Positions 1-64,000 of a stretch of DNA of 64,000 bases are shown here, piece by piece. Under the pieces are notes generated by a model. That model worked only from the letters and a program-made list of their open reading frames with translations. It did no database searches and was not told the origin of the DNA. The stretch comes from Candidatus Bathyarchaeia archaeon. GTDB lineage: Archaea > Thermoproteota > Bathyarchaeia > Bathyarchaeales > Bathycorpusculaceae. Numbering within the stretch: the first letter of the stretch is position 1; each line of letters begins with the position of its first letter. A program made the position numbers and the translations under genes. The DNA is taken from positions 64,001-128,000 of the forward strand of contig JBEKSS010000003.1 of NCBI GenBank assembly GCA_049516875.1, given 5' to 3'.

Positions 1-18
1 CTTCAAATTTAAGTCTTT

Positions 19-2781
19 CTAAACTTGTTTCTTGTGTTTTCTGCTTGTTATCCACTTTGCAGTCTCCAGTGAACCGAAAGTTATTGCCATGAACAGTATT
101 GCAAAGGCCCAGTCGAGTGGTTCAGGTGCTGATACACTAAAGGCAGAGTTTAGACCTGGCGTGTAGAGCACAATAAGCTGGAGGAAGAACGACGAAAGCA
201 CAGCGTACCACAGGAATTTATTTTTGAACACGCCGACTTTCCACACTGGATATTTCAGTGACCGGGCGGATATGGCATTAGCGAGCTCCATGATAATCAT
301 GGCGGTCAGCAGCTGAGTTCGAGCTTCCGTTAGTTGGGTCGAGCTTTCCCACGGCCGATAGAAGAAGTATCCAAACAGAAGCAGAGCTGTCATCAATATT
401 GGCACTAGGGACAGATAGAGTTTGACGTCGCGTGTGAAGATGCTTTCGTTTGGATCGCGCGGTTTTCTCTCCATTATGTCAGGGTCGCCTGGGTCAATGC
501 CAAGCGCGATTGCTGGCAAGCCATCAGTGGTCAGGTTAACCCAAAGCAGTTGTGCTGCAGTCAAGGCAATCGTTGCGCTACCGATCACTTCGGCAGGCGC
601 GCCTGGTGCATATATTTTTGCCAGGTACGGAACAGAAACCACGGCTATGAACATGACCAAGATTTCCATTATGTTGCATCGCATGAGATACGTGAGGTAT
701 TTTTTGATGTTGTCGTATATTTCTCGCCCTTCCCTAGCAGCCTTGACAATGGAGGCAAAGTTGTCATCTGTCAAGACTATGTCCGAAGCTTCTTTGGCCA
801 CCTCAGTACCCGTCACGCCCATGGAAATGCCTATGTCAGACATCCTGAGCGCTGGAGAATCATTAACACCGTCACCAGTCATAGCCACGATATGACCTTT
901 GGCCTTCCACGCCTCGATTATCCTCACCTTATGTTCAGGGGAAACGCGCGCATATATCACAACTCTTTCAACCATATCATTGAATTGTTCATCACCAAGC
1001 TTCTCCAGCTCCGCGCCTGTCAACACTTTTCCTTGCTCTTCGTTTTCACCAAGCAAGTTGAGCTCTTTGGCCACTGCTACAGCTGTAAGTCTGTGATCAC
1101 CTGTCACCATTACAACGTTTATCCCGGCTTTCTTGCAGGTTTGTATGGCATCTTTGACTTCTTCACGTGGCGGATCAATCATGCCCACAATACCGACGAA
1201 GATAAAATCTTTCTCAATCTTCTCGTCATAGGCGTTCACTGATTCGGGCAGCTCCCTGAAGGCAAAGCCCAAGTTCCTCAAAGCTTGTCTCGCCATGGCT
1301 TCATTCACTGAAAGAATCCTTGCACGATCGCTTTCAATCAGTTTGGAGATTTTGCCGTTTGCTAAAACTTTTGTGCATTTATTAAGAACTATTTCGGGGG
1401 CTCCTTTCATGTAGGCCATTCTCTTTTTGCTGGAAACGATGTGCACAGTTGTCATGCGCTTTGTTTCTGAAGAGAACGGGAGCTCGCCTATACGGGGTTG
1501 TTCCTGTTCCAGTTCTTCCTTCCATAAACCGGCTTTTGCTGCTACGACGATTAGCGCCCCTTCCGTAGGATCTCCTTTAATAGCCCATTTCTCTGACGCA
1601 GTGTCTTTTTCCAGTTTGGCGTCATTGCATAGTGTTGCAGCAATCAAGAGTGTGCGGAGCTCGTATTTCGGCTCTACTTTCGTGTCCTCAGTCGAAAATT
1701 CTCCTTCGGGTTCGTAGCCAACTCCTGAAACTTTGACGAATTCATCATCGACATAAATTCTCTGCACTGTCATTTCGCCTTTCGTCATAGTTCCAGTCTT
1801 GTCAGAACATATGACGCTCGTGCAGCCCAAAGTTTCGACGGCGGGCAGTTTCTTAACTATTGTGTTCACCTTTGCCATTCTGTACATACCCACGGCAAGT
1901 GTGCCAGTTACTATTGCCGGTAACGCTTCAGGAACGGCTGCCACAGCTAAGCTGACGCCCCACAATAACATGTCAATTATGCTGCGTCCTTGGACGATGC
2001 CTATTGCACCCACCCCAACACAAATTGTAACACATAATATGCCGATCAACTTGCCGATAGACTGTGTCCTCTTCTCAAGTGGTGTTTCCTCTTTCTTGGT
2101 CATCTGCACCATTCGGGCAATTTTTCCAAACTCTGTATTCATTCCTGTTGTTGTGGCAACTGCCTTGCCTCGACCGTAAACGACAACGGTTCCAGTAAAG
2201 GCCATGTTCCGGCGATCATTAAGCGGAAGCGCCTCGGCACAAGCATCAACATTTTTGTTTACAGGAGATGATTCTCCCGTTAGCGAAGCTTCATCCACTT
2301 TCAAATTGACAGACTCGATAAGTCGGGCGTCAGCTGGAACCCTATCCCCTGTGAACAAGAGAATTACATCCCCTGGAACAATTTCACTCGCAGGAACCTT
2401 CACTTCTTTCTTATCGCGCAATACTATTGCGGTTGGTGCCGTCATCTTCTCTAAAGCTTCAACTGCTTTCTCCGAACGGAATTCTTCCACAAATCCCAAT
2501 ATCGCGGTTGCCAAAACTATGGCAATTATGATTATGGCATCTACGATTGCCTCAACAGCTATCGAAAGAGCTGTGGCAATCAGCAAAATGATGATCAGTA
2601 TATTTGTAAATTGTTTTAAAAACATCTTGATGGGAGAAGCCCTTTTTTCTTTCTGCAGTTCGTTCAGACCATACTCGGCCAACCGTTTCTGCACTTCTGC
2701 CTGACTCAAACCATGTTCAGTAGAGTTCAATTCCTTCAATGTTTCTTCAGGACTCATTGCGTGCCAAGATTTAGACACCAA
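19..2781 (-). CDS. Cation-transporting P-type ATPase (P2A, Ca2+-type)
   Basis: DKTGT phosphorylation motif, TGES, PEAL, GDGVND and multiple TM segments in a 920-aa ORF. Confidence 0.95.
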   Translation of the reverse strand: MVSKSWHAMSPEETLKELNSTEHGLSQAEVQKRLAEYGLNELQKEKRASPIKMFLKQFTNILIIILLIATALSIAVEAIVDAIIIIAIVLATAILGFVEEFRSEKAVEALEKMTAPTAIVLRDKKEVKVPASEIVPGDVILLFTGDRVPADARLIESVNLKVDEASLTGESSPVNKNVDACAEALPLNDRRNMAFTGTVVVYGRGKAVATTTGMNTEFGKIARMVQMTKKEETPLEKRTQSIGKLIGILCVTICVGVGAIGIVQGRSIIDMLLWGVSLAVAAVPEALPAIVTGTLAVGMYRMAKVNTIVKKLPAVETLGCTSVICSDKTGTMTKGEMTVQRIYVDDEFVKVSGVGYEPEGEFSTEDTKVEPKYELRTLLIAATLCNDAKLEKDTASEKWAIKGDPTEGALIVVAAKAGLWKEELEQEQPRIGELPFSSETKRMTTVHIVSSKKRMAYMKGAPEIVLNKCTKVLANGKISKLIESDRARILSVNEAMARQALRNLGFAFRELPESVNAYDEKIEKDFIFVGIVGMIDPPREEVKDAIQTCKKAGINVVMVTGDHRLTAVAVAKELNLLGENEEQGKVLTGAELEKLGDEQFNDMVERVVIYARVSPEHKVRIIEAWKAKGHIVAMTGDGVNDSPALRMSDIGISMGVTGTEVAKEASDIVLTDDNFASIVKAAREGREIYDNIKKYLTYLMRCNIMEILVMFIAVVSVPYLAKIYAPGAPAEVIGSATIALTAAQLLWVNLTTDGLPAIALGIDPGDPDIMERKPRDPNESIFTRDVKLYLSLVPILMTALLLFGYFFYRPWESSTQLTEARTQLLTAMIIMELANAISARSLKYPVWKVGVFKNKFLWYAVLSSFFLQLIVLYTPGLNSAFSVSAPEPLDWAFAILFMAITFGSLETAKWITSRKHKKQV

Positions 2782-2797
2782 CTCAACTCCTTCCTAG

Positions 2798-3439
2798 CTA
2801 ATGTGGAGCGTATGACGTTGAAGTAGGAGCGCGCGCTCTGATAAGGACTATCGTCTCAAAAAACGGAAGATCTTGCTTCGCAATGATGTTTGCCCCCAAA
2901 CCTTTCTCCTCGAAGCCCTGCAAAGTCTCCTCGACATTAGAAAGCGTTGATTGCAACAGCAGGATTTCTCCAGTGGGCTTCAGATATTCTGGGGCTTCAC
3001 GAATGAACTTGTCAATTACCTCTTTTCCTGAATCACCACCAGCCCAAGCCCACCCCACCCAAGAGTTTTTTTCACTCTCTTCTGATGGAAGGTACGGAGC
3101 GTTGAAAAGGATCAGATCGAATTCTTTTCTGATTCTAAGCGGGGAAAACAGATCCCCTTGAACAAAAAACACGCGATCGGCAACACCATTGATTTCCGCG
3201 TTTTTTCTTGCGCACATGACAGCATAAGGATTTACATCAATCGCAACCACTCTGCTTGCCTTCTTGGCCGCAATTACGCCCAAGATCCCACAACCAGTAC
3301 CCACGTCAATAACCTTACCGCCATCTCTGATTGCCAAGTTTTCAGCAAAGAAAAAGGAGTCCTCGGCCGGCTCGTATACGTTTTCCAAGACATTGAACAC
3401 GCAGTCAGCAAAGAACACCTTTTTACTTGGTGATGACAT
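2798..3439 (-). CDS. HemK2/MTQ2-family protein methyltransferase (release factor Gln methylase)
   Basis: VYEPAEDS N-terminal motif, DVGTGCG SAM-binding loop, FNAPY (NPPY-like); downstream of rsmA. Confidence 0.88.
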   Translation of the reverse strand: MSSPSKKVFFADCVFNVLENVYEPAEDSFFFAENLAIRDGGKVIDVGTGCGILGVIAAKKASRVVAIDVNPYAVMCARKNAEINGVADRVFFVQGDLFSPLRIRKEFDLILFNAPYLPSEESEKNSWVGWAWAGGDSGKEVIDKFIREAPEYLKPTGEILLLQSTLSNVEETLQGFEEKGLGANIIAKQDLPFFETIVLIRARAPTSTSYAPH

Positions 3440-4241
3440 TGGCTAATGCTCCGATGTCTTCTGGTGTGAGTTCTCTCACTCGACGGTCACCTAGAGGAAG
3501 GGAATCAGCAATTTGGATTGCGTCTTTTTTTGCACTCCATGCTTCCTTTAGGTATGCCAGAGCTGCGTTTCTAACCGTCCTATTGCGCCTCGTAAAGAGA
3601 ACTTGAAGGAAGCGTTGGAATGACACCTCACTCCTTAACTCAAACGATGGTGACCTCTTTGGCTTCAAGCGTGTTATGATTGAATCTATTTTTGGTTGCG
3701 GATAAAACATGGACTTAGGAATCTCGTCCAAAAGCTCAACCTGTGCATGAAAGTACGTGAAAACTGTCAACCATCCGTAGTCTTCACTTCCAACAGGAGC
3801 TACAAGTCGATCCGCAAATTCCTTTTGAAAGACCAAGACTGCGCAGTCGAAGCCCCTTTTGAAGAGCCATACAAGTAAACGGGAGGAGATTTGATAAGGC
3901 GGAATTGAAACAATTTTATTAAATGAGGGGACACCGACCTTGAGAATGCTGCCTTCAATTATCTTCACGTTGGATGCCCCCCTAAGCTGTTCACGCAAAA
4001 TGTCGGCAAGCCGCGCGTCAACTTCGACAGCAAGGACCATCTTGCATTTTTCCCTCAAGAAACGAGTCAAAAAACCCAGCCCAGCACCGATCTCCAACAC
4101 AGTATCATCACAATTCAGTAAAGCATAGTCAACCATTTTTTGAAAAAACCGTGATTCAATCATGAAGTTCTGGCCTAAACTCCTCTTCGGCATAATTCGA
4201 TGCCTTCGAAGCAAAGACTTCGTATCTTCCAATAGACTCAT
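3423..4241 (-). CDS. rsmA: 16S rRNA adenine dimethyltransferase KsgA/Dim1
   Basis: LGQNF, VLEIGAGLG, SIPPYQISS, FYPQPKIDS motifs. Confidence 0.95.
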   Translation of the reverse strand: MSLLEDTKSLLRRHRIMPKRSLGQNFMIESRFFQKMVDYALLNCDDTVLEIGAGLGFLTRFLREKCKMVLAVEVDARLADILREQLRGASNVKIIEGSILKVGVPSFNKIVSIPPYQISSRLLVWLFKRGFDCAVLVFQKEFADRLVAPVGSEDYGWLTVFTYFHAQVELLDEIPKSMFYPQPKIDSIITRLKPKRSPSFELRSEVSFQRFLQVLFTRRNRTVRNAALAYLKEAWSAKKDAIQIADSLPLGDRRVRELTPEDIGALANVITK

Positions 4242-4267
4242 TCTACCCCGTTAAACGATTGATTGAG

Positions 4268-4843
4268 CTATTGTGTCCTCGTAAATAATCTATACTTGCT
4301 GTCGCCGCCCAACTCTTCCATGACTCTCTTTGTAATCAGTTTAACCGGATTAGGTAATTCTGTGCGTTTCTGCAAGTCTTCAAAACTCGCAAAAGGTTTC
4401 TTCTCTCGTTCATTTATGACTTGCCACATGTATTTCTTGCCTATTCCTGGAACCAGTTCCAATGCATGCATTCTCGGTGTAACTGCCCTTGCGGTGTTGA
4501 AGAATTCGACGAACCGTTTTTCACGGTTCAGCACGATCTTGTTGATCACTGTTGGAAGCTCTGTCTTTGCGGCTGCAGTTAGCTCGTCGTAGCCTATTCG
4601 ACCGATGATGTACGTTATTTCTTCCCGAGCCTCTTTTCCAACGAAAACACGATCATGAGGCCTGAGTATCACGCCTTCTTTGGCCAATGCTTCTAGGAGT
4701 GTGAAGAATCCTTCACCTACCAATTGAACCAAAGCTCCCGCTCGATAGCCAGCTCGTCCTGAAACATGCACTCCAGGGCGGCCGTGCGGCAGAAAGTCCA
4801 AGATATAAGCGTACTCTTCGTACCGCTTCTCCATCATTGTCAT
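4268..4843 (-). CDS. DUF655 putative nucleic-acid-binding protein
   Basis: YEEYAYILDFL, HALELVPGIGKK HhH motif; conserved position between rpo4 and rsmA. Confidence 0.9.
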   Translation of the reverse strand: MTMMEKRYEEYAYILDFLPHGRPGVHVSGRAGYRAGALVQLVGEGFFTLLEALAKEGVILRPHDRVFVGKEAREEITYIIGRIGYDELTAAAKTELPTVINKIVLNREKRFVEFFNTARAVTPRMHALELVPGIGKKYMWQVINEREKKPFASFEDLQKRTELPNPVKLITKRVMEELGGDSKYRLFTRTQ

Positions 4844-4894
4844 TATTTCCTCTATTTAGTCTCTTATTACTTAAAATAGTTAGTATCGACCAGC

Positions 4895-5233
4895 CTATTT
4901 CAATTTTCGATGTTCATCTAGCAGGTTCACTATAGCTTCTAGTTTCGATGTTTCAATGATTTTGCGTCCGCCAGCCAGAAACACTCTCAACTCTTCAACA
5001 CTTTTCGGCATGCAGTTGACTATTTGCACTGCCTCTATCTCGTCCAGACCATAGTCTGCCACGAGTTTTCCAACCAGTTTTTCGGCAGATTCAGCGTCGG
5101 TCTTCGAAAACTTTGAGACATAATCGAACGTACGGCGCTGTAGCTGATCAAGGTTTTCTTCACCTATAGACTCCAGCAAGTTCTTAACCTGCGGGAGGCT
5201 CAGTTTCTTTTCTGTCATGCTCTTTTCCGACAT
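4895..5233 (-). CDS. rpo4: RNA polymerase subunit Rpo4 (F)
   Basis: AVQIVNCMPKSVEELRVF HRDC-like motif; start moved to ATG at 5233 directly after the rpl21e stop. Confidence 0.88.
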   Translation of the reverse strand: MSEKSMTEKKLSLPQVKNLLESIGEENLDQLQRRTFDYVSKFSKTDAESAEKLVGKLVADYGLDEIEAVQIVNCMPKSVEELRVFLAGGRKIIETSKLEAIVNLLDEHRKLK

Positions 5234-5234
5234 T

Positions 5235-5537
5235 CTAATCACTCTTGCAAGGTTCCAAATGTTCAGGTCTGACGATGATCTCCCTAATAGCGTCTCCCTG
5301 TGAAACACTCACCACGTAACTCCGTCCCCGCTTGTTGAGTATCGTACCGACTCTGCCGTGGTAGCGCCTGTGAGGCATTCCCTTGTGAACACTCGAGTCT
5401 ATCTTGATAACAACGCTGGTTCCAGGCTGATACTCATGAAGCAACTTGCTCAGCCTCAGTTTGCCGTGCTCTCTAGGTTCCTTTGTCAAAAGACGACGTG
5501 CTCCAGAACGATAACCCTTCGATCCCCTCATTCTCAT
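5235..5537 (-). CDS. rpl21e: 50S ribosomal protein L21e
   Basis: SKGYRSGAR, HKGMPHRRYHGRVG, IVRPEHL. Confidence 0.97.
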   Translation of the reverse strand: MRMRGSKGYRSGARRLLTKEPREHGKLRLSKLLHEYQPGTSVVIKIDSSVHKGMPHRRYHGRVGTILNKRGRSYVVSVSQGDAIREIIVRPEHLEPCKSD

Positions 5538-5544
5538 AACTCTC

Positions 5545-6879
5545 CTAATCGTCCATAACTATGTTCAGAACATCAAGTTCCATCGGCTTCGCTTTATTCT
5601 TGAGAATTTCTGAAACGCTGGGAACTGTTCTTCCTTCATCCCCAGTAACCAGTTCTTTAACGTAGAGCCCTCCTTGACATCGTAATCTCATTTCAGCCTT
5701 TCTAGGTGACAATTTCTTAACGTCCACGTCATATATGTACCTTTCCCGCGTCAGATCAGCGCGTCTGTGCAAAACGCGAACAGGGGTCTTCTGCTCAATC
5801 ATGACATTTGTCAGGCTCTTTTCCAAGAAGTGCATATCTTTGGTCGTGATCTTGTTTTCAAATTCGATGAACATACGATATTCTTTCTGCTTGGATTCGC
5901 CTCCCTTTAGTTTTCTGACGACATCTCTGTTTGCAAATCTCAGACCTACAACCTCAACCTTGTTCACCCCGTACACATTCACCGCATCTTCAGCTTTCTT
6001 AAGGTCTAAGAAACGCTTTTTCGGAGTCGCGATTTCAATCACAAAAGGTCTGCCATTGCCCAGCATGCGGGCGTCGATATCTTCTCTTCCAGAGGCGTGA
6101 AATGAGGCACTTGCACCACTTGTTGCTTCCAACAAGGGCTTCTCAACTATTTCCTGCACCGACTCCGGATACATTTTTCCAGTCCAGTTACATTTAATGC
6201 AACCTTTTCCCCAGCATTCCGAACAGAACCATTTTGATTGCGGAATGCTTCTGACAAGTTTTTTGTATCGGCCAGCTATGAAAAGAGGATTGACTTGAAG
6301 TCTCACAAGACCAGAGAACGGCTCAACGAGCACGACAATCTCTGGCTTCTTGAAGTCTACGTCCTTCCCGCTTCGCTCTGCAATTCTTCTACCGACCGTT
6401 CTCGCGAACTCTTTGCGGAGGCTCTCACCGTGACTCACGCCAAACTCTGCCCTAAACTCGTCTTCTCGTTCAGCAAATATCAAGGACAACTCTATGCCCG
6501 CCAAGAAACTGCTGTACTCATACTCCACTAGAAGACCAAGAGCTTTTTCCGCCAAATCATTACAAATTTCAAGTTTGCCCTCACACAAGAAGCATTTTTC
6601 TAGAATATCTTTAGTCTCAATGCATTCTCCCATTCTGCTAATTATCTCTGTTGCGATTTTGGAAAAACCGTTGGTCGCCAAGACCCTGAGAATCTTTAAC
6701 CCTTGTTTGCTTTCTGAAAGCGCCAACGCATGAGCTTCGAACGTCAAGGCCAGTTTTATTGCCTTTCCTCTTTCATCGTTCTCAACGCCGTGGCCTAAAA
6801 GGGCAAATTGCCTTCCCAAACAATGGTCACATAAGGGATATTTCTCAAGCATCCTCTGAGCTTCTTGCAGAATGCTCAT
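5545..6879 (-). CDS. pus10: tRNA pseudouridine(54/55) synthase Pus10
   Basis: LCDHCLGR N-terminus, GREDIDARMLGNGRPF, QKTPVRVLHRRAD, GGLYVKEL. Confidence 0.96.
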   Translation of the reverse strand: MSILQEAQRMLEKYPLCDHCLGRQFALLGHGVENDERGKAIKLALTFEAHALALSESKQGLKILRVLATNGFSKIATEIISRMGECIETKDILEKCFLCEGKLEICNDLAEKALGLLVEYEYSSFLAGIELSLIFAEREDEFRAEFGVSHGESLRKEFARTVGRRIAERSGKDVDFKKPEIVVLVEPFSGLVRLQVNPLFIAGRYKKLVRSIPQSKWFCSECWGKGCIKCNWTGKMYPESVQEIVEKPLLEATSGASASFHASGREDIDARMLGNGRPFVIEIATPKKRFLDLKKAEDAVNVYGVNKVEVVGLRFANRDVVRKLKGGESKQKEYRMFIEFENKITTKDMHFLEKSLTNVMIEQKTPVRVLHRRADLTRERYIYDVDVKKLSPRKAEMRLRCQGGLYVKELVTGDEGRTVPSVSEILKNKAKPMELDVLNIVMDD

Positions 6880-6908
6880 TCAACATGCCTTCCAGAGCCC
6901 GACCTTGC

Positions 6909-8243
6909 CTACTTGAGATCAACCGGCAACCCCTTTCCGAAGAAAGGAAGTTTCTTTTGTCTACGCATCGTCTTCAACATACGCCGCATCATTACGTACT
7001 GTTTCAGAAGTTCCTTCACTTCTTTCTCACTGGTACCTGAACCCCTGGCTACACGTTTCATCCTTGAAGCGTTGAAGATTTTCGGGTTGTCCTTCTCGGC
7101 GGGCGTCATAGACTGAATCATCACGCGCCACTTTTCCAGACGCCCTTCAGCAGTGTTCAGCATCTCATCCGGGATTTTGTAAGACATTCCCGGAATCAGA
7201 TTCATGAGTTTCTTAAAGGTGCCCATTCCCTTCATAGCTTCGAACTGCTCATACATGTCTGTTAAAGTGAACTTGCCGCTCAAGATAGCCTTGGCCTTCT
7301 TTTCTGGAACTGTTATTTCTGCCTCACGCACTTTGTCAAGGAGTGTTTCCAAGTCACCCATTCCAAGCAGACGGCCAACGAAACGTGAAGGAACGAACGC
7401 TTCGACATCCTCTGTTTTTTCTCCGGTACCGATGAACTTTATAGGTGCACCCGTTGCCGCCACTGCAGATAGAGCACCGCCTCCCCTTGCAGACCCATCG
7501 AGTTTCGTGACAAGTATTGAACCTATAGGTGTTGCTTCATTGAAGGCTTTTGCCTGAACCAACGCTTGCTGGCCTATTGTCCCATCGATAACAAGCATAA
7601 CTTCATCAGGCTTGATGCTTCTTTCGAGCATCTTCATTTCTTTGATGAGTTCTTGTTCCTCTTTATGACGGCCGGAAGTGTCGACGATGACCACGTCCTT
7701 CTCGCTAAACTGGTTCAAGCCTTCGGTAACGACTTTAATGGGATCCTTTGTCTTCAAGTTACCATACAATGGCACGTTGATTCTGCTTACTAGCTGCTGA
7801 AGCTGAGCGTAAGCGCCGGGTCGAAAAGTGTCCGCACAGATTACAGCGGGCTTTAAGCCTCTCTTCTGAAAATATCTTGCAAGTTTGGCTGCAGCAGTTG
7901 TCTTTCCAGAACCTTGGATGCCAACAAGCATTATTATTCTTCTTTTTCCCGGCTCCATTTTTATTGGTGTAGGCTTGTCTCCTAGGAAACGCGTCAACTC
8001 TTCATAGACTACTTTTATAACGTGCTCGCGTCTGGAAATGCCAGGCGGAACTTTTTCCTTTAGCGCCCTTTCTTCTATTCTTTTGGAAATGTCGAGTACA
8101 AGTTTGACGTTAACATCTGCTTGAAGCAGAGCCTTTTGTACATCATGCACAAGCTCCTTGACTGTGGCCTCGTCTACAACGGAAGCCCTGAAAACCTTTC
8201 TTAATGCTTCGTAAAGTGACGAACCCAGGTGATCAAGAGACAT
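6909..8243 (-). CDS. srp54: Signal recognition particle protein SRP54
   Basis: GIQGSGKTT, DTSGRH, TKLDGSARGGG, Met-rich M domain. Confidence 0.97.
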   Translation of the reverse strand: MSLDHLGSSLYEALRKVFRASVVDEATVKELVHDVQKALLQADVNVKLVLDISKRIEERALKEKVPPGISRREHVIKVVYEELTRFLGDKPTPIKMEPGKRRIIMLVGIQGSGKTTAAAKLARYFQKRGLKPAVICADTFRPGAYAQLQQLVSRINVPLYGNLKTKDPIKVVTEGLNQFSEKDVVIVDTSGRHKEEQELIKEMKMLERSIKPDEVMLVIDGTIGQQALVQAKAFNEATPIGSILVTKLDGSARGGGALSAVAATGAPIKFIGTGEKTEDVEAFVPSRFVGRLLGMGDLETLLDKVREAEITVPEKKAKAILSGKFTLTDMYEQFEAMKGMGTFKKLMNLIPGMSYKIPDEMLNTAEGRLEKWRVMIQSMTPAEKDNPKIFNASRMKRVARGSGTSEKEVKELLKQYVMMRRMLKTMRRQKKLPFFGKGLPVDLK

Positions 8244-8352
8244 GTTTTTCTCCAGATTTACAACGCTTCATGCCATTAATAGCTATTCCGTTCTTCAAGC
8301 CCTGCTTCCACAAGCTTTTTACATTTCACACATCTTCTAGAGGGTTTGAGGG

Positions 8353-9105
8353 TTGAATTTGAGTGAAGAAGTCAAGATTGTCGAGAAGAAGAAGATACCG
8401 ACAGGGGCCACGTTGCTTTTTGCTTTTCCAGATGTTGGACTAGTCGGAGTGATAGCTGCTTCACATTTAATTGACGAGCTAGGCTTGACTGAAGTAGCCT
8501 ACTTGGATTCGAATCTGCTGCCACCGCTCATCGTACTGCACGAAGGCCTGCCGCACTCTTCAATAAGGATTTTCGCAGGCCAGGACACTCTCTTGGCGGT
8601 CTCAGAAGTACCGATACCCACTGACGTGATCTATCCGATAATGGATGCTTTGATTAACTGGGGAAAAAGCAAGAACGTTAAAATGATGATTTCGCTCAGC
8701 GGAATACCCATCCAAGACAGGCAAGATGTTACAGAACTAAAATCGTTCGCCGCCGCATCAAACGCCGAGGCACTGAAGACAGCTCAAGAGAAGGGCCTAG
8801 AGATTCTAACAGAAGGATACATGGTCGGCCCTCAAGCAGTTGTGCTTCAACGCGCTGCAGAAGCGGGGTCACCTGCCCTAACACTGCTTGCACAGTGTTT
8901 CTACAACTATCCAGACCCAGAGGCGGCTGCAGAAGTTCTGAAGGAGCTAGCAAAGATAACGGGATTGAAAGTGAACGTTGCAAAATTGTTGGAGAAAGGC
9001 GAGGAAATCCGATTAAGAGCAAGGGACGTGATGAAGCGAACTCAACAAGAGATGTCGAAGATGAAGAAAAGCCAAGAATACGACATCCCGATGTACGTCT
9101 CATAA
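8353..9105 (+). CDS. PAC2-family proteasome assembly chaperone-like protein
   Basis: FPDVGLVGVIAASHLI, YPDPEAAA, C-terminal MYVS. Confidence 0.88.
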   Translation: MNLSEEVKIVEKKKIPTGATLLFAFPDVGLVGVIAASHLIDELGLTEVAYLDSNLLPPLIVLHEGLPHSSIRIFAGQDTLLAVSEVPIPTDVIYPIMDALINWGKSKNVKMMISLSGIPIQDRQDVTELKSFAAASNAEALKTAQEKGLEILTEGYMVGPQAVVLQRAAEAGSPALTLLAQCFYNYPDPEAAAEVLKELAKITGLKVNVAKLLEKGEEIRLRARDVMKRTQQEMSKMKKSQEYDIPMYVS

Positions 9106-9118
9106 GGAGCATAGAAAG

Positions 9119-9541
9119 ATGTCGATTAGAAAGAGACAGTCAATCTCTGACATAATAGATGAGTACTTTGAAGATATGGAAAAATGGGCTGAGCAGGTCA
9201 GAGAAACTTTGAGTGAAAGACCATGCTGGGATCTGAAGACTTGTGCAATAGAGCCTTTGCGAGAGATAACGGTCACGCCCACAGAGGTGATAGTCACAGT
9301 TGACTTGCCATACGCAAAGAAAGAGACCGTCCAAGTTAAAGTAGTGAATGCCACCTCTCTTGAGATATTCGCCGAAATGAAAAAGAAAATACGTCTCACC
9401 GAACTTGGCGTAACACACAGGAAAGGCGTGATTCAGAGATTTCATGGCTGGATCCGCATTCCAGTGACAGTTAACATTGACAAAATGAGGGTTCAAAACA
9501 AAAAGGGAATTTTAGAAATAAAGTTACCCCGCAAACGCTAA
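9119..9541 (+). CDS. Hsp20/alpha-crystallin small heat-shock protein
   Basis: EVIVTVDLPYAKKETVQV and KGILEIKLP alpha-crystallin motifs. Confidence 0.85.
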   Translation: MSIRKRQSISDIIDEYFEDMEKWAEQVRETLSERPCWDLKTCAIEPLREITVTPTEVIVTVDLPYAKKETVQVKVVNATSLEIFAEMKKKIRLTELGVTHRKGVIQRFHGWIRIPVTVNIDKMRVQNKKGILEIKLPRKR

Positions 9542-9711
9542 CATGTGACCCATGCAAGAAGGATACAGAAGCCTCAGCACCTAAATATCGTCACAAATCA
9601 GACGGCTCTTCATGCATCATCGGCCCCAAAGTATGCAATGTAGGACGATGAGATAAACCTTGACGAAAGTCTTTTAACAACAAAACGTGATACGACTTAA
9701 CAGTTTGGTGG

Positions 9712-9918
9712 GTGCAAAATCTGACGGGCGAAAGAGCAATTCACGTCGTGATTTTCCTTCTTGTGCTAATAGGCTTATGTGGAATAAGTGGCTGGATAAT
9801 CTACGCCTCTGCGCCGAACGATTTGTTGAGAATTGCAGGAATTGCTTTGGGTTGGGGAATTATCCTATTGGCTCTCTACGCTGGATTTAGAGCGCTTAAT
9901 TGGAAATGGTGGGAATAA
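9712..9918 (+). CDS. Small two-TM membrane protein, unknown function
   Basis: 68 aa with two hydrophobic helices; GGTG-like RBS and upstream TTTTAA box. Confidence 0.6.
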   Translation: MQNLTGERAIHVVIFLLVLIGLCGISGWIIYASAPNDLLRIAGIALGWGIILLALYAGFRALNWKWWE

Positions 9919-9975
9919 ACGCCATCTTTAGAGAGCCAGAACGATTGCATGTAACTCAGGCTATACTCTTTCACT

Positions 9976-10368
9976 CTATTTTGTTCTCATGATCTTCATT
10001 TTTCCGAGTATCCGCCAATATTCAATTTCTGTGCCAGGCGCAATCTTTGCTTTCAACTCCTCTTCTTGCGGATAAGGAGCATCAAAGTACTCGTAAGTCT
10101 CCAGGTCCATGATTTGAACGCCCGTAGGGTTGACCGCAAACACCTGTCCCATACGCTTGTCAATGATGGGAACTTCTGCACCAAGATCAACAGGCTTCAC
10201 AAAGCTTCTCTTAACCCCGTCCCAAACGCCTACAGCCGTTATTCTAGCTTTGGCTGAACCGTGCTTTCCTGGCTTCGACTTGTCTATCTCAACTATATGA
10301 CATGGTTCGCCGTCGATTACCATGTATCCGCCGACTCTCAACTCGCCAACGTGAACTGGTTTGGTCAT
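9976..10368 (-). CDS. eif5a: Translation factor aIF-5A
   Basis: SKPGKHGSAK hypusination motif; start moved to ATG at 10368 (MTKPVHVGEL). Confidence 0.97.
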   Translation of the reverse strand: MTKPVHVGELRVGGYMVIDGEPCHIVEIDKSKPGKHGSAKARITAVGVWDGVKRSFVKPVDLGAEVPIIDKRMGQVFAVNPTGVQIMDLETYEYFDAPYPQEEELKAKIAPGTEIEYWRILGKMKIMRTK

Positions 10369-10464
10369 GTGCAAGCCAACCTGCAACTGATTACTTACAG
10401 AGCCATTTTGAGCTACACGCATATATAGATTAAGGTGTCGGTAGTAGGTTGAGGGTGGACTGAC

Positions 10465-11304
10465 GTGTTCAAAAGCGTAGGCTTGGTCGCGCGCTACGAC
10501 AGAAAGAACTCTGTGAAACTAGCAGGTGACCTAGCCGAGCATCTGAAAGCAAGAGGATTGGAGGTATATGTGGAAGACACGTTAGCTGAAAAAATGAACA
10601 CGAAACAAGAAATTATGCCTATAGAAAACATGAAGACTGATTTTATAATCACGATTGGCGGTGATGGAACTATTCTCAGGGCTTGCATTTCACTTCCGAA
10701 GCCAGAGCCGCCAATACTCGCAGTAAACATGGGCGTGAGAGGCTTTCTCACAGAAGTTAGTCCAAAACAAGCTATTGTGGCTGTGGACAAGTGTCTAGCC
10801 GGTGAATTCAAGATTGAAAAGTGCATGAAGCTTGCGATAACTGCAGACGGCGCAAAGTTTCCAGAGGCACTAAATGAAGTTGTTATCTCAGCTGATGAAC
10901 CGGCAAAACTGCTCTACACCCGCATCCTGAGGGACAAAGAGCCAATCATAAACTGCCAATCAGACGGATTAATGGTGGCCACACAGACCGGCTCCACTGG
11001 CTATTCTCTCTCAGCCGGAGGACCTGTCCTGGACCCCAGCGTAGATGCCTTTGTCCTCACGCCCATTTGTCCATTAAGTGTTTTTCATCCAATTGTTTTT
11101 CCAGCCGATTCAGCCCTGACAATCGAGGTCAACAGACCGAGGAGGACCCACATATTGATTGATGGACACAGCTGTCAGCTCGTAAACTGTAGACACCCGG
11201 GTTTGACCGTCACGCGTTCCAAGAACGAGACATCCTTTATAAGATTTAGAGAGAACTTCTACCACCGTTTAAGAAGCAGGCTGCTTTTCAGGGGAATGAA
11301 GTGA
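10465..11304 (+). CDS. nadK: NAD(+) kinase
   Basis: GGDGTIL, ALNEVV, DGLMVATQTGSTGYSLSAGGP. Confidence 0.95.
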   Translation: MFKSVGLVARYDRKNSVKLAGDLAEHLKARGLEVYVEDTLAEKMNTKQEIMPIENMKTDFIITIGGDGTILRACISLPKPEPPILAVNMGVRGFLTEVSPKQAIVAVDKCLAGEFKIEKCMKLAITADGAKFPEALNEVVISADEPAKLLYTRILRDKEPIINCQSDGLMVATQTGSTGYSLSAGGPVLDPSVDAFVLTPICPLSVFHPIVFPADSALTIEVNRPRRTHILIDGHSCQLVNCRHPGLTVTRSKNETSFIRFRENFYHRLRSRLLFRGMK

Positions 11305-11849
11305 AAGACCCGCGGGAAAAAACAGGCAAAAGAGCAATAGTCATAGACACGTCTGCTCTCATTGCTGGTTTTGACCCGTTCGCAATCAACGAAGAACAAT
11401 ACACTGCGCCCAAGGTCAGAGAGGAGATAACAGAAGATACGATGTCCTGGGTTAGATTCAAAACAGCCATAGATAACGGAAAAGTGAAAATCAAAACCCC
11501 AGAAGAAGCCTTCGTAGAGAAGGCTAAAGCATTCGCCTCCGTTGTTGGAAACTCTTTTTTCCTCTCAGAGACAGACCTCCAAGTCCTGGCATTAGCTCTG
11601 GAACTCAAGACAGATGGCTATTCTCCGCTGATTGCTACAGACGATTATTCAATACAGAATGTTGCAAGCGAAATGAACATCGATTTTGCTCCATTGTCCA
11701 CCTTTGGAATTCGTCGCCGACTGCAATGGATACGGTACTGCCCAGCGTGCCACAAGAAATATCCGCCAAACTACAAGTCTATCAGATGCGAAGTCTGCGG
11801 AACAAGAGTGAAGAGAAAACCATTGAAAAAGAACGGTGAGAACCACTAG
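11301..11849 (+). CDS. nob1: NOB1-family PIN endoribonuclease
   Basis: VIDTSALI, LSETDLQVLALA, TDDYSIQNVA, C-terminal CPAC...CEVC zinc ribbon. Confidence 0.92.
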   Translation: MKDPREKTGKRAIVIDTSALIAGFDPFAINEEQYTAPKVREEITEDTMSWVRFKTAIDNGKVKIKTPEEAFVEKAKAFASVVGNSFFLSETDLQVLALALELKTDGYSPLIATDDYSIQNVASEMNIDFAPLSTFGIRRRLQWIRYCPACHKKYPPNYKSIRCEVCGTRVKRKPLKKNGENH

Positions 11850-11914
11850 ATACTACAAAACTATAAAGCAAAGGCCAGAGCCTTATTAACCAAATCAAAC
11901 ACGGGGCAGAACGT

Positions 11915-12490
11915 ATGAGTTCATTTGAGAAGAAGGCTGTCTATTTCAGCAAAGCAGGGGAACAAAACACAGATGCCCTGTTAAGATTCGCAAGAGAATA
12001 CATTGAAGAAGAAGACATAAAAGACGTCATCGTTGCCTCAACGACCGGCAAGACAGGAGCAAAAGCAGCAAAAACATTCAAAGGCCGAAATGTTGTTGTG
12101 GTCACACACAACTTTGGTTTCCAAGAACCCGGAAAGACCGAATTGCAGGAAGAGTACAAGAAGAAAATACTGGCCGACGGTGCAAAAATATTCACAGGCG
12201 TACACGCACTAAGCAGTGCCGAACGTGCAGTGCGAAAGGATTTTGGCACAATCCAACCTTTGGAGCTAATGGCCAACGTTCTCAGACGCTTGGGAGAAGG
12301 AACGAAAGTGTGCATCGAAATCACCATGATGGCCGCGGACGCTGGGCTCATTTCAGCTGACAAAGACGTTGTCGCAATTGCCGGAACAGGAAAAGGAGCA
12401 GACACTGCACTTCGCATACATCCTGCAAACGCTGCAAGATTCTTCGACCTGAAAATAAGGGAAGTAATAGCAAAGCCTGCAGACTTCTGA
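11915..12490 (+). CDS. Pyruvate-kinase C-terminal-like alpha/beta protein (MTH1675-type)
   Basis: IVASTTGKTG, VVVTH, GTKVCIEITMMAADAG, AGTGKGADTA. Confidence 0.85.
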   Translation: MSSFEKKAVYFSKAGEQNTDALLRFAREYIEEEDIKDVIVASTTGKTGAKAAKTFKGRNVVVVTHNFGFQEPGKTELQEEYKKKILADGAKIFTGVHALSSAERAVRKDFGTIQPLELMANVLRRLGEGTKVCIEITMMAADAGLISADKDVVAIAGTGKGADTALRIHPANAARFFDLKIREVIAKPADF

Positions 12491-12569
12491 GAGATACGTT
12501 TGAGAGGCTGAAGAAAACGTTATGAAGCGGTGTTGTTGAAAACTTCCTCCTTGTAGGCAAGAAACAGGG

Positions 12570-12998
12570 TTATACTGCGTCGTTGTCGCGTTTGCTGAAG
12601 TAGGATATGTCAGTGTGTTCAGTGTACCCGCATTTCTCGAACAATGTTTTTGACGCCTTGTTAGGGCCTTCGATTAAGCTGCAGAAGATTTTGAGGCCAT
12701 GGTGTCTAAGGGTTTTTTCAGATTCATCAATCAAAGCCTTTGCCACACCGCGATGCCTGTAGTCTGGGTCAACGGCCAGGCGGTTTATCCATCCTTTCCG
12801 CATGTCACTGCTTAGAACGACCGTTCCGACGAGGCGACCGTCTTCAAAGGCTCCTAGAAAGAAGTCAGGACTGGCCCTTATCTGCTCTGCAACTGACCTT
12901 CTGCTGTCCCTCCCTTTAGGCTTGAAGGGCAGATCAGCTCGAGACCAGAGACTGATGATTCCGTTGTAATCGTCTATTGTCAATCTTCGAATTTGCAT
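12570..12998 (-). CDS. GNAT-family N-acetyltransferase
   Basis: RLAVDPDYRHRGVAKAL acetyl-CoA motif A; N..S..LFEKCGY. Confidence 0.92.
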   Translation of the reverse strand: MQIRRLTIDDYNGIISLWSRADLPFKPKGRDSRRSVAEQIRASPDFFLGAFEDGRLVGTVVLSSDMRKGWINRLAVDPDYRHRGVAKALIDESEKTLRHHGLKIFCSLIEGPNKASKTLFEKCGYTEHTDISYFSKRDNDAV

Positions 12999-13013
12999 TT
13001 GAACACGGAGATG

Positions 13014-14354
13014 TTACTTTTCTTTTTCAACTTCTTTCGTGACGTCTTCAATTATGTCCAGTGCCGAGTCTACAAGATCTCTTGTTATGATAATTGGCGG
13101 CGCGATTCTGATGGTTGAGGCTCCGCACGTAATCACATTGATGCCGCGTTTCCATGAGCGCATCATTATCTCGGTGACTTTCTGAGGGGCTGGCTTCTTG
13201 CTTTCCTTGTCTTCTACGATTTCCATGCCTATCATCAAACCCTTGCCTCTTACATCGCCGACGATTTCGCTTTGCTCTTTCAGTTCGGCAAGTCTCTTCA
13301 GGATATACGAGCCCTGCTTGGTCGCATTCTCAAGAAGCTTCTCTTCCTTCACGACATCTATGACTGCACTCGCGGCCACGCATGACAGTGGGTTACCGCC
13401 GAAAGTGCTTGCGTGTGAGCCTGGAACCCAGTCCATGATTTGGGCTTTGGCAATCGTTGCTCCCAAGGGCAGGCCTGATGCTAACGCTTTCGCGGTGCAC
13501 ACGATGTCTGGTTCAACTCCCCAGTGTTCAATGGCAAACCATTTTCCGGTCCTGCCCATGCCTGATTGCACTTCATCGTCAATGAGCAGCAGACCGTACT
13601 TGTCGGCGAGCTTCTTTATTCGCTGGAAGTATTCTGGAGGAGGCACGACGTATCCGCCTTCACCTTGAATGGACTCGAAAAGTATGGCGGCGGTGTCTTC
13701 AGGAGGAACGTACTTCTGCAGGACATACTCATCGATGAAGTCTACGCACCAGTAGTGACAGTCAGGGTACGTTAGCTTGAAGGGGCAACGGTAACAGTAC
13801 GCGTAGGGCACGTGGGTCACGCCGGGCATGAGCGGGAAGAAGTAACGCTTCTGAGTGGGCTTACTTGCCGTGAAGGATAACGCTCCTATCGTCCGCCCGT
13901 GAAAGGCTCCTGTGAACCCGATGAACAACTGTCTTCGGCTGTGCCACTTCGCAAGCTTTACAGCCGCTTCAACCGCCTCGGCGCCGCTGTTGCCAAAATA
14001 GACTTTTTTCTCAGAACCCCCGGGCGTAATTTGAGCCAATTTCTCCGCGAGGTCAACCACCTCTCTGTAGTAAAAGTCTGTGTTCGAATAGTGCAGGAAG
14101 CGGTCACACTGATTCTTTATGGCTGCAACGACTTTTGGATGATTGTGGCCCACGCCCATGCACACAAGGCCTGAGTTGAAGTCTATGTACTCGTTTCCGT
14201 CAACATCCTTCACGATGCAGCCTTTACCAGATTCAACGACGAGAGGATAAAACCGACCGTAAGAAGGCGAAATGAACTTCTCGTCTTTCCTAACAAGCTC
14301 TCTTGCCTTCGGACCTGGGGGAGCAACAACTATCTTGGGGTAATCGGCCATCAC
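13014..14354 (-). CDS. Class III PLP aminotransferase (acetylornithine/4-aminobutyrate family)
   Basis: NSGAEAVE, FHGRT, DEVQSGMGRTG, AKALASG PLP lysine, TFGGNP. Confidence 0.93.
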   Translation of the reverse strand: MMADYPKIVVAPPGPKARELVRKDEKFISPSYGRFYPLVVESGKGCIVKDVDGNEYIDFNSGLVCMGVGHNHPKVVAAIKNQCDRFLHYSNTDFYYREVVDLAEKLAQITPGGSEKKVYFGNSGAEAVEAAVKLAKWHSRRQLFIGFTGAFHGRTIGALSFTASKPTQKRYFFPLMPGVTHVPYAYCYRCPFKLTYPDCHYWCVDFIDEYVLQKYVPPEDTAAILFESIQGEGGYVVPPPEYFQRIKKLADKYGLLLIDDEVQSGMGRTGKWFAIEHWGVEPDIVCTAKALASGLPLGATIAKAQIMDWVPGSHASTFGGNPLSCVAASAVIDVVKEEKLLENATKQGSYILKRLAELKEQSEIVGDVRGKGLMIGMEIVEDKESKKPAPQKVTEIMMRSWKRGINVITCGASTIRIAPPIIITRDLVDSALDIIEDVTKEVEKEK

Positions 14355-14500
14355 GCATCACCAGCTGAGAGCTAAACGATTAGAAAAGAGGTTTTATATA
14401 GCTATCGATGCTCCTGCCTTGAAAAAGAAACGTTAAGGGTAAACAGTCAATACTGACTAGTCAGACAGGCCGATTAGCGTCTGCGGAAAAGAGAAGCAGT

Positions 14501-14857
14501 CTACTGCTTGATTACGGATATTTCGATGGCTGAAACCTTTGACTTCTGCCCCTGCTCTCTGTCGACTTCCTCAGTGGACAGGCTTATGCCTTCCAGTTGC
14601 ACGCCCTTTGCAAATGAGCGTCTTAGCACTTCAATAGTGTCCACGGCTCTTGGGATTGCGCGCCCTCTGGCTTTGACAACAATCTTGTTTGCGCCAGAGT
14701 TGAGGTGCATCATGCAGGCAAGCACGTAGTTCATAACTGGCTTGCTTCCAACGAACACGACGCTCCCACCAACTTGCGAGACGTTCGGTTGAACAGTTCG
14801 CGGGGCTCTTTTTGCTCTCTCTTTTCGCTCAGGCTTCTTGGACTTTTCCTCAGTCAT
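14501..14857 (-). CDS. albA: DNA/RNA-binding protein Alba
   Basis: VFVGSKPVMNYVLA, KARGRAIPRAVD, VSAIEI; basic N-terminal extension. Confidence 0.93.
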   Translation of the reverse strand: MTEEKSKKPERKERAKRAPRTVQPNVSQVGGSVVFVGSKPVMNYVLACMMHLNSGANKIVVKARGRAIPRAVDTIEVLRRSFAKGVQLEGISLSTEEVDREQGQKSKVSAIEISVIKQ

Positions 14858-14928
14858 TTCAATCTCCTCTTTTTCAGTTGACTATCGGTGGTTCGCATCG
14901 TAAGGCAGTCTATGTAATGAACTCTGCC

Positions 14929-15864
14929 TTATATTTTTCCGTACAGTGCCTGATCAGACACACTGTTTCCGGCAAGTTTGCGGTAATGTTCCCAGTCTTC
15001 GCCCAGCCATTTCTGGATCCTTTCAACATCCTCTTCGGACAAACCGCGGAACCTGCCCTGCAGGCCAAAGTATTCCTTGACGGGCTTGCGCTTGGACTTG
15101 TCGACGAGGCGGTCGCTTGGAGAGTTGAGCCTGAACTTTCCGTCTTCAATCTCGTAAAGAACCCACATGCCAGTCTGCACTGCAAGGCGGCCCAGTTCTA
15201 CGGTTTTGCTCGTGTCGTACCGCCATCCAGTTGGACAGGGTGCCAAAAGATGAATGTACTTCGTGCCCTTGATGCCCTTGGCCTTTCTCAGCTTGTTTAC
15301 AAAGTCCATCGGGTAGGACGTGCAGGCCGTGGCAACGTAGGGTATTCTGTGTGCAGCCATTATCAAGGGCATGTCTTTCTTGCGTTCCCTCTTGCCAGAG
15401 GGTGTGGTGGTGGTCCACGCGCCGTACGGTGTTGCCCCGCTTCGTTGCATTCCAGTGTTGCCGTAGGCTTCGTTGTCGTAGCAGACGTATATGAAGTTGG
15501 TTTCTCTTTCAGCCGCTCCAGATAGGGCTTGAATTCCTATGTCAACAGTCCCGCCGTCTCCTGCCCAGCCGACGACGGTTATGTCCGCGAGTTTTCTCTG
15601 GCGGAGAGCTGCAGTGATTCCTGACGCAGCGGCGCCTGTGGACTCGAACAGTATGTTTTGAACGGGAACAGCGGAAGAAGTGTAGGGGTATGGCCCCTGG
15701 ATCACGGTTGTGCAGCAGGCGGGTACAACCATGATTATCTTGTTTCCCAACGCTTTGAAAAGCAGCCGAAGGGAAATGGCTGGGCCGCAGCCCGCGCAGG
15801 CAGCGTGCCCCTTGAGTAGGTATTCCTCTTTTGGAAGTTCTTTCACGGTCACCATTTTGTTCAC
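14929..15864 (-). CDS. porB: Pyruvate/2-oxoacid:ferredoxin oxidoreductase beta subunit
   Basis: HAACAGCG, GDGG TPP motif, DNEAYGNTG, CPTGW. Confidence 0.93.
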   Translation of the reverse strand: MNKMVTVKELPKEEYLLKGHAACAGCGPAISLRLLFKALGNKIIMVVPACCTTVIQGPYPYTSSAVPVQNILFESTGAAASGITAALRQRKLADITVVGWAGDGGTVDIGIQALSGAAERETNFIYVCYDNEAYGNTGMQRSGATPYGAWTTTTPSGKRERKKDMPLIMAAHRIPYVATACTSYPMDFVNKLRKAKGIKGTKYIHLLAPCPTGWRYDTSKTVELGRLAVQTGMWVLYEIEDGKFRLNSPSDRLVDKSKRKPVKEYFGLQGRFRGLSEEDVERIQKWLGEDWEHYRKLAGNSVSDQALYGKI

Positions 15865-17039
15865 TCTCGTAGGTCAACCCACTCGGTCTCTTTTTCCACC
15901 TTGCCCTCCTTCATGCATTTCAGCGACTTCTTGGCTACCTTTTCAATTGTTTCAGAGGTCACGTCTCTTCCTCCAAGCCCAGCGATAAAGCCTGCGATCA
16001 AGGGCCGGTCTTTCTGGTTGAAGAGGGAGGCTTTGGTTTCTGAGGCTAGAAATCCTTCCATGCCGAAGGAAATGTGGCGGTCTATCGTTGCGAGTATGTG
16101 GGTGTTTTCTGCAAGCTTCATTATTTCTTCAACTGGGAAGGGACGGTACACGCGGACTCTCGCTGACCCTACTTTTTGTCCTTCCTTGCGCAGCTTGTCC
16201 ACGGCAAGTTTGGCTTCGCTTCCCATAGTTCCCATCGTGACCATTATCAGGTCTGCATCCTCGCACTTGTATTTCTCAACGAGCCCTCCGTATTCGGAGC
16301 CGAAGCGTTTACCATACTCCTTGTCGATTTGTGGGATGAGTCTCTTCGCGTTATCCATTGCCTCCTGAATCATGTAGCGAAACTCCATGTACCATTCAGG
16401 CGAAACCAGGTTTGCGTGGGAGCAAGGACGGTCAATGTCTAAGGTCCAACCAGACTTGTATGCTGGCAGATAGGCATCGATTTTTTCTTGATCAGGAATC
16501 TTCGCAGGGGTGTAAGTGTGTGACAGGATGAAGCCTTCAAGGCACACCATCGCAGGGAGAAAAACCCGTTCATCCTCACAGAGTTTGTAGGCTTGAATTA
16601 TAGTGTCGAAAACCTCTTGGTTGTCAGCGCAGTAGAACTGGATCCATCCAGTGTCCCGCTGGGAAAGCGAATCGCTTAGGTCTGGCCATATGCTCCAGGG
16701 CGCTCCCATAGCTCGGTTGACAACGGCCATTACTATCGGCAAGCGTGAGCCAGCCGCCCAGTGCAAGGCTTCATGCATGAGGGCCAAACCGTGCGCGGAT
16801 GTCGCAGTGAACGTTCTGACCCCGGTAGCGGCGGCACCTATGCAGGCTACCATCGCGCTGTGCTCTGATTCCACGCGGATGAATTCTGCATCCATCTCTC
16901 GGTTTTCAACAAACTCGGCGATTTTTTCAACGATGGTTGTCTGAGGAGTAATCGGGTAGGCCGCAACGACTTTCACCCGTGCTGCTCTTGCGGCGTAGCC
17001 GGCAATGTGATTTGCCGTGTCAATAATCGTCTGCCCCAT
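15861..17039 (-). CDS. porA: Pyruvate/2-oxoacid:ferredoxin oxidoreductase alpha subunit
   Basis: AYPITPQT, VESEHSA, GLGGRD. Confidence 0.93.
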   Translation of the reverse strand: MGQTIIDTANHIAGYAARAARVKVVAAYPITPQTTIVEKIAEFVENREMDAEFIRVESEHSAMVACIGAAATGVRTFTATSAHGLALMHEALHWAAGSRLPIVMAVVNRAMGAPWSIWPDLSDSLSQRDTGWIQFYCADNQEVFDTIIQAYKLCEDERVFLPAMVCLEGFILSHTYTPAKIPDQEKIDAYLPAYKSGWTLDIDRPCSHANLVSPEWYMEFRYMIQEAMDNAKRLIPQIDKEYGKRFGSEYGGLVEKYKCEDADLIMVTMGTMGSEAKLAVDKLRKEGQKVGSARVRVYRPFPVEEIMKLAENTHILATIDRHISFGMEGFLASETKASLFNQKDRPLIAGFIAGLGGRDVTSETIEKVAKKSLKCMKEGKVEKETEWVDLRE

Positions 17040-17324
17040 CTATTCTTCCTCCCTCTTCATCGTTATTGCCTTGGTCGGACACTCGTTGGCGCATATTCCG
17101 CAGCCTTTGCAGTAGTCATAATCTATCTTCGGAGAATCATCTTCCTCTCTTGTTATTGCTGCGTCAGGGCAGTAAACCCAGCACAGAGTGCACCGTGTAC
17201 ATCTAGAGTAGTCAATCTCAGGGCGGAAAGTTCTCCAAGACCCCGTTTTTCCCATGCTTCCAACCGTCGGGAAAGACAGCGGGGTGACCGGAAGCTCTTT
17301 ACGTTTCTTCGGAACTGCAGTCAT
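17040..17324 (-). CDS. porD: 2-oxoacid:ferredoxin oxidoreductase delta subunit, 2x[4Fe-4S]
   Basis: TGSWRTFRP plus two CxxCxxCxxxCP motifs. Confidence 0.94.
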   Translation of the reverse strand: MTAVPKKRKELPVTPLSFPTVGSMGKTGSWRTFRPEIDYSRCTRCTLCWVYCPDAAITREEDDSPKIDYDYCKGCGICANECPTKAITMKREEE

Positions 17325-17893
17325 CAGGCCTCACCGTCCCACCATTTAGTCAACCGTTCATAGGCCAGCTCCGTTGCTCTAGAGTTCTTCTCGCCAGCAC
17401 CGCCAGACCACGTTTCCCTTACGGCTTTCAGGACGCTTTCAAGTTTTACCTCGCCGGTGGCCTTGGCGAAGGCTCCCAGAATCGACGTGTTAACGACAGG
17501 AAGGCCGGCCACGAGCAGGTTTAGCTCCAATGCGATTCCGGTTGCATCAATTGTTGCCACACGCCAGCCTTTCAACCCAATTTCTTCAGGCTTTTTCTTG
17601 GTGTTGATGACGATGATCCCGTCCTTCTTCAAACCTTCTGCAACGTCTACAACCTTGTAAATGTAAGGGTCAAGCACTATGACATAATCGGGAGTGTAAA
17701 CTTGACTGTGAACGAACATCGGTTCATCGCTTATCCGTGCGAAGGCCTTAACTGGGGCTCCTCGCCGCTCCGCTCCAAAATACGGGAAAGCTTGCACGCA
17801 TTTGCCTTCAAAGAAAGCAGCATGGGCCAAAACTTCAGCGGCAGTGACGCTTCCCTGTCCACCACGACCGTGGATCCTTATTTCTTTAATCAC
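17324..17893 (-). CDS. porG: 2-oxoacid:ferredoxin oxidoreductase gamma subunit
   Basis: EIRIHGRGGQG, FGAERRGAPV. Confidence 0.94.
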   Translation of the reverse strand: MIKEIRIHGRGGQGSVTAAEVLAHAAFFEGKCVQAFPYFGAERRGAPVKAFARISDEPMFVHSQVYTPDYVIVLDPYIYKVVDVAEGLKKDGIIVINTKKKPEEIGLKGWRVATIDATGIALELNLLVAGLPVVNTSILGAFAKATGEVKLESVLKAVRETWSGGAGEKNSRATELAYERLTKWWDGEA

Positions 17894-17953
17894 TGCTTCA
17901 ACCCTTCTAGTCAGAAATTGAAAATGGAAAACTTCGAACTTATTAGTGTTAGC

Positions 17954-19822
17954 TCAAACAAACAACAAAAGCAACATCAGAAGCAGCCCACTGGTCCCGA
18001 AGACAGGAAGAATCGCCCTTTTAGCTCTTTGAATCACCTTGTCTATCAAAAGGCACAACGCTTCAAGCTGTTTGGCTCCAATAACCTTGACGTTGGGAAC
18101 CGTTATGCTACGACATGAAACTCCTACCCTTTCCGACCTGGTTAATGCGTTGACCGTTGCCTCTTTGAGGTAGCTGATTAATTTTTCGTTTTCGATAGCC
18201 TCGCCGATAGGGTGATAGCCATGCTCGGTCAGTATTAAGGCGCTAACTGCATGTGTGTCAGTTGTGAAGACCTCGCCTTCGTCAATGCCTATAGAAAGCA
18301 GTGATGAAAGGATTCGTTCACGCAGTCCAGAAACCATGTTGTTGCCATCGATGACCACGTAGGCAGCCTTCTGCTGGCCGCTTTTGACCACGGTGACAGT
18401 GATGCCGCCAGATCCCATCCCGTCTTCAAGGCTGAACTCTTTCGGCAATACAGTGGCAACACCGACTTCAAACGGTGATTGCTTGAGCGACAGCGCTTTG
18501 TCCAGACATTTGGTTGCAACGTCTTGGAGCGAAGCCAGAGACCCCTGCATTTCCGCTGTTCCGTCGATACTGTTGTGGGCGTTCACAACTGCGCAGAGAT
18601 GCAGACCGCGTTTCTCTGCTTCTTCGCGCACAAATCGGCCTAACTCCTGCGGCAAATCCTCGATCGTCTTTGGCGCAAGGGTGAATGATATGAATGCAGA
18701 TTTTCCGAAAACCTGGCAGCAAGCCGTAGCCAAACCGTTACTAACCGTGACAAATGGAGAAGCATTCTCATCGTGAACTTCCAAATCTCTGAGGCATGCC
18801 TCAACGTCAGCGATGACCTTCTTGTTCTGAAGCTGAGAGGCCAAATCGTATTCATGGCCAAACAGTCCGTGAGGGACGCAGACCACGCACTTGAACTCCT
18901 TTTCCAAGTCAGCCTTAAGCATGGCGGGCAAGAGGCTGCTTCCAATGTTCTTGAAGGGCCCAGGGTGCACGGAAGGAACAACCACGACCGCCTTTGTTCC
19001 TGAAGCACCGAACTTCATCAAAGAAACTTCAACTTCCTGTTCTTCACCCAGCTTTTCAAGAAGTTCTTCAAACGGTGCATTCAGGTTCGACACCCAGTTA
19101 AGCATGAAGGCTCTGAAAAGCTCTACGGATCGAAGCCCGACCGCTTGCTTGCCCATCTGGTTTAGAAGAAATAGAAAACTGAGACTCGCAGCAAAACCTA
19201 TCACGACTGAAGAGATGAAGAACGCAAGCATGTTGACCGAGACAGAATAATCTATTCTTGCCCAGAAAATCAGAAAGGGAACGACGCTTAGAAAGGGTTG
19301 AAGAAGAGAGGCTGCGAACAGTCTTTTATGAGTCGTTGAAGAAGCTGCGTTGAAGACTGTGAAACGAAGAATCAGTGTTGCCGAGAATCCTAGGAGACTA
19401 AGCCTTATCCACCATTTCAGAACAGATGTTGCTGCACCCACAGCCGCACCTATGAAAATGAAGAACAGCCACACCGCCCAACAGAAAATCGAAAGCGCCA
19501 TTGTTCTTCTTAAATCAAAGACTGCGTCTCCTTTCAGGACAAGTACGCTGATGATATAATCAGCAACCAGGCTTGTCAAGAAAAGGCCGAGACCCAAGAG
19601 AAATCCGTTCTCCAGTCCATTAAGGCTGGGAAAAAGAATCATTGTTGAAAGCACACCGCCTCCAACACAGAAAAGCAAAAGCAACAGCGGCACTTTGTGC
19701 GCCGAGGGCAACTTGAACAATGATGAATAACGTTTAACCGCAATATCCATGGACTGTTTCAGCGAATCTTCAGCTGCCACACCGAATTCCTCTACGGAGA
19801 CCTTCGTAAGAGAATAATCCAA
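17954..19822 (-). CDS. DUF2070-family membrane protein
   Basis: N-terminal TM bundle, HPGPFKNIGSS, NAHNS, DGNNM, TTDTH motifs. Confidence 0.88.
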   Translation of the reverse strand: MDYSLTKVSVEEFGVAAEDSLKQSMDIAVKRYSSLFKLPSAHKVPLLLLLFCVGGGVLSTMILFPSLNGLENGFLLGLGLFLTSLVADYIISVLVLKGDAVFDLRRTMALSIFCWAVWLFFIFIGAAVGAATSVLKWWIRLSLLGFSATLILRFTVFNAASSTTHKRLFAASLLQPFLSVVPFLIFWARIDYSVSVNMLAFFISSVVIGFAASLSFLFLLNQMGKQAVGLRSVELFRAFMLNWVSNLNAPFEELLEKLGEEQEVEVSLMKFGASGTKAVVVVPSVHPGPFKNIGSSLLPAMLKADLEKEFKCVVCVPHGLFGHEYDLASQLQNKKVIADVEACLRDLEVHDENASPFVTVSNGLATACCQVFGKSAFISFTLAPKTIEDLPQELGRFVREEAEKRGLHLCAVVNAHNSIDGTAEMQGSLASLQDVATKCLDKALSLKQSPFEVGVATVLPKEFSLEDGMGSGGITVTVVKSGQQKAAYVVIDGNNMVSGLRERILSSLLSIGIDEGEVFTTDTHAVSALILTEHGYHPIGEAIENEKLISYLKEATVNALTRSERVGVSCRSITVPNVKVIGAKQLEALCLLIDKVIQRAKRAILPVFGTSGLLLMLLLLFV

Positions 19823-20032
19823 GCATATTAAACTGTCGCGAAATCGAGTTTACAAACCATGGAAGGGAAACACCGCTCAAACGATTGTTGCGCGGGTTAG
19901 ATGATAGCTTCGACATGAATTTGGCAGAAGGAAGCGGGGTCCAGGGCAATCGGCAATGGTACCGAAACAGCGCATATTTATAGGGGAACTGTTTTATTGT
20001 TTAAGCGTCTATTACAGGGTTTTGCGAAAACA

Positions 20033-20320
20033 ATGCCAGAGCAAGACTTGCCCTTAACTATATTCCACATGCTTGAAAAGAACGTAGGGAACCAGATACG
20101 CGTGATACTGGATCCATCCTACGGTTTTGAGGGCACGCTAGCTGCCGTCACCCGTGAACCCGCTGGGATATGGCTTTCGGACGCGGAGGCAGTCATCCTG
20201 CGCGCAACTATCGCTCAGCCTATACCACAGGTCGCAAGCCGAGAGGAGAGAAGTGAGATATTCGTACACCTTAATTCTGTGCAACGAATAGAAGTCATAC
20301 ACGCGCCTTCCCATCGCTGA
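20033..20320 (+). CDS. Putative divergent Sm/Lsm-fold protein
   Basis: LEKNVGNQIRVIL...FEGTL...IWLSDAE (Sm1-like) and IFVHLNSVQRIEV (Sm2-like); ATG at 20033. Confidence 0.55.
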   Translation: MPEQDLPLTIFHMLEKNVGNQIRVILDPSYGFEGTLAAVTREPAGIWLSDAEAVILRATIAQPIPQVASREERSEIFVHLNSVQRIEVIHAPSHR

Positions 20321-20329
20321 GAAGCCTAT

Positions 20330-20500
20330 CTAGAAGAACGCGTGAGCTAAAGCTGCGACGATTATCAATGCGATTGCTAGAATGATTAGGAGTTCTGGTC
20401 TAACCTTGACTCCCTCAGTTTCCTCTTCAAAGAACCTGAGCAACCCTGCGCTTGCAGCGGGCATCGGTGATTTTTTCTCCTTTTTCTTCTTGGTGCTCAC
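20330..20500 (-). CDS. secG: Protein translocase subunit Sec61-beta/SecG
   Basis: Not in ORF track (56 aa); manual translation MSTKKKKEKKSPMPAASAGLLRFFEEETEGVKVRPELLIILAIALIIVAALAHAFF with SAGLLRFF motif and C-terminal TM. Confidence 0.92.
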   Translation of the reverse strand: MSTKKKKEKKSPMPAASAGLLRFFEEETEGVKVRPELLIILAIALIIVAALAHAFF

Positions 20501-20620
20501 GAGTAACCCTTCTTGTGTTTGTCATTCAAGTTGTGTTATTTCTCCATTATTAATGTTGCGTCGGTTCAAAGAGTTTTTATTTCTGAAGAGGGAATAATGA
20601 GGTGCAAAAAAGGTGTTGGA

Positions 20621-21937
20621 ATGTCGACTCCTAGAGATGAGTACAATCACGTTTTTGACCTCCTGCAACAGCATCACAAGTGGTTTCAAGAGAGCATTCC
20701 ACTAATAGCAAGCGAGAACATCCCGAGCCCGGCTGTACGCGAAACTATGATAACGGATTTTGGGAACCGCTACGCGGAAGGCTGGCCTGGCGAAAGGGTG
20801 TACGCTGGCTGCCGCTTCATTGATCAGGTGGAGTTCAAGTGCATCGAGCTTATGAAGAAGCTTTTCGACGCTGAATTTGTAGACGTCAGGCCCATCTCAG
20901 GCGTGGTCGCAAACTTGGCCGTCTACACCGCCTTCACTGAGCCCGGAGACACGCTGTTGGCCTTGTCCATTCCAAGCGGCGGGCACATCACGTCAGGCAA
21001 GAAGGAACTGGGAGGTACAGCAGGCGCCGTCAAAGGCTTAGTCGTTGAGTATCTGCCCTTGGACTATAAGGAATTGAACATAGATGTGGACAGGGCTAGG
21101 GACAAGATTAAGGAGCTTGCGGCAAAAGGTAAACCGCCGAAGTTCGTGATGTTCGGTGCAAGTGTTTTCCCGTTTCCGCATCCAGTTAAGGAGCTGGTTG
21201 AGACCATTCATTCTGTGGGCGCTACAGCGGGCTACGACGCGGCGCATGTGGCGGGGTTGATTGCTGGTGGCACATTCCAAGATCCTCTGAGAGAAGGCGC
21301 AGACGTCGTAAGCTTGAGCACACACAAGACATTCTTTGGACCTCAACATGGCGGAATTCTGTCCTGGGAGAGGAACGCCGAGAAAATAAAGAAAGCGACG
21401 TTTCCAGGCATGGTGAGCAACCATCATCTTCACGCAGTTGCAGGGCTGACCGTTGCTTGTGCGGAAATGCTTGAATTCGGAAAGAACTACGCAGCTCAGG
21501 TAGTCAAGAACGCCAAAGCGCTGGCACAAGCGCTTTACGAAAGAGGCTTCAACGTTTTGGCTGAGCACAAAGGGTTCACGCAGTCACACGTGATTCTGAT
21601 AGACATAGTGAAACACGGTGACGGCGGCACCATTGAAGAGACTCTGGAGAAGGCGAACATAATCATAAACAGAAACCTGTTGCCATGGGACATTAAAGAA
21701 GGAAGGCACTTCATGCACCCTGGCGGCACAAGAATGGGTGCTTCTGAAGTCACAAGGTTGGGAATGAAAGAAAGCGAGATGGCGGAAATAGCAGAGTTCG
21801 TCAAACGTGTAATAATCGACAAAGAACCCTTGGAAAAAGTACAGACGGACGTTGCCGCTTTTCGAAAAGACTACCAGAAGGTGCATTACTGCTTCGAGAA
21901 CGCCACAGAAGCCTACAAGTACATAAAAATCCGTTAA
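20621..21937 (+). CDS. glyA: Serine hydroxymethyltransferase (archaeal type)
   Basis: LIASEN, RYAEGWPGERVYAGC, STHKTF PLP lysine; start placed at ATG 20621 after AGGTG. Confidence 0.96.
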   Translation: MSTPRDEYNHVFDLLQQHHKWFQESIPLIASENIPSPAVRETMITDFGNRYAEGWPGERVYAGCRFIDQVEFKCIELMKKLFDAEFVDVRPISGVVANLAVYTAFTEPGDTLLALSIPSGGHITSGKKELGGTAGAVKGLVVEYLPLDYKELNIDVDRARDKIKELAAKGKPPKFVMFGASVFPFPHPVKELVETIHSVGATAGYDAAHVAGLIAGGTFQDPLREGADVVSLSTHKTFFGPQHGGILSWERNAEKIKKATFPGMVSNHHLHAVAGLTVACAEMLEFGKNYAAQVVKNAKALAQALYERGFNVLAEHKGFTQSHVILIDIVKHGDGGTIEETLEKANIIINRNLLPWDIKEGRHFMHPGGTRMGASEVTRLGMKESEMAEIAEFVKRVIIDKEPLEKVQTDVAAFRKDYQKVHYCFENATEAYKYIKIR

Positions 21938-22298
21938 GTTGACGCAACATTTTCGAGCGCGCGCTCGGTGGTTCCTCCAGGGTATATCAGATATTCCAGA
22001 GAAAAACATGACGAGAGAACTCGTGAATGGCCAAAGGAAACAACGCCGAGGCGCAGGAAACACAAGATAAAAGTTTTCAACAAATCGTACTGCCGTCTGA
22101 AACTAGTAGCTCGATGAGGCTACTGCAAGCCGCTAATTGCACTTTTCGCTCAGACTAGCTTAGAAGCAAGCTCTTACCCGCATCCACCAAGCCAGCCAAA
22201 ACGACCACCTCTTCGCCCCAGCCTGCCGCACAAGCATAGAAACCCGACCGCCCAGAAAAGGCGTCATAATACTCCAACAACGCAGCAGCTCATAAGCG

Positions 22299-22367
22299 CC
22301 AGCGGTTTGAATCTCAAAAAAAATCACGGATTGAGTACTCAAACACAAGGGCTAGAAACCCAACATC
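22299..22367. repeat. Dispersed double-palindrome repeat, copy 1
   Basis: ccagcggtttgaatctcaaaaaaaatcacggattgagtactcaaacacaagggctagaaacccaacatc; near-identical to 54982-55049. Confidence 0.9.
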
Positions 22368-22390
22368 GCATCAACATGCCACAACAACGT

Positions 22391-22434
22391 TTTGACACTC
22401 AAAGAAATCACGGATTGAGTACTCAAACACAAGG
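22391..22434. repeat. Dispersed double-palindrome repeat, copy 2 (core only)
   Basis: tttgacactcaaagaaatcacggattgagtactcaaacacaagg, 84 bp after copy 1. Confidence 0.88.
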
Positions 22435-22531
22435 ACCCCCCAGAAACTTCACAAATCAGCTTTGCGCGCGCCATACAGTTTGATTATCTTTATCTCTTTT
22501 CCGTTCCCCTTTACGCATTGGAGGTTGACAC

Positions 22532-22819
22532 TTGCACATCCGTGAATTCCAGGAGATGATGAGGCGCCTATATTTCCACAGAGACTCAGAGCGCGGGATA
22601 GCCGGAACGTATGATTGGCTCGTAGATGAAGTCAAGGAGCTAGGCGACGCGTTGAATGCAGCTGACAAAGAAGAACTCCAGAAAGAGTTTGCAGATGTTG
22701 TTGCATGGCTGGCTTCTCTCGCAAACATAACTGGGGTGGACCTTGAAAGGGCAACTGTTGCAAAATACAATCAGAAATGCCCGAAGTGTGAACACTCACC
22801 GTGCGAGTGCAAGTTCTAG
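22532..22819 (+). CDS. MazG-like nucleotide pyrophosphohydrolase
   Basis: WLVDEVKEL...EFADVVAWLASLAN, C-terminal CPKC...C.C. Confidence 0.9.
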   Translation: MHIREFQEMMRRLYFHRDSERGIAGTYDWLVDEVKELGDALNAADKEELQKEFADVVAWLASLANITGVDLERATVAKYNQKCPKCEHSPCECKF

Positions 22820-23088
22820 TCCGTGTTCACGAGACGTTTCTGTCCCGCCCCGGTAAGTGCCCAAACGAAGGGTTTTCCGCCTTCACGTCGCACAATCCCC
22901 TCTGACTGCAGAAGCTTCAAATGGTGCATGACAACGCCATAGTGCATAGAAGCTCCCTTTGTAATCGTTTTCGCATCACCCGAACCCCTTTCCAGAACAT
23001 TCAGTATCCTAGTTCGAGCCCTAAGCCCGAGACTAATGTTCCTCAGGTTCGCCAAGTAAGCGTTCGGATGATAAGCTTCCTTCAACAT
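22816..23088 (-). CDS. Small winged-helix (ArsR-like) DNA-binding protein
   Basis: RTRILNVL...YGVVMHHLKLLQSEGIV...WALT wHTH pattern; follows the DP2 gene. Confidence 0.78.
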   Translation of the reverse strand: MLKEAYHPNAYLANLRNISLGLRARTRILNVLERGSGDAKTITKGASMHYGVVMHHLKLLQSEGIVRREGGKPFVWALTGAGQKRLVNTD

Positions 23089-23131
23089 GGATGCTCAGAG
23101 ATAATGTGCTCTTTTATGTAGAAAAGTCTTG

Positions 23132-26100
23132 TTAGGCGAAGTCTGTTAGACAGATCTGTTTTGGTTTCTTGCTTTCGAACAGGGCGTTAATCTCCTCTTT
23201 CACGAGAGCAATTCTCTGCGTGTAATACTTGGGCAGGTGGTATCTCTCAATCAAGCTCTGTGCCGCTTCCAAGTACTTCTCGATCCCGCCGCGGTAAACG
23301 GTCAGAGTCAACTGTCCGCCGCACGATGGGCATTTGCCCCGCAGAGGCAAGCGTCGGAAGTGCCTGTTACATGTTTTGCATCTGAAGCCTTGTGTTGAGA
23401 AAGCCCGAAGGTTTCCAGCGATGTCCCGCATGAAGTGCTTGGTGAGGACTTTCAAAGCCACTTTCTTCGCGTCTACGGCCTCAATTTTGTCTGCTAGTTC
23501 AAGTTGGCTGTTCAGCTTCTCAACCATCGTTTTGAATTGTTTGTACGCGCTTCTGGGGTTTCCCATGTTAATGTTGGAGACGGGAGTTGTGTAGTTGAAA
23601 CCCTCAAATTGCGCTTCGGTGCCAAGTCGACACCCGACAAGGTCTACCAGAGAACAGGCTTGTCTAGCCTCAACTCTCTCCCATGTTTTCTCGTAAAACT
23701 CGATTGGGTAAGCGCGGGCAACATCAAAGTCGTGCGCTTGTCTCTGCACTTCTCTCGTGTTGACAACCGGAATCAATAGCAACGGAGCGTCCATTATACC
23801 GCCTATCTGGGCAGGCAGGTACTCGCGTGAAAAGTTAAGCAGTGTATCCAGCGCGAGCATCAAAGTGTCTTCGTCGCCGTCACAGTCTCTACGTTTCGCC
23901 GAATGCCAAACCGGATGGGCATAGCAGACGCTCAGGTTGGTAAAGCCTACAACTCGCCCCAAGATGCCTACGCAAGTGTGAGGGGCCAGGCCGACGATGA
24001 CGTGCCCCACAAGGTCCTCTTCACGTTTGACGTTGTAGTAAGGTGAGAGCCCATAAACCTTTGTCAGTAGTTCGTCTGTAAAACTTGCGACTCCTACGAA
24101 GTATTCTGCACTTTTCACTGGAATAACAACGTCTTGAAGTTTCAACTCGCAAACTTGACCTTCATCAGTCAAGCTTGCGCCATGCATGTCACAAGTGTAG
24201 CCCATTTGTCTGAGCATCTCAACCGAGACTCCGATTTCCCCTGGTTTGAAATGCGTTAACGGTGCATTGGTGGCATCGAACCTGATTGTCCCGTCCTTAT
24301 AAACTGATAGACCGTGTTTTGCACGCAGAACCCCCTTCTCGATTATTTCCGGTGTTTTCGTCTCATTTGTTAAACCCTTGACACCCTTGAGGATCTTCGG
24401 CATGGAAACGCCCAAACGATCACAGATGCCCTCAAGCGATTCTTTGAAGTTGACAACCTGCTTCTGAAACTGTTTGGCAGGCACTCTGCACGCTGGACAC
24501 TCACTTTCCTTCAGGCTCTTTCCACATCTAGGACAGCTTTTTTCAAGAATTGTCTCAGAACCGCAGGCAGGACACTTGATCCTGAAAGTGAAAGTCTTAC
24601 AGTTAGGACACTTACGTCTGACGACCTCCACGAATATTGGCTCCCGCTTTGCCGCGTAAACTATGTCTCTCTGCGAACCCCCAGCCAAACCCACTGGAAA
24701 GAGAACGTGAACGAGCGGTTTCATCTCCCGTCTCTTCGCCTTCTCAGGTCTTCCCATTCTGGCCCCCACGAACGTTGGAGCCTTATCCCTTATTTTGACG
24801 CCTGACAACCTGCAAACCGTTTGCAGAACGGATTGGGCGGAGGGGAAATCCAAGTCACATGAAGACTTGTAGCCTAGGCAAAACGCAAGTGCTTGTGCAT
24901 CGTCGTCCGTGATGATGATCTTTCCATCGGACATTTTGTGGGGCAGGTATATCAATTCTAAAGCACTTTTGACGCCCGAGTTCATTTCCCCAATTATCCC
25001 GCAGACAACGCCACCTTCGGTCTGAACCTCAGAGTTGAGAAGCCACTTTCTCAGCAACGCGACGTCTTCAACCGAGGTAAGGTTCGACCAGAAGAAGGTG
25101 AAAGCCGGATGCAGAGGCACGTTCAATGTGGACGCAATGGCCACTGCTTCTGTGACGTCAGGCTTGCTGATGAACGGGTCCTCCAAGAAAAGCTTCAGCT
25201 TCTCCGAAGGGATTTTCGTGGCTTCGCTGGCGTCTTCCAAGTTCCCACCGTGTTTCTCCGCAATTGCTTTTTGGACATCTTCAGCCCACCACTCTTCCAC
25301 ATATCCCGATGGTTCCAGCAGTTTGCTACTGTATAGGAAATCTCCAACACTGATCAGGATATCGCCCAAGAACAGTATCTTCTCAATCTTGTCTCTCATC
25401 CCGCTGAAATTCTCACTTGTGACTCGAGAAACAGATCCGTCGCTCAGACGAACCACTGGACCCTCCACGGCATCAACAGGTACAGCGATACCGCCCTTTC
25501 CAGGAAGCTCCATCCGCATCTGTGTTCCCGCTGCCAGAAAACCCTGGAGCACAAGCATCGTCGTTGGATGGATACCGACGGCGGTGAGTCCTGTGTTCCG
25601 TGACCTACCGTACCTCAACCGGAAACCACCGCGTCTGGATGGAAAGGAAAAAACTGGTCGGCCCGCAATAACATCATCCATGAAGCCGGCAGATTTCTTC
25701 TCGGATTTCACGTGGAGTTCTTTGAGCCAATCCCATCCTTGAAACCCAAGTTTGCCGACGATATTCAAGACCTTCGGAGCCCTGCCGACAACACCATCGT
25801 TCACGACCCTTAATGCGCCGCCTCTGACACGGTTGGTCTCTACACGCGGAAGATTTCTGAAAGAAGAGACCTCAATGGGGTCAGATTCTGTGCCGGTCAC
25901 TTCCACGGGAATCCACTGCAGCGCCTTCCGCAGCTCATCGTCAGGAATGTGATATTGGAAACCTGCTACAGACCGCTCGTAGACCCGCAGTTCTTCAATG
26001 AACCTGGATATCTCCTCTTCGGTCGGCTTGTAACGGTCGAGCCCCAGCAGCTTTCGAACGAAGTCTCCCACGATAAGCGTCAGAGCTTGGTCAGTTCCCC

Positions 26101-26548
26101 CGGCGGATCGTATGGGCCCGGCGAAGTAAATGGCAAGATAACGTGTGCGATCGCTGTTCATTTTAATACTTACTTTTGCTACTCCTTGAATTGGAGCAGC
26201 GGTCAGTCCCTCCGTGAAGATTGCTAGGGCCGTTCGTATTGCTTGTTCAGCGGCGGCCTCGGCTTCCAAATGCCCAAATTTGCCGTAAATTATCTCTTCA
26301 GTAACTTTGAAGGCGAGTTCCTCTCGGGGAAGCTTGGAGCTCAGTTCCCGAATGCTCTGGGCAACGCCTTTTGGCCCCACAAGTCCCTCCACGAGATCGG
26401 CTAAGTCCTTGGCAATTATGCACTCAGTCTTCAACGAGGGATCCAACCCTCTTTGTCTGGCTTCTTTGCTGATTGCGTACAGTTGCTCAAGCTTGGTTTC
26501 CAGAGATTCCACGTACTGCTTGTAGGCTTCGCTCATTCGTTCGTCCAA
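23132..26548 (-). CDS. polC: DNA polymerase D large subunit DP2
   Basis: YFAGPIRSAGGT, GGFRLRYGRSR, RMGRPEK, KRRDCDGDED catalytic motif, zinc fingers. Confidence 0.97.
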   Translation of the reverse strand: MDERMSEAYKQYVESLETKLEQLYAISKEARQRGLDPSLKTECIIAKDLADLVEGLVGPKGVAQSIRELSSKLPREELAFKVTEEIIYGKFGHLEAEAAAEQAIRTALAIFTEGLTAAPIQGVAKVSIKMNSDRTRYLAIYFAGPIRSAGGTDQALTLIVGDFVRKLLGLDRYKPTEEEISRFIEELRVYERSVAGFQYHIPDDELRKALQWIPVEVTGTESDPIEVSSFRNLPRVETNRVRGGALRVVNDGVVGRAPKVLNIVGKLGFQGWDWLKELHVKSEKKSAGFMDDVIAGRPVFSFPSRRGGFRLRYGRSRNTGLTAVGIHPTTMLVLQGFLAAGTQMRMELPGKGGIAVPVDAVEGPVVRLSDGSVSRVTSENFSGMRDKIEKILFLGDILISVGDFLYSSKLLEPSGYVEEWWAEDVQKAIAEKHGGNLEDASEATKIPSEKLKLFLEDPFISKPDVTEAVAIASTLNVPLHPAFTFFWSNLTSVEDVALLRKWLLNSEVQTEGGVVCGIIGEMNSGVKSALELIYLPHKMSDGKIIITDDDAQALAFCLGYKSSCDLDFPSAQSVLQTVCRLSGVKIRDKAPTFVGARMGRPEKAKRREMKPLVHVLFPVGLAGGSQRDIVYAAKREPIFVEVVRRKCPNCKTFTFRIKCPACGSETILEKSCPRCGKSLKESECPACRVPAKQFQKQVVNFKESLEGICDRLGVSMPKILKGVKGLTNETKTPEIIEKGVLRAKHGLSVYKDGTIRFDATNAPLTHFKPGEIGVSVEMLRQMGYTCDMHGASLTDEGQVCELKLQDVVIPVKSAEYFVGVASFTDELLTKVYGLSPYYNVKREEDLVGHVIVGLAPHTCVGILGRVVGFTNLSVCYAHPVWHSAKRRDCDGDEDTLMLALDTLLNFSREYLPAQIGGIMDAPLLLIPVVNTREVQRQAHDFDVARAYPIEFYEKTWERVEARQACSLVDLVGCRLGTEAQFEGFNYTTPVSNINMGNPRSAYKQFKTMVEKLNSQLELADKIEAVDAKKVALKVLTKHFMRDIAGNLRAFSTQGFRCKTCNRHFRRLPLRGKCPSCGGQLTLTVYRGGIEKYLEAAQSLIERYHLPKYYTQRIALVKEEINALFESKKPKQICLTDFA

Positions 26549-26636
26549 GTCTCGCCCTCGTAAACCTTTTTGTTTGAAAGAAGTTTATTTCTGTTTTCTG
26601 ACAGGAAAGAGTCAAAAAGCAGTCTTTTAGAGAGCT

Positions 26637-26945
26637 CTATTCCGTGTGGATTCTACACAAAAACAGTGTGACCCATTTATCCTTCGGACGACCAGTGGCT
26701 TCCTGATATGCTTCTTTTGCGAGCTTGCCTCTTCTCTCGGCACAATCTTTGCAGAGCGCATGCCTCAGATCAGACGGACCGTCGCACACTCCGCAATTCA
26801 GCATCAAAACCTCGCCTAAACCTCGTAGCGTTGTCCACGCGTATTCATGCTCATCGTATTGCGGTTCGAAATCTGGCCATATATCATACATTGGATCATC
26901 GCAAAGCTTCTTCAAAGCACTGAAGTAGTTTTCAAAAGATGTCAA
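26637..26945 (-). CDS. Hypothetical Cys/His-rich (putative Zn-binding) protein
   Basis: CGVCDGPSDLRHALCKDC; lies in the elf1-GGGPS-polC run. Confidence 0.65.
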   Translation of the reverse strand: MTSFENYFSALKKLCDDPMYDIWPDFEPQYDEHEYAWTTLRGLGEVLMLNCGVCDGPSDLRHALCKDCAERRGKLAKEAYQEATGRPKDKWVTLFLCRIHTE

Positions 26946-26954
26946 AAGAGGTTT

Positions 26955-27707
26955 TCACGCTCTGCCGCGCTTTATGCCCTCGATAATCTCTGAGACCCGG
27001 CGTCTCATGCCGGATTCTTCAATGATGTTTCCCGTGACAATGATGCCTGCGCCTGCTGAGGCGGCGGCTAGCGCTTGTTCTCGGGATCTGATGCCTCCGC
27101 CTACAATCATCGGAACTTCAACGTAGTGTCTGACAGCTCGGATCATGTCGGGGGGAACAGGGTTCTTTGCTCCCGATCCAGCTTCTAAGTAGATGAAGCG
27201 CATTCCGAGGTACTGCCCAGCTAGGGCGTGTGCCGCGGCGAGCTCAGGTTTATTGTACGGGATTGGAATTGCCTTGCCCACGACACCTGCTGTTCCGCCT
27301 TCGCCGACGATTAGGTATCCGAGAGGGATGGGTTCTATAGCGTATTTCTTGACGAGTGGTGCGCCCAGAATTTGGGCTCCTATCAAGAAGTATGGGTCAA
27401 CAGAGTTTAAGAGAGACATGAACCATATGGCATCGGCGTAGCGGCTTATGCCCGTCACGTTGTTCGGAAATAGGATTACTGGTATCTTTACGGTGCGCTT
27501 GACAGCCTTGACGACGTCATCCAGATGTGCTGAGGAAACGAATGTTGAACCGCCAATCATTATTGCTGACGTTTCGCTCAGTTTCGCCTTGTTCACGATC
27601 CTGGAAGCTTGAGGAGGAGTTACCTCTTCAGGATCTATGAGGGTTATGTGGATGGAACCTTCGGACTCGATTTTGTCAAGGAGGTATTTCTCAACATTTC
27701 CTATCAT
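26955..27707 (-). CDS. Geranylgeranylglyceryl phosphate synthase (PcrB family)
   Basis: HITLIDPE, IMIGGS, IYLEAGSGA, VGGGIR. Confidence 0.94.
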   Translation of the reverse strand: MIGNVEKYLLDKIESEGSIHITLIDPEEVTPPQASRIVNKAKLSETSAIMIGGSTFVSSAHLDDVVKAVKRTVKIPVILFPNNVTGISRYADAIWFMSLLNSVDPYFLIGAQILGAPLVKKYAIEPIPLGYLIVGEGGTAGVVGKAIPIPYNKPELAAAHALAGQYLGMRFIYLEAGSGAKNPVPPDMIRAVRHYVEVPMIVGGGIRSREQALAAASAGAGIIVTGNIIEESGMRRRVSEIIEGIKRGRA

Positions 27708-27721
27708 GTGAACCGACCTCG

Positions 27722-27991
27722 TTAAGCACCTTTAATCGCCGGTGCAGAGGGTGTCCTGGAACCTCCGTAAATCTTGTCAGTAAACATGCAGTAAACGTCA
27801 ATCTCGCCTTGCGCGGGCTTGACTGGAAACTCGTCTTTAAGACCACAACTGCCGCAAGCCACGATTGCACGTCCCTGGTCTCGAATTATCTCAACTCTGA
27901 TCGCTTCCTTCCCGCATCGGGGGCAAGAGAAGAGTTTCGGCAAGTGCTTCTTGGGAATGCGAACAACTTTTTTCCTTCTTCTTCCCATCAT
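27722..27991 (-). CDS. elf1: Transcription elongation factor Elf1
   Basis: MGRRRKK, FSCPRC...CGSC zinc ribbon, IDVYCMFTD. Confidence 0.9.
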
Positions 27992-28085
27992 CAGGTCCTT
28001 CTACTCAGCCGGATGTTGTTACCTCCATATTTACGTTTGTACTTAAATATTTGCCTACAACCATAGACCTTGAAGGTGCATCAAC

Positions 28086-28928
28086 TTGAAGTTGACCGCT
28101 GAGGTTCTAAATCTAGACTGGGCAGAAGTGGACAGGAGGGTTTGCCGGTTCATCAAAGATTACGTTGAAAGATGCAAAGCTAAAGGCGTGGTCTTAGGAC
28201 TCTCTGGCGGCATTGACAGCTGTACCATAGCAGCCCTCTCGGCACGGACTCTGGGCGGTCACAATGTTCTGGGGCTCATGCTATTTGAGAAGGAGACACG
28301 CAGAAGCGATGATGTCAGGCATGCGGAACTTGTCGCCAAAGAGTTCGGGTTCAAAACGGAAAAGGTTGACATCACGCCCCCATTAGAAGCCCTTTACCAT
28401 TCGGCACCTGTCTTCGATCCAACAGACAAGCTGAGTAAGGGCAACGTAAAAGCGAGAACGCGTATGATTTACGTATACTATTACGCCAACAGATTACGTT
28501 TGATAGTTTGTGGAAGCTCAGATAAGTCGGAAACGATGATGGGTTATTTCACTAAGTGGGGGGATGTCGCAGCTGATATATCGCCGATAATGGACTTGTA
28601 CAAGACGCAAGTCCGAAAGCTGGCTCAGCACATTGGAGTTCCAGAAGAGATAGTTAGGAAACCTTCTTCGCCAGCTTTGTGGCCAGGCCAACTTGCAGAG
28701 AGTGAGCTCGGCATAAAGTACGAGCAGCTTGACCTCATTCTTTATGGGCTTGAACGTTTTATGAGACCTGAGGAAATAGCAGCACAGTTGCACGTGGAAA
28801 AGCAATTGGTCGACGGGGTCAAGCGCAGATGGTTGTCTGCGGAACACAAGAGGCGAATGTTATTAACGGCGAAGCTTGAATATCGGACGGTGGGAGCCGA
28901 TTTTAGACTCCAGCGGAATCCGCTTTAA
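28086..28928 (+). CDS. nadE: NAD+ synthetase (single-domain, NH3-dependent type)
   Basis: GLSGGIDS, GNVKARTRM, GYFTKWGD, DLYKTQV, PSSPALWPGQ. Confidence 0.95.
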   Translation: MKLTAEVLNLDWAEVDRRVCRFIKDYVERCKAKGVVLGLSGGIDSCTIAALSARTLGGHNVLGLMLFEKETRRSDDVRHAELVAKEFGFKTEKVDITPPLEALYHSAPVFDPTDKLSKGNVKARTRMIYVYYYANRLRLIVCGSSDKSETMMGYFTKWGDVAADISPIMDLYKTQVRKLAQHIGVPEEIVRKPSSPALWPGQLAESELGIKYEQLDLILYGLERFMRPEEIAAQLHVEKQLVDGVKRRWLSAEHKRRMLLTAKLEYRTVGADFRLQRNPL

Positions 28929-28945
28929 GTGAGAGGGGCTAAAAC

Positions 28946-29779
28946 ATGAAGGATGTATTCAAGATAGCACTTGCCCAGATAAGCTGCAGGCAAGCAGACA
29001 AAACGAAGAACCTGAAGGAAATCAAGAAAGCCGTGGTAAAGGCCAAGAAGCAAGGAGCAGAACTGGTCATCTTCCCGGAGCTTTCACTGACGGGCTATGT
29101 TGTCAGAGACGAGATTTATGAGTTGGCAGAGAGAATACCCGGACCATCAACGAAAGTCATGGAAGACGTGGCGAGGAAGAACGACATTCACGTTGTTTTC
29201 GGCATGCCGGAAATAAGCGACAAAACAGAAGCTACGCTCCACAATAGCGCAGTTCTCATCGGTCCAGAAGGCCTCATTGGGAAATATCACAAGATGTACC
29301 TTCCAACTCACAGCATCTTTGAAGAGAAGAGGTACTTCCGTCCAGGCTATCAGACGGCAGTGTTTGACACGGAACTTGGAAAACTGGGGTTCATCATATG
29401 CTACGACATCTATTTTCCGGAAGTGACTCGACTGACGCGTCTCAAAGGGGCCCAGTTGATTGTCTGCATTTCTGCTTCACCGGGAGTGAGGCGATCGTTC
29501 TTTGAGGCGCTCACGGTGGCCAGGGCGATTGAAAACACGGCTTTCCTAGCTTTCGTGAACCTGGCTGGAATTGAAGACGGACTGCAGTTCTGGGGAGGCA
29601 GCAGGCTGGTAGGGCCTGACGGCAGAGTTCTTGTTCAAGCCAAGTACGACGAGGATGACTTCGTGATGGGCGAGGTCAACTATGCCGACATAAGGCCCAT
29701 CGAAGCTTTTGTCCCCACACTGAGAGACCTGAGGCCAGAGTTGTTTGATCAATTAAAGCGAGGCGCAGAAGAACTCTAA
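28946..29779 (+). CDS. Carbon-nitrogen hydrolase (nitrilase family)
   Basis: FPEL, YHKMYL, ICYD: Glu-Lys-Cys triad. Confidence 0.93.
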   Translation: MKDVFKIALAQISCRQADKTKNLKEIKKAVVKAKKQGAELVIFPELSLTGYVVRDEIYELAERIPGPSTKVMEDVARKNDIHVVFGMPEISDKTEATLHNSAVLIGPEGLIGKYHKMYLPTHSIFEEKRYFRPGYQTAVFDTELGKLGFIICYDIYFPEVTRLTRLKGAQLIVCISASPGVRRSFFEALTVARAIENTAFLAFVNLAGIEDGLQFWGGSRLVGPDGRVLVQAKYDEDDFVMGEVNYADIRPIEAFVPTLRDLRPELFDQLKRGAEEL

Positions 29780-29786
29780 CGAAGCC

Positions 29787-31037
29787 TTATCCGAATTTTT
29801 TAAGGGTCCTTTCCATCCTATTCAATGCTTCTTCCAGCTTTTCATACGCAGCAGCGTAAGACAATCTGAGATAACCTTCACCGCAAGCGCCGAAGGAAGA
29901 GCCTGGAACCGTTAAAACTTTCGTTTCCTTCACAAGTAATTCTGCAAGCTGCTCCGAAGAGAGCCCTGAACCCCTAATGTTAGGAAAAGCGTAGAATGCA
30001 CCTTTCGGAAGCTGGCATCTGAAGGCCCCAATTTCATTGAGGCTCTTATAGACAAGGTGACGTCGCCTATCGAATTCCTCCACCATTTCTTCCACGAAGG
30101 CCTGTGACCCTTTCAACGCGGCCAAAGCAACGTACTGCGAAAAAGTGTCTACGCACGCAACGGTGTATTGATGCACCAGCCAAAGGGGCGAAACAAGGTC
30201 TTTTGGCCCGTACACGTATCCAACTCGAAGCCCTGTCATTGCATAAGTCTTGGAAAAGGAGCCGACAACCAAGGTGCGTTCCCGCATACCTGGAAACGCT
30301 GCGAGGCAGTAGTGCTTGACACCGTCGTACACCATTTTTTCGTAGACTTCATCGGATATCACAATCAAGTCACGCTCAACAGCAATTTTCGACAGGGCAG
30401 CAACTTCATCATAGGAGAGGACCGACCCCGTGGGATTATTCGGGGAATTCAATATCATCACACGTGACTTTTCGGTGATGAGTGACATCACATCATCGAT
30501 AGAAGGTCTGAAATCGTTCTCTTCAAGCAAGGGAACATGAACAGGAACACCCTCCGCCAACAAAACACCGGGCTCATAGACAACAAATCCAGGGTCAGGA
30601 ATCAGTGCCTCATCACCCTGATTCAACAACCCCATCAGAGCAACGAAAATCGCCTGCGTCCCACCGACGGTGATCAGAATCTCACAGTCAGGGTCATAGT
30701 TAAGCCCATAATCGTGATATGCTTTTTGTGTTAACGCCTCCCGCAACTCAGGAATCCCATTTGTTGGCGCGTAGTGTGTTTTGCCTTGTCTAACCGCTCG
30801 CCAGCCTCCGTCCAACGCGTGCACAGGAACGCAGAAGTCGGGTTCGCCTACGCTCAAATTGACACAAGTTGGCATTTCCTGAGCCAAAGCGAAAAAGCGC
30901 CGTATTCCAGAGGGTTTTACCAATTTCAGGCGTTCCACGGGCTCTACGTGCGAAACCAATTCCCATTCCTCACTGTTGATTGTGTTGACCAGCATAAAAA
31001 TCTTGCATGCCGAAACGGCCACCCGAAACGGTCGCAA
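29787..31037 (-). CDS. Class I/II PLP aminotransferase (AspC-like)
   Basis: GEPDF, NSPNNPTG, SDEVY, SFSKTYAMTGLRVGY; true start probably about 25 codons inside the ORF. Confidence 0.93.
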   Translation of the reverse strand: MRPFRVAVSACKIFMLVNTINSEEWELVSHVEPVERLKLVKPSGIRRFFALAQEMPTCVNLSVGEPDFCVPVHALDGGWRAVRQGKTHYAPTNGIPELREALTQKAYHDYGLNYDPDCEILITVGGTQAIFVALMGLLNQGDEALIPDPGFVVYEPGVLLAEGVPVHVPLLEENDFRPSIDDVMSLITEKSRVMILNSPNNPTGSVLSYDEVAALSKIAVERDLIVISDEVYEKMVYDGVKHYCLAAFPGMRERTLVVGSFSKTYAMTGLRVGYVYGPKDLVSPLWLVHQYTVACVDTFSQYVALAALKGSQAFVEEMVEEFDRRRHLVYKSLNEIGAFRCQLPKGAFYAFPNIRGSGLSSEQLAELLVKETKVLTVPGSSFGACGEGYLRLSYAAAYEKLEEALNRMERTLKKFG

Positions 31038-31071
31038 TCGGCATACTTAAAAGCGCAGCCAGTATACAAAA

Positions 31072-31587
31072 GTGTATCCATTCGCCACAGTCTCTAGAGG
31101 GAAAACCTTGAAGTTAAAAGACAGCGTACAATCCTGGCTAACAGGCTCCATCAACGACCCGATTGTGAGAATCATCGCCAAAAATAGTCACTTAACCAAA
31201 ACCCAGCTCGAAACACTGCTCATAGACATTTTGTCTGAGAATATTGCTGGGAAACCGTTGAAATACGATGAAAAGGCCAGCTTAAGGCTAACCAAGGCCA
31301 AAATAAGCCGCGGAGCGTTTAACAGGACTCTGCGACAGGCCAAAGGAAACGTCATAAAATCCATCTACACAGTGTTACTCTTAGGGTACTTGGGAGTCTT
31401 TGAGAGCACAACTCTCGACCCCTACCTCGAAATCGCGAACAAACTGCACGAGTACCTCGAAGCGTACAAAGACATCCCGAACAAAGGCGAGGAGCTAAGT
31501 GACCACCTGAAAGTCATAGAAATGATACGAGAACAGCTGGAAACAAGTCTAAAACAGCTCTCAAGTCCATCAGAAACCGTCACGTGA
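31072..31587 (+). CDS. Origin-linked hypothetical protein, probable HTH
   Basis: SHLTKTQLETLL...KISRGAFNRTLRQAK resembles an HTH recognition helix; clean 171-aa ORF. Confidence 0.7.
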   Translation: MYPFATVSRGKTLKLKDSVQSWLTGSINDPIVRIIAKNSHLTKTQLETLLIDILSENIAGKPLKYDEKASLRLTKAKISRGAFNRTLRQAKGNVIKSIYTVLLLGYLGVFESTTLDPYLEIANKLHEYLEAYKDIPNKGEELSDHLKVIEMIREQLETSLKQLSSPSETVT

Positions 31588-31872
31588 CGTCACAAATCAC
31601 ACCTCCAAACATGGTTCTACAGGCCACATGACACCGGAAAATGGCATGACACAATCCAAGGCCGCAAACTTGAAAAGGACCACGAATTCGGCTTCTACAA
31701 GAACCCACGACGGGGCACAGAATTGGTCAACATCTGTCACTCAAACGGTGATGTGTGACGTCATGAAGGGTCGCATTGATGATGATCACCATAAGCCTTA
31801 AATTCTCAATGGTAAACTTGTGATGTGTGACGCAACATGTGTGAATCACACACAGTCACGCGAGAATCACAG
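31578..31872. promoter_or_regulatory. Array of GTGA/TCAC motifs (putative protein-binding sites)
   Basis: gtgatgtgtgacg at 31748 and 31820, inverted cgtcacaaatcac at 31588, palindromes cgtcacgtgacg (31578) and tgtgtgaatcacaca (31838). Confidence 0.65.
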
Positions 31873-31883
31873 AGGCGCGCGAG

Positions 31884-32597
31884 TTGCCAGATGTATTGCT
31901 TGTCCTCTTGAGCATATTGCTTGCTACGACTATCATCGCGGCAGTTGAGTACTATAGACAACTTCGCAGGGCGCAAAAAGAGTATGAGAAGGCTAGAGAC
32001 GCTGTTGAAGATATAGTGTTGAGTTTCAATAGGCAGTTCAAACATGAAGCCGACAAACTAGAAGCTCTCGGATATAAGATTGAGGCTGCCGCTTCGAGGA
32101 CTGATGGTGCTGTGAGGAAAGCAGAAGAACTTGACGGAATGATGAGAGCCCTCGAAAGTAGAATTGCCACGGACTCAGAGGACAGAAGAAGTATGTCCAT
32201 GCACTTGGCTGACCTTGAAAGAAAGGCGTCTGATTCTGTTGCATCGCAAGGGACAATTGCGTCCAAGATTGCCAGTCTGGAGGAACAGGCTAACCAGTTC
32301 AGGCTAGCCCCTGAAACGCATTTTGAAGGTGTGATACCATTAAAGAGAGAAAAGGCCATGGCCCAGCTGACTGACACTGAAGTATCAGTTCTGGAGTTGC
32401 TGGTTTCTGAAGGGGCTAAGACCGCGCCAGAAATCAAGGAAAGAGTCAAGCTCAGTCGGGAACACACCGCCCGACTGATGAAGAAGCTTTATGAGGAAGG
32501 ATATTTGGAAAGGGAAACTGGGAAGATTCCATTCAAGTATACCGTCAAGAAAGAAATGGAGAAACTTTTGAAGAAAACCGAAAGCGAAGCAACGTGA
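31884..32597 (+). CDS. Membrane-anchored coiled-coil protein with C-terminal winged helix
   Basis: N-terminal TM (VLLVLLSILLATTIIAAV), long heptad-like region, LTDTEVSVLELL...LSREHTARLMKKLYEEGYLER wHTH. Confidence 0.8.
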   Translation: MPDVLLVLLSILLATTIIAAVEYYRQLRRAQKEYEKARDAVEDIVLSFNRQFKHEADKLEALGYKIEAAASRTDGAVRKAEELDGMMRALESRIATDSEDRRSMSMHLADLERKASDSVASQGTIASKIASLEEQANQFRLAPETHFEGVIPLKREKAMAQLTDTEVSVLELLVSEGAKTAPEIKERVKLSREHTARLMKKLYEEGYLERETGKIPFKYTVKKEMEKLLKKTESEAT

Positions 32598-32850
32598 TCG
32601 CGACTTTTTCTTGAAGTAATGTGCTGCAAGTGTAATAAGGGGCGGGTAGCTGATTTGTCACGAGCAAGGCTACAAGACATGTCGGCTTCTCACTAGTTGG
32701 AAGAAGAACCCAATGCGGGTGCAAGGAGTAAGAGAGTTGCTCGATTCTCAACGAAGTGTGCGGTGTCGAGCATAAAGATTGCAGTCGTCTCGCAGGCCAA
32801 TATGATTAACGGAGCCACGGGTTCTGACAGGAAACTCCATGGCAACTGAA

Positions 32851-33279
32851 TCAGGTCATCTTTTGTTTTACAGTTGCTTGTGGAACACCTTGCGTTGCCT
32901 TATATCTCAGGTTGGTGGAAGACCCCGTTTTCAGGACCACTCCTTTCGTCGCCATCCTAGAAAGGTATGTAGCCACGGTGCTAAGACTTATGGGTTCTTT
33001 GAGTTCCTGTTCATAGACGGATTGGACTTCCCGCGAGGAAAACCAGACAACCGGAAAGTGCCTCTGGACGATGACCCGAACTTTATCGCACTTTGAAAGC
33101 TCGCTCCCCGGGACCATGGATCCGGCCCCAGGATTGCCACCGCCGGGCATTCCACCCAGCAACTCTACCAAGTCCAAGAGGCGCAAAGCCTTGTCCCTAG
33201 TCACTTGCCCCTCGAAACTTATCGAGTAGCGATTGCCCTCAGTGTCGAACAGATCCACGCGTATTTTTCTCGCAGGCAT
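32851..33279 (-). CDS. Origin-adjacent winged-helix protein
   Basis: N-terminal beta module (KIRVDLFD...YSISFEG), Gly-rich linker, FSSREV...ISLSTVATYLSRMATKGVV wHTH; ATG at 33279. Confidence 0.78.
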   Translation of the reverse strand: MPARKIRVDLFDTEGNRYSISFEGQVTRDKALRLLDLVELLGGMPGGGNPGAGSMVPGSELSKCDKVRVIVQRHFPVVWFSSREVQSVYEQELKEPISLSTVATYLSRMATKGVVLKTGSSTNLRYKATQGVPQATVKQKMT

Positions 33280-33475
33280 GAGTAGTGTGCACCTTAAGAT
33301 GGTGTTCACAATTTTACAGTTCACAAGTTATAGGTGTTACGGTGAATACTCTCACAGTAAAAACCAAGGAAAAGGCAGGACAACTGAAATAGAGCCTGAT
33401 GCGCAGTGCCCTTGGCGTCACAGCCGTCACACTGCTGCAAACAGAGCAGAGTTGACCTGGCTGGGCGCAGATGCG

Positions 33476-34065
33476 ATTCTCCAGTAGAAAGCTAGGGGTG
33501 GCCTATTCACAAGAATAAGCCGTAAAGCAGTCAATAAATCAAGTAATAAGGCTGAGAAAGAGACATTACTGAGTCAAGTTCACAAGGTCTTCACAAAAAG
33601 TGAACGAGACAAGTGTTACTAGGGCGTGTATTAGTCGTTCTTTCCCAGTGTTATGTTGTAAATATATCAGTGAACATCCGTGAGACTATATTGGTATACA
33701 AAACATCAACATTCATTCCAGGGAGTTTGGAGTGAGAGCCACCCCTTGCTTTCCATTGGAGAATGCTAGCGAGTTTCTTGGCGCCGCTTGTGTGTGCAAT
33801 TTTTTCTAGTGTGTATCTAAAATCTTTAACAGTGATCATTATAATAAGTTCAAGGTAGTTACCGTTCAGAGTATATTTCTTACAGAGAAAGAAATCAACA
33901 TTATTTTGAAAATTAAGACAGAGTTCCAGTAGAAATTGTGGGGCGTGTGCATGATTGAAAAGGATAGCGCCATAGTGAAGTTGCTTTTCTTTTAGGATCG
34001 TGGTGTTGTGCATTTAGTTTTCTGTATGACACAGCTTATTCCTCTACACAGGAAAGGGGGGTGTT
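33476..34065. other. Putative replication origin (oriC) with ORB elements
   Basis: Inverted pair attctccagtagaaagctaggggtgg (33476-33501, +) and attctccaatggaaagcaaggggtgg (33739-33764, -); third gttccagtagaaattgtgggg (33923-33943); AT-rich spacers; directly upstream of cdc6. Confidence 0.85.
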
Positions 34066-34092
34066 GCCTTTGAAAACCGAGGAGGAGTTAGG

Positions 34093-35334
34093 ATGAGTGA
34101 TGTTGATGCTCTCAATGATGTTTTCGAGAGGTTTGTAAGTAACGCGAGGATTTTCAAGGATCGGGAAGTGTTGCGTCACGATTATCTTCCTGACAGACTT
34201 CCTCATCGAGAAGAACAGATTAGACGTCTCGGTGAAACTGTGGCTCCCGTGCTTAAGGGTGCGAGGGGCTCCAATCTATTCATTTATGGGAAAACAGGCA
34301 CAGGCAAAACGGCCGTGACAAGGTACGTGCTCAGTCACCTTGAGTTTAGAGCGAAGGAGTTCAACGCGCCCGTTAAGTTTTGTTACGTCAATTGTCGTAT
34401 GGCTGGATCTGACTATCGCGTCTTTGCGAGTCTGTGTCAAAGCATGGGTGTGTCTATTCCTTTCACGGGTTTGTCTGTCGGTGAGGTGTTTGATAGGTTC
34501 AGGGCTGGGCTTGATGTTTCAAGGGTCATCCTCATCATCGTGTTGGACGAGGCTGACGCGCTGGTCAAGGCCCGCGGTGATCGTCTTCTCTACGAGTTAA
34601 CGAGGATAAATGAAACCCTGGGCAAAAGCAAGGTGACCCTTATCGGCATTTCAAATGACCTTCGGTTCAAGGAGTTTCTCGACCCTCGAGTGCTCAGTTC
34701 GCTCAGTGAAGAGGAGATTGTTTTCAGGCCTTACGATGCCAGCGAGCTGAGGAACATCCTTTCGGAACGTGCGAGGACAGCTTTTTGCGATAATGCGCTG
34801 TCTGACGCTGCTCTTGGTCTCTGTGCTGCATTAGCCGCCGCTGAGCATGGGGATGCAAGGCGAGCCCTGGATCTGCTGCGTGTGGCCGGCGAAGTTGCGG
34901 AGCGAAAGGGAGCGAGTGTCGTTGTCGAGGAACACGTGCGCGACGCTGAGAGGCATATTGAGCATAACCGCGTGTTCGAAGGGCTTCAGAATCTGACCTT
35001 GCACTCTAAGCTTGTCGTTTTGAGCGTTTATCACCTGAGCAGGGCAAACGTCAGCGGCGCGATTACTGGTGAAATCTCCGAAATATATGATGAACTGTGT
35101 GCTGAACTGGGCGTCACGCCCCTGACACAACGTCGGTTGAGCACATTGGTGAACGAGCTTGATGCCATGGGATTGGTCAATGCGAAGGTTGTGAGCATGG
35201 GGAGATATGGTCGTACAAAGAAGATAAGGTTAGAGATTCAACGAAGCACTGTCAAAGATGTGTTTGCTGGCGACAGCAGGCTCGGGCGTCTAATCGAGTA
35301 TAGTGCAAAATGCCTCTCAAAGCATACCAACTGA
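34093..35334 (+). CDS. cdc6: Orc1/Cdc6 replication initiator
   Basis: LPHREEQI, GKTGTGKT Walker A, VLDEAD Walker B, GDARRALDLL, C-terminal wHTH with GRYGRTK. Confidence 0.97.
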   Translation: MSDVDALNDVFERFVSNARIFKDREVLRHDYLPDRLPHREEQIRRLGETVAPVLKGARGSNLFIYGKTGTGKTAVTRYVLSHLEFRAKEFNAPVKFCYVNCRMAGSDYRVFASLCQSMGVSIPFTGLSVGEVFDRFRAGLDVSRVILIIVLDEADALVKARGDRLLYELTRINETLGKSKVTLIGISNDLRFKEFLDPRVLSSLSEEEIVFRPYDASELRNILSERARTAFCDNALSDAALGLCAALAAAEHGDARRALDLLRVAGEVAERKGASVVVEEHVRDAERHIEHNRVFEGLQNLTLHSKLVVLSVYHLSRANVSGAITGEISEIYDELCAELGVTPLTQRRLSTLVNELDAMGLVNAKVVSMGRYGRTKKIRLEIQRSTVKDVFAGDSRLGRLIEYSAKCLSKHTN

Positions 35335-35405
35335 AACATGAAAGTGAGCTAAAAGCTACGAATCGAGAGCAAATGTTGGGACCGCGCTCGAAAAAGTCTA
35401 GGCTC

Positions 35406-36971
35406 TCACGCGAATGGAATGACTGTGACTTCCATGGATTGGAGGTTCACGACTGGAACCTTAGCCGGTGTTGGTGTAAAGTTGTTTCTCCGCATGTAGT
35501 CTGTTTGTTCTTGCCAACATCCTGAGTTCACAATCAAGACGCCACGGTAGTTAGCGTACTCTAGCGCGTGCACATGCCCAGCATGGAAAATGTCCGGGAC
35601 TCGCTGGATTACAAGCGGGTCCCTGTTTTCGGGCGATAAGGGTGTTTTCCCTCCATATAGTGGTGCCAAGTGACGGCTTTGCAAAAGCAGTCTCATCGCT
35701 TTCTCAGGGTGGCTGTGGGTCATATCTGGCACCGTTGAAATTACATCGTCCAAGCTGCGCCCATGGAATACTAAGATCTCTACACCGTGGAGGCTGAGAG
35801 TGCATGGACTGCCCAGAGAATAGACTTTTCTTGACTCCTGCAGACTTTCAAGGAAGGTGTTTGCTATTGCTGGTTGAGGTAGGGCTTTTCTCGGAGCATC
35901 GTGGTTTCCCGGCGTGACGATTACTTCTATGTAGTCTGGGATTTGTTCAAGGTACTTGGAAGCGAGCCTGTACTGTTTGTGCACGTCCCTGATGGCCAAC
36001 TCTCTTACCTGGTTGGGATACACTCCCACACCGTCAACGATGTCGCCTGCTATCAAGACGTATTTGACGTGACTTGCAATTTCTCTTGTCTTTTCGTTGC
36101 CGTATTTACCGTTAAGCCACAGTATGAAACGGTCAAAGGCTTCTCGCGTGAATTTCGTGCTGCCCACATGCATGTCTGAGGTAAGGACTGCGTAGACTGG
36201 TACCAGAGCTTTGTGTGGGGTTTTTTGGGCTACGTCTGGTAGGATGATGTCTTCAGCGATGAGCAGGTTGCTTCTTGTTTTTACCACGCCCAAGCAGACA
36301 GTCTGATCGAGCATAAGGAACCGTGCCTTTTTCTGGAGGTCGGATGATGCGTCCTGGGGCACAAGCACGACCATGCTTGCCGTTAAATCCTCGACCGTGA
36401 GTATTATCTTCTGTTTCGACTCTCTCTTTTCGGTTATCATACCGATTATTTTGAGTCTTGTCCCTGACTGGGCCCTCAGTGCATCCATGACCGACGCGGC
36501 GCTTTTCACGTCCATCCTCTGTCTGAGCAGTTTCTCCGTCTGTCTGAACCTGTCTTGGAAATATTCTAGGAAGTCTTCGATTGTTCCGTTTGAGCTCAGT
36601 TTAGTGCTTGGGTCGTCAATTATGTTGATGCTTGCGTCAACATCTTTTGCGTAGGGGTGGAAGGGCATCTTGTCTTCTGTTATTTGTGGCGTTTGTTGTC
36701 CTATCTGTGGTTGGGAGCGGTTTTGTGAGGGTTCGCTGATGATTTCTTTTGTCGGTTTCTCCGTTTCAATTATCTGTTCTAAGAAATTCCTTTCGATGAA
36801 GAATGGTCTTTCTCCGAGTTCTTCTAGCTGTTTGATTGCTTTGCTCATGACTTCCGCTGGGTCTTCCGTCGCCATTATTATGTTTAGGAATTCGAAGGCT
36901 TCTTTATTTAGCTGGTATCCTGCCGCAAGGGTTAATTTCACAGCTTTTTGCAGTTTTTCTGCTTCGCTCAC
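35406..36971 (-). CDS. polB: DNA polymerase D small subunit DP1 (proofreading exonuclease)
   Basis: OB fold plus SDMHVGS, AGDIVDG, PGNHD, HGRS, GHVH phosphoesterase motifs. Confidence 0.96.
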   Translation of the reverse strand: MSEAEKLQKAVKLTLAAGYQLNKEAFEFLNIIMATEDPAEVMSKAIKQLEELGERPFFIERNFLEQIIETEKPTKEIISEPSQNRSQPQIGQQTPQITEDKMPFHPYAKDVDASINIIDDPSTKLSSNGTIEDFLEYFQDRFRQTEKLLRQRMDVKSAASVMDALRAQSGTRLKIIGMITEKRESKQKIILTVEDLTASMVVLVPQDASSDLQKKARFLMLDQTVCLGVVKTRSNLLIAEDIILPDVAQKTPHKALVPVYAVLTSDMHVGSTKFTREAFDRFILWLNGKYGNEKTREIASHVKYVLIAGDIVDGVGVYPNQVRELAIRDVHKQYRLASKYLEQIPDYIEVIVTPGNHDAPRKALPQPAIANTFLESLQESRKVYSLGSPCTLSLHGVEILVFHGRSLDDVISTVPDMTHSHPEKAMRLLLQSRHLAPLYGGKTPLSPENRDPLVIQRVPDIFHAGHVHALEYANYRGVLIVNSGCWQEQTDYMRRNNFTPTPAKVPVVNLQSMEVTVIPFA

Positions 36972-37425
36972 ACTCTGAGTTCTCCATTCTTGCTTTCTGG
37001 CGACTACTACGAAGCCTTCTTCCTCGCCCCGTTATAGCCTCTATTCGGCTCAGCAGATGCAGATATTCCGTCAACGCGGCTGTTTCGTCGTCTCTCATGA
37101 GAGAGAACGCGTTCTTTTCGGGGCGGATGACTTCTATTGTTCTGTATCCTTTTTCTTCTATTAACATGTTTAGCTTTGCAGCGCGCATCGTTAATTTCGC
37201 CATTGCTGTGAGTCTCGGTGGTATCTGGATAGGTTAAGCTTGATTTTCAGGTATCTGTTTCTCTAGAGTGTCACATCTGTTGGGTTTTCTGTTTTTCGAG
37301 TTAGACATGTGCCGATTATACTTCGGCTCTTCAGTTGTAACATCAATACATTAATCTATACGTCCGGTTTCTTGTTCAGACGTCTAAATCCTCCTATATC
37401 GAGAATCTCATGGTTGGTGATATTC

Positions 37426-38409
37426 ATGAGTGAAATGCGCAAGGTGCAACGTACTCCAGGTGGAACTTTTTTCGTGTGCCTGCCAAAGTCTTGGGCTGAG
37501 CAGTACGGCTTGAAGAAGGGATCAATTCTCGCTCTGAGCGAGACCGGTGACGGTAAGCTCCTTATAGACACTAAACACGGTGTTGAGCCTTCGCCGCGAG
37601 TTGTCACCTTGAAACCCGGACCCTATTTAGGTCGTGAAATCATAGGAACCTACCTGCTTGGTTTTGATGTAATTCGCATTGAGGGAAAAGAACGCATTAG
37701 CTTTGAGATGCGTGACATTATTAAGAGTGCGGTTAGCCACCTAGTCGGACTGGAAATAGTTGAGGAGGATTATGCCAGCATCGTTCTACAGTGTTTGTTG
37801 GAACCTTCAGGTTTTCCGCCCGAAAAGATTCTGCGCCGTGGATACACTATTGCTGCTAGTATGCACAGAGACGTTGCCAAAGCTTTCGTCGATGGCGATG
37901 TTCCGTTGGCGAAGAGCGTAATGGCAAGGGATGACGAAGGCAACAGACTCTACTTCCTTCTTGTTCGTATTCTTCGGACGATAATTCAGAACCCACGCCT
38001 GAGTGAAAAACTGGGTGTCGGCCCGATTGAATGCTTGGATTACCGCTTGGCCGCGAGCCTTGTGGAAGCGATTGGCGACGAGTGCGTGCGCGTATCCATG
38101 AAAACGGTTGAATTAGACGGTGAGAAACTGGACGAAAACCTAAGGAAACAGTTTCTAGCTTTTGACGCGATTTGCTTCGGGGCTCATGAAGACGCTCTAA
38201 CGGCTTTTTTAACGGGCGCCATAGATCTGGCAGAGAAAGTTCGGGGGACGCGAGACAAGATTGAGAAAGAGTTTGCCAAAATCGAAGAAGTTGCTAGAGC
38301 ACAGTCACTTGACATTGTGACCCAAATATTATCAGCAGCCTCATTTCTGAGACAAATCTATGAGCACAGCGTGGACATAGCTGACTTGGCGGTTCCCAAA
38401 AAATCTTAG
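37426..38409 (+). CDS. AbrB-PhoU phosphate uptake regulator
   Basis: RKVQRTPGGTFFVCLPKSW AbrB domain followed by PhoU helical repeats; ATG 37426 after GGTGA. Confidence 0.9.
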   Translation: MSEMRKVQRTPGGTFFVCLPKSWAEQYGLKKGSILALSETGDGKLLIDTKHGVEPSPRVVTLKPGPYLGREIIGTYLLGFDVIRIEGKERISFEMRDIIKSAVSHLVGLEIVEEDYASIVLQCLLEPSGFPPEKILRRGYTIAASMHRDVAKAFVDGDVPLAKSVMARDDEGNRLYFLLVRILRTIIQNPRLSEKLGVGPIECLDYRLAASLVEAIGDECVRVSMKTVELDGEKLDENLRKQFLAFDAICFGAHEDALTAFLTGAIDLAEKVRGTRDKIEKEFAKIEEVARAQSLDIVTQILSAASFLRQIYEHSVDIADLAVPKKS

Positions 38410-38420
38410 GGGTGTTCTTC

Positions 38421-39641
38421 CTAAGAGGGAAGCTTGTCTACTTTTTGTGGCTGTTTTGCAAGTGAAACTTTTTCCCCTAGCCTCAATTCATCAGTATACT
38501 GAACTTCGCCGTACACGTCACAGTGGGATTCGATTGTGATTCTCTGTCCGTAGATGTTGTTCGCGCTTGCACCTGTCCGCAGAAGGATTTCTTTTCCATA
38601 GACATTTTCTGCACGCGCATCCCTGTCGATGACGACTACGTCTGCGTGTATGGGGCCGTGTACTTCGCCTCTCCTTCCTATTTCGACGACGCGCGCAGTC
38701 ACACCTTCGCTCGTGGTGATTGAACCACCGACTTCCACGCGCTCCTCTGCTGCGATTTTGCGTGCGCGGACTGTTCCACCGATCTCGATGTCTCTTGTTG
38801 CGATATCATCACTGACACTTACTCTTCCTCCTACCTCCAGCCTTCCTGAGAGCTTTAGGGAGCCGTCGATGTCAACTTCGCCTCCAACTTCCATATGGCA
38901 ACCTTGAGTCAAGCCTGCTATCTCGACAGTTCCTCCCACGTCGATTTCCTCAAACTCCAAGTCCCCGTCAACCCTGAATGAACCTCCGACATCTATCTCG
39001 CCTCCTTTGTTCTTCCCGGCGAGCCTTACCGTGCCGCCTACGTCTATTTCCTCAAATTCCAGAGGGCTAACCGACTCAAAAGTGCCGCCTACGTCTATTT
39101 CACGAATTCTTCCTCCCGTGACCCTCGCAGTGCCTCCTACTTCCAAGCTTTTAACATCTGCCTTGGATCTTATTGTGAGACTTCCTCCTACCTCGATGCT
39201 CTCTGCAGTAACTTCACCTTTCGCTTCAAAGGCGCCACCGATTTCTACGTCTTCAGCCTTCACGTTTCCATCAACCTTCAAGCTCCCTCCCACTTCAACT
39301 TTCCCAACAGAGAGGCTTTTGCTCACATGCAAGGTGTCGTCGACGTCAATGTCGCTTGCGGTCATGTTCCCGTCGACCTCCAGACTGCCATCTTCAACTT
39401 CAACCTCATCTCTTATTTCTAGGTCTCCGTGAACTGTCACGCTGTTTTCGGCTTCAAGGTTTTCCGCGGACAGGCTGCATTCGAAGGTGTCATCTCCTTC
39501 ACAATAAACGGTGCCAGAGACCGTTACTCTGGGTTGTGGAGGAGACCCTTTCACGGTTACATGTCGTCCGATTTCAAGGTCTCCGTTCACGTTGTCTAGT
39601 GTAAGTGTGCTTCTTGAAGGAACCGATGTCCTGTTAGTCAT
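38421..39641 (-). CDS. Bactofilin-like beta-helix repeat protein
   Basis: About 12 tandem ~17-aa units with (E/D)(V/I)GG core; ATG 39641 after GGAGG. Confidence 0.75.
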   Translation of the reverse strand: MTNRTSVPSRSTLTLDNVNGDLEIGRHVTVKGSPPQPRVTVSGTVYCEGDDTFECSLSAENLEAENSVTVHGDLEIRDEVEVEDGSLEVDGNMTASDIDVDDTLHVSKSLSVGKVEVGGSLKVDGNVKAEDVEIGGAFEAKGEVTAESIEVGGSLTIRSKADVKSLEVGGTARVTGGRIREIDVGGTFESVSPLEFEEIDVGGTVRLAGKNKGGEIDVGGSFRVDGDLEFEEIDVGGTVEIAGLTQGCHMEVGGEVDIDGSLKLSGRLEVGGRVSVSDDIATRDIEIGGTVRARKIAAEERVEVGGSITTSEGVTARVVEIGRRGEVHGPIHADVVVIDRDARAENVYGKEILLRTGASANNIYGQRITIESHCDVYGEVQYTDELRLGEKVSLAKQPQKVDKLPS

Positions 39642-39712
39642 TTCACACCCTCCATATTGGACATGCTGTACCACTTTAAAAGGGGCACTCACATTTGGTG
39701 ACTAGTAGCTCC

Positions 39713-39946
39713 TCATTGAAGCATCTGCATTCTTCTGAGGGAGACTTCTGCTTCTTTGAACACTGCAAATCCATGGTATGCTGTGGAATCGTGAATACTT
39801 CCGTACGTAGTGCAGGATGCAGATTCGTTTACACGATGATTGAGTCCTAGGATGTTGCGGACGATGCCCAACAGTCCAGTTCCGTGAGCGATTTTATTGC
39901 TATCTCTCCCGCTCCAACCCATTCTGCTTCTAACATGTCTTGCCAT
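39713..39946 (-). CDS. Small hypothetical protein
   Basis: GAGGTGG RBS before ATG 39946; co-oriented upstream of the bactofilin-like gene. Confidence 0.45.
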   Translation of the reverse strand: MARHVRSRMGWSGRDSNKIAHGTGLLGIVRNILGLNHRVNESASCTTYGSIHDSTAYHGFAVFKEAEVSLRRMQMLQ

Positions 39947-40175
39947 TCTTACCACCTCGTTTCTTTGTTGAAGATGAGTAAGCCATCGGAGCCCTTAAAA
40001 GGCGACGCACATGAGGAGAACACGTTTTGTAGTCACAAGCTGTCTGGGTGGCGCGCGCTTAGGGGAACTATGCGGCAGATTTCGTTTGGGCTGGTCTCTT
40101 TTTTTATGTGTTGAACACATTATTCGAAAGACATATTGGCAACTTGAGTAAATAGCGTAGAGTTGGGAAAGCACG

Positions 40176-41057
40176 GTGAAAGTTTCAACGCAACCTTTCT
40201 CTTCAGATTTTCATGACGAATTCCCACTGCCTTTAGAAAGCAGACGTGAGGCTGAACCCTTCAAGATGGCTGTCAATTGTTTGGTTTCGGACTATGATGG
40301 AACCATAAGTCCATTGGACGTTCCCAGAAGCAAATCAAGAGTCCCCGAGAAAACACGTATAATGCTTCAAAAAATAGGGAGACTCATTCCCGTAGTTATT
40401 GTTACCACGAAGGACCTTGCATTTGTTACTGCGAGAACGCCATTCGTTTATTCATGGTCAGCAGTAAGCGGGCTAGAAAGAAAGATAGGTGACACGATTC
40501 AGAAAAGACGAGGTTATGGACACAAGCTAAGAAATGTTTCCTTGGCTATCGAATATGCGAAATCACACATAACTGACACTGGAGTTGAAATTGAAGAAAA
40601 ACGCAACATGAATCACCGTTCAATTGCCTTCTGTGTAGACTGGCGTCAAGCCAAAGACGCTGTGACAGCGATGAAGGAGTCAGACGCAGTCGCGGACCAT
40701 TGCAAGTCGTTGGGCTTGAAGCTGATTAGGCATGGGTGTCAGCCTTTTTTTGACGTGTATCCCGTGTCCATTGACAAAGGTGTAGCCCTTAAAGAGATGC
40801 TGAAAGAATTGAAGTTGAAAAACGGGGTTCTTTATCTCGGAGACTCGGAGGCAGATAACCCTGCCTTCGAAGCATCGGATGTCAGTGTGGGAGTAATCAA
40901 TACGAAGACTTGCCTGCAAAAGTTGGTTTGCGATTACGTCGTGAAGTTTGAAGATGTTTCCCTTTTTCTGAGCAGGCTTCTGGCAAATAATCTTATGTTC
41001 GATTCGGGTTTTCCTATGATCCGAGCTAATCTTGAAGAGATGAGGCAGAGTGCATAA
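40176..41057 (+). CDS. HAD-IIB sugar-phosphate phosphatase (trehalose-6-phosphate phosphatase-like)
   Basis: SDYDGTISP motif I, IDKGVAL, YLGDSEADNPAF; start may be further downstream. Confidence 0.82.
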   Translation: MKVSTQPFSSDFHDEFPLPLESRREAEPFKMAVNCLVSDYDGTISPLDVPRSKSRVPEKTRIMLQKIGRLIPVVIVTTKDLAFVTARTPFVYSWSAVSGLERKIGDTIQKRRGYGHKLRNVSLAIEYAKSHITDTGVEIEEKRNMNHRSIAFCVDWRQAKDAVTAMKESDAVADHCKSLGLKLIRHGCQPFFDVYPVSIDKGVALKEMLKELKLKNGVLYLGDSEADNPAFEASDVSVGVINTKTCLQKLVCDYVVKFEDVSLFLSRLLANNLMFDSGFPMIRANLEEMRQSA

Positions 41058-42909
41058 AAGAATAGGCGTTTTGATGTATCAAACAAGCACGAGCAAGGGT
41101 CAAGAACTCGTTGCCCAGCGAATGGTGCGAGACTTTATCTCACTGGGGCATGAAGCCTATTTGATTACTAGCGTTTTTCACGACGGCAAGGAAGTCATCT
41201 CATCCGAGAATTTAACAAAGGGCAAAGGCTACATTTTCGTGGCAGATCCAGAGTTGGGGATTCCAGTTATTCGCGTAGCCAGCTACGTCGTGAAATGGCC
41301 TCGTCGGCGCATAAGCTTTCGAGATTTTGTTCACGTCTTGGAAAGGATTGTTGACGAGTTCAAGCTAAACGTGCTCATAACCCACAGCACTCTCTGGAAT
41401 GGGCCAGAGGAGGTTGCCAAGTTTGTTGCTTGGAGACGATACATGAAGGATTTGGGAGGCTATGTGGACCCCATTGTTTTTTGTCACATGTCTCACTTTC
41501 AAGAACCCTCGGCAGAACATTACCCTCTTGTGGAGAGAACTTTCCGAATGGCCTGGAACAGATTGTCATTGTCTCAGATTCTGAAAACAGCGAATCTCGT
41601 GCTTGTTGTAACGCCCATTGAGAAGGAGACAAAGATCAAGATGGGCGCCGACCCGAAGAAATGCTTTCTCTTCCCCGGCGGTGTGAACGAGGAATTGTTT
41701 CTGCGGTTTGCGGCTGCAGACACCGAGGATTTCCTTAAGGGACATCAAATATCCAAAAATGCAAAGCTAGTGTCTTATCTCGGCACTCTGGAAGAGAGAA
41801 AAAATCCCATGGCTGTTCTAAGAATTGCTGCTATTCTCAAGGACAGACCTGACATCCACTTTGTGATAGCAGGGAGAGGGGGTTCACGCTATGCTGACAG
41901 GCTCAAAGAGAAAGCTAGTCAGCTACCCAACGTAACCTACGTTGGCGAGTTGGACGAAAAAGACAAGACCTCGCTTATCAAGTCTTCATTTGCCAACATC
42001 CTCATGAGCGAAGTAGAAGCGCTTGGTTTGAGTCAACTAGAATTCATGTACATGGGTGTGCCTGTCGTTACTTCTGGAGTTGGGGGTCAGTCATGGCTGG
42101 TGCGAAACGGGCGTGAAGGCATACACACTGAAGGCCCAGAAGATGTTGATGGCGCAGCGAAGGCGATACGAAATCTCGCAGATGATCCTGAGCTGTGGAA
42201 TAGGCTGTCTGTAAACGCAAAGGAAAGGGCAAGGGACATGGCATCCTACAAAATCATAAGAGAATTAGATGATGCAATAACTGGAGAGCTGGTAAAGGAA
42301 AGCGGCTTGATGCTCATACCGCCTGAGACCATCCTAACTTTGGCCGAACCAGAACACGTTTTGAAAACATGGGCAAAAGGAAGTTGGGGAGTAGTTGCCA
42401 CGGACAGAAGACTGTTTATCAGGCATGGACGCATCTCGAGAAAAGTCACAGAGATCCCCTACAAGAGCATAGTGTACATTGAACATACAAGGAGGTACCC
42501 GTGGAAAATCTTGCTGGCTGGACTCTTGCCCGCATTCGTTCTCCTGTTGGAACCTCTGTGGCGATACATTCTCAAGTCGACGTTCATCTCAGTCATTGAA
42601 ACATTGACGAGTTCGATCATAACAATAGTCCCTCAACTCGGATCAGCTCAAATGCTCGTGATTCTTGTCGCCTCGATTCCATGCCTCATAAGCATTGTAG
42701 CGTTTGCGGTTCAAGCAAGAACCGGGTTCAATCTACAGGCGTCGGGGATAAAACTTGCATATCTTCCTCATGGATTCCGAGAAGCAATAGCATTCATAAG
42801 AAGTGTTCAAGATGAGCAGAATGCCGTGTACACAGAGGATGTTCAAACAAGATTACAAAAGCACCGGGCGAAAAAAGGAGTGCGCACGCCAATCAGTAAA
42901 GCGGACTAA
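41050..42909 (+). CDS. GT4 glycosyltransferase with C-terminal membrane domain
   Basis: YLGTLEERKN, EALGLSQLEFMYMGVPVV (EX7E); C-terminal ATDRRLFI module plus two TM helices. Confidence 0.85.
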   Translation: MHKRIGVLMYQTSTSKGQELVAQRMVRDFISLGHEAYLITSVFHDGKEVISSENLTKGKGYIFVADPELGIPVIRVASYVVKWPRRRISFRDFVHVLERIVDEFKLNVLITHSTLWNGPEEVAKFVAWRRYMKDLGGYVDPIVFCHMSHFQEPSAEHYPLVERTFRMAWNRLSLSQILKTANLVLVVTPIEKETKIKMGADPKKCFLFPGGVNEELFLRFAAADTEDFLKGHQISKNAKLVSYLGTLEERKNPMAVLRIAAILKDRPDIHFVIAGRGGSRYADRLKEKASQLPNVTYVGELDEKDKTSLIKSSFANILMSEVEALGLSQLEFMYMGVPVVTSGVGGQSWLVRNGREGIHTEGPEDVDGAAKAIRNLADDPELWNRLSVNAKERARDMASYKIIRELDDAITGELVKESGLMLIPPETILTLAEPEHVLKTWAKGSWGVVATDRRLFIRHGRISRKVTEIPYKSIVYIEHTRRYPWKILLAGLLPAFVLLLEPLWRYILKSTFISVIETLTSSIITIVPQLGSAQMLVILVASIPCLISIVAFAVQARTGFNLQASGIKLAYLPHGFREAIAFIRSVQDEQNAVYTEDVQTRLQKHRAKKGVRTPISKAD

Positions 42910-42975
42910 AGCGGAATCAGCAGTTGAACTCCACCCGAAATTCCGGGCAAGTGCTTTTAACTTGTGCCTTGCCGC

Positions 42976-43251
42976 CTATTTTTCCAGCGCGGCGAAGAAC
43001 TTTCGCATACGCTTGAAGGTTTCGAGGTATTCTAATCCCCATTTTGTTGCTCTATATTTCTTCGAGTTCTCGAAGTTGACTTCGTTTATGAAGCCGTGTG
43101 CGACCAAGAAGTTCAGTTCTTTCTTTGTTCTGTCTACTGGCATGTTGGCTCCGTAGGAGACTCTCGTCAGGGAGCAGAGTCCCTTTCTTGCAACTATCTC
43201 TACTATGTCCGCGTAGATGTCGTACTTGGTTCTCCTCTGTTCGCTGGACAA
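42976..43251 (-). CDS. Archaeal winged-helix transcriptional regulator
   Basis: RRTKYDIYADI...TRVSYGANM...YRATKWGLEYL; TTG start at 43251. Confidence 0.85.
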   Translation of the reverse strand: MSSEQRRTKYDIYADIVEIVARKGLCSLTRVSYGANMPVDRTKKELNFLVAHGFINEVNFENSKKYRATKWGLEYLETFKRMRKFFAALEK

Positions 43252-43319
43252 GAAGCGGTTTCTCCAAGTTCCACTATTATTAAATGTTGCACATTTAATC
43301 TTAATTGCGGTGAGACAAG

Positions 43320-44147
43320 GTGCACTCAACGGTTTCGAGTCGTAAACAATATCACATCGCTTGTGGGACTGGTGATTTGGCTGAGTACTTGCTCGTGCCA
43401 GGTGACCCGGATCGTGTTCCAAGAATCGCGAAATTCTGGGATTCAGCCAAGAGAGTGGCCAGCCACCGTGAGTTCTGCAGCTACAGGGGCAAGTACAAGG
43501 GCGTGCCTATCTCAGCCCTGTCAAGCGGCATCGGCCCCGCTTGCATGGCTATCGCAGTCAACGAATCTTCAAGCATAGGGGTAAACACCTTCATCCGCGT
43601 CGGAAGCACCGGAGCAATTCAAAAAGACATTGCTTGCGGCGACCTCATCATTTCCAGTGCTGCGGTACGCCTTGACTGCACAAGCAACTGTTACGCTATA
43701 CCCGAGTATCCTGCAGCAGCTAACTACGAGGTGTTGTTGGCCCTGATTGAAGCCGCCGAAAGCTTGAACGTTTGCAACTATCATGTCGGCGTAACAGCGA
43801 CCACCTCAGATTTTTATGCTGGACAGGCTCGGCCGAGTGCTAGAGGCTGTTCATTCAACATGGAGAACCTGCTTCCAACATTACAAAAGGCTGGAATACT
43901 CAGTTTTGATATGGAAACGGCAACATTGTACACTTTGGCAGCGCTTTGCGGGTTGAGGGCGGGCTCTATCTGTGCAGTTTACGCCAACCGGTGTACAAAC
44001 GAGTTCAAACCAGGCGAAGGCGAAGAAAACGCCATAAGAATCGCGAACGAAGCTGTGAAGATACTCAAGGAATGGGACACAGTGAAGAGAAAGAAAGAAA
44101 AGCGGTGGTTGTTTCCATCGCTAATCCACAGCCTGAAACCGAAATAG
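43320..44147 (+). CDS. udp: Uridine/nucleoside phosphorylase
   Basis: VPGDPDRV, SHREF, IRVGSTGA, DFYAGQ, DMETA. Confidence 0.9.
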   Translation: MHSTVSSRKQYHIACGTGDLAEYLLVPGDPDRVPRIAKFWDSAKRVASHREFCSYRGKYKGVPISALSSGIGPACMAIAVNESSSIGVNTFIRVGSTGAIQKDIACGDLIISSAAVRLDCTSNCYAIPEYPAAANYEVLLALIEAAESLNVCNYHVGVTATTSDFYAGQARPSARGCSFNMENLLPTLQKAGILSFDMETATLYTLAALCGLRAGSICAVYANRCTNEFKPGEGEENAIRIANEAVKILKEWDTVKRKKEKRWLFPSLIHSLKPK

Positions 44148-44275
44148 AACAGGTCATGAATAGGTGGGCCACTGCACAAACATTGAATAATCAACCTCTG
44201 TTCAACAAACAAATCTGGCATCGCGTTTCTCTGCTGGATAAAGCTAAAAGCTACTGTTCAGAATCTCTAAACAGT

Positions 44276-44405
44276 GCCGGGGTGGCGGAGTGGTTATCGC
44301 GCTGGCCTCGAGATCGCACTCTAAAACAGAGGGCCTAGAGCACGGGGGACAAGTAAGCCAGTGGGCCTTTGGCTCGCAGGGGTTCGAGTCCCTTCCCCGG
44401 CGCCA
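44276..44405 (+). tRNA. tRNA-Ser(CGA) with 43-nt intron at 37/38 (44313-44355) and encoded CCA
   Basis: GCCGGGG/CCCCGGC acceptor stem, CTGGC/GCCAG anticodon stem, CGA at 44309-44311, long variable arm, GGTTCGAGTCCC T arm, BHB-like junction. Confidence 0.92.
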
Positions 44406-44577
44406 TTTTACCAATTGAGGCTAGATTTTGAGCTTTTTCGACGGGAAGACCTTGATTTTCGCGTGCGCTACGTAAGAATCGTAGCTGGCATCATAATGTG
44501 TTTCAGTCTACGTATCAGCTGACTAGTCTCAGTCTCAACCAAAACAGTTTTCGGAGTGAAAGGGCACTTATCGTAAC

Positions 44578-45406
44578 ATGCGAGATGCGAGCATAAATGT
44601 AGTGGATCTTGATGAGAAGAATGTTGATGATGCCTTGGATGTCTGCGCATTTCCAAGCGTAAGAAATGAATCGAGCTACCGAAAAGGTTGTGAAATAAGA
44701 AAAAAGTGGTTGATGGACCTCTATAGAACAGTGGGTCCGTGCGCCAAAATTGCCTAATTCGCGAACAAGCCCGTTGGGGCCATCGAGTATACTCCGCTTC
44801 ATTCGATTCCATACTTCAGGACGAGGAGGAGAGATGCCCTCTACATTCATTGCATGTATGTTCCAAAGAGATACAGGCATCGGGGCGTCGGTTCGGCTCT
44901 CTTGGATTCACTAATAAATGAAATGTCAAAACCGAACAAGCTTTTTCGCCAAGTCCCCTGCCGGATGCTTGTCACATCAGCCAGCAAGATCCATGGATAC
45001 ACGCAAGTGGGACTCTTCAAACACAAGGGTTTCAGAAGAATTAAGGGCAACGCAGATGTTGGGCTTGTTCTGTCCTTGTCTGGTACTGTTAAGGATGTGA
45101 AATTGGATATTCCTTCTTCAAAACCCAGAACCGTGAAAGAACATGGCGTCAGAATATTTTTCAAATCCACTTGTCAGTACTGCATGCATACAAATGAGAG
45201 AATGATAAAGGCCGAAATCAGAAAAGTGAACAAAGAAATACCAATCAAAGAATGTAATCTGTGGGATTGCCCTGAAGAGGCTATTCGAAGACGCATCACA
45301 TACGTTGCAACGTACATAAATGGGAAACCCGTTTCTTCCAATGGCACCGCGAAAGCTCCTTGAGACCTTGAGGCGTATGGCTTCGGAACCGAGTGTTAAA
45401 GCTTGA
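44578..45406 (+). pseudogene. Disrupted GNAT acetyltransferase with thioredoxin-like C-terminus
   Basis: Frame from ATG 44578 hits TAA at 44755 then continues in frame into YVPKRYRHRGVGSALL and CQYC; probable frameshift near 45335. Confidence 0.78.
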
Positions 45407-45461
45407 ATGGACCCTATTAGCCCCAATTACCTCGACGCTGAAACAACGTTATTCTTGCAAT

Positions 45462-45956
45462 TTACTCCTTTCTTGTTTTGAGGGGTATTTCAGTCGTTTC
45501 CTTGCAAGTCTCGAAGACCATGCACGTGAGGGTCTTCTCGATTCCCCTTACGAACCGTAGCTTATCGATAACGAATTGCCCTATCGTGTGAACGCTTTCT
45601 GCTCTGAGTTTTATTAGTAGGTCCCAGTCGCCCGTTATTATGTGCACCTCTTGAACCTCTGGAAACTTGGCAATTTCCGCCGCTCTTTCTCTCTGCGAAA
45701 AAGGCCTCTCCCCATCCCTTACACCGTAAGTTACGGAAGCTAGGATGAAGGCCGTGGTGCCGCAACCAAGTTTCTTTGGATCAAGAACTGCTCTATACTC
45801 TTTTATGACACCTAGCTCTTCCATGCGCTTTATCTTTGCGAAGACGGTTGTTATTGGCGAATCAATTTTTCTGGCAATCTCCCTTGCGGTGAGTTTGCAT
45901 TCTCTCTGCACAAGAGCCAAGATTGCTATGTCTTTCTCGTCGAGTTTCGCTTCCAT
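45462..45956 (-). CDS. Lrp/AsnC transcriptional regulator
   Basis: LDEKDIAIL...TVFAKIKRMEELGVI HTH; VHIITGDWDLLIK RAM domain. Confidence 0.93.
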   Translation of the reverse strand: MEAKLDEKDIAILALVQRECKLTAREIARKIDSPITTVFAKIKRMEELGVIKEYRAVLDPKKLGCGTTAFILASVTYGVRDGERPFSQRERAAEIAKFPEVQEVHIITGDWDLLIKLRAESVHTIGQFVIDKLRFVRGIEKTLTCMVFETCKETTEIPLKTRKE

Positions 45957-46119
45957 AGCTGTAATTATTACATCTTCTGCTATAAAATGCTAACGTTTTC
46001 TGAAAAATTTCCAATTTTTGTTATAAAAAGTTTATTTTCCAGTACGTACACTTCTACATGCACCAACATTGGTCAATCTGGAAGTGTTCACAAGACATGT
46101 TGAACTCAAAGGTGATTGG

Positions 46120-47109
46120 ATGAGTGAAAAACGTTTCAGCCCGCAGAGAAGTCTGACGATTAGTGAGTTGCCTAGGCCATTGGAGGAATTGTCTGAAGAC
46201 GAAATCCAGAGAAAACATTGCATCAGCAAGATAATGACTTGCACTCTGAAATGCCTAACTCAAGAGTTTACCGACAACGACTTCGAATGGTTGCTGCCAG
46301 TCATTCTTTCCCAGTCAACCGACCCCCTGTGGCCAGACTCATGTGCATCAATCGAGAAGCGCGTTGAGGTCGAAATCTACGGAAAAACAGTCAGAACGAC
46401 GACAAGCATGATAGTTCACAAGATGGTTGCCTGCTCTCTAGCCGTTCCCAAGCTATTCATACTCTCTCCGAACGTAAGGATAGAAAAAAGTGAAAGAGCG
46501 ACCACTGGAATGCACGCCTACGAGTTCACACAACTCGACTTCGAAGCTAGGAACGCCACATCACGAGATATCAGAAACTTTGTTGAAAAAGTTGCCCAGC
46601 GATTGATAGATAGTTTGAAAAAGAACATGAAGGATGAGCTGCTATACCTCAGAAAACATGATGGGTTGAGAACCCCAAGAACCCCTTTCAAAGTCCACGA
46701 TAAGGTAGAACTCGAAGAAGAGTATGGAAAAGAATGGGAACTTCAAATTCCATCTGAAACCGAAGATCCGGTCTGGGTGACCAACATTCCCCGAGAATTC
46801 TACGATTTTGAGGATCTCAAAAGCGGCAGATGGGACAACTACGATCTGTACTTGCCAGGATACGGAGAGGTATTGTCTGGTGCAAGAAGAGAGTTCGAAT
46901 ACGCCAAGATTAGCGGAAAAATGGAGAGAGACGGCGTCAGAAAGGAAAACTATGCGCTGTTGCTAAAACTCGCAAAAGAGGGAAGACTGAAGTCCACAGC
47001 TGGCGCTGGAATAGGCATAGAAAGGCTCGTTAGCTGGATAGTTGGAGCCAAGCACATTGGAGAGACACAGGTTTTTCCCAAAATACCGGGAGTAATCCAT
47101 GACTTATGA
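46120..47109 (+). CDS. asnA: Archaeal asparagine synthetase A (AsnRS paralog lacking the anticodon domain)
   Basis: TDPLWPD, SPNVRIE, HAYEFTQLDFE, EVLSGARRE, GAGIGIERL class II motifs; no N-terminal OB domain. Confidence 0.88.
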   Translation: MSEKRFSPQRSLTISELPRPLEELSEDEIQRKHCISKIMTCTLKCLTQEFTDNDFEWLLPVILSQSTDPLWPDSCASIEKRVEVEIYGKTVRTTTSMIVHKMVACSLAVPKLFILSPNVRIEKSERATTGMHAYEFTQLDFEARNATSRDIRNFVEKVAQRLIDSLKKNMKDELLYLRKHDGLRTPRTPFKVHDKVELEEEYGKEWELQIPSETEDPVWVTNIPREFYDFEDLKSGRWDNYDLYLPGYGEVLSGARREFEYAKISGKMERDGVRKENYALLLKLAKEGRLKSTAGAGIGIERLVSWIVGAKHIGETQVFPKIPGVIHDL

Positions 47110-47110
47110 A

Positions 47111-47763
47111 CAGCTGAAAGCGACGCCATCTCAGTTGCAAGGTTGTACATAGTAATGAAAGATTTGCTTGAAGAGAAAAACGCTCAAGCCTTAACCATGG
47201 CGTACGGTGACAACCCGTTGCCCGTCCCGTGCGTTGCCTACGCTAACCTGAGAGATGAGGGAATACCCGCAGCTTGCGAAGCAGACATCAACTCTCTTCT
47301 CTCAATGACGATCATGCATTACATTGCAGAAAAGCCAAGCTTCATGGGCAACATGTTCATCGACCCAGCCGACAAGAACCTTATCATCAGCCATTGCGTA
47401 TGTCCACGAAAAATGCAAGGATACAAGACCAGACCAGCACCCCACATGCTGAGACCTTATCACACTGAAAAATTCACTGGCAGCCTGACAGCTTTCGTCA
47501 AGACGAAAAAAGGCCAAGAAATAACGTTGTGGCGGCTCAGCGGCGATCTCAAAAACATGTTGATTACAAAAGGGATAATTGTGGACAGCGTAGAACACAA
47601 GGGCGAAACTTATTGCAGAGCAAAAATAGAAGTGAGAATCAACAATGCAAGAGAGCTTGTTCACAAGACTTTCGGAAATCATCACATGATAGTCTACGGC
47701 GACTACACAGAGCAGTTAAGAAAGCTCAACGAAATCCTGGGCATAACCACAATAGAAGTATAA
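47111..47763 (+). pseudogene. 5'-truncated L-fucose/arabinose isomerase-family remnant
   Basis: ACEADI, ISHCVCP, CRAKIEV, GNHHMIVYGDY C-terminal motifs; frame begins directly at the asnA end with no N-terminal domain. Confidence 0.65.
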
Positions 47764-47945
47764 ACACTTTCACAAGTGAGTCCAAACGACTGCCCGTATA
47801 CAGAACCGCCTCAAAGATTATAGTTATTGACTGGCAGATTTGACAACCGCACTATGGAGCGTGCATGCAGGACAGTTAACAGTGATTCGTTTTCTCAATT
47901 CATAATCCATATTAGCTTCAGAACAAAGAAGCCTTTGAGGGTTCA

Positions 47946-48752
47946 ATGTTGACTGAAACTGTAAACGATGAAAAGGTTGTCATATCAACTGAAGCGTTAC
48001 CTTCTAATGAAAGAATAGCTGAGAGGAAGACGATCGTTTACGAAACTCGTGTTGACCCAACCGTGATAAAGGTGGCTGGGGAAAAACTCAAGGATCAGCT
48101 GTTCACTAGATTTGGGTTCTTGAAGCCTAAACCAGGTGAGGTTCAATTCGTTTCCATCGAAAAGTACTACGAACCTTATTCGATGATTAATGGAAAGTAT
48201 TTCATTGATTACTATCGCAAGTGCGCCTACTTGGTTAAGGTTGACGGCAAAGTTCTGGAAGTCGTTCTCTTAAACAACAAGTTTGAGCCCGAACAGTCGA
48301 CGGATTCCTATGCAAAAGATCACAAAGTGATTAGACTCGAGGGAGAAGAGCGGTTAAGGAACGAGGTTAAAGCCTCCCTTATCTTGGATCGGTCGGGACA
48401 AGACGTTACACTTGAAAAACTCCCCTCTGCTCCTTCGGAGAGACACCCTAAGAAAATACTGGCAGAATTTGGCGAACAGGAAATCGCTGGAAACGCGGAC
48501 TTGGACATCATCCGATCCAGAATAGTCAAACGCCCAGAGGACATAAATCGACTTGTCAGTGAGCTTTTTGAAGTTGACGAACGAGCCGTAATCTACACTC
48601 CAAGGTTTAGAATCCTATACAGAAACCTGAAGACAGGCGAGGAGAAGACTGTTGAATTTGACGGCGTTACAGCTGAAAAAATCCAGCAAAGCAAGCACGC
48701 AAGTTCACACTGCATCTCTCCTGTTCCTCCTCCACCTCCTCCACCACCATGA
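47946..48752 (+). CDS. Hypothetical protein with poly-Pro tail
   Basis: 268-aa ORF with GAGG RBS; ends in eight prolines. Confidence 0.75.
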   Translation: MLTETVNDEKVVISTEALPSNERIAERKTIVYETRVDPTVIKVAGEKLKDQLFTRFGFLKPKPGEVQFVSIEKYYEPYSMINGKYFIDYYRKCAYLVKVDGKVLEVVLLNNKFEPEQSTDSYAKDHKVIRLEGEERLRNEVKASLILDRSGQDVTLEKLPSAPSERHPKKILAEFGEQEIAGNADLDIIRSRIVKRPEDINRLVSELFEVDERAVIYTPRFRILYRNLKTGEEKTVEFDGVTAEKIQQSKHASSHCISPVPPPPPPPP

Positions 48753-48842
48753 ACGCATGCTTGTCTATTTCGTCGAAATCTAGCAAACACTGTCGAAAAT
48801 AAGGAGAGAGAGCGCGCGCTACGGGCAAGACCTGACTAGGGT

Positions 48843-50057
48843 TCATCGCGGCTCCTTAGATGCTGGGGTTCGCTCTTTACGCCCATGTTTCTTGTCGTGT
48901 GTGTACAAGTTTTCGAGCATTTCTACGGCCGCTCCATAGCTGAAGTTCCACGTCCCATCTTTGAACATCTGGTGTATTTCCACATTGTCCCATGTTCCCT
49001 GCAGGTCTCCTAAGAGCATATGGGCATCTTTGATGCACCCTCTCTCTGCCAATTGCCTGAGGGACTTTCGCATGCCTGCGGATTCAAACGCTGGGACTAC
49101 AAGGCGAACGAACAAGGCGTTTCTTTCAAGTATCCTTTCGTAGCTGGTGTTGTATGGAAGATGTTTCAATGCTCCAGTGAATCTCCTCAGGTTCGCGTTG
49201 CTTGGGAAGTCGAGGTAAAACAGGAAGAATAGTGCCGTCTGTTCTTGATTGGGGAACAGGTACACTCTGTAGCCGTTGATCAGTCCTTGAGGGTTAAGGT
49301 TATTCTTGATCCTGCGGGAAACCATCGGGATGAATTTCTTGCCGTTTTTTTCTCCAATTGTTTGTGCTATTTCTGCAACGATTCTTCTTTGTGTCGTCCG
49401 TGCATTGAGTTCCAAACATCGCAGGATGATGAGGTCAATCAAATCAAACTCTGCTCTTCTGCAGTTCTCAGGCTCATCAGGTCTTTCTGCTACAAATGAA
49501 TCGAAGGCTTCTACCCATCTATGCCAGTCGAACACAGAAACGCGCTGTTTTCTGGTGTAGAAATCCATGTCCAACAAAGGATACTTGGGGCTGGCGGTTG
49601 CGTAGATTTTAGAATCAGAAATCAGCTCTCTCTTTGCAAGCTCGTTGAGAAAAGCCTTCAGATCCCTTTCCTTGTCTGGAGGAACAGCGTAGCGAACGTA
49701 GTTACCGAGTTTCCATCCGTCTACAACGGCGAGATATCTCCATAGGGGGAAACTGGTAAGGGCGCGGCCGGCAGCCTCTTCTTTTCCAGTTGGCGCGGAC
49801 GCCAAAACCGAGTAACTCTTCAATCCCAGCTTGGCCTCATTGATAAGCGCTCTGAAACGGACAATATCATCCTTATCAAATCTTCGAATACGATAACTCA
49901 CCGTCTGCTGGGGCGCGCCAACTGCTTCAGCCAACCTGCGAACGTTATAGACACCGTGCGCAAGTATGGCTCTGATAATCTTAAAGTCCAAAGAGTCAAG
50001 CCGCTTGAACTTCTGGGAATATTCAGTCATCGAAGGAAGCAAGCGTTCATAACTCAT
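48843..50057 (-). CDS. Tandem-HTH Lrp/AsnC-like regulator
   Basis: Two HTH units (LDSLDFKII...VSYRIRRF and FDLIDLIILRCLELNAR...), each followed by a beta-rich domain; start uncertain. Confidence 0.75.
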   Translation of the reverse strand: MSYERLLPSMTEYSQKFKRLDSLDFKIIRAILAHGVYNVRRLAEAVGAPQQTVSYRIRRFDKDDIVRFRALINEAKLGLKSYSVLASAPTGKEEAAGRALTSFPLWRYLAVVDGWKLGNYVRYAVPPDKERDLKAFLNELAKRELISDSKIYATASPKYPLLDMDFYTRKQRVSVFDWHRWVEAFDSFVAERPDEPENCRRAEFDLIDLIILRCLELNARTTQRRIVAEIAQTIGEKNGKKFIPMVSRRIKNNLNPQGLINGYRVYLFPNQEQTALFFLFYLDFPSNANLRRFTGALKHLPYNTSYERILERNALFVRLVVPAFESAGMRKSLRQLAERGCIKDAHMLLGDLQGTWDNVEIHQMFKDGTWNFSYGAAVEMLENLYTHDKKHGRKERTPASKEPR

Positions 50058-50202
50058 AAACTCGCACCACAGGGTCGAGTTGTCGAAATATGCACGCAAC
50101 CATTCTTAAACATTGCGTACAGAAGTTCCATTCTGTATCGCGCTAGCAATATTGACTAAAGACTTATATGCTTTGTTAGCAGAAATATCATTAGGGGGAA
50201 AA

Positions 50203-50400
50203 ATGAGACCCATAATCCTTGTTGCAATCCTGCTGCTGTCCCTTTTCCTCGTACCAATGACGCTTGCCTTACATCAGTCGCTTCGAATCCCGAAGATCAT
50301 ACTGACTAGGCTCAACCTTGATTCCGGCTGCCAATTGTGCGGAGCCACAACCAAGTCTACTGAGCCTGGAAGCGGCGGTGGAGGGCAGGGCGTCATCTGA
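50203..50400 (+). CDS. Small signal-peptide-bearing protein with Gly-rich C-terminus
   Basis: GGGGG RBS, MRPIILVAILLLSLFLVPMTLA signal-like N-terminus, CQLC, EPGSGGGGQGVI. Confidence 0.55.
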   Translation: MRPIILVAILLLSLFLVPMTLALHQSLRIPKIILTRLNLDSGCQLCGATTKSTEPGSGGGGQGVI

Positions 50401-50632
50401 TTCATGGTAGCAAGTAGGATGCTTGTCTGACAACGTAGGGTCGAGCGGTAATGACTGAGGCAATTGTATACTCCCTTCTCTCCTTTCTCCCTCTTTTGCT
50501 TATTGTCCTCACGAACAACAACGCCCCCTTGCGCAAGGAGCACATACTAAACAAATTGACACGATTTTATTCGTGTGTACAACGACAAATTCGATGAGGC
50601 TTTTCGGTTCTAGCCCTCGAGGTTTGATGAGC

Positions 50633-51148
50633 TCAATGCGCTAGCCACGGGGTTTGCCACTCTTCTTTGAAGAAGATTTCTGAAAGCTCTTCCCTCGGTC
50701 TGGGAGCAGGTGTTTCATTGGGTATGCCGATAGGCAGCAATGCGACAACTCGCATTTTTGCAGGAATCTTGAGCAGACGCTTCACCGCGTCCTCGTCGAA
50801 GGCACCTATCCAGCAAGTGCCGTAGCCTAGAGCCGTGGCTGCCAAGGCCATGTGTTCAAGGGCTATCATCGTGTCTTTTTCGTGCCACTTTGTCGACACC
50901 TCAGGATCGCCCACTGCAGCCACGATTGCTGCAGCGTCACTAAGGAACCCCTGATTGTTCGCCGCTCCCGCGAGAGCCTTCTTTCGATTCGCATCTCGAA
51001 CCACTATGAAGCGCCAGGGCTGGCGGTTGGCGGCAGAAGGCGCCAGACGAGCGGCCTCGAAAATCATTTCCAGCTTATCATCGGGAATTGGTTCTTGCCG
51101 GTATTTTCTGATGCTTCTGCGGCCTCTTATAGCTTCAAAAACGTCCAT
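50633..51148 (-). CDS. Nitroreductase-family flavoprotein
   Basis: RRSIRKY, LAPSAANRQPW, LGYGTCWIG. Confidence 0.94.
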   Translation of the reverse strand: MDVFEAIRGRRSIRKYRQEPIPDDKLEMIFEAARLAPSAANRQPWRFIVVRDANRKKALAGAANNQGFLSDAAAIVAAVGDPEVSTKWHEKDTMIALEHMALAATALGYGTCWIGAFDEDAVKRLLKIPAKMRVVALLPIGIPNETPAPRPREELSEIFFKEEWQTPWLAH

Positions 51149-51412
51149 CGTATTTGTTCCCCTTCCATGGAATGCACTTTGCTCTAGAACGTTAGCCGTC
51201 GCGTGTCATGCATATATGGATTCCTCAAGCAGCTGTGCGATTTGGCATGCAGGCGCTATCAGGTTCCAGTGTCCATGTCTCGTTCACTGCAGCACTTTCC
51301 ACCGCAAGGAACAGTGAAATGTCGAGACGGCGCGTTTCATCCGCGAAAGATCACTCTGAGAACTCTAATCTTGGGGATAACGTCCACAAAGCTTGATGTT
51401 AGGAAGTTATTC

Positions 51413-51610
51413 TTACCGTCTCGTCGTTGTTGCTTTTGCTTTCAGTTGTTTCTCTTTTTCCGGCATTGCCACTATCTTTATCTGGGTTTTGTAGAGACAG
51501 TTCTTTGCTGCTTCCTTTGCGTCTCTTCGAGTTTCATAAGTCCCTTTGAGTTCAATCCACGGCAATGTTTCATCAACCTTTATCCATACAGCGTGCAAGT
51601 TTTCCACCAT
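51413..51610 (-). CDS. Small hypothetical protein
   Basis: 65-aa ORF with AGGA RBS in an otherwise empty interval. Confidence 0.5.
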   Translation of the reverse strand: MVENLHAVWIKVDETLPWIELKGTYETRRDAKEAAKNCLYKTQIKIVAMPEKEKQLKAKATTTRR

Positions 51611-51986
51611 TTCCTGACCGAGAAAAAGGATTAGATTCTTGGCAATTAAAACGGTTATGAATCCTGAATAATTATCTGGGTTAAGCTTCCCTTTGGAAAC
51701 TTATTTAAGCAGTGCTGTCCCACCTCTTAGAGTTTAGGAGAGAGACGAAGGTAGAGCCCGGCCGGGATCACGTAAGATTGCTCGGTTGAAGCGGTGCCTA
51801 TGGATGGACAGAAAGAAAAGAATCCAAGAAGATGTACAGCGTGAAACGACGACTGAGCAGCGTGCATGGTTCCGTCAACGATTCTTTACGGCCAGAGGGA
51901 ATTCCTGAAACACATCGTAAGTCTGTCAACGAGTTTTTAACCTTCCATGCCCTTTGTGGGCTTTTTTCAGGGGAGGCCGGCATCTG

Positions 51987-53234
51987 ATGGCTTACTCCGC
52001 AAATCCGAGGGCGTTCCTAACAGCGTTCAAGGAAACGCTGGCTGGACACTTCGCCGGCGTCGGAGGAATAATCGCAGGTCTCATAGTTGCTTGGCAGCTT
52101 GATGTTTTCCGAAGTGTGCCAGGACACGCATGGACTATTGCAGTCTATCCGACCGTGTTGACTGCCAAAGCCGTGATAAACGGTGTGTTCAGCGGACGCT
52201 TGAACACTGCCTTGCACGTTGGAACGATTTCCCCAAGATTCTCTGGAAACATGAAAACCCTGAGTCGAATGTTTCAACGAATACTGATCTTGACCTTGGC
52301 GACGAGTATCGTAATGAGCATCGTTTCAACCATTCTTGGAACCCTGTTCTGGGGAGTGGCCCCTGCAAGTTTCTCAGATGTCTTGATAGTTGTTGTTGCT
52401 ACAATGAGTCTAGGGTTGACCCTTTACTTGTTCACGTTATCTGTCACGTTTACTGCCTTCAAGAAAGGTGTGGACTTGGACAGTGTTGCATATCCAATTT
52501 CTGCCACGATTGCAGATGTTTTCATAACGGTCTGCTATGCTTTGGCAGTTAATCTCTTCTTCAACTTCGGCTACGCAGGACAATACACCATTCTCCTAAT
52601 CGCGATCCTGCCCGTGGTTTTGGTGCTCTATTCCTTGCCCCGAAGCATCCACGAGGAAGGATTTTCCAAAACCATGAAGACCTCTATCTCGGCTCTGATG
52701 TTTGTGGCGGTGATTGCCAGTGTCACGGGGACGATTTTGCAAAAGATAAATGTTGTCGCAAGCCTTTGGAACGGGAACCCTGCTCTTCATCCCGCTGCAC
52801 TTTTTGCTGCTTACCCCGCTCTGATTGAACTGGTAGGCGATGCCGCTCTGGTCATAGGATCCACTGCTACAACAAGGCTTGTACTCGGGTTACTGGAGCC
52901 CTACTTTTCTGCCATGAAAAACCATGCATTGCAGATTCTCGGTGCTTGGGCGGCTTCGGCTGTTGCGTTCGTTCCACTTTCGGCTGCATCACTCTTTCTG
53001 ACCGGGGCGTTTGGGCTGCCTGCATTCTGCCTTCTGACTTCCGTGTTGCTTGCGACAAACGCCTTCGCCATGATCGCTATGACCCTGATATCTTACGCAC
53101 TTGCAATATTGACTTTCAAGAAGGGCTTGGACCCTGATCATCTGGTTATCCCTATTGAAAGTTCACTTGCGGGCACCATAACGACAACCGCTTTGTTCGT
53201 TGCCTTGTTCCTGCTACTCCACTTGGGGGGATAG
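51987..53234 (+). CDS. MgtE/SLC41-type divalent cation transporter (duplicated membrane domain)
   Basis: SGRLNTALHVG, KKGVDLDSVAYP and KKGLDPDHLVIP repeats; GGAGG RBS before ATG 51987. Confidence 0.85.
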   Translation: MAYSANPRAFLTAFKETLAGHFAGVGGIIAGLIVAWQLDVFRSVPGHAWTIAVYPTVLTAKAVINGVFSGRLNTALHVGTISPRFSGNMKTLSRMFQRILILTLATSIVMSIVSTILGTLFWGVAPASFSDVLIVVVATMSLGLTLYLFTLSVTFTAFKKGVDLDSVAYPISATIADVFITVCYALAVNLFFNFGYAGQYTILLIAILPVVLVLYSLPRSIHEEGFSKTMKTSISALMFVAVIASVTGTILQKINVVASLWNGNPALHPAALFAAYPALIELVGDAALVIGSTATTRLVLGLLEPYFSAMKNHALQILGAWAASAVAFVPLSAASLFLTGAFGLPAFCLLTSVLLATNAFAMIAMTLISYALAILTFKKGLDPDHLVIPIESSLAGTITTTALFVALFLLLHLGG

Positions 53235-53286
53235 AATTAAAATATTTCCTGCACTCTAGTCTCCTAGTTGGAGCGACCTTGAGCAC

Positions 53287-53895
53287 ATGCGAGCGTTAGA
53301 AAAGGTAAAATACAGGTCTGTACCAGTCCGGGATCTCTTCTTGGAAATGAAGAACCTGTCCGAGCTAATGATAGATCTGGCTTATTCGGCAGCCTTGTTC
53401 AATGATCGGGAACTCGCCGAAGAAGTCATGGAACTTGAGAACCGTGTCGATACGCTGGATTATCTGCTGGAAATGACTATCATGATCGCTGCAAGAGACG
53501 CCCATGATGCGGAAGCATTAGCAGGAGTGTCCGCTGCAGCCTCGGCAGCAGACAAGATCTCAGACGCTGCAGCAGACATAGCCGCAATAGTCACGCAGAA
53601 CATAGGTGTACATCCGATAGTGAGCCAAGTTTTTGAGAAAGTCGAGGAGCGTTTGATGCAGGCAAAAGTGAGTGCTGGCTCATCAATTGTTGGTAAGCGA
53701 GTAGGGGAGCTTGATCTGGCGGCGAGAATGGGCGTTGACATCATCGCCGTTCGACGGGACAAGGACTGGATTATAAACCCGGAGAATACTGAACAGATTC
53801 GAGGCGGGGACGTTTTGATTGCCCGCGGCGTTCAATCAGGCATCAGGGAATTCAAGGAGCTTGCAGAACAGAAACCGCGGAGGAGGGAAGACTGA
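53287..53895 (+). CDS. PhoU + TrkA-C (RCK_C) domain protein
   Basis: MKNLSELMIDLAYSA PhoU helix; GVDIIAVRR...GDVLIARG RCK_C. Confidence 0.88.
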   Translation: MRALEKVKYRSVPVRDLFLEMKNLSELMIDLAYSAALFNDRELAEEVMELENRVDTLDYLLEMTIMIAARDAHDAEALAGVSAAASAADKISDAAADIAAIVTQNIGVHPIVSQVFEKVEERLMQAKVSAGSSIVGKRVGELDLAARMGVDIIAVRRDKDWIINPENTEQIRGGDVLIARGVQSGIREFKELAEQKPRRRED

Positions 53896-54474
53896 ATGGC
53901 GCAGCAGGACCAAGCAAGGTTCGAGGAAATCGTTGAACGCCTAGTGGAGCTTAAGGACACTTCTGAACTCATGATCGACCTGGCCTACTCGTCGTTGCTT
54001 CTGAACAACAGAGAGCTGGCCGAAGAAGTGCAGAGGCTTGAAGAACGCGTGGACAAGCTGCACACAGATTTCGAACTGCTCGTCCTCAAAAGCGAATTCA
54101 AGAAGGAGGAAGCGAAGGGCTTTCTCGGACTCATACGGTTGGGAGTGGCAACCGAAAAAATTGCAGACGCAGCGGCTCAGATATCCGAGGTTGTCCTGAG
54201 AGGCATTGAACCGCATCCCGTGTTACAGCTCAGCATAAGGGAAGCCGAAGAGACAGTTGCTTACGTGCCCGTTACCAAAGACTCCCAGCTTGTGGATAAG
54301 ACTCTGGCGGAAGCACGGATCCCTGAGGAAACTGGAATGTGGATATTGGCCATAAGAAGAGGCAACAAATACATTAGACCTAAACCCGACTCTAGAATAG
54401 AGGTAGGTGACGTTCTAATCGCCTCAGGCTACGCCGACGGTGTGGAAAGCCTCAAAAAACTGTCAGCACGGTAA
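53896..54474 (+). CDS. PhoU + TrkA-C (RCK_C) domain protein, paralog 2
   Basis: LKDTSELMIDLAYSS; GMWILAIRR...GDVLIASG. Confidence 0.88.
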   Translation: MAQQDQARFEEIVERLVELKDTSELMIDLAYSSLLLNNRELAEEVQRLEERVDKLHTDFELLVLKSEFKKEEAKGFLGLIRLGVATEKIADAAAQISEVVLRGIEPHPVLQLSIREAEETVAYVPVTKDSQLVDKTLAEARIPEETGMWILAIRRGNKYIRPKPDSRIEVGDVLIASGYADGVESLKKLSAR

Positions 54475-54565
54475 CCAACATTCTGCCGAGTCCATAGCTA
54501 GACTACTTATTCTGAATGCACTAACGCTATAAACACGGTTTCCCCTCATATTCAACGAGGGACGC

Positions 54566-54970
54566 ATCATCACCAAGAAGAAAGAAACCGCGGCCATCAT
54601 CCAAAACTACACGTGTCCAAACCCATCTTGCCGCAAACCCTTCGTAAAACCATTGAAAGCCATAAACTTGGCCCTAGGAAACCCGGAACCATACCTCGCA
54701 TGCCCCCGCTGCCTCAGGGAGATCACCACCCAAGAAAGCCCGCCGACCGCCGAACCAAAGCCAAACCTAGAAACAGAAACCCTCAAAACCACAGAAGACA
54801 AAGCCGCAGAAGAAAAAGACGGCACGGCACCGACAAAACCACAGTGCACCCGCCACTTCGGATACCTAAGCGAACGTTCAAACAAAGAAAAAATACCCGA
54901 AGAATGCATCACCTGCACAGACATAGTCAACTGCATGCTAAAAGCCGTAAAAAACCAAACAAACAACTAA
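54566..54970 (+). CDS. Cys-rich double zinc-binding protein (start codon uncertain)
   Basis: CPNPSC...CPRC and CTRH...CITC...C; the first Cys pair lies upstream of the first canonical start (TTG 54653). Confidence 0.7.
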   Translation: MITKKKETAAIIQNYTCPNPSCRKPFVKPLKAINLALGNPEPYLACPRCLREITTQESPPTAEPKPNLETETLKTTEDKAAEEKDGTAPTKPQCTRHFGYLSERSNKEKIPEECITCTDIVNCMLKAVKNQTNN

Positions 54971-54981
54971 CACCAAAAACA

Positions 54982-55049
54982 CCAGCGGTTTGAGTCTCAA
55001 AAAAATCACGGATTGAGTACTCAAAAGCAAGGGCTCGAAACCCAACATC
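54982..55049. repeat. Dispersed double-palindrome repeat, copy 3
   Basis: ccagcggtttgagtctcaaaaaaatcacggattgagtactcaaaagcaagggctcgaaacccaacatc. Confidence 0.9.
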
Positions 55050-55089
55050 AGCCAGTGAAGCCATAGCCTCACATTAACACGCGCGAACG

Positions 55090-55917
55090 CTAGCTTCTCA
55101 GAAACGTTCGAGCCACATCTTCCAGTCTTTCGCCCAGGATTTGCACATCATCAATGCTGCCCAGCCCTTTCTCGCAGGCCTTGCGAATGTGGCTTATTTC
55201 ATGAGGGTCAAACCCCATAACCCTGCAACCGGTTGCGTCTGTCGCGACCGGATCTTTTCCAGTTATTATCAAGTCCATCTGAACAGGTGTCCCGTCGGAA
55301 GGACCACGGCCCTCCATCCCCACAAAGCCGTCAATCACCGTCAATACTGGTTTGAGCACGCTGTTAATGTCAACTATGACCTTGCTTATGCCCTTCAGGT
55401 GGTATTTTCCCTTAAACTTGTCAGGCAGAAGACCGAACATGTTCTTCATCCCCAACGTGACTCCCGTCGACATGTGGGTCTTAAGTTTAGCCGCACTCAC
55501 AACAGCAGATTCAGTGACAATACGTGGAACAGTTATGCTTTTCAATGTTTCAGAGTTAGGAACATCTATCTTGACTCTGTCCTTCACGTGCCTCAGGTTG
55601 AGACATTCAACACCGTTGCGCTCACACATTTCCCTCATGCCAGTCGCTTCAAAGGCCTTGTCAGCGCTGGTCATCGTAGCGTCTGATTCGACAACGTAAA
55701 TCTTAACATGCAGATTCTTTAGTCTCTCTATGATGGCTTCAACCACAATTGGATCCGTAGTCGCTCCAGTGTCCCATGTTTTGACCGTTATGAAGTTGAC
55801 TTTTATGAGCACCGTATCCCAACCGGACAGGGCAGCCTCATAATCCATCAAGTCCAAGGCCTTGAAAACAGGCTCATGACCTCTCTTGCCCTTAACAATC
55901 GCAACCTTCGGAGTCAA
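55090..55917 (-). CDS. DUF362 domain protein
   Basis: VLIKVN, KLKTH, TLGMKNMFG, DGFVGMEGRGP, DPVATD. Confidence 0.9.
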   Translation of the reverse strand: MTPKVAIVKGKRGHEPVFKALDLMDYEAALSGWDTVLIKVNFITVKTWDTGATTDPIVVEAIIERLKNLHVKIYVVESDATMTSADKAFEATGMREMCERNGVECLNLRHVKDRVKIDVPNSETLKSITVPRIVTESAVVSAAKLKTHMSTGVTLGMKNMFGLLPDKFKGKYHLKGISKVIVDINSVLKPVLTVIDGFVGMEGRGPSDGTPVQMDLIITGKDPVATDATGCRVMGFDPHEISHIRKACEKGLGSIDDVQILGERLEDVARTFLRS

Positions 55918-56002
55918 CCCGACGACACGACTAGCTTCTCTGAAGCAGCCAAAGGCAGAAGACAGATTGCATTAATAAAGGTTGAGAACCAAGACTCAAG
56001 TT

Positions 56003-57331
56003 CTATTTGGACTTGGTTATGTGCACGTTTTTGATTAGAACGTACGGAGCCAGTGAAGGTAGATCCGCTTCAAAACCCCACCAGTGCACGTGCTGCCTCT
56101 CCTTCGAAACGGCAGCGATATTGCCAAGCATGGCCAAAACGTTGTCGCTTATGCGCAAATCCTTCAAAGACTGCTTGATTTCGCCTTTTTCAATCATGAA
56201 GATGCCGTCTCGGGGAATAGTTGAGAAGTCACCCTTTGCAGAATTCTGGAAACGCGTGTACCAAGTGTTAGTCAAATAGAGCCCTCTCCTCACCTCTTTG
56301 AAAAGTTCGTCCCTGCTCGCGTCTCCATCATCCATTTCGATGTTCCACGGTGTCGGGTACACCAAACCCGCATTTCCCGTTGTCTTGGTTTTGAACATTT
56401 TGGCGGTGGAAGCGTTGTGAAGGTACGTTTTGAAGACACCATGATCGATGAATGTGTTCTCTTTTGTGGGAAAACCCTCATCATCGAAAGCCCTGTTGGA
56501 CATGGAATACGCCGCCGGATTGTCTTTCAACGTCACTACGTCAGGCGCTACCCTTGTGCCAAGCTTATTAACGAAAATAGACTGTTGCACGAGTACAGAA
56601 TAGGCTGAAGCCATCCCGCCCCAAACCCCAAGCAAGGAACCAAGAATCAAAGGGTCAAAAATGACATCGTAAACGCCCTCATCCCCAATTCTTGGGCTTC
56701 TGGCCTGCTTGGCTATCTCGCCGGCCTTTGCCCCAGCACGGGCGGGCTTGAAATCCTTCAGGTTCGAACAGCATTCCACCCCGTGGCCTGAGGCTTCCCT
56801 TTCTGAAAAAGCCCTGATTGAAAGCTCAATTGCTGATCTGCTGTCAACGCCAATAGGTCCTTCGGAAGAAGCGATGTAAACGTCTTCGAACTTTGTGAAG
56901 AGTATGCCTCCGCTTTCAACTCTACACCCGGCTTCTTTTTCAGCCGCTTCTATAGCTTCAAAAACATACTCCGCTGGACTTTCCAAATTCTCAAGCTTCT
57001 TATCTGCTTTGCTCTTTGCGTAGTGGAAACTGCCTTGAGCAAAGCCTCCAAAAGTTGGATTCTCCTCAGAAATCTTCGCCAGTTTTAACAGTTGCTTGAT
57101 GCTTGCATCAGCGTCATCGAAGCTGTGAATCTGCGTGGCGACAAAGCGTTTCTTCCATGCCAAGGCTACATCGGTTGAGTAGTCATTCCACGCGACGGTG
57201 ATGTCAACCTGGTTGTTGCTGAAACGCACCTGTCGATACTTGCCATAGGTTGTCTTCGCAACAATCTGGTCTGCCCCCAGCGTTTTCGCTTTCTTCACGA
57301 TCTCTTCAGTTTTGCCGAGTATGTAGGTCAT
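56003..57331 (-). CDS. TldE/PmbA family protein
   Basis: VRFSNNQ, FDDEG, TTGNAG; lacks HExxxH; follows tldD. Confidence 0.9.
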   Translation of the reverse strand: MTYILGKTEEIVKKAKTLGADQIVAKTTYGKYRQVRFSNNQVDITVAWNDYSTDVALAWKKRFVATQIHSFDDADASIKQLLKLAKISEENPTFGGFAQGSFHYAKSKADKKLENLESPAEYVFEAIEAAEKEAGCRVESGGILFTKFEDVYIASSEGPIGVDSRSAIELSIRAFSEREASGHGVECCSNLKDFKPARAGAKAGEIAKQARSPRIGDEGVYDVIFDPLILGSLLGVWGGMASAYSVLVQQSIFVNKLGTRVAPDVVTLKDNPAAYSMSNRAFDDEGFPTKENTFIDHGVFKTYLHNASTAKMFKTKTTGNAGLVYPTPWNIEMDDGDASRDELFKEVRRGLYLTNTWYTRFQNSAKGDFSTIPRDGIFMIEKGEIKQSLKDLRISDNVLAMLGNIAAVSKERQHVHWWGFEADLPSLAPYVLIKNVHITKSK

Positions 57332-58746
57332 TTCACAAACACTCTCCTAAGTCTTAGGCACGGGCCACCAGTGTACACCGGAACCCCCTGCTCAGGGTCG
57401 CCTTTCCCACACGTAGCCGCGTCAAACTCGACCTTTCTTGAAACCGCGTCAACGGCCGTCCAGAACTTCAACGTAGTCGTTTCAATAACAGGTCTTGACA
57501 CAGGATGCTTCAGTTCACCGTTTTCTATGAGATACGCCTCTCTCCCTACATAACGTTGGTTGAAACGTTTGTCATCGATGTTCCATTCGGTGAAAGACTT
57601 CATGTAAACGCCGTACTTGACGTCTTCAATTAGCTCTTCCTCAGTGAATTCGCCAGGAAGAACAAACGTGTTCGCCATCCGAACTATAGCCTCTCTATCA
57701 TAGTTAACAGACCTTGAAGAACCGTTGCTGTTCGTGTCAAGCTTCGCAGCCGATTCCCTGTTGTGCAGGAACTCGTTTATGACACCCTCCTTGTACAGGA
57801 ACCTCCGTGTGGCTCTAACTCCCTCGTCATCATACATGTAATAGCCGTAGCTGCTCTCGACAGTCGGATCATCCACAACGGTGACGGCCTTGCTGCCGAT
57901 TCTCGTGCCAATCCAGTACTGACCGCCTTTATAGATGAAGGATCTGCCAGCCTGGCTCATCTCCCGACCCAAGATTCTGTCAGCCTCCATCGGATGACCG
58001 CATGATTCATGCGCCGCTATTCCAGCGACTTCTGACCCGCAGACCAAATCCATTTTCTCAGGTTTCACGGTTTTTGCTTCCGTGATGACGCTTTTGAGAA
58101 CCTTGGCGTCGTGAACCATTTTCTCCGGAATCTTCCACTTGCTGAAAGCTTCCCACCCTCCGCAGTAACCAAACTGTTCGTACGCCTGCTCAGTTTTTCC
58201 CTGCTCAGCTACCGTGATGAAAACGTACGCGCCTATTCTCGGAACAAATGAGGATATTCGTGAACCCTCTGAGTTGACAAAATACTTCGTTATCAAGTTC
58301 GTTGCGCAGGATGATGCTGTGGCAGCGATCTTCACTTTTGAAGACGCTAAAGCCCTGTTAACCTCGGCAAGAGTGGATATTCTCTCTTCCAGCGAAACGT
58401 CTTCTATCCTCTTTTTTTGGTCGACAGCCCACTTGGTCTTGGCGCCCTTCTCTTCAGCGAAGACAAGCTTCTCCTTACGATTTGCACTGTTGGCATACTT
58501 GAAAGCCATGTCTGCAACGTCTTTGGCTTCTTCTTTCGTCCACTTGTTCGTCGAAGCGAAGCCGATGCCCCCGTCTGCTATGATTCGCACGCAAAATCCA
58601 CTGTCAACAGCTGAAACAACCGCCTCCACCACGCCGTTGCGCAGCATAAGCCCGTCCTGAACCTGACTGTGCGCCCTCACTTCAGCATATTCGATCTTCT
58701 TGCTCCGCGCACACTCAAGGGCAAAATCAACGATTTCCTCGTCCAT
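57328..58746 (-). CDS. tldD: TldD metalloprotease
   Basis: HESCGHPMEADR, YDDEGV, RMANT, CGKGDP. Confidence 0.92.
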   Translation of the reverse strand: MDEEIVDFALECARSKKIEYAEVRAHSQVQDGLMLRNGVVEAVVSAVDSGFCVRIIADGGIGFASTNKWTKEEAKDVADMAFKYANSANRKEKLVFAEEKGAKTKWAVDQKKRIEDVSLEERISTLAEVNRALASSKVKIAATASSCATNLITKYFVNSEGSRISSFVPRIGAYVFITVAEQGKTEQAYEQFGYCGGWEAFSKWKIPEKMVHDAKVLKSVITEAKTVKPEKMDLVCGSEVAGIAAHESCGHPMEADRILGREMSQAGRSFIYKGGQYWIGTRIGSKAVTVVDDPTVESSYGYYMYDDEGVRATRRFLYKEGVINEFLHNRESAAKLDTNSNGSSRSVNYDREAIVRMANTFVLPGEFTEEELIEDVKYGVYMKSFTEWNIDDKRFNQRYVGREAYLIENGELKHPVSRPVIETTTLKFWTAVDAVSRKVEFDAATCGKGDPEQGVPVYTGGPCLRLRRVFVK

Positions 58747-58829
58747 TTAGCATCAACCTTTGCAGCATATGTGCTAAACTGGGGCATAAAAGTCTTTTAG
58801 GCGCTGGCCAGTGGAACCTCCTTTCGCGT

Positions 58830-60437
58830 TCAGTCTTGGCTCTTCAACGTCCGTTCCAACGCGTCTATAACATTTTGTTTTCCCATAGCAAGAATGTAAG
58901 GGCCTAGTCTTGGGCCTTGGGGAGCACCCAACAGTACCGTGTATATCATCTTGAAGAATTTTGCAGGTTGAAAACCGCATTTTTTCGCAGTGTTGAATAT
59001 TGCGTTTTGAATTTTCTCGGCGTCGTCCTCGACCTTCAGCACTTGAACCAGTTCTTTCACGGCGTCTCTCTCTTGCGTGCTCAGCCTGACCAAGGTTTCT
59101 TTTATCGCTTGAAAATCTGCTGCCCAGTTGGACGCGTATTCAATCCGTTTTCTCGCGTTGTCATCGAGTGACTGGTCTCGCTGCAAGTAACCGTAGCTTC
59201 GAAGCTTTTCGGTCATGTACTGTTCTTCACTGCCTTTAGGGGCAACCTTCGCTAGGTATGTCAACAGGTTGTAGGGCGCGTGAAAGCCTGGTTTCGTGGG
59301 AAGCTTCATCGAGTAGCAATATTCGTACAGACCTCGAAGCTTGGCCAGTTCCTTGTCGTCCTTGACTCCTTTCTTTCCGAAATAGACATCCTCCAAGTTG
59401 TCCAGTTCGTCCATGTAGATTGGGATGTCAACCACGTCCAGCGCACGTGCCCCTACGAACCTTTTCAGCAGCAACAACATGAGTGACTGGGGAGAGCCAT
59501 ATCTAAACCAGGTTTGCGGTGTGAGCACGATTCCAGCGCTCTTGGCAAGCTTCTTACCGCTTTTGGCGAGGAACAGCTCGTATCTTGCGTGAACAGGTGG
59601 CTCCCAACAGAGTACTTCCCGGCATATGCGATCGTTAACCCGCACCGAATCAGCAACATCCTTTCCGAAAGCTTCAAACCTGATGTCCAAAGCCTTCCAG
59701 CGAACGGCGAACTCGCCCTTCCAGCTGAGCTTGCCTGAGCCTTTCCTGTAATCCACCTCGCCTTTGTGTCCACAGCCCTCAAGCCACCGTCCCTTCACTT
59801 CCATTCCTTCACAACTGTAAAGGATCTTATTCTCTTTCGCCACAAAGTCGTAAGCCTTTGTCGTGTAGATACGGCCGCAGTTTTCGCAAACGGCAAAGTA
59901 CGGTAGGGCCTCCAGAAACTTTTCCTGTCCAATCTCTTCTTTGACTATTCCACCGATTTTTTTGGCGTTCAAGAGTATAGTCCTGATTTCCTCGTTGAAC
60001 AATCCCGTCCGGTAAGCTTCTGCTCCCGACATGAACTTGTACTCTATCCCGCACTTGTCCAACGCTTCCATGAGCAGCATGGTCATGTGCTCTCCGTAGC
60101 TCTTGTGACACTTGTAAAAGTCCGGAATGTCCGTCACAGACTGCCCCAAATACTTCTCCAAAGACTCAGGCATCCCAGCAGGAACCTTCCTCAGCCCATC
60201 CTTATCATCAGCAAAAGCGATGAGTTCAGAGTTGAAATCCTGCTCTCTCAAAGCCAAGGTCACACCGAAAGACCGTGCTGCATCGCTCAAGTTACCTATG
60301 TGCGGCAAACCGGATGCGGCTATACCCATCTCGGTCCTAATCAAGCCTAAGCCTCTGCCGAGCTTCCGCTCCCTAGCAACCACCTTGGCGGCCATCTTGT
60401 CGTACCACGTGCCGTGGCCGATTATTTTCCGGCTCAT
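58830..60437 (-). CDS. lysS: Lysine--tRNA ligase, class I
   Basis: SGLPHIGN, CENC zinc site, GKLSWK, FEAFGKD, QGPRLG; ATG 60437. Confidence 0.95.
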   Translation of the reverse strand: MSRKIIGHGTWYDKMAAKVVARERKLGRGLGLIRTEMGIAASGLPHIGNLSDAARSFGVTLALREQDFNSELIAFADDKDGLRKVPAGMPESLEKYLGQSVTDIPDFYKCHKSYGEHMTMLLMEALDKCGIEYKFMSGAEAYRTGLFNEEIRTILLNAKKIGGIVKEEIGQEKFLEALPYFAVCENCGRIYTTKAYDFVAKENKILYSCEGMEVKGRWLEGCGHKGEVDYRKGSGKLSWKGEFAVRWKALDIRFEAFGKDVADSVRVNDRICREVLCWEPPVHARYELFLAKSGKKLAKSAGIVLTPQTWFRYGSPQSLMLLLLKRFVGARALDVVDIPIYMDELDNLEDVYFGKKGVKDDKELAKLRGLYEYCYSMKLPTKPGFHAPYNLLTYLAKVAPKGSEEQYMTEKLRSYGYLQRDQSLDDNARKRIEYASNWAADFQAIKETLVRLSTQERDAVKELVQVLKVEDDAEKIQNAIFNTAKKCGFQPAKFFKMIYTVLLGAPQGPRLGPYILAMGKQNVIDALERTLKSQD

Positions 60438-60502
60438 AGCAAGTCTAGCCTCTGCATGCAATAGTGAAATCGAAATAAAAAGTGTTTAGAAAAAGAGTGG
60501 GT

Positions 60503-60850
60503 TTACTTTCTTCTGAGAGCAGCAGCTATTGCCAAGCCGCCGAGCACAAGCAGAATCACAGCTAAGCTGTAGACCCAGTTGTACGTGTATAGAAACCACG
60601 CGCCGCCCATGGCGATGAGCAGTAGACCCCAACCGAAATAGCTGAACGCACCGCGCCCGTACTTTTCCGGATTTGAACGCTGCATCACAGCCAACGCCAT
60701 CAACCAGCCACCGAACAACACGATCATTGTTGCCAGAACCATCCACCACGCGGTCAACAGGCCCGCAGGTACATAAAGTAAGACGGAGACAACTATGATC
60801 ACGAAGAGAGCGCCTATTGTCAGCAAATTCCTGTCTGCCATTTTAGCCAT
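60503..60850 (-). CDS. Four-TM membrane protein
   Basis: 115 aa with four hydrophobic segments; GGAGG RBS; downstream of the SPFH gene. Confidence 0.8.
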   Translation of the reverse strand: MAKMADRNLLTIGALFVIIVVSVLLYVPAGLLTAWWMVLATMIVLFGGWLMALAVMQRSNPEKYGRGAFSYFGWGLLLIAMGGAWFLYTYNWVYSLAVILLVLGGLAIAAALRRK

Positions 60851-60871
60851 GTTTTAACCTCCTTTGGCTCG

Positions 60872-61837
60872 CTAGATTTTCGCGCCGCACTCCGGACAGA
60901 ACTTCGAACCTGCCGGAATCGTCTTTCCACACTTTGGACAGTTCATCGTCTGGCTTGACGGAGGAGTTATCACCGTTCCACACTCAGGACAGAACTTTGA
61001 GGTTGCCGGAATGTGCGTGCCGCACTTCGGACATATCACTAGAGCTGCAACCGGGGCCTGCACTGGGCCTGTGGGCGTCATAACCTGCGGAATGAGCACC
61101 ATGCCGGCTCCTAAGCCTGCTCCAGATGACTTTCCAAGGGATTCAGCAGCGCTCTTGACCGTTTCCATCCGCAGCACTTCGCTGGCACCAGTTCCGCCAG
61201 TCCTAAGCCAGAAAAGCCTCTCGCGGTACTCGGGGGTTGTGTCTATTCCTTCAAAACGCAGGTCAGTGAGCTCCAAGCCTACGCGTTTGAAGTAGTCCAT
61301 GATAGTGTTCTTCACTATCACCGATGTTTCGTCGAGCTTTGTGAACACGGTAAGCAGGTCGTAGTGTGAGAGTTCGTTGATTATCTTCTCATTCAGGAAT
61401 CCTCGCAGGTAGTTGTTCACGCCTTCAGTCGAATACGCCTGTTGCCCACCTACAACCTCGTTGACAAACAGTTGCGCGTTTTCGACCTTGAAGTAGAATG
61501 AGCCGTGCACTTGCAGAGGCGCAAGCTCAGTGGTCTGAGCCTGTGTACCGTATTTGCCGGCGAAGACTTTGGTTGAGATGAAGATGACCGCTGCCTTGAA
61601 CGGCTTATCCTTGAAACCCACGATCCGTGTCAGCAATCTTGTTAAGAGCGGCAGATTCAACGTTGTCAAAGTGTGTCTTCCCGCGTTGAAGACGTCGTAG
61701 GCCTTGCCGTCTCTGAAAAACACCGCAACTTCGTATTCGTTAACGATTAGCTGGGAACCCCACGTTATGTCTTCGCTTGGGTATCTCCACAGGATGTCGT
61801 CTGGCCCTGCGTTTGTCCATTCTATGACTTGCGGCAT
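60872..61837 (-). CDS. SPFH (YdjI-like) domain protein with double zinc ribbon
   Basis: GSQLIVNEYEVAVFFRDGK...GRHTLTT, two CPKCG...KFCPECG ribbons. Confidence 0.88.
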   Translation of the reverse strand: MPQVIEWTNAGPDDILWRYPSEDITWGSQLIVNEYEVAVFFRDGKAYDVFNAGRHTLTTLNLPLLTRLLTRIVGFKDKPFKAAVIFISTKVFAGKYGTQAQTTELAPLQVHGSFYFKVENAQLFVNEVVGGQQAYSTEGVNNYLRGFLNEKIINELSHYDLLTVFTKLDETSVIVKNTIMDYFKRVGLELTDLRFEGIDTTPEYRERLFWLRTGGTGASEVLRMETVKSAAESLGKSSGAGLGAGMVLIPQVMTPTGPVQAPVAALVICPKCGTHIPATSKFCPECGTVITPPSSQTMNCPKCGKTIPAGSKFCPECGAKI

Positions 61838-61838
61838 T

Positions 61839-62375
61839 TTAACTCACTCCCATTATTACCTCTTCCCTTTTATCAAGGGTCTCATCGAAGGTCTCCAGCG
61901 TGTCCGTTAGGTTCTGCACGCGGTCTTTTGCCTTGTCGAATTTCTGCTTGGAAACCTCGGTTCTGAACGCGTCGACTTCGCTGGCTATGCTGTTCACTTG
62001 ATCAATCAGCTGGTTGTCGAAGTCGGTCATTCGATCAAGAGCTTCCTCTTGAATCTTAACAACGTCAAAGAAGCCGGAGTACCCGTAAGAAGCGTGATTT
62101 ACTCTTTCCGTAACGCGGTCAAACTTGGCGACAAGTCTATCCATGTCTGTCAGAACGTCCAATTGGCGACGGTCAGACATCTTCTGAAAAACAGTTTTAA
62201 AGTTTGTTCTCGCCTGCGCCAGCTTCTGGTACAAGTGGTTTCGAATAAGCTTGTCAGATTCTCTGCGGAGTTCTTTCTCTTTGTAACCGCGAAACCCTGG
62301 AAGTTCTGCAAGGATTCGCTCAGAGAGACGCATCTGCTTCTTCGCTGTTCCATAAACGTCCTTTTTCTCACTCAA
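61839..62375 (-). CDS. Conserved alpha-helical hypothetical protein
   Basis: LPGFRGYKEKELRRESDKLIR, HASYGYSGFFD; coupled to the SPFH gene. Confidence 0.8.
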   Translation of the reverse strand: MSEKKDVYGTAKKQMRLSERILAELPGFRGYKEKELRRESDKLIRNHLYQKLAQARTNFKTVFQKMSDRRQLDVLTDMDRLVAKFDRVTERVNHASYGYSGFFDVVKIQEEALDRMTDFDNQLIDQVNSIASEVDAFRTEVSKQKFDKAKDRVQNLTDTLETFDETLDKREEVIMGVS

Positions 62376-62457
62376 GGTTTAATTCCTCACAATTTTTCTT
62401 TCGTTTTTATACATGAACGAGTGTTGCTTTTAAAGTTTCTTTACCATTCCCCGACTA

Positions 62458-63201
62458 TTAGAACCTGCCTGAAGGGATGTCGCCCTTTATTTCAGTCCCC
62501 GTTGCCCCGTCTATCAGCAGCTGATAGCCTCTGCCCTTGTACTCATACTTGACAAACCATATCGGCGCATGCAGATAGACCACCTGGCGCACGTCCATTT
62601 TTGTTTTCACTTCAATGATTTTATCAACGTCCTGCTGAATCAGAAAGCGATGATTTTCTTCAATCTGCTGCTTTGCAAGCTCAACCGCGTCGTCCTTGTT
62701 AACTTCGCTGTTTAAGACCTTGGCAAAAGCTTCGACTTTCCTAAAGTCAAAAGGTATCTTTCCCTCTAACGGGACCTCGTAATCCCTTGTCGGAAACTCG
62801 GTTGCTTTCCGCGCCAAGACAAGCCAGTCGTACTCCTTCTCTATCTTTCCCTCTTTCGTGACAGCCGGCGTTATGCGCTCAAAAATCCCCTTGTAAGTGC
62901 TTTCTGCCTTTGTGGATACCACCCAGAAAGGCAGGTATGTCAGGTTCTTTTCCTCGATTTTTGACTTTTTCGCGAGGTCTGACGGTTTTAGAAAGCCTTC
63001 GCGCATCCACTCTTTGATCGGTTCTTCGATTTGTGTTGGGTCAAACTTGTTCAGCAGCATCGAATGTTCGAACGTAAATGCCTGCCCGGTTTCGACGACA
63101 ACCGTGTAGCCGCAGTACTTGCACGTTGCTATTATTTCACCGGGTTGAAACGCTATCGGCGCTCCGCAGTGGGAGCATTTGATTTCATCAATGACGCTCA
63201 T
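62458..63201 (-). CDS. Zinc-ribbon-containing hypothetical protein
   Basis: CSHCGA...CKYCG, YLPFWVV, IDGATG. Confidence 0.8.
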   Translation of the reverse strand: MSVIDEIKCSHCGAPIAFQPGEIIATCKYCGYTVVVETGQAFTFEHSMLLNKFDPTQIEEPIKEWMREGFLKPSDLAKKSKIEEKNLTYLPFWVVSTKAESTYKGIFERITPAVTKEGKIEKEYDWLVLARKATEFPTRDYEVPLEGKIPFDFRKVEAFAKVLNSEVNKDDAVELAKQQIEENHRFLIQQDVDKIIEVKTKMDVRQVVYLHAPIWFVKYEYKGRGYQLLIDGATGTEIKGDIPSGRF

Positions 63202-63206
63202 ACATT

Positions 63207-64000
63207 CTACGCCTTCTGCTTCTCTCTCTTCAGAATCTCTTTCGACACGATGACGCCTGATGCGGAGGCCTGAATGAGCCCTCTTGTGACGCCGGCTCCG
63301 TCTCCGATGGTGAAAAGGTTGTGTATCTTGGTTTCCAAACAGTGACTCAGGTGTAGTCTTGAGGAATAGAATTTTACTTCGATGCCGTACAGCAGCGTGT
63401 CCCTCGAGTGCAGACCGGGAATCATCTTGTCCAACGCTTGAAGCATCTCTCGTATGTCGGCCAAGTAGCGATAGGGCAAGACGAAGCTGAGATCTCCGGG
63501 CGTGGCGTTCTTCAAGGTCGGAGTCACCACGCTTCGGGCGATCCTTTCAAGCGTTGACCTTCTTCCAGACTCCAAGTCGCCCAACCGCTGTATGATCACG
63601 CCCCCACTGAGAAGGTTTCCGAGCCTTGCAACGTATTTTCCGTAGGCTATCGGCTCCTTGAAAGGCTCCGTGAACGAGGTGCTCACCAGGAGAGCGAAGT
63701 TCGTGTTTTCCGTCTTCCTCTCCGCGTAGCTTTGGCCGTTAACCGTCAGGACTCCGTCGTAGGACTCTGTTATGACCTCGCCGTACGGTGCCACGCAGAA
63801 CGTGCGGACTTGATCATCAAAAGACTTTGAATAGTAGATGAGTTTGGGTTCATAAAGAACACTCGTCAGCTCCTCCATAACGGAAGCGAGAGTTTCAACT
63901 CTTATGCCGACGTCGACAGGGTTGCTGAACGTCTTAAGGCCTAAGGCCTGAGCTTCTGTTTGAAGCCATTCGGCCCCAATTCTTCCGGGTGCCACGATGA
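63207..64000 (-). CDS. FAD-dependent oxidoreductase (5' end outside window)
   Basis: VDVGIRVE, RTFC, IEVKFYS, GDGAGVTRGLIQA. Confidence 0.88.
   Translation of the reverse strand, partial: IVAPGRIGAEWLQTEAQALGLKTFSNPVDVGIRVETLASVMEELTSVLYEPKLIYYSKSFDDQVRTFCVAPYGEVITESYDGVLTVNGQSYAERKTENTNFALLVSTSFTEPFKEPIAYGKYVARLGNLLSGGVIIQRLGDLESGRRSTLERIARSVVTPTLKNATPGDLSFVLPYRYLADIREMLQALDKMIPGLHSRDTLLYGIEVKFYSSRLHLSHCLETKIHNLFTIGDGAGVTRGLIQASASGVIVSKEILKREKQKA

Follow-up and report, generated by a model that had tools for sequence, protein, structure and literature searches.

Three conserved genes flanking the replication origin of a Bathyarchaeia archaeon as candidates for a role in origin control or positioning

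Three uncharacterised genes, here called A, B, and C, lie directly left of an ORB-bearing replication origin in a Candidatus Bathyarchaeia archaeon, and the question is whether they act on that origin or merely stand beside it. The locus was analysed within a 64-kb stretch of contig JBEKSS010000003.1 (the window) from the 2.43-Mb genome, in which cdc6 and the DP1 gene occupy the other side of the origin (Table 1). Archaeal origin regulation beyond Orc1/Cdc6 and the cellular position of origins are largely unknown. UBP is presented in PMC12141716 as the only accessory archaeal origin-binding protein described, and only in Sulfolobales-type organisms, and PMC3384333 places replication foci at the cell periphery in Sulfolobus, the tether being not known. 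The literature searched contained no publication on the families A, B, and C or on a Bathyarchaeia origin.

All three ORFs reported in the earlier note exist, and the origin is genuine in form: it has an inverted ORB pair, a third ORB, a core of low G+C content, and an adjoining cdc6 starting at 34093, as expected of an archaeal cdc6-adjacent oriC and in agreement with how PMC4010727 describes archaeal origins in general. The ORBs were conserved across 20 aligned spacers. No Rfam match was obtained at E up to 1 within 30900–34200.

Table 1. Features of the locus (positions in the window)
Feature	Position	Strand	Description
A upstream region	31046–31077	+	Blocks conserved in alignment of 20 upstream regions
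TATA-like CTTAAAAG	31046–31053	+	Upstream of A
Palindrome ATACA-N4-TGTAT	31064–31077	+	Conserved; upstream of A, after TATA-like box
Gene A	31108–31587	+	159 aa, all-helical; ORF opens at 31072
GTGAY/RTCAC array (M1)	31579–31874	.	Between A and B
GTGATKTGTGA	31590, 31748, 31820		Three copies in M1
TATA-like CCTTAAATT	about 31796–31804		Conserved; within M1, A-B spacer
Palindrome TGTGTGA-A-TCACACA	31839–31853		Within M1
Gene B	31884–32597	+	237 aa: N-terminal membrane helix, helical stalk, C-terminal TrmB/MarR-type winged helix
B-C spacer	32598–32850	.	Separates B and C, whose 3' ends converge
Gene C	32851–33279	-	142 aa: beta-beta-alpha N-domain 4–41, disordered linker, winged helix 63–128
TTCACAA array (M2)	33305–33596	+	Copies at 33305, 33320, 33506, 33579, 33590
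Origin core	33476–33948	.	Three ORBs and AT-rich core
ORB1	33476–33502	+	27 nt, one half of inverted pair
Inverted GTGAAC	33600, 33669		Near M2
ORB2	33738–33764	-	27 nt, other half of inverted pair
AT-rich core	33790–33940	.	27–30% G+C, between ORB2 and ORB3
ORB3	about 33920–33948	+	Third ORB-like box
Orc1/Cdc6 initiator gene	34093–35334	+	Pfam Cdc6_C, Cdc6_lid, AAA
DP1, small subunit of DNA polymerase D	35406–36971	-	Pfam DNA_pol_E_B, Metallophos; name DP1 is a label assigned here

Residues 4–22 of B are hydrophobic (Kyte-Doolittle 19-residue mean 2.56), preceded by acidic MPD and followed by basic YYRQLRRAQK. Because the N-terminal flank is acidic and only three residues long and the positive charges come after the helix, the winged helix should face the cytoplasm; for the same features the anchor is not signal-peptide-like. 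B would cross the membrane once, the N terminus lying outside and the C terminus inside. The winged helix (residues 162–221) matched the TrmB family (PF01978) at E 1.8e-8, with 34.5 bits against a curated cut-off of 25.6, and the stalk gave only sub-threshold matches to the coiled-coil profiles Tropomyosin, CENP-F, and SMC. In membrane-bound one-component regulators of the ToxR/CadC type, an N-terminal winged helix in the cytoplasm is joined through a single membrane helix to a sensor domain outside, whereas B has only three residues before its membrane helix and carries the winged helix at the C terminus. The TrmB family, as described in PMC4158304, has an N-terminal DNA-binding domain, a coiled-coil helix, and a C-terminal sugar effector domain; B differs in having its winged helix C-terminal, in ending 16 residues after it with no effector-domain family matched, and in having both a membrane anchor and a stalk about 120 residues long.

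The winged helix of C was closest to the Pfam profile Penicillinase_R (PF03965; 23.3–23.6 bits, cut-off 22.6), which 22 of 26 family members matched at E up to 1 (best E 6.9e-5), and it aligned to the MecI and BlaI structures. The match covered profile positions 18–74 of 115 only; C is not a full-length BlaI/MecI protein, since the C-terminal dimerisation part is absent and an N-terminal beta-beta-alpha domain is carried instead. The winged helix also aligned with the Fur DNA-binding domain (VIA Z 11.4, rmsd 2.5, 71 residues), and Foldseek searches against solved structures returned generic winged helices only, at E about 0.01. No solved fold was matched by the N-terminal domain in the searches made; VIA-wide left this domain uncovered, and a new fold for C was not shown. 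Most homologues are 142 aa long, 13 columns were invariant in 26 sequences, and C was single copy in 261 of the 401 genomes of the phylum.

Gene A probably starts at the TTG at 31108, since most of the 120 homologues listed are 159 aa long. It had no Pfam or NCBIfam match, and 26 family members gave no Pfam match either. Residues 16–89 aligned with a sigma region 4 chain (3vep_D; VIA Z 6.5, rmsd 2.7, 62 residues), a score within the noise for helical models, and a neighbour in the Atlas (0.78) is a lead only towards a sigma-70 region 4-like HTH. These weak leads are the sole basis for calling A HTH-like, as had been done before; it may contain a sigma-region-4-like helix-turn-helix. Foldseek gave nothing below E 0.7 for A against solved structures. 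VIA-wide matched only the C-terminal helical hairpin (Z up to 7.2), which does not show a new fold. The profiles of A and C searched against solved chains at E up to 1 returned chance-level rows only, and the structure models of both were of middling confidence (mean pLDDT 70). A was single copy in 180 of the 401 genomes (profile A2).

The linkage of the genes was established by comparing loci. Among 80 close Bathyarchaeia loci, A (79), C (77), and Cdc6 (74) were found in the same order. Distant Bathyarchaeia loci chosen around C (n = 20) all had A and Cdc6, and 10 had B; loci of other lineages of the phylum, also chosen around C (n = 24), included 10 with Cdc6, 12 with A, and 12 with B-like proteins. 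Across Bathyarchaeia, and also in their ammonia-oxidising relatives, the order A-(B)-C-oriC-cdc6-DP1 recurred; C homologues from these other lineages, with sources that include Nitrosotalea devanaterra and Nitrosocosmicus franklandus, bear out the earlier note's mention of similar proteins in Nitrososphaeria. The full order GGGPS-A-B-C-spacer-Cdc6 was present in six loci of the other lineages (L103–L106, L122, and L124), with DP1 directly next in L104–L106 and L122, 6.7 kb off in L124, and beyond the contig start in L103. Where cdc6 was not adjacent, genes remained paired (C with A in L111 and L119, C-A-B in L121, B with C in L118 and L123), and in the five loci without C, A and B were always adjacent, adjoining Cdc6 in three. 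Across the 401 genomes, the presence or absence of A and of C mostly coincided by family. Over class-level distances the three gene families therefore stay linked, both among themselves and with the origin beside cdc6. Of the three, B is kept least consistently: in addition to the 10 distant loci in which it was not found, 6 of 22 B-like proteins of distant loci lacked the anchor, and the other 16 kept an N-terminal helix with acidic flanks before and basic flanks after.

The dense short-motif arrays previously noticed in both upstream regions proved real, conserved, and unique in the genome. In the interval 31570–31883, GTGAY occurred 13 times against 1.07 expected, a density higher than in any other interval of the window or the genome; TCACACATCA was present in 71 of 80 A-B spacers of close loci. 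TTCACAA occurred five times in 33305–33596, always on the + strand (0.23 expected for the whole spacer; densest in the genome), and 74 of 75 close C-Cdc6 spacers contained it (250 copies in all). The copies at 33305 and 33320 lie 26–47 nt before the start codon of C; the other three lie beside ORB1, 230–320 nt from the C start and about 500 nt from cdc6, the copy at 33506 being 4 nt after ORB1. In the 20 aligned spacers M1 and M2 were conserved as footprints to the same degree as the ORBs, and apart from them the genome has no non-coding cluster of either kind. A second genomic TTCACAA cluster (on C11) lies in coding sequence, as a repeat within the gene of a 1020-aa repeat protein. The possibility of a small RNA or a peptide gene in the A-B spacer (57-aa ORF, 31628–31801) was considered and rejected, as there was no Rfam match and the middle of the spacer was unconserved.

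GTGAY arrays accompany B across classes. At least three [GA]TGTGA[TC] per 300 bp were found in 10 of 12 B-bearing loci versus 1 of 10 B-less loci; the cluster was upstream of B in 8 of the 10 B-bearing loci that had one, and in 7 of 8 further loci the densest GTGAY interval lay at the start of B or its operon. For C, ammonia-oxidiser-type loci had TGTTAACA in place of TTCACAA, with 3–5 sites in the same C-Cdc6 spacer, 0–2 copies in the remainder of the locus, and interleaving with ORB-like boxes in five of six loci. The recognition helix of C varies as well, from LSTV to LS[VIL]I. Four C-less loci had no arrays; this is weak evidence for C as the binder, because at least four copies of TTCACAA or its A-variant were found upstream of C in only 10 of 44 distant loci. 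Where C lies elsewhere, TTCACAA occurred twice in each of two spacers upstream of cdc6 (P about 3–5e-3), and a third such spacer had five copies of a variant selected post hoc; both observations are suggestive only.

From these observations we tentatively read the trio, at slightly less than even chances, as a deeply conserved origin-flanking set of small DNA-binding proteins and not a complete segregation machine. The pairing of arrays with proteins, and any effect on replication, we infer from sequence. C would most likely be a sequence-specific winged-helix binder of the TTCACAA repeats, although the binder could instead be Cdc6 or another factor. Autoregulation of C is suggested by the two repeats overlapping its own promoter, and because of the three repeats beside ORB1 it would also occupy the origin, with a possible influence on the binding of the initiator, on transcription of cdc6, or on origin firing. 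The TrmB-type winged helix of B most likely binds the GTGAY array before its own gene; in PMC4158304, TrmB-family regulators (TrmBL1/Tgr) bind the Thermococcales glycolytic motif TATCAC-N5-GTGATA, which the GTGAY/RTCAC half-sites resemble, and autoregulation is known in the family, whereas the putative sites of B form one dense local array and no regulon. As B would be fixed in the membrane, DNA 1.6–2.4 kb from the ORBs would be held at the cell envelope, as a purpose or a side effect. A is a helical protein having its own upstream palindrome. All three are candidates, and their role in origin control or positioning is putative.

UBP (Saci_0847/SiRe_1573 family) is a close comparison for C: in the account of Dhanaraju et al. 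2025 (PMC12141716) it is an accessory protein of Sulfolobus oriC1 that recognises the ucm motif between ORBs. Both would be small, non-initiator DNA-binding proteins with a short motif between ORBs at a cdc6-adjacent origin, which for C is putative. UBP is described there as 111 aa long, basic, and beta-rich, with a saddle shape and DNA binding through beta-hairpins, and neither the C model (beta-beta-alpha domain and winged helix) nor the all-helical A model has that fold. UBP binds at hundreds of sites, in contrast to the genome-unique TTCACAA array, and its binding and essentiality are experimental, whereas binding by C is predicted. A more far-reaching version, which we consider unlikely to hold in all its parts, would make the trio an ancient origin-control module common to Bathyarchaeia and ammonia-oxidising archaea, with C as a second sequence-specific origin-binding factor whose sites are interleaved with the ORBs and co-evolved (TTCACAA versus TGTTAACA), and B as the first identified protein fixing origin-proximal DNA to the archaeal membrane. 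With two proteins, a pair of short motifs, and a single 3-kb locus, the module offers concrete targets at low cost, and its presence in cultured ammonia oxidisers (Nitrosotalea and Nitrosocosmicus) makes the idea testable without genetics.

The strongest competitor, which we regard as somewhat unlikely, is that A, B, and C are three ordinary autoregulated transcription factors without an origin role, placed at oriC by inherited order and perhaps kept there by gene dosage. For each gene the motif lies upstream of that same gene, as plain autoregulation predicts, and B and C have common regulator folds. The place beside oriC may itself be inherited synteny, because the entire 15-kb neighbourhood, including the housekeeping genes (GGGPS, Elf1, NadE, and nitrilase), is collinear in close relatives and partly in distant ones. 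The genes have also drifted from cdc6 in several lineages, with 92–500 kb between C and the orthologous cdc6 in genomes of the Caldarchaeum, Methanosuratincola, and Infirmifilum types. However, the three TTCACAA copies beside ORB1 are far from either promoter and conserved like the ORBs, and in the ammonia-oxidiser-type loci the array, its motif changed, is still interleaved with ORB-like boxes. With M1 and M2 as sole non-coding clusters, such regulators would seem to control this locus alone, and it would be unusual for a plain regulator to have a membrane anchor that carries no domain outside. Even if this explanation held, the locus would provide a well-defined pair of putative protein-operator systems and a conserved, genome-unique site array.

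The earlier note had proposed that B anchors oriC to the membrane with A and C as adaptors, in a ParA-less tethering and segregation system. The linkage, an anchor that should leave the winged helix in the cytoplasm, and the arrays support this in part; the anchor-stalk-head build is kept across classes (the 16 of 22 proteins above), the one dense cluster of putative B sites genome-wide is about 2 kb away from the ORBs, and the peripheral Sulfolobus foci of PMC3384333 are without a known tether. Against it stand the inconstancy of B, the absence of a motor here, and the position of the putative B sites, which lie in the upstream region of B itself and outside the origin. Segregation systems have a centromere-like array of sites for the DNA-binding partner; the arrays here are dense and unique but sit in the genes' own upstream regions. 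That B and its anchor are so often missing rules out membrane attachment as the module's core role. As had been claimed, no ParA was recognisable in the window: the sole CbiA-type match was below cut-off and corresponded to SRP54, so the co-encoded ParA/SegA-type Walker ATPase of ParABS, SegAB, and AspA-ParBA has no counterpart there. ParA/MinD-type genes lie on other contigs; the module has no NTPase in this genome. Any contact of A or C with B is hypothetical. The module cannot explain the Sulfolobus foci either, because Sulfolobales-type genomes (n = 23) are mostly without C (three weak matches) and without A (none). We therefore consider full tethering and segregation quite unlikely.

RacA-DivIVA of Bacillus subtilis is a bacterial origin anchor. 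Another is PopZ-ParB of Caulobacter, mentioned in PMC3384333. The likeness to B, putative for B, is that origin-near sites of a DNA-binding protein link the region to the envelope; those systems use ParB/ParA or a polar scaffold, whereas B would sit in the membrane itself, without an ATPase partner here and without homology to them.

Very unlikely, finally, is that C is primarily a regulator of a NurA-like/HerA-like DNA-processing operon of which it is the first gene in many relatives, left over here after deletion of the operon: genes for a HerA-like ATPase and for a 341-aa protein do occur in 30 of the 80 close loci (between B and C in 29, after C on the same strand in L010), and this genome has only a 27%-identical paralogue elsewhere, with no remnant of the pair detectable in the window, but C is far more widespread than the pair, keeps its position, arrays, and conserved sequence in the 50 close loci without it as well as in loci of the ammonia-oxidiser type, which have B and C directly adjoining, and is a constrained single-copy gene. 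Longer proteins of the C family (208–223 aa), considered as possible fusions, looked like over-called ORFs instead.

The best-supported reading of the sequences is that the three small genes left of oriC, A, B and C, make up an origin-flanking DNA-binding module. In the ORF listing of the window, these three ORFs occupy the interval from the aminotransferase gene to the Orc1/Cdc6 gene (see the table). The spacer between C and cdc6 is 813 nt long and has the archaeal-origin form, for which passages of PMC4010727 were used as comparison. An inverted pair of ORB-like boxes (ORB1 and ORB2), a third copy (ORB3) and a low-G+C core were found in it, in agreement with the ORB-bearing origin that the earlier note had placed beside the genes. 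The conserved word CAGAGTATATT (33866–33876) also lies within the AT-rich core and belongs to neither the ORBs nor the TTCACAA sites; ATATACTCTG was present in 36 of 75 close spacers.

Features of the origin region and of the SRP54 gene in the window
Feature	Position	Strand	Remarks
SRP54 gene	6909–8243	−	Gave the one weak CbiA-type match of the window
Aminotransferase gene	29787–31037	−	Left neighbour of A
A	ORF opens 31072; TTG 31108		TTG start fits 159 aa, the length of most homologues among the 120 matches listed
B	31884–32597		237 aa; ORF listing
C	ATG 33279	−	Fits 142 aa, the length of most homologues listed; same start as in the earlier note
TTCACAA copies			Two 26–47 nt before the C start codon, one 4 nt past ORB1, and another two about 80 nt beyond that
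ORB-like inverted pair, 27 nt	33476–33502 and 33738–33764		89% complementary
Third ORB-like copy	near 33925		Copy of the TCCAGTAGAAA core
Low-G+C core	33790–33940		27–30% G+C; between ORB2 and ORB3
Orc1/Cdc6 gene	34093–35334	+	
Polymerase D small subunit gene (DP1)	35406–36971	−	Next after cdc6

Residues 4–22 of B are hydrophobic (Kyte-Doolittle 19-residue mean of 2.56), with MPD before them and YYRQLRRAQK after. Since only three residues, none of them positive, precede the helix and basic residues follow it, the helix is not signal-peptide-like, and by the positive-inside rule the remainder of B is predicted to be cytoplasmic. For the C-terminal 60 residues, matches to two winged-helix families, TrmB and MarR, exceeded the cut-offs; both the transmembrane segment and the C-terminal wHTH described earlier for B were thus recovered. 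The middle stretch gave weak coiled-coil profile matches only, and the stalk is presumably a coiled coil. The only other B match in the genome was weak and coiled-coil, in a 734-aa ORF on contig G000:C11 that adjoins a CbiA/ParA-type ATPase match (100726–101246).

GTGAY/RTCAC occurs 13 times in 31570–31883, against 1.07 expected from the remaining window, and this is the densest such interval of the 2.43-Mb genome, in line with the dense array reported upstream of B. The second-densest interval of the genome (9 per 314 bp, about 30358–30672) is within the aminotransferase gene that adjoins A on the left. Of the five exact copies of GTGATKTGTGA in the genome, three are in the A–B spacer; in an alignment from relatives, these copies and a TATA-like box were the conserved blocks, and the middle of the spacer was not conserved. 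With a cluster defined as at least three [GA]TGTGA[TC] per 300 bp, clusters were found in 10 of the 12 B-bearing distant loci (in eight of these ten in the spacer upstream of B) and in one of ten B-less loci, all of which contain A. In seven of eight further loci, including five of ammonia-oxidiser type and one of Methanosuratincola type without A, the densest GTGAY interval (7–13 per 300 bp) began at the B start or upstream of a C–B operon. No P value is attached to the locus counts, as related genomes are not independent samples. TrmB-family regulators bind TATCAC-N5-GTGATA, according to the text of PMC4158304. Because the clusters track B and the sites are of the TrmB type, the GTGAY array is probably bound by B; with TrmB regulators, B shares no more than its DNA-binding domain and the type of half-site.

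C was modelled on a 26-sequence alignment (mean pLDDT 70) as two strands and a helix (residues 4–41) and a winged helix (residues 63–128), joined by a linker that is disordered and rich in Gly and Pro; the winged helix is in line with the wHTH assigned earlier. The winged helix aligned to the DNA-binding domains of Fur, Zur, MecI and RosR (VIA Z up to 11.4, rmsd 2.5 over 71 residues; Foldseek E about 0.01), and no match in the VIA or Foldseek lists covered the N-terminal domain. TTCACAA was found five times, in a single orientation, in 33305–33596, compared with 0.23 expected for the whole spacer. This cluster, already noticed as a dense array upstream of C, is the densest in the genome, the runner-up being a coding repeat of a 1020-aa repeat protein. 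Its copies were conserved to the same degree as the ORBs in 20 aligned spacers of relatives, and TTCACAA occurred in 74 of 75 close C–Cdc6 spacers (250 copies in total).

At greater distance, L090, L092, L094, L098 and L117 each had at least four TTCACAA copies in the 450 nt preceding C. The same spacer in five loci of other lineages (L103–L105, L122 and L124) held 3–5 TGTTAACA sites, with 0–2 copies elsewhere in each locus, and in L104 these were interleaved with ORB-like boxes. The origin-array motif differs between classes by a single base (GTTAACAA versus GTTCACAA). The remainder of the 44 distant loci held weaker related words or nothing. Four C-less loci had ORB cores and 0–1 motif copies, which is weak evidence, since only 10 of the 44 distant C loci carry the array. 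Where C is far from cdc6, two TTCACAA were found in the cdc6 spacer of each of two genomes; a third such genome had five copies of a variant picked after the fact. All three cases are suggestive only. Cdc6 or another factor could also be the protein that binds the array. As the array overlaps the C promoter and travels with C, C is the most economical candidate.

The model of A was all-helical (mean pLDDT 70) and, like that of C, of middling confidence. None of 26 family members had a Pfam match, no solved relative was found by sequence search, and the Foldseek search gave nothing below E 0.7. Residues 16–89 gave leads to a sigma-region-4-like helix-turn-helix (VIA Z 6.5 to 3vep_D; Atlas neighbour 0.78) that are too weak to call A one. 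The palindrome ATACA-N4-TGTAT, upstream of A and downstream of a TATA-like box, was conserved in aligned upstream regions of relatives.

Homologues of each protein numbered approximately 3000–3900 at E up to 0.001 in a large protein collection, named 'hypothetical' or as generic regulators. A pattern scan across species-representative genomes yielded 80 loci, of which one had a label other than Bathyarchaeia or Bathyarchaeota. In these, A (79/80), C (77/80), Cdc6 (74/80) and DP1 (71/80) stood in the same order. GGGPS, Elf1, NadE and nitrilase genes were also collinear, and the close-range linkage therefore says little. In 30 of the 80 loci, a gene for a HerA-like ATPase (526 aa, DUF87) was present together with a 341-aa gene, in 29 of them between B and C; in L010 (10680–13221) the pair is downstream of C on its strand. 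No trace of the pair was found in the window (B–C spacer 32598–32850), and the only HerA relative in the genome is a 27%-identical paralogue (G000:C4:18152–19387). After DP1, the window encodes a MazE/AbrB-PhoU fusion protein (37309–38409, +; PhoU gene syntenic in 64/80 close loci) and a protein of 423 aa that contains four bactofilin repeats (38421–39692, −; syntenic in 29/80).

Distant loci were picked around C or A, and their linkage counts are conditional on this. Twenty distant loci of the class, picked around C, all contained A and Cdc6: C was divergent from Cdc6 over a 0.55–1.05 kb spacer in 13, the two were 3.3 kb apart in four, and Cdc6 was on A's side in three. B was found in ten; where it was missing, A and C were convergent neighbours less than 200 nt apart. 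Twenty-four loci of other phylum lineages contained Cdc6 (10), A (12) and B-like proteins (12). The order GGGPS-A-B-C-spacer-Cdc6 was complete in six (L103–L106, L122 and L124), with DP1 directly next in L104–L106 and L122 and 6.7 kb off in L124, whereas in L103 it would lie past the start of the contig. The C homologues carry the source names Nitrosotalea devanaterra (L103) and Nitrosocosmicus franklandus (L124), both cultured, and the Nitrososphaeria relatives mentioned in the earlier note are thereby confirmed. A Nitrosocaldus-type locus (L115) ran GGGPS-A-B-C to the contig end. Where cdc6 was not adjacent, genes were still paired: C and A in L111 and L119, C-A-B on one strand in L121, and B and C in L118 and L123. 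In five loci of families with A and without C, A and B were always adjacent and Cdc6 was next in three. Module membership varies (ABC, AC, AB). By these counts the three families are linked among themselves and also, in two classes, to the origin next to cdc6; synteny with cdc6 and DP1 across Bathyarchaeia and Nitrososphaeria was a check that the earlier note had proposed. In one C-less family, a different 124-aa ORF with helix-turn-helix-like sequence lies between B and Cdc6 (L132:8416–8787, −).

If the binding assignments are right, the placement of C and B follows from the anatomy. Via the two proximal TTCACAA sites, C would act on its own promoter, by repression or tuning; via the three ORB1-flanking sites, which are at neither promoter, it would also sit inside the origin. 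B, membrane-fixed and with its DNA-binding head on the cytoplasmic side, would bind the array before its own gene and so keep DNA that lies 1.6–2.4 kb from the ORBs at the envelope; a role of this position in initiation or segregation is speculation. The earlier proposal of origin tethering and segregation is only partly backed: the anatomy, an anchored B with a predicted cytoplasmic head, would suit it, and it is weakened because half of the distant loci lack B, 6 of 22 B-like proteins (L083–L085, L097, L118 and L123) have no anchor and a ParA-type ATPase is lacking. None is encoded in the window, as had been stated, the sole weak CbiA match being SRP54.

RacA is a bacterial origin anchor. 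Another, PopZ-ParB, is named in PMC3384333, and both act through other proteins. The same source describes peripheral replication foci in Sulfolobus and its authors call a membrane tether possible. Among described cases UBP comes closest: it binds ucm, a motif situated between ORBs in oriC1 of Sulfolobus, and assists the release of MCM from the origin (passages of PMC12141716). The likeness is in role, not kinship: unlike C, UBP has a beta-rich saddle fold, and its genomic sites number in the hundreds (same passages). No papers on the A, B or C families or on a Bathyarchaeia origin were found in the literature searched.

A search with the C sequence alone found a single copy in 176 of the 301 class genomes, and its profile likewise found one copy in 261 of the 401 phylum genomes; the A profile matched in 180 of 401. 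The distributions of the two genes over families are largely alike. Both genes were present in families f1, f2, f4, f5, f43, f46, f47 and f48 and absent from f36, f45, f49 and f50, while f41 and f42 had C only and f12 had A only. Sulfolobales-type genomes were mostly without C and A. In Caldarchaeum-, Methanosuratincola- and Infirmifilum-type genomes, C was 92–500 kb from the orthologous cdc6. The genome holding the window has a second Orc1/Cdc6 paralogue (30% identity, G000:C2:7616–8722). A single large family of the class lacks C (0/71); two of its genomes had no orthologue of the window's Cdc6 and carried only Orc1/Cdc6 of the second-paralogue type (31–33% identity; G018:C16:742–1842 and G024:C7:373–1485).
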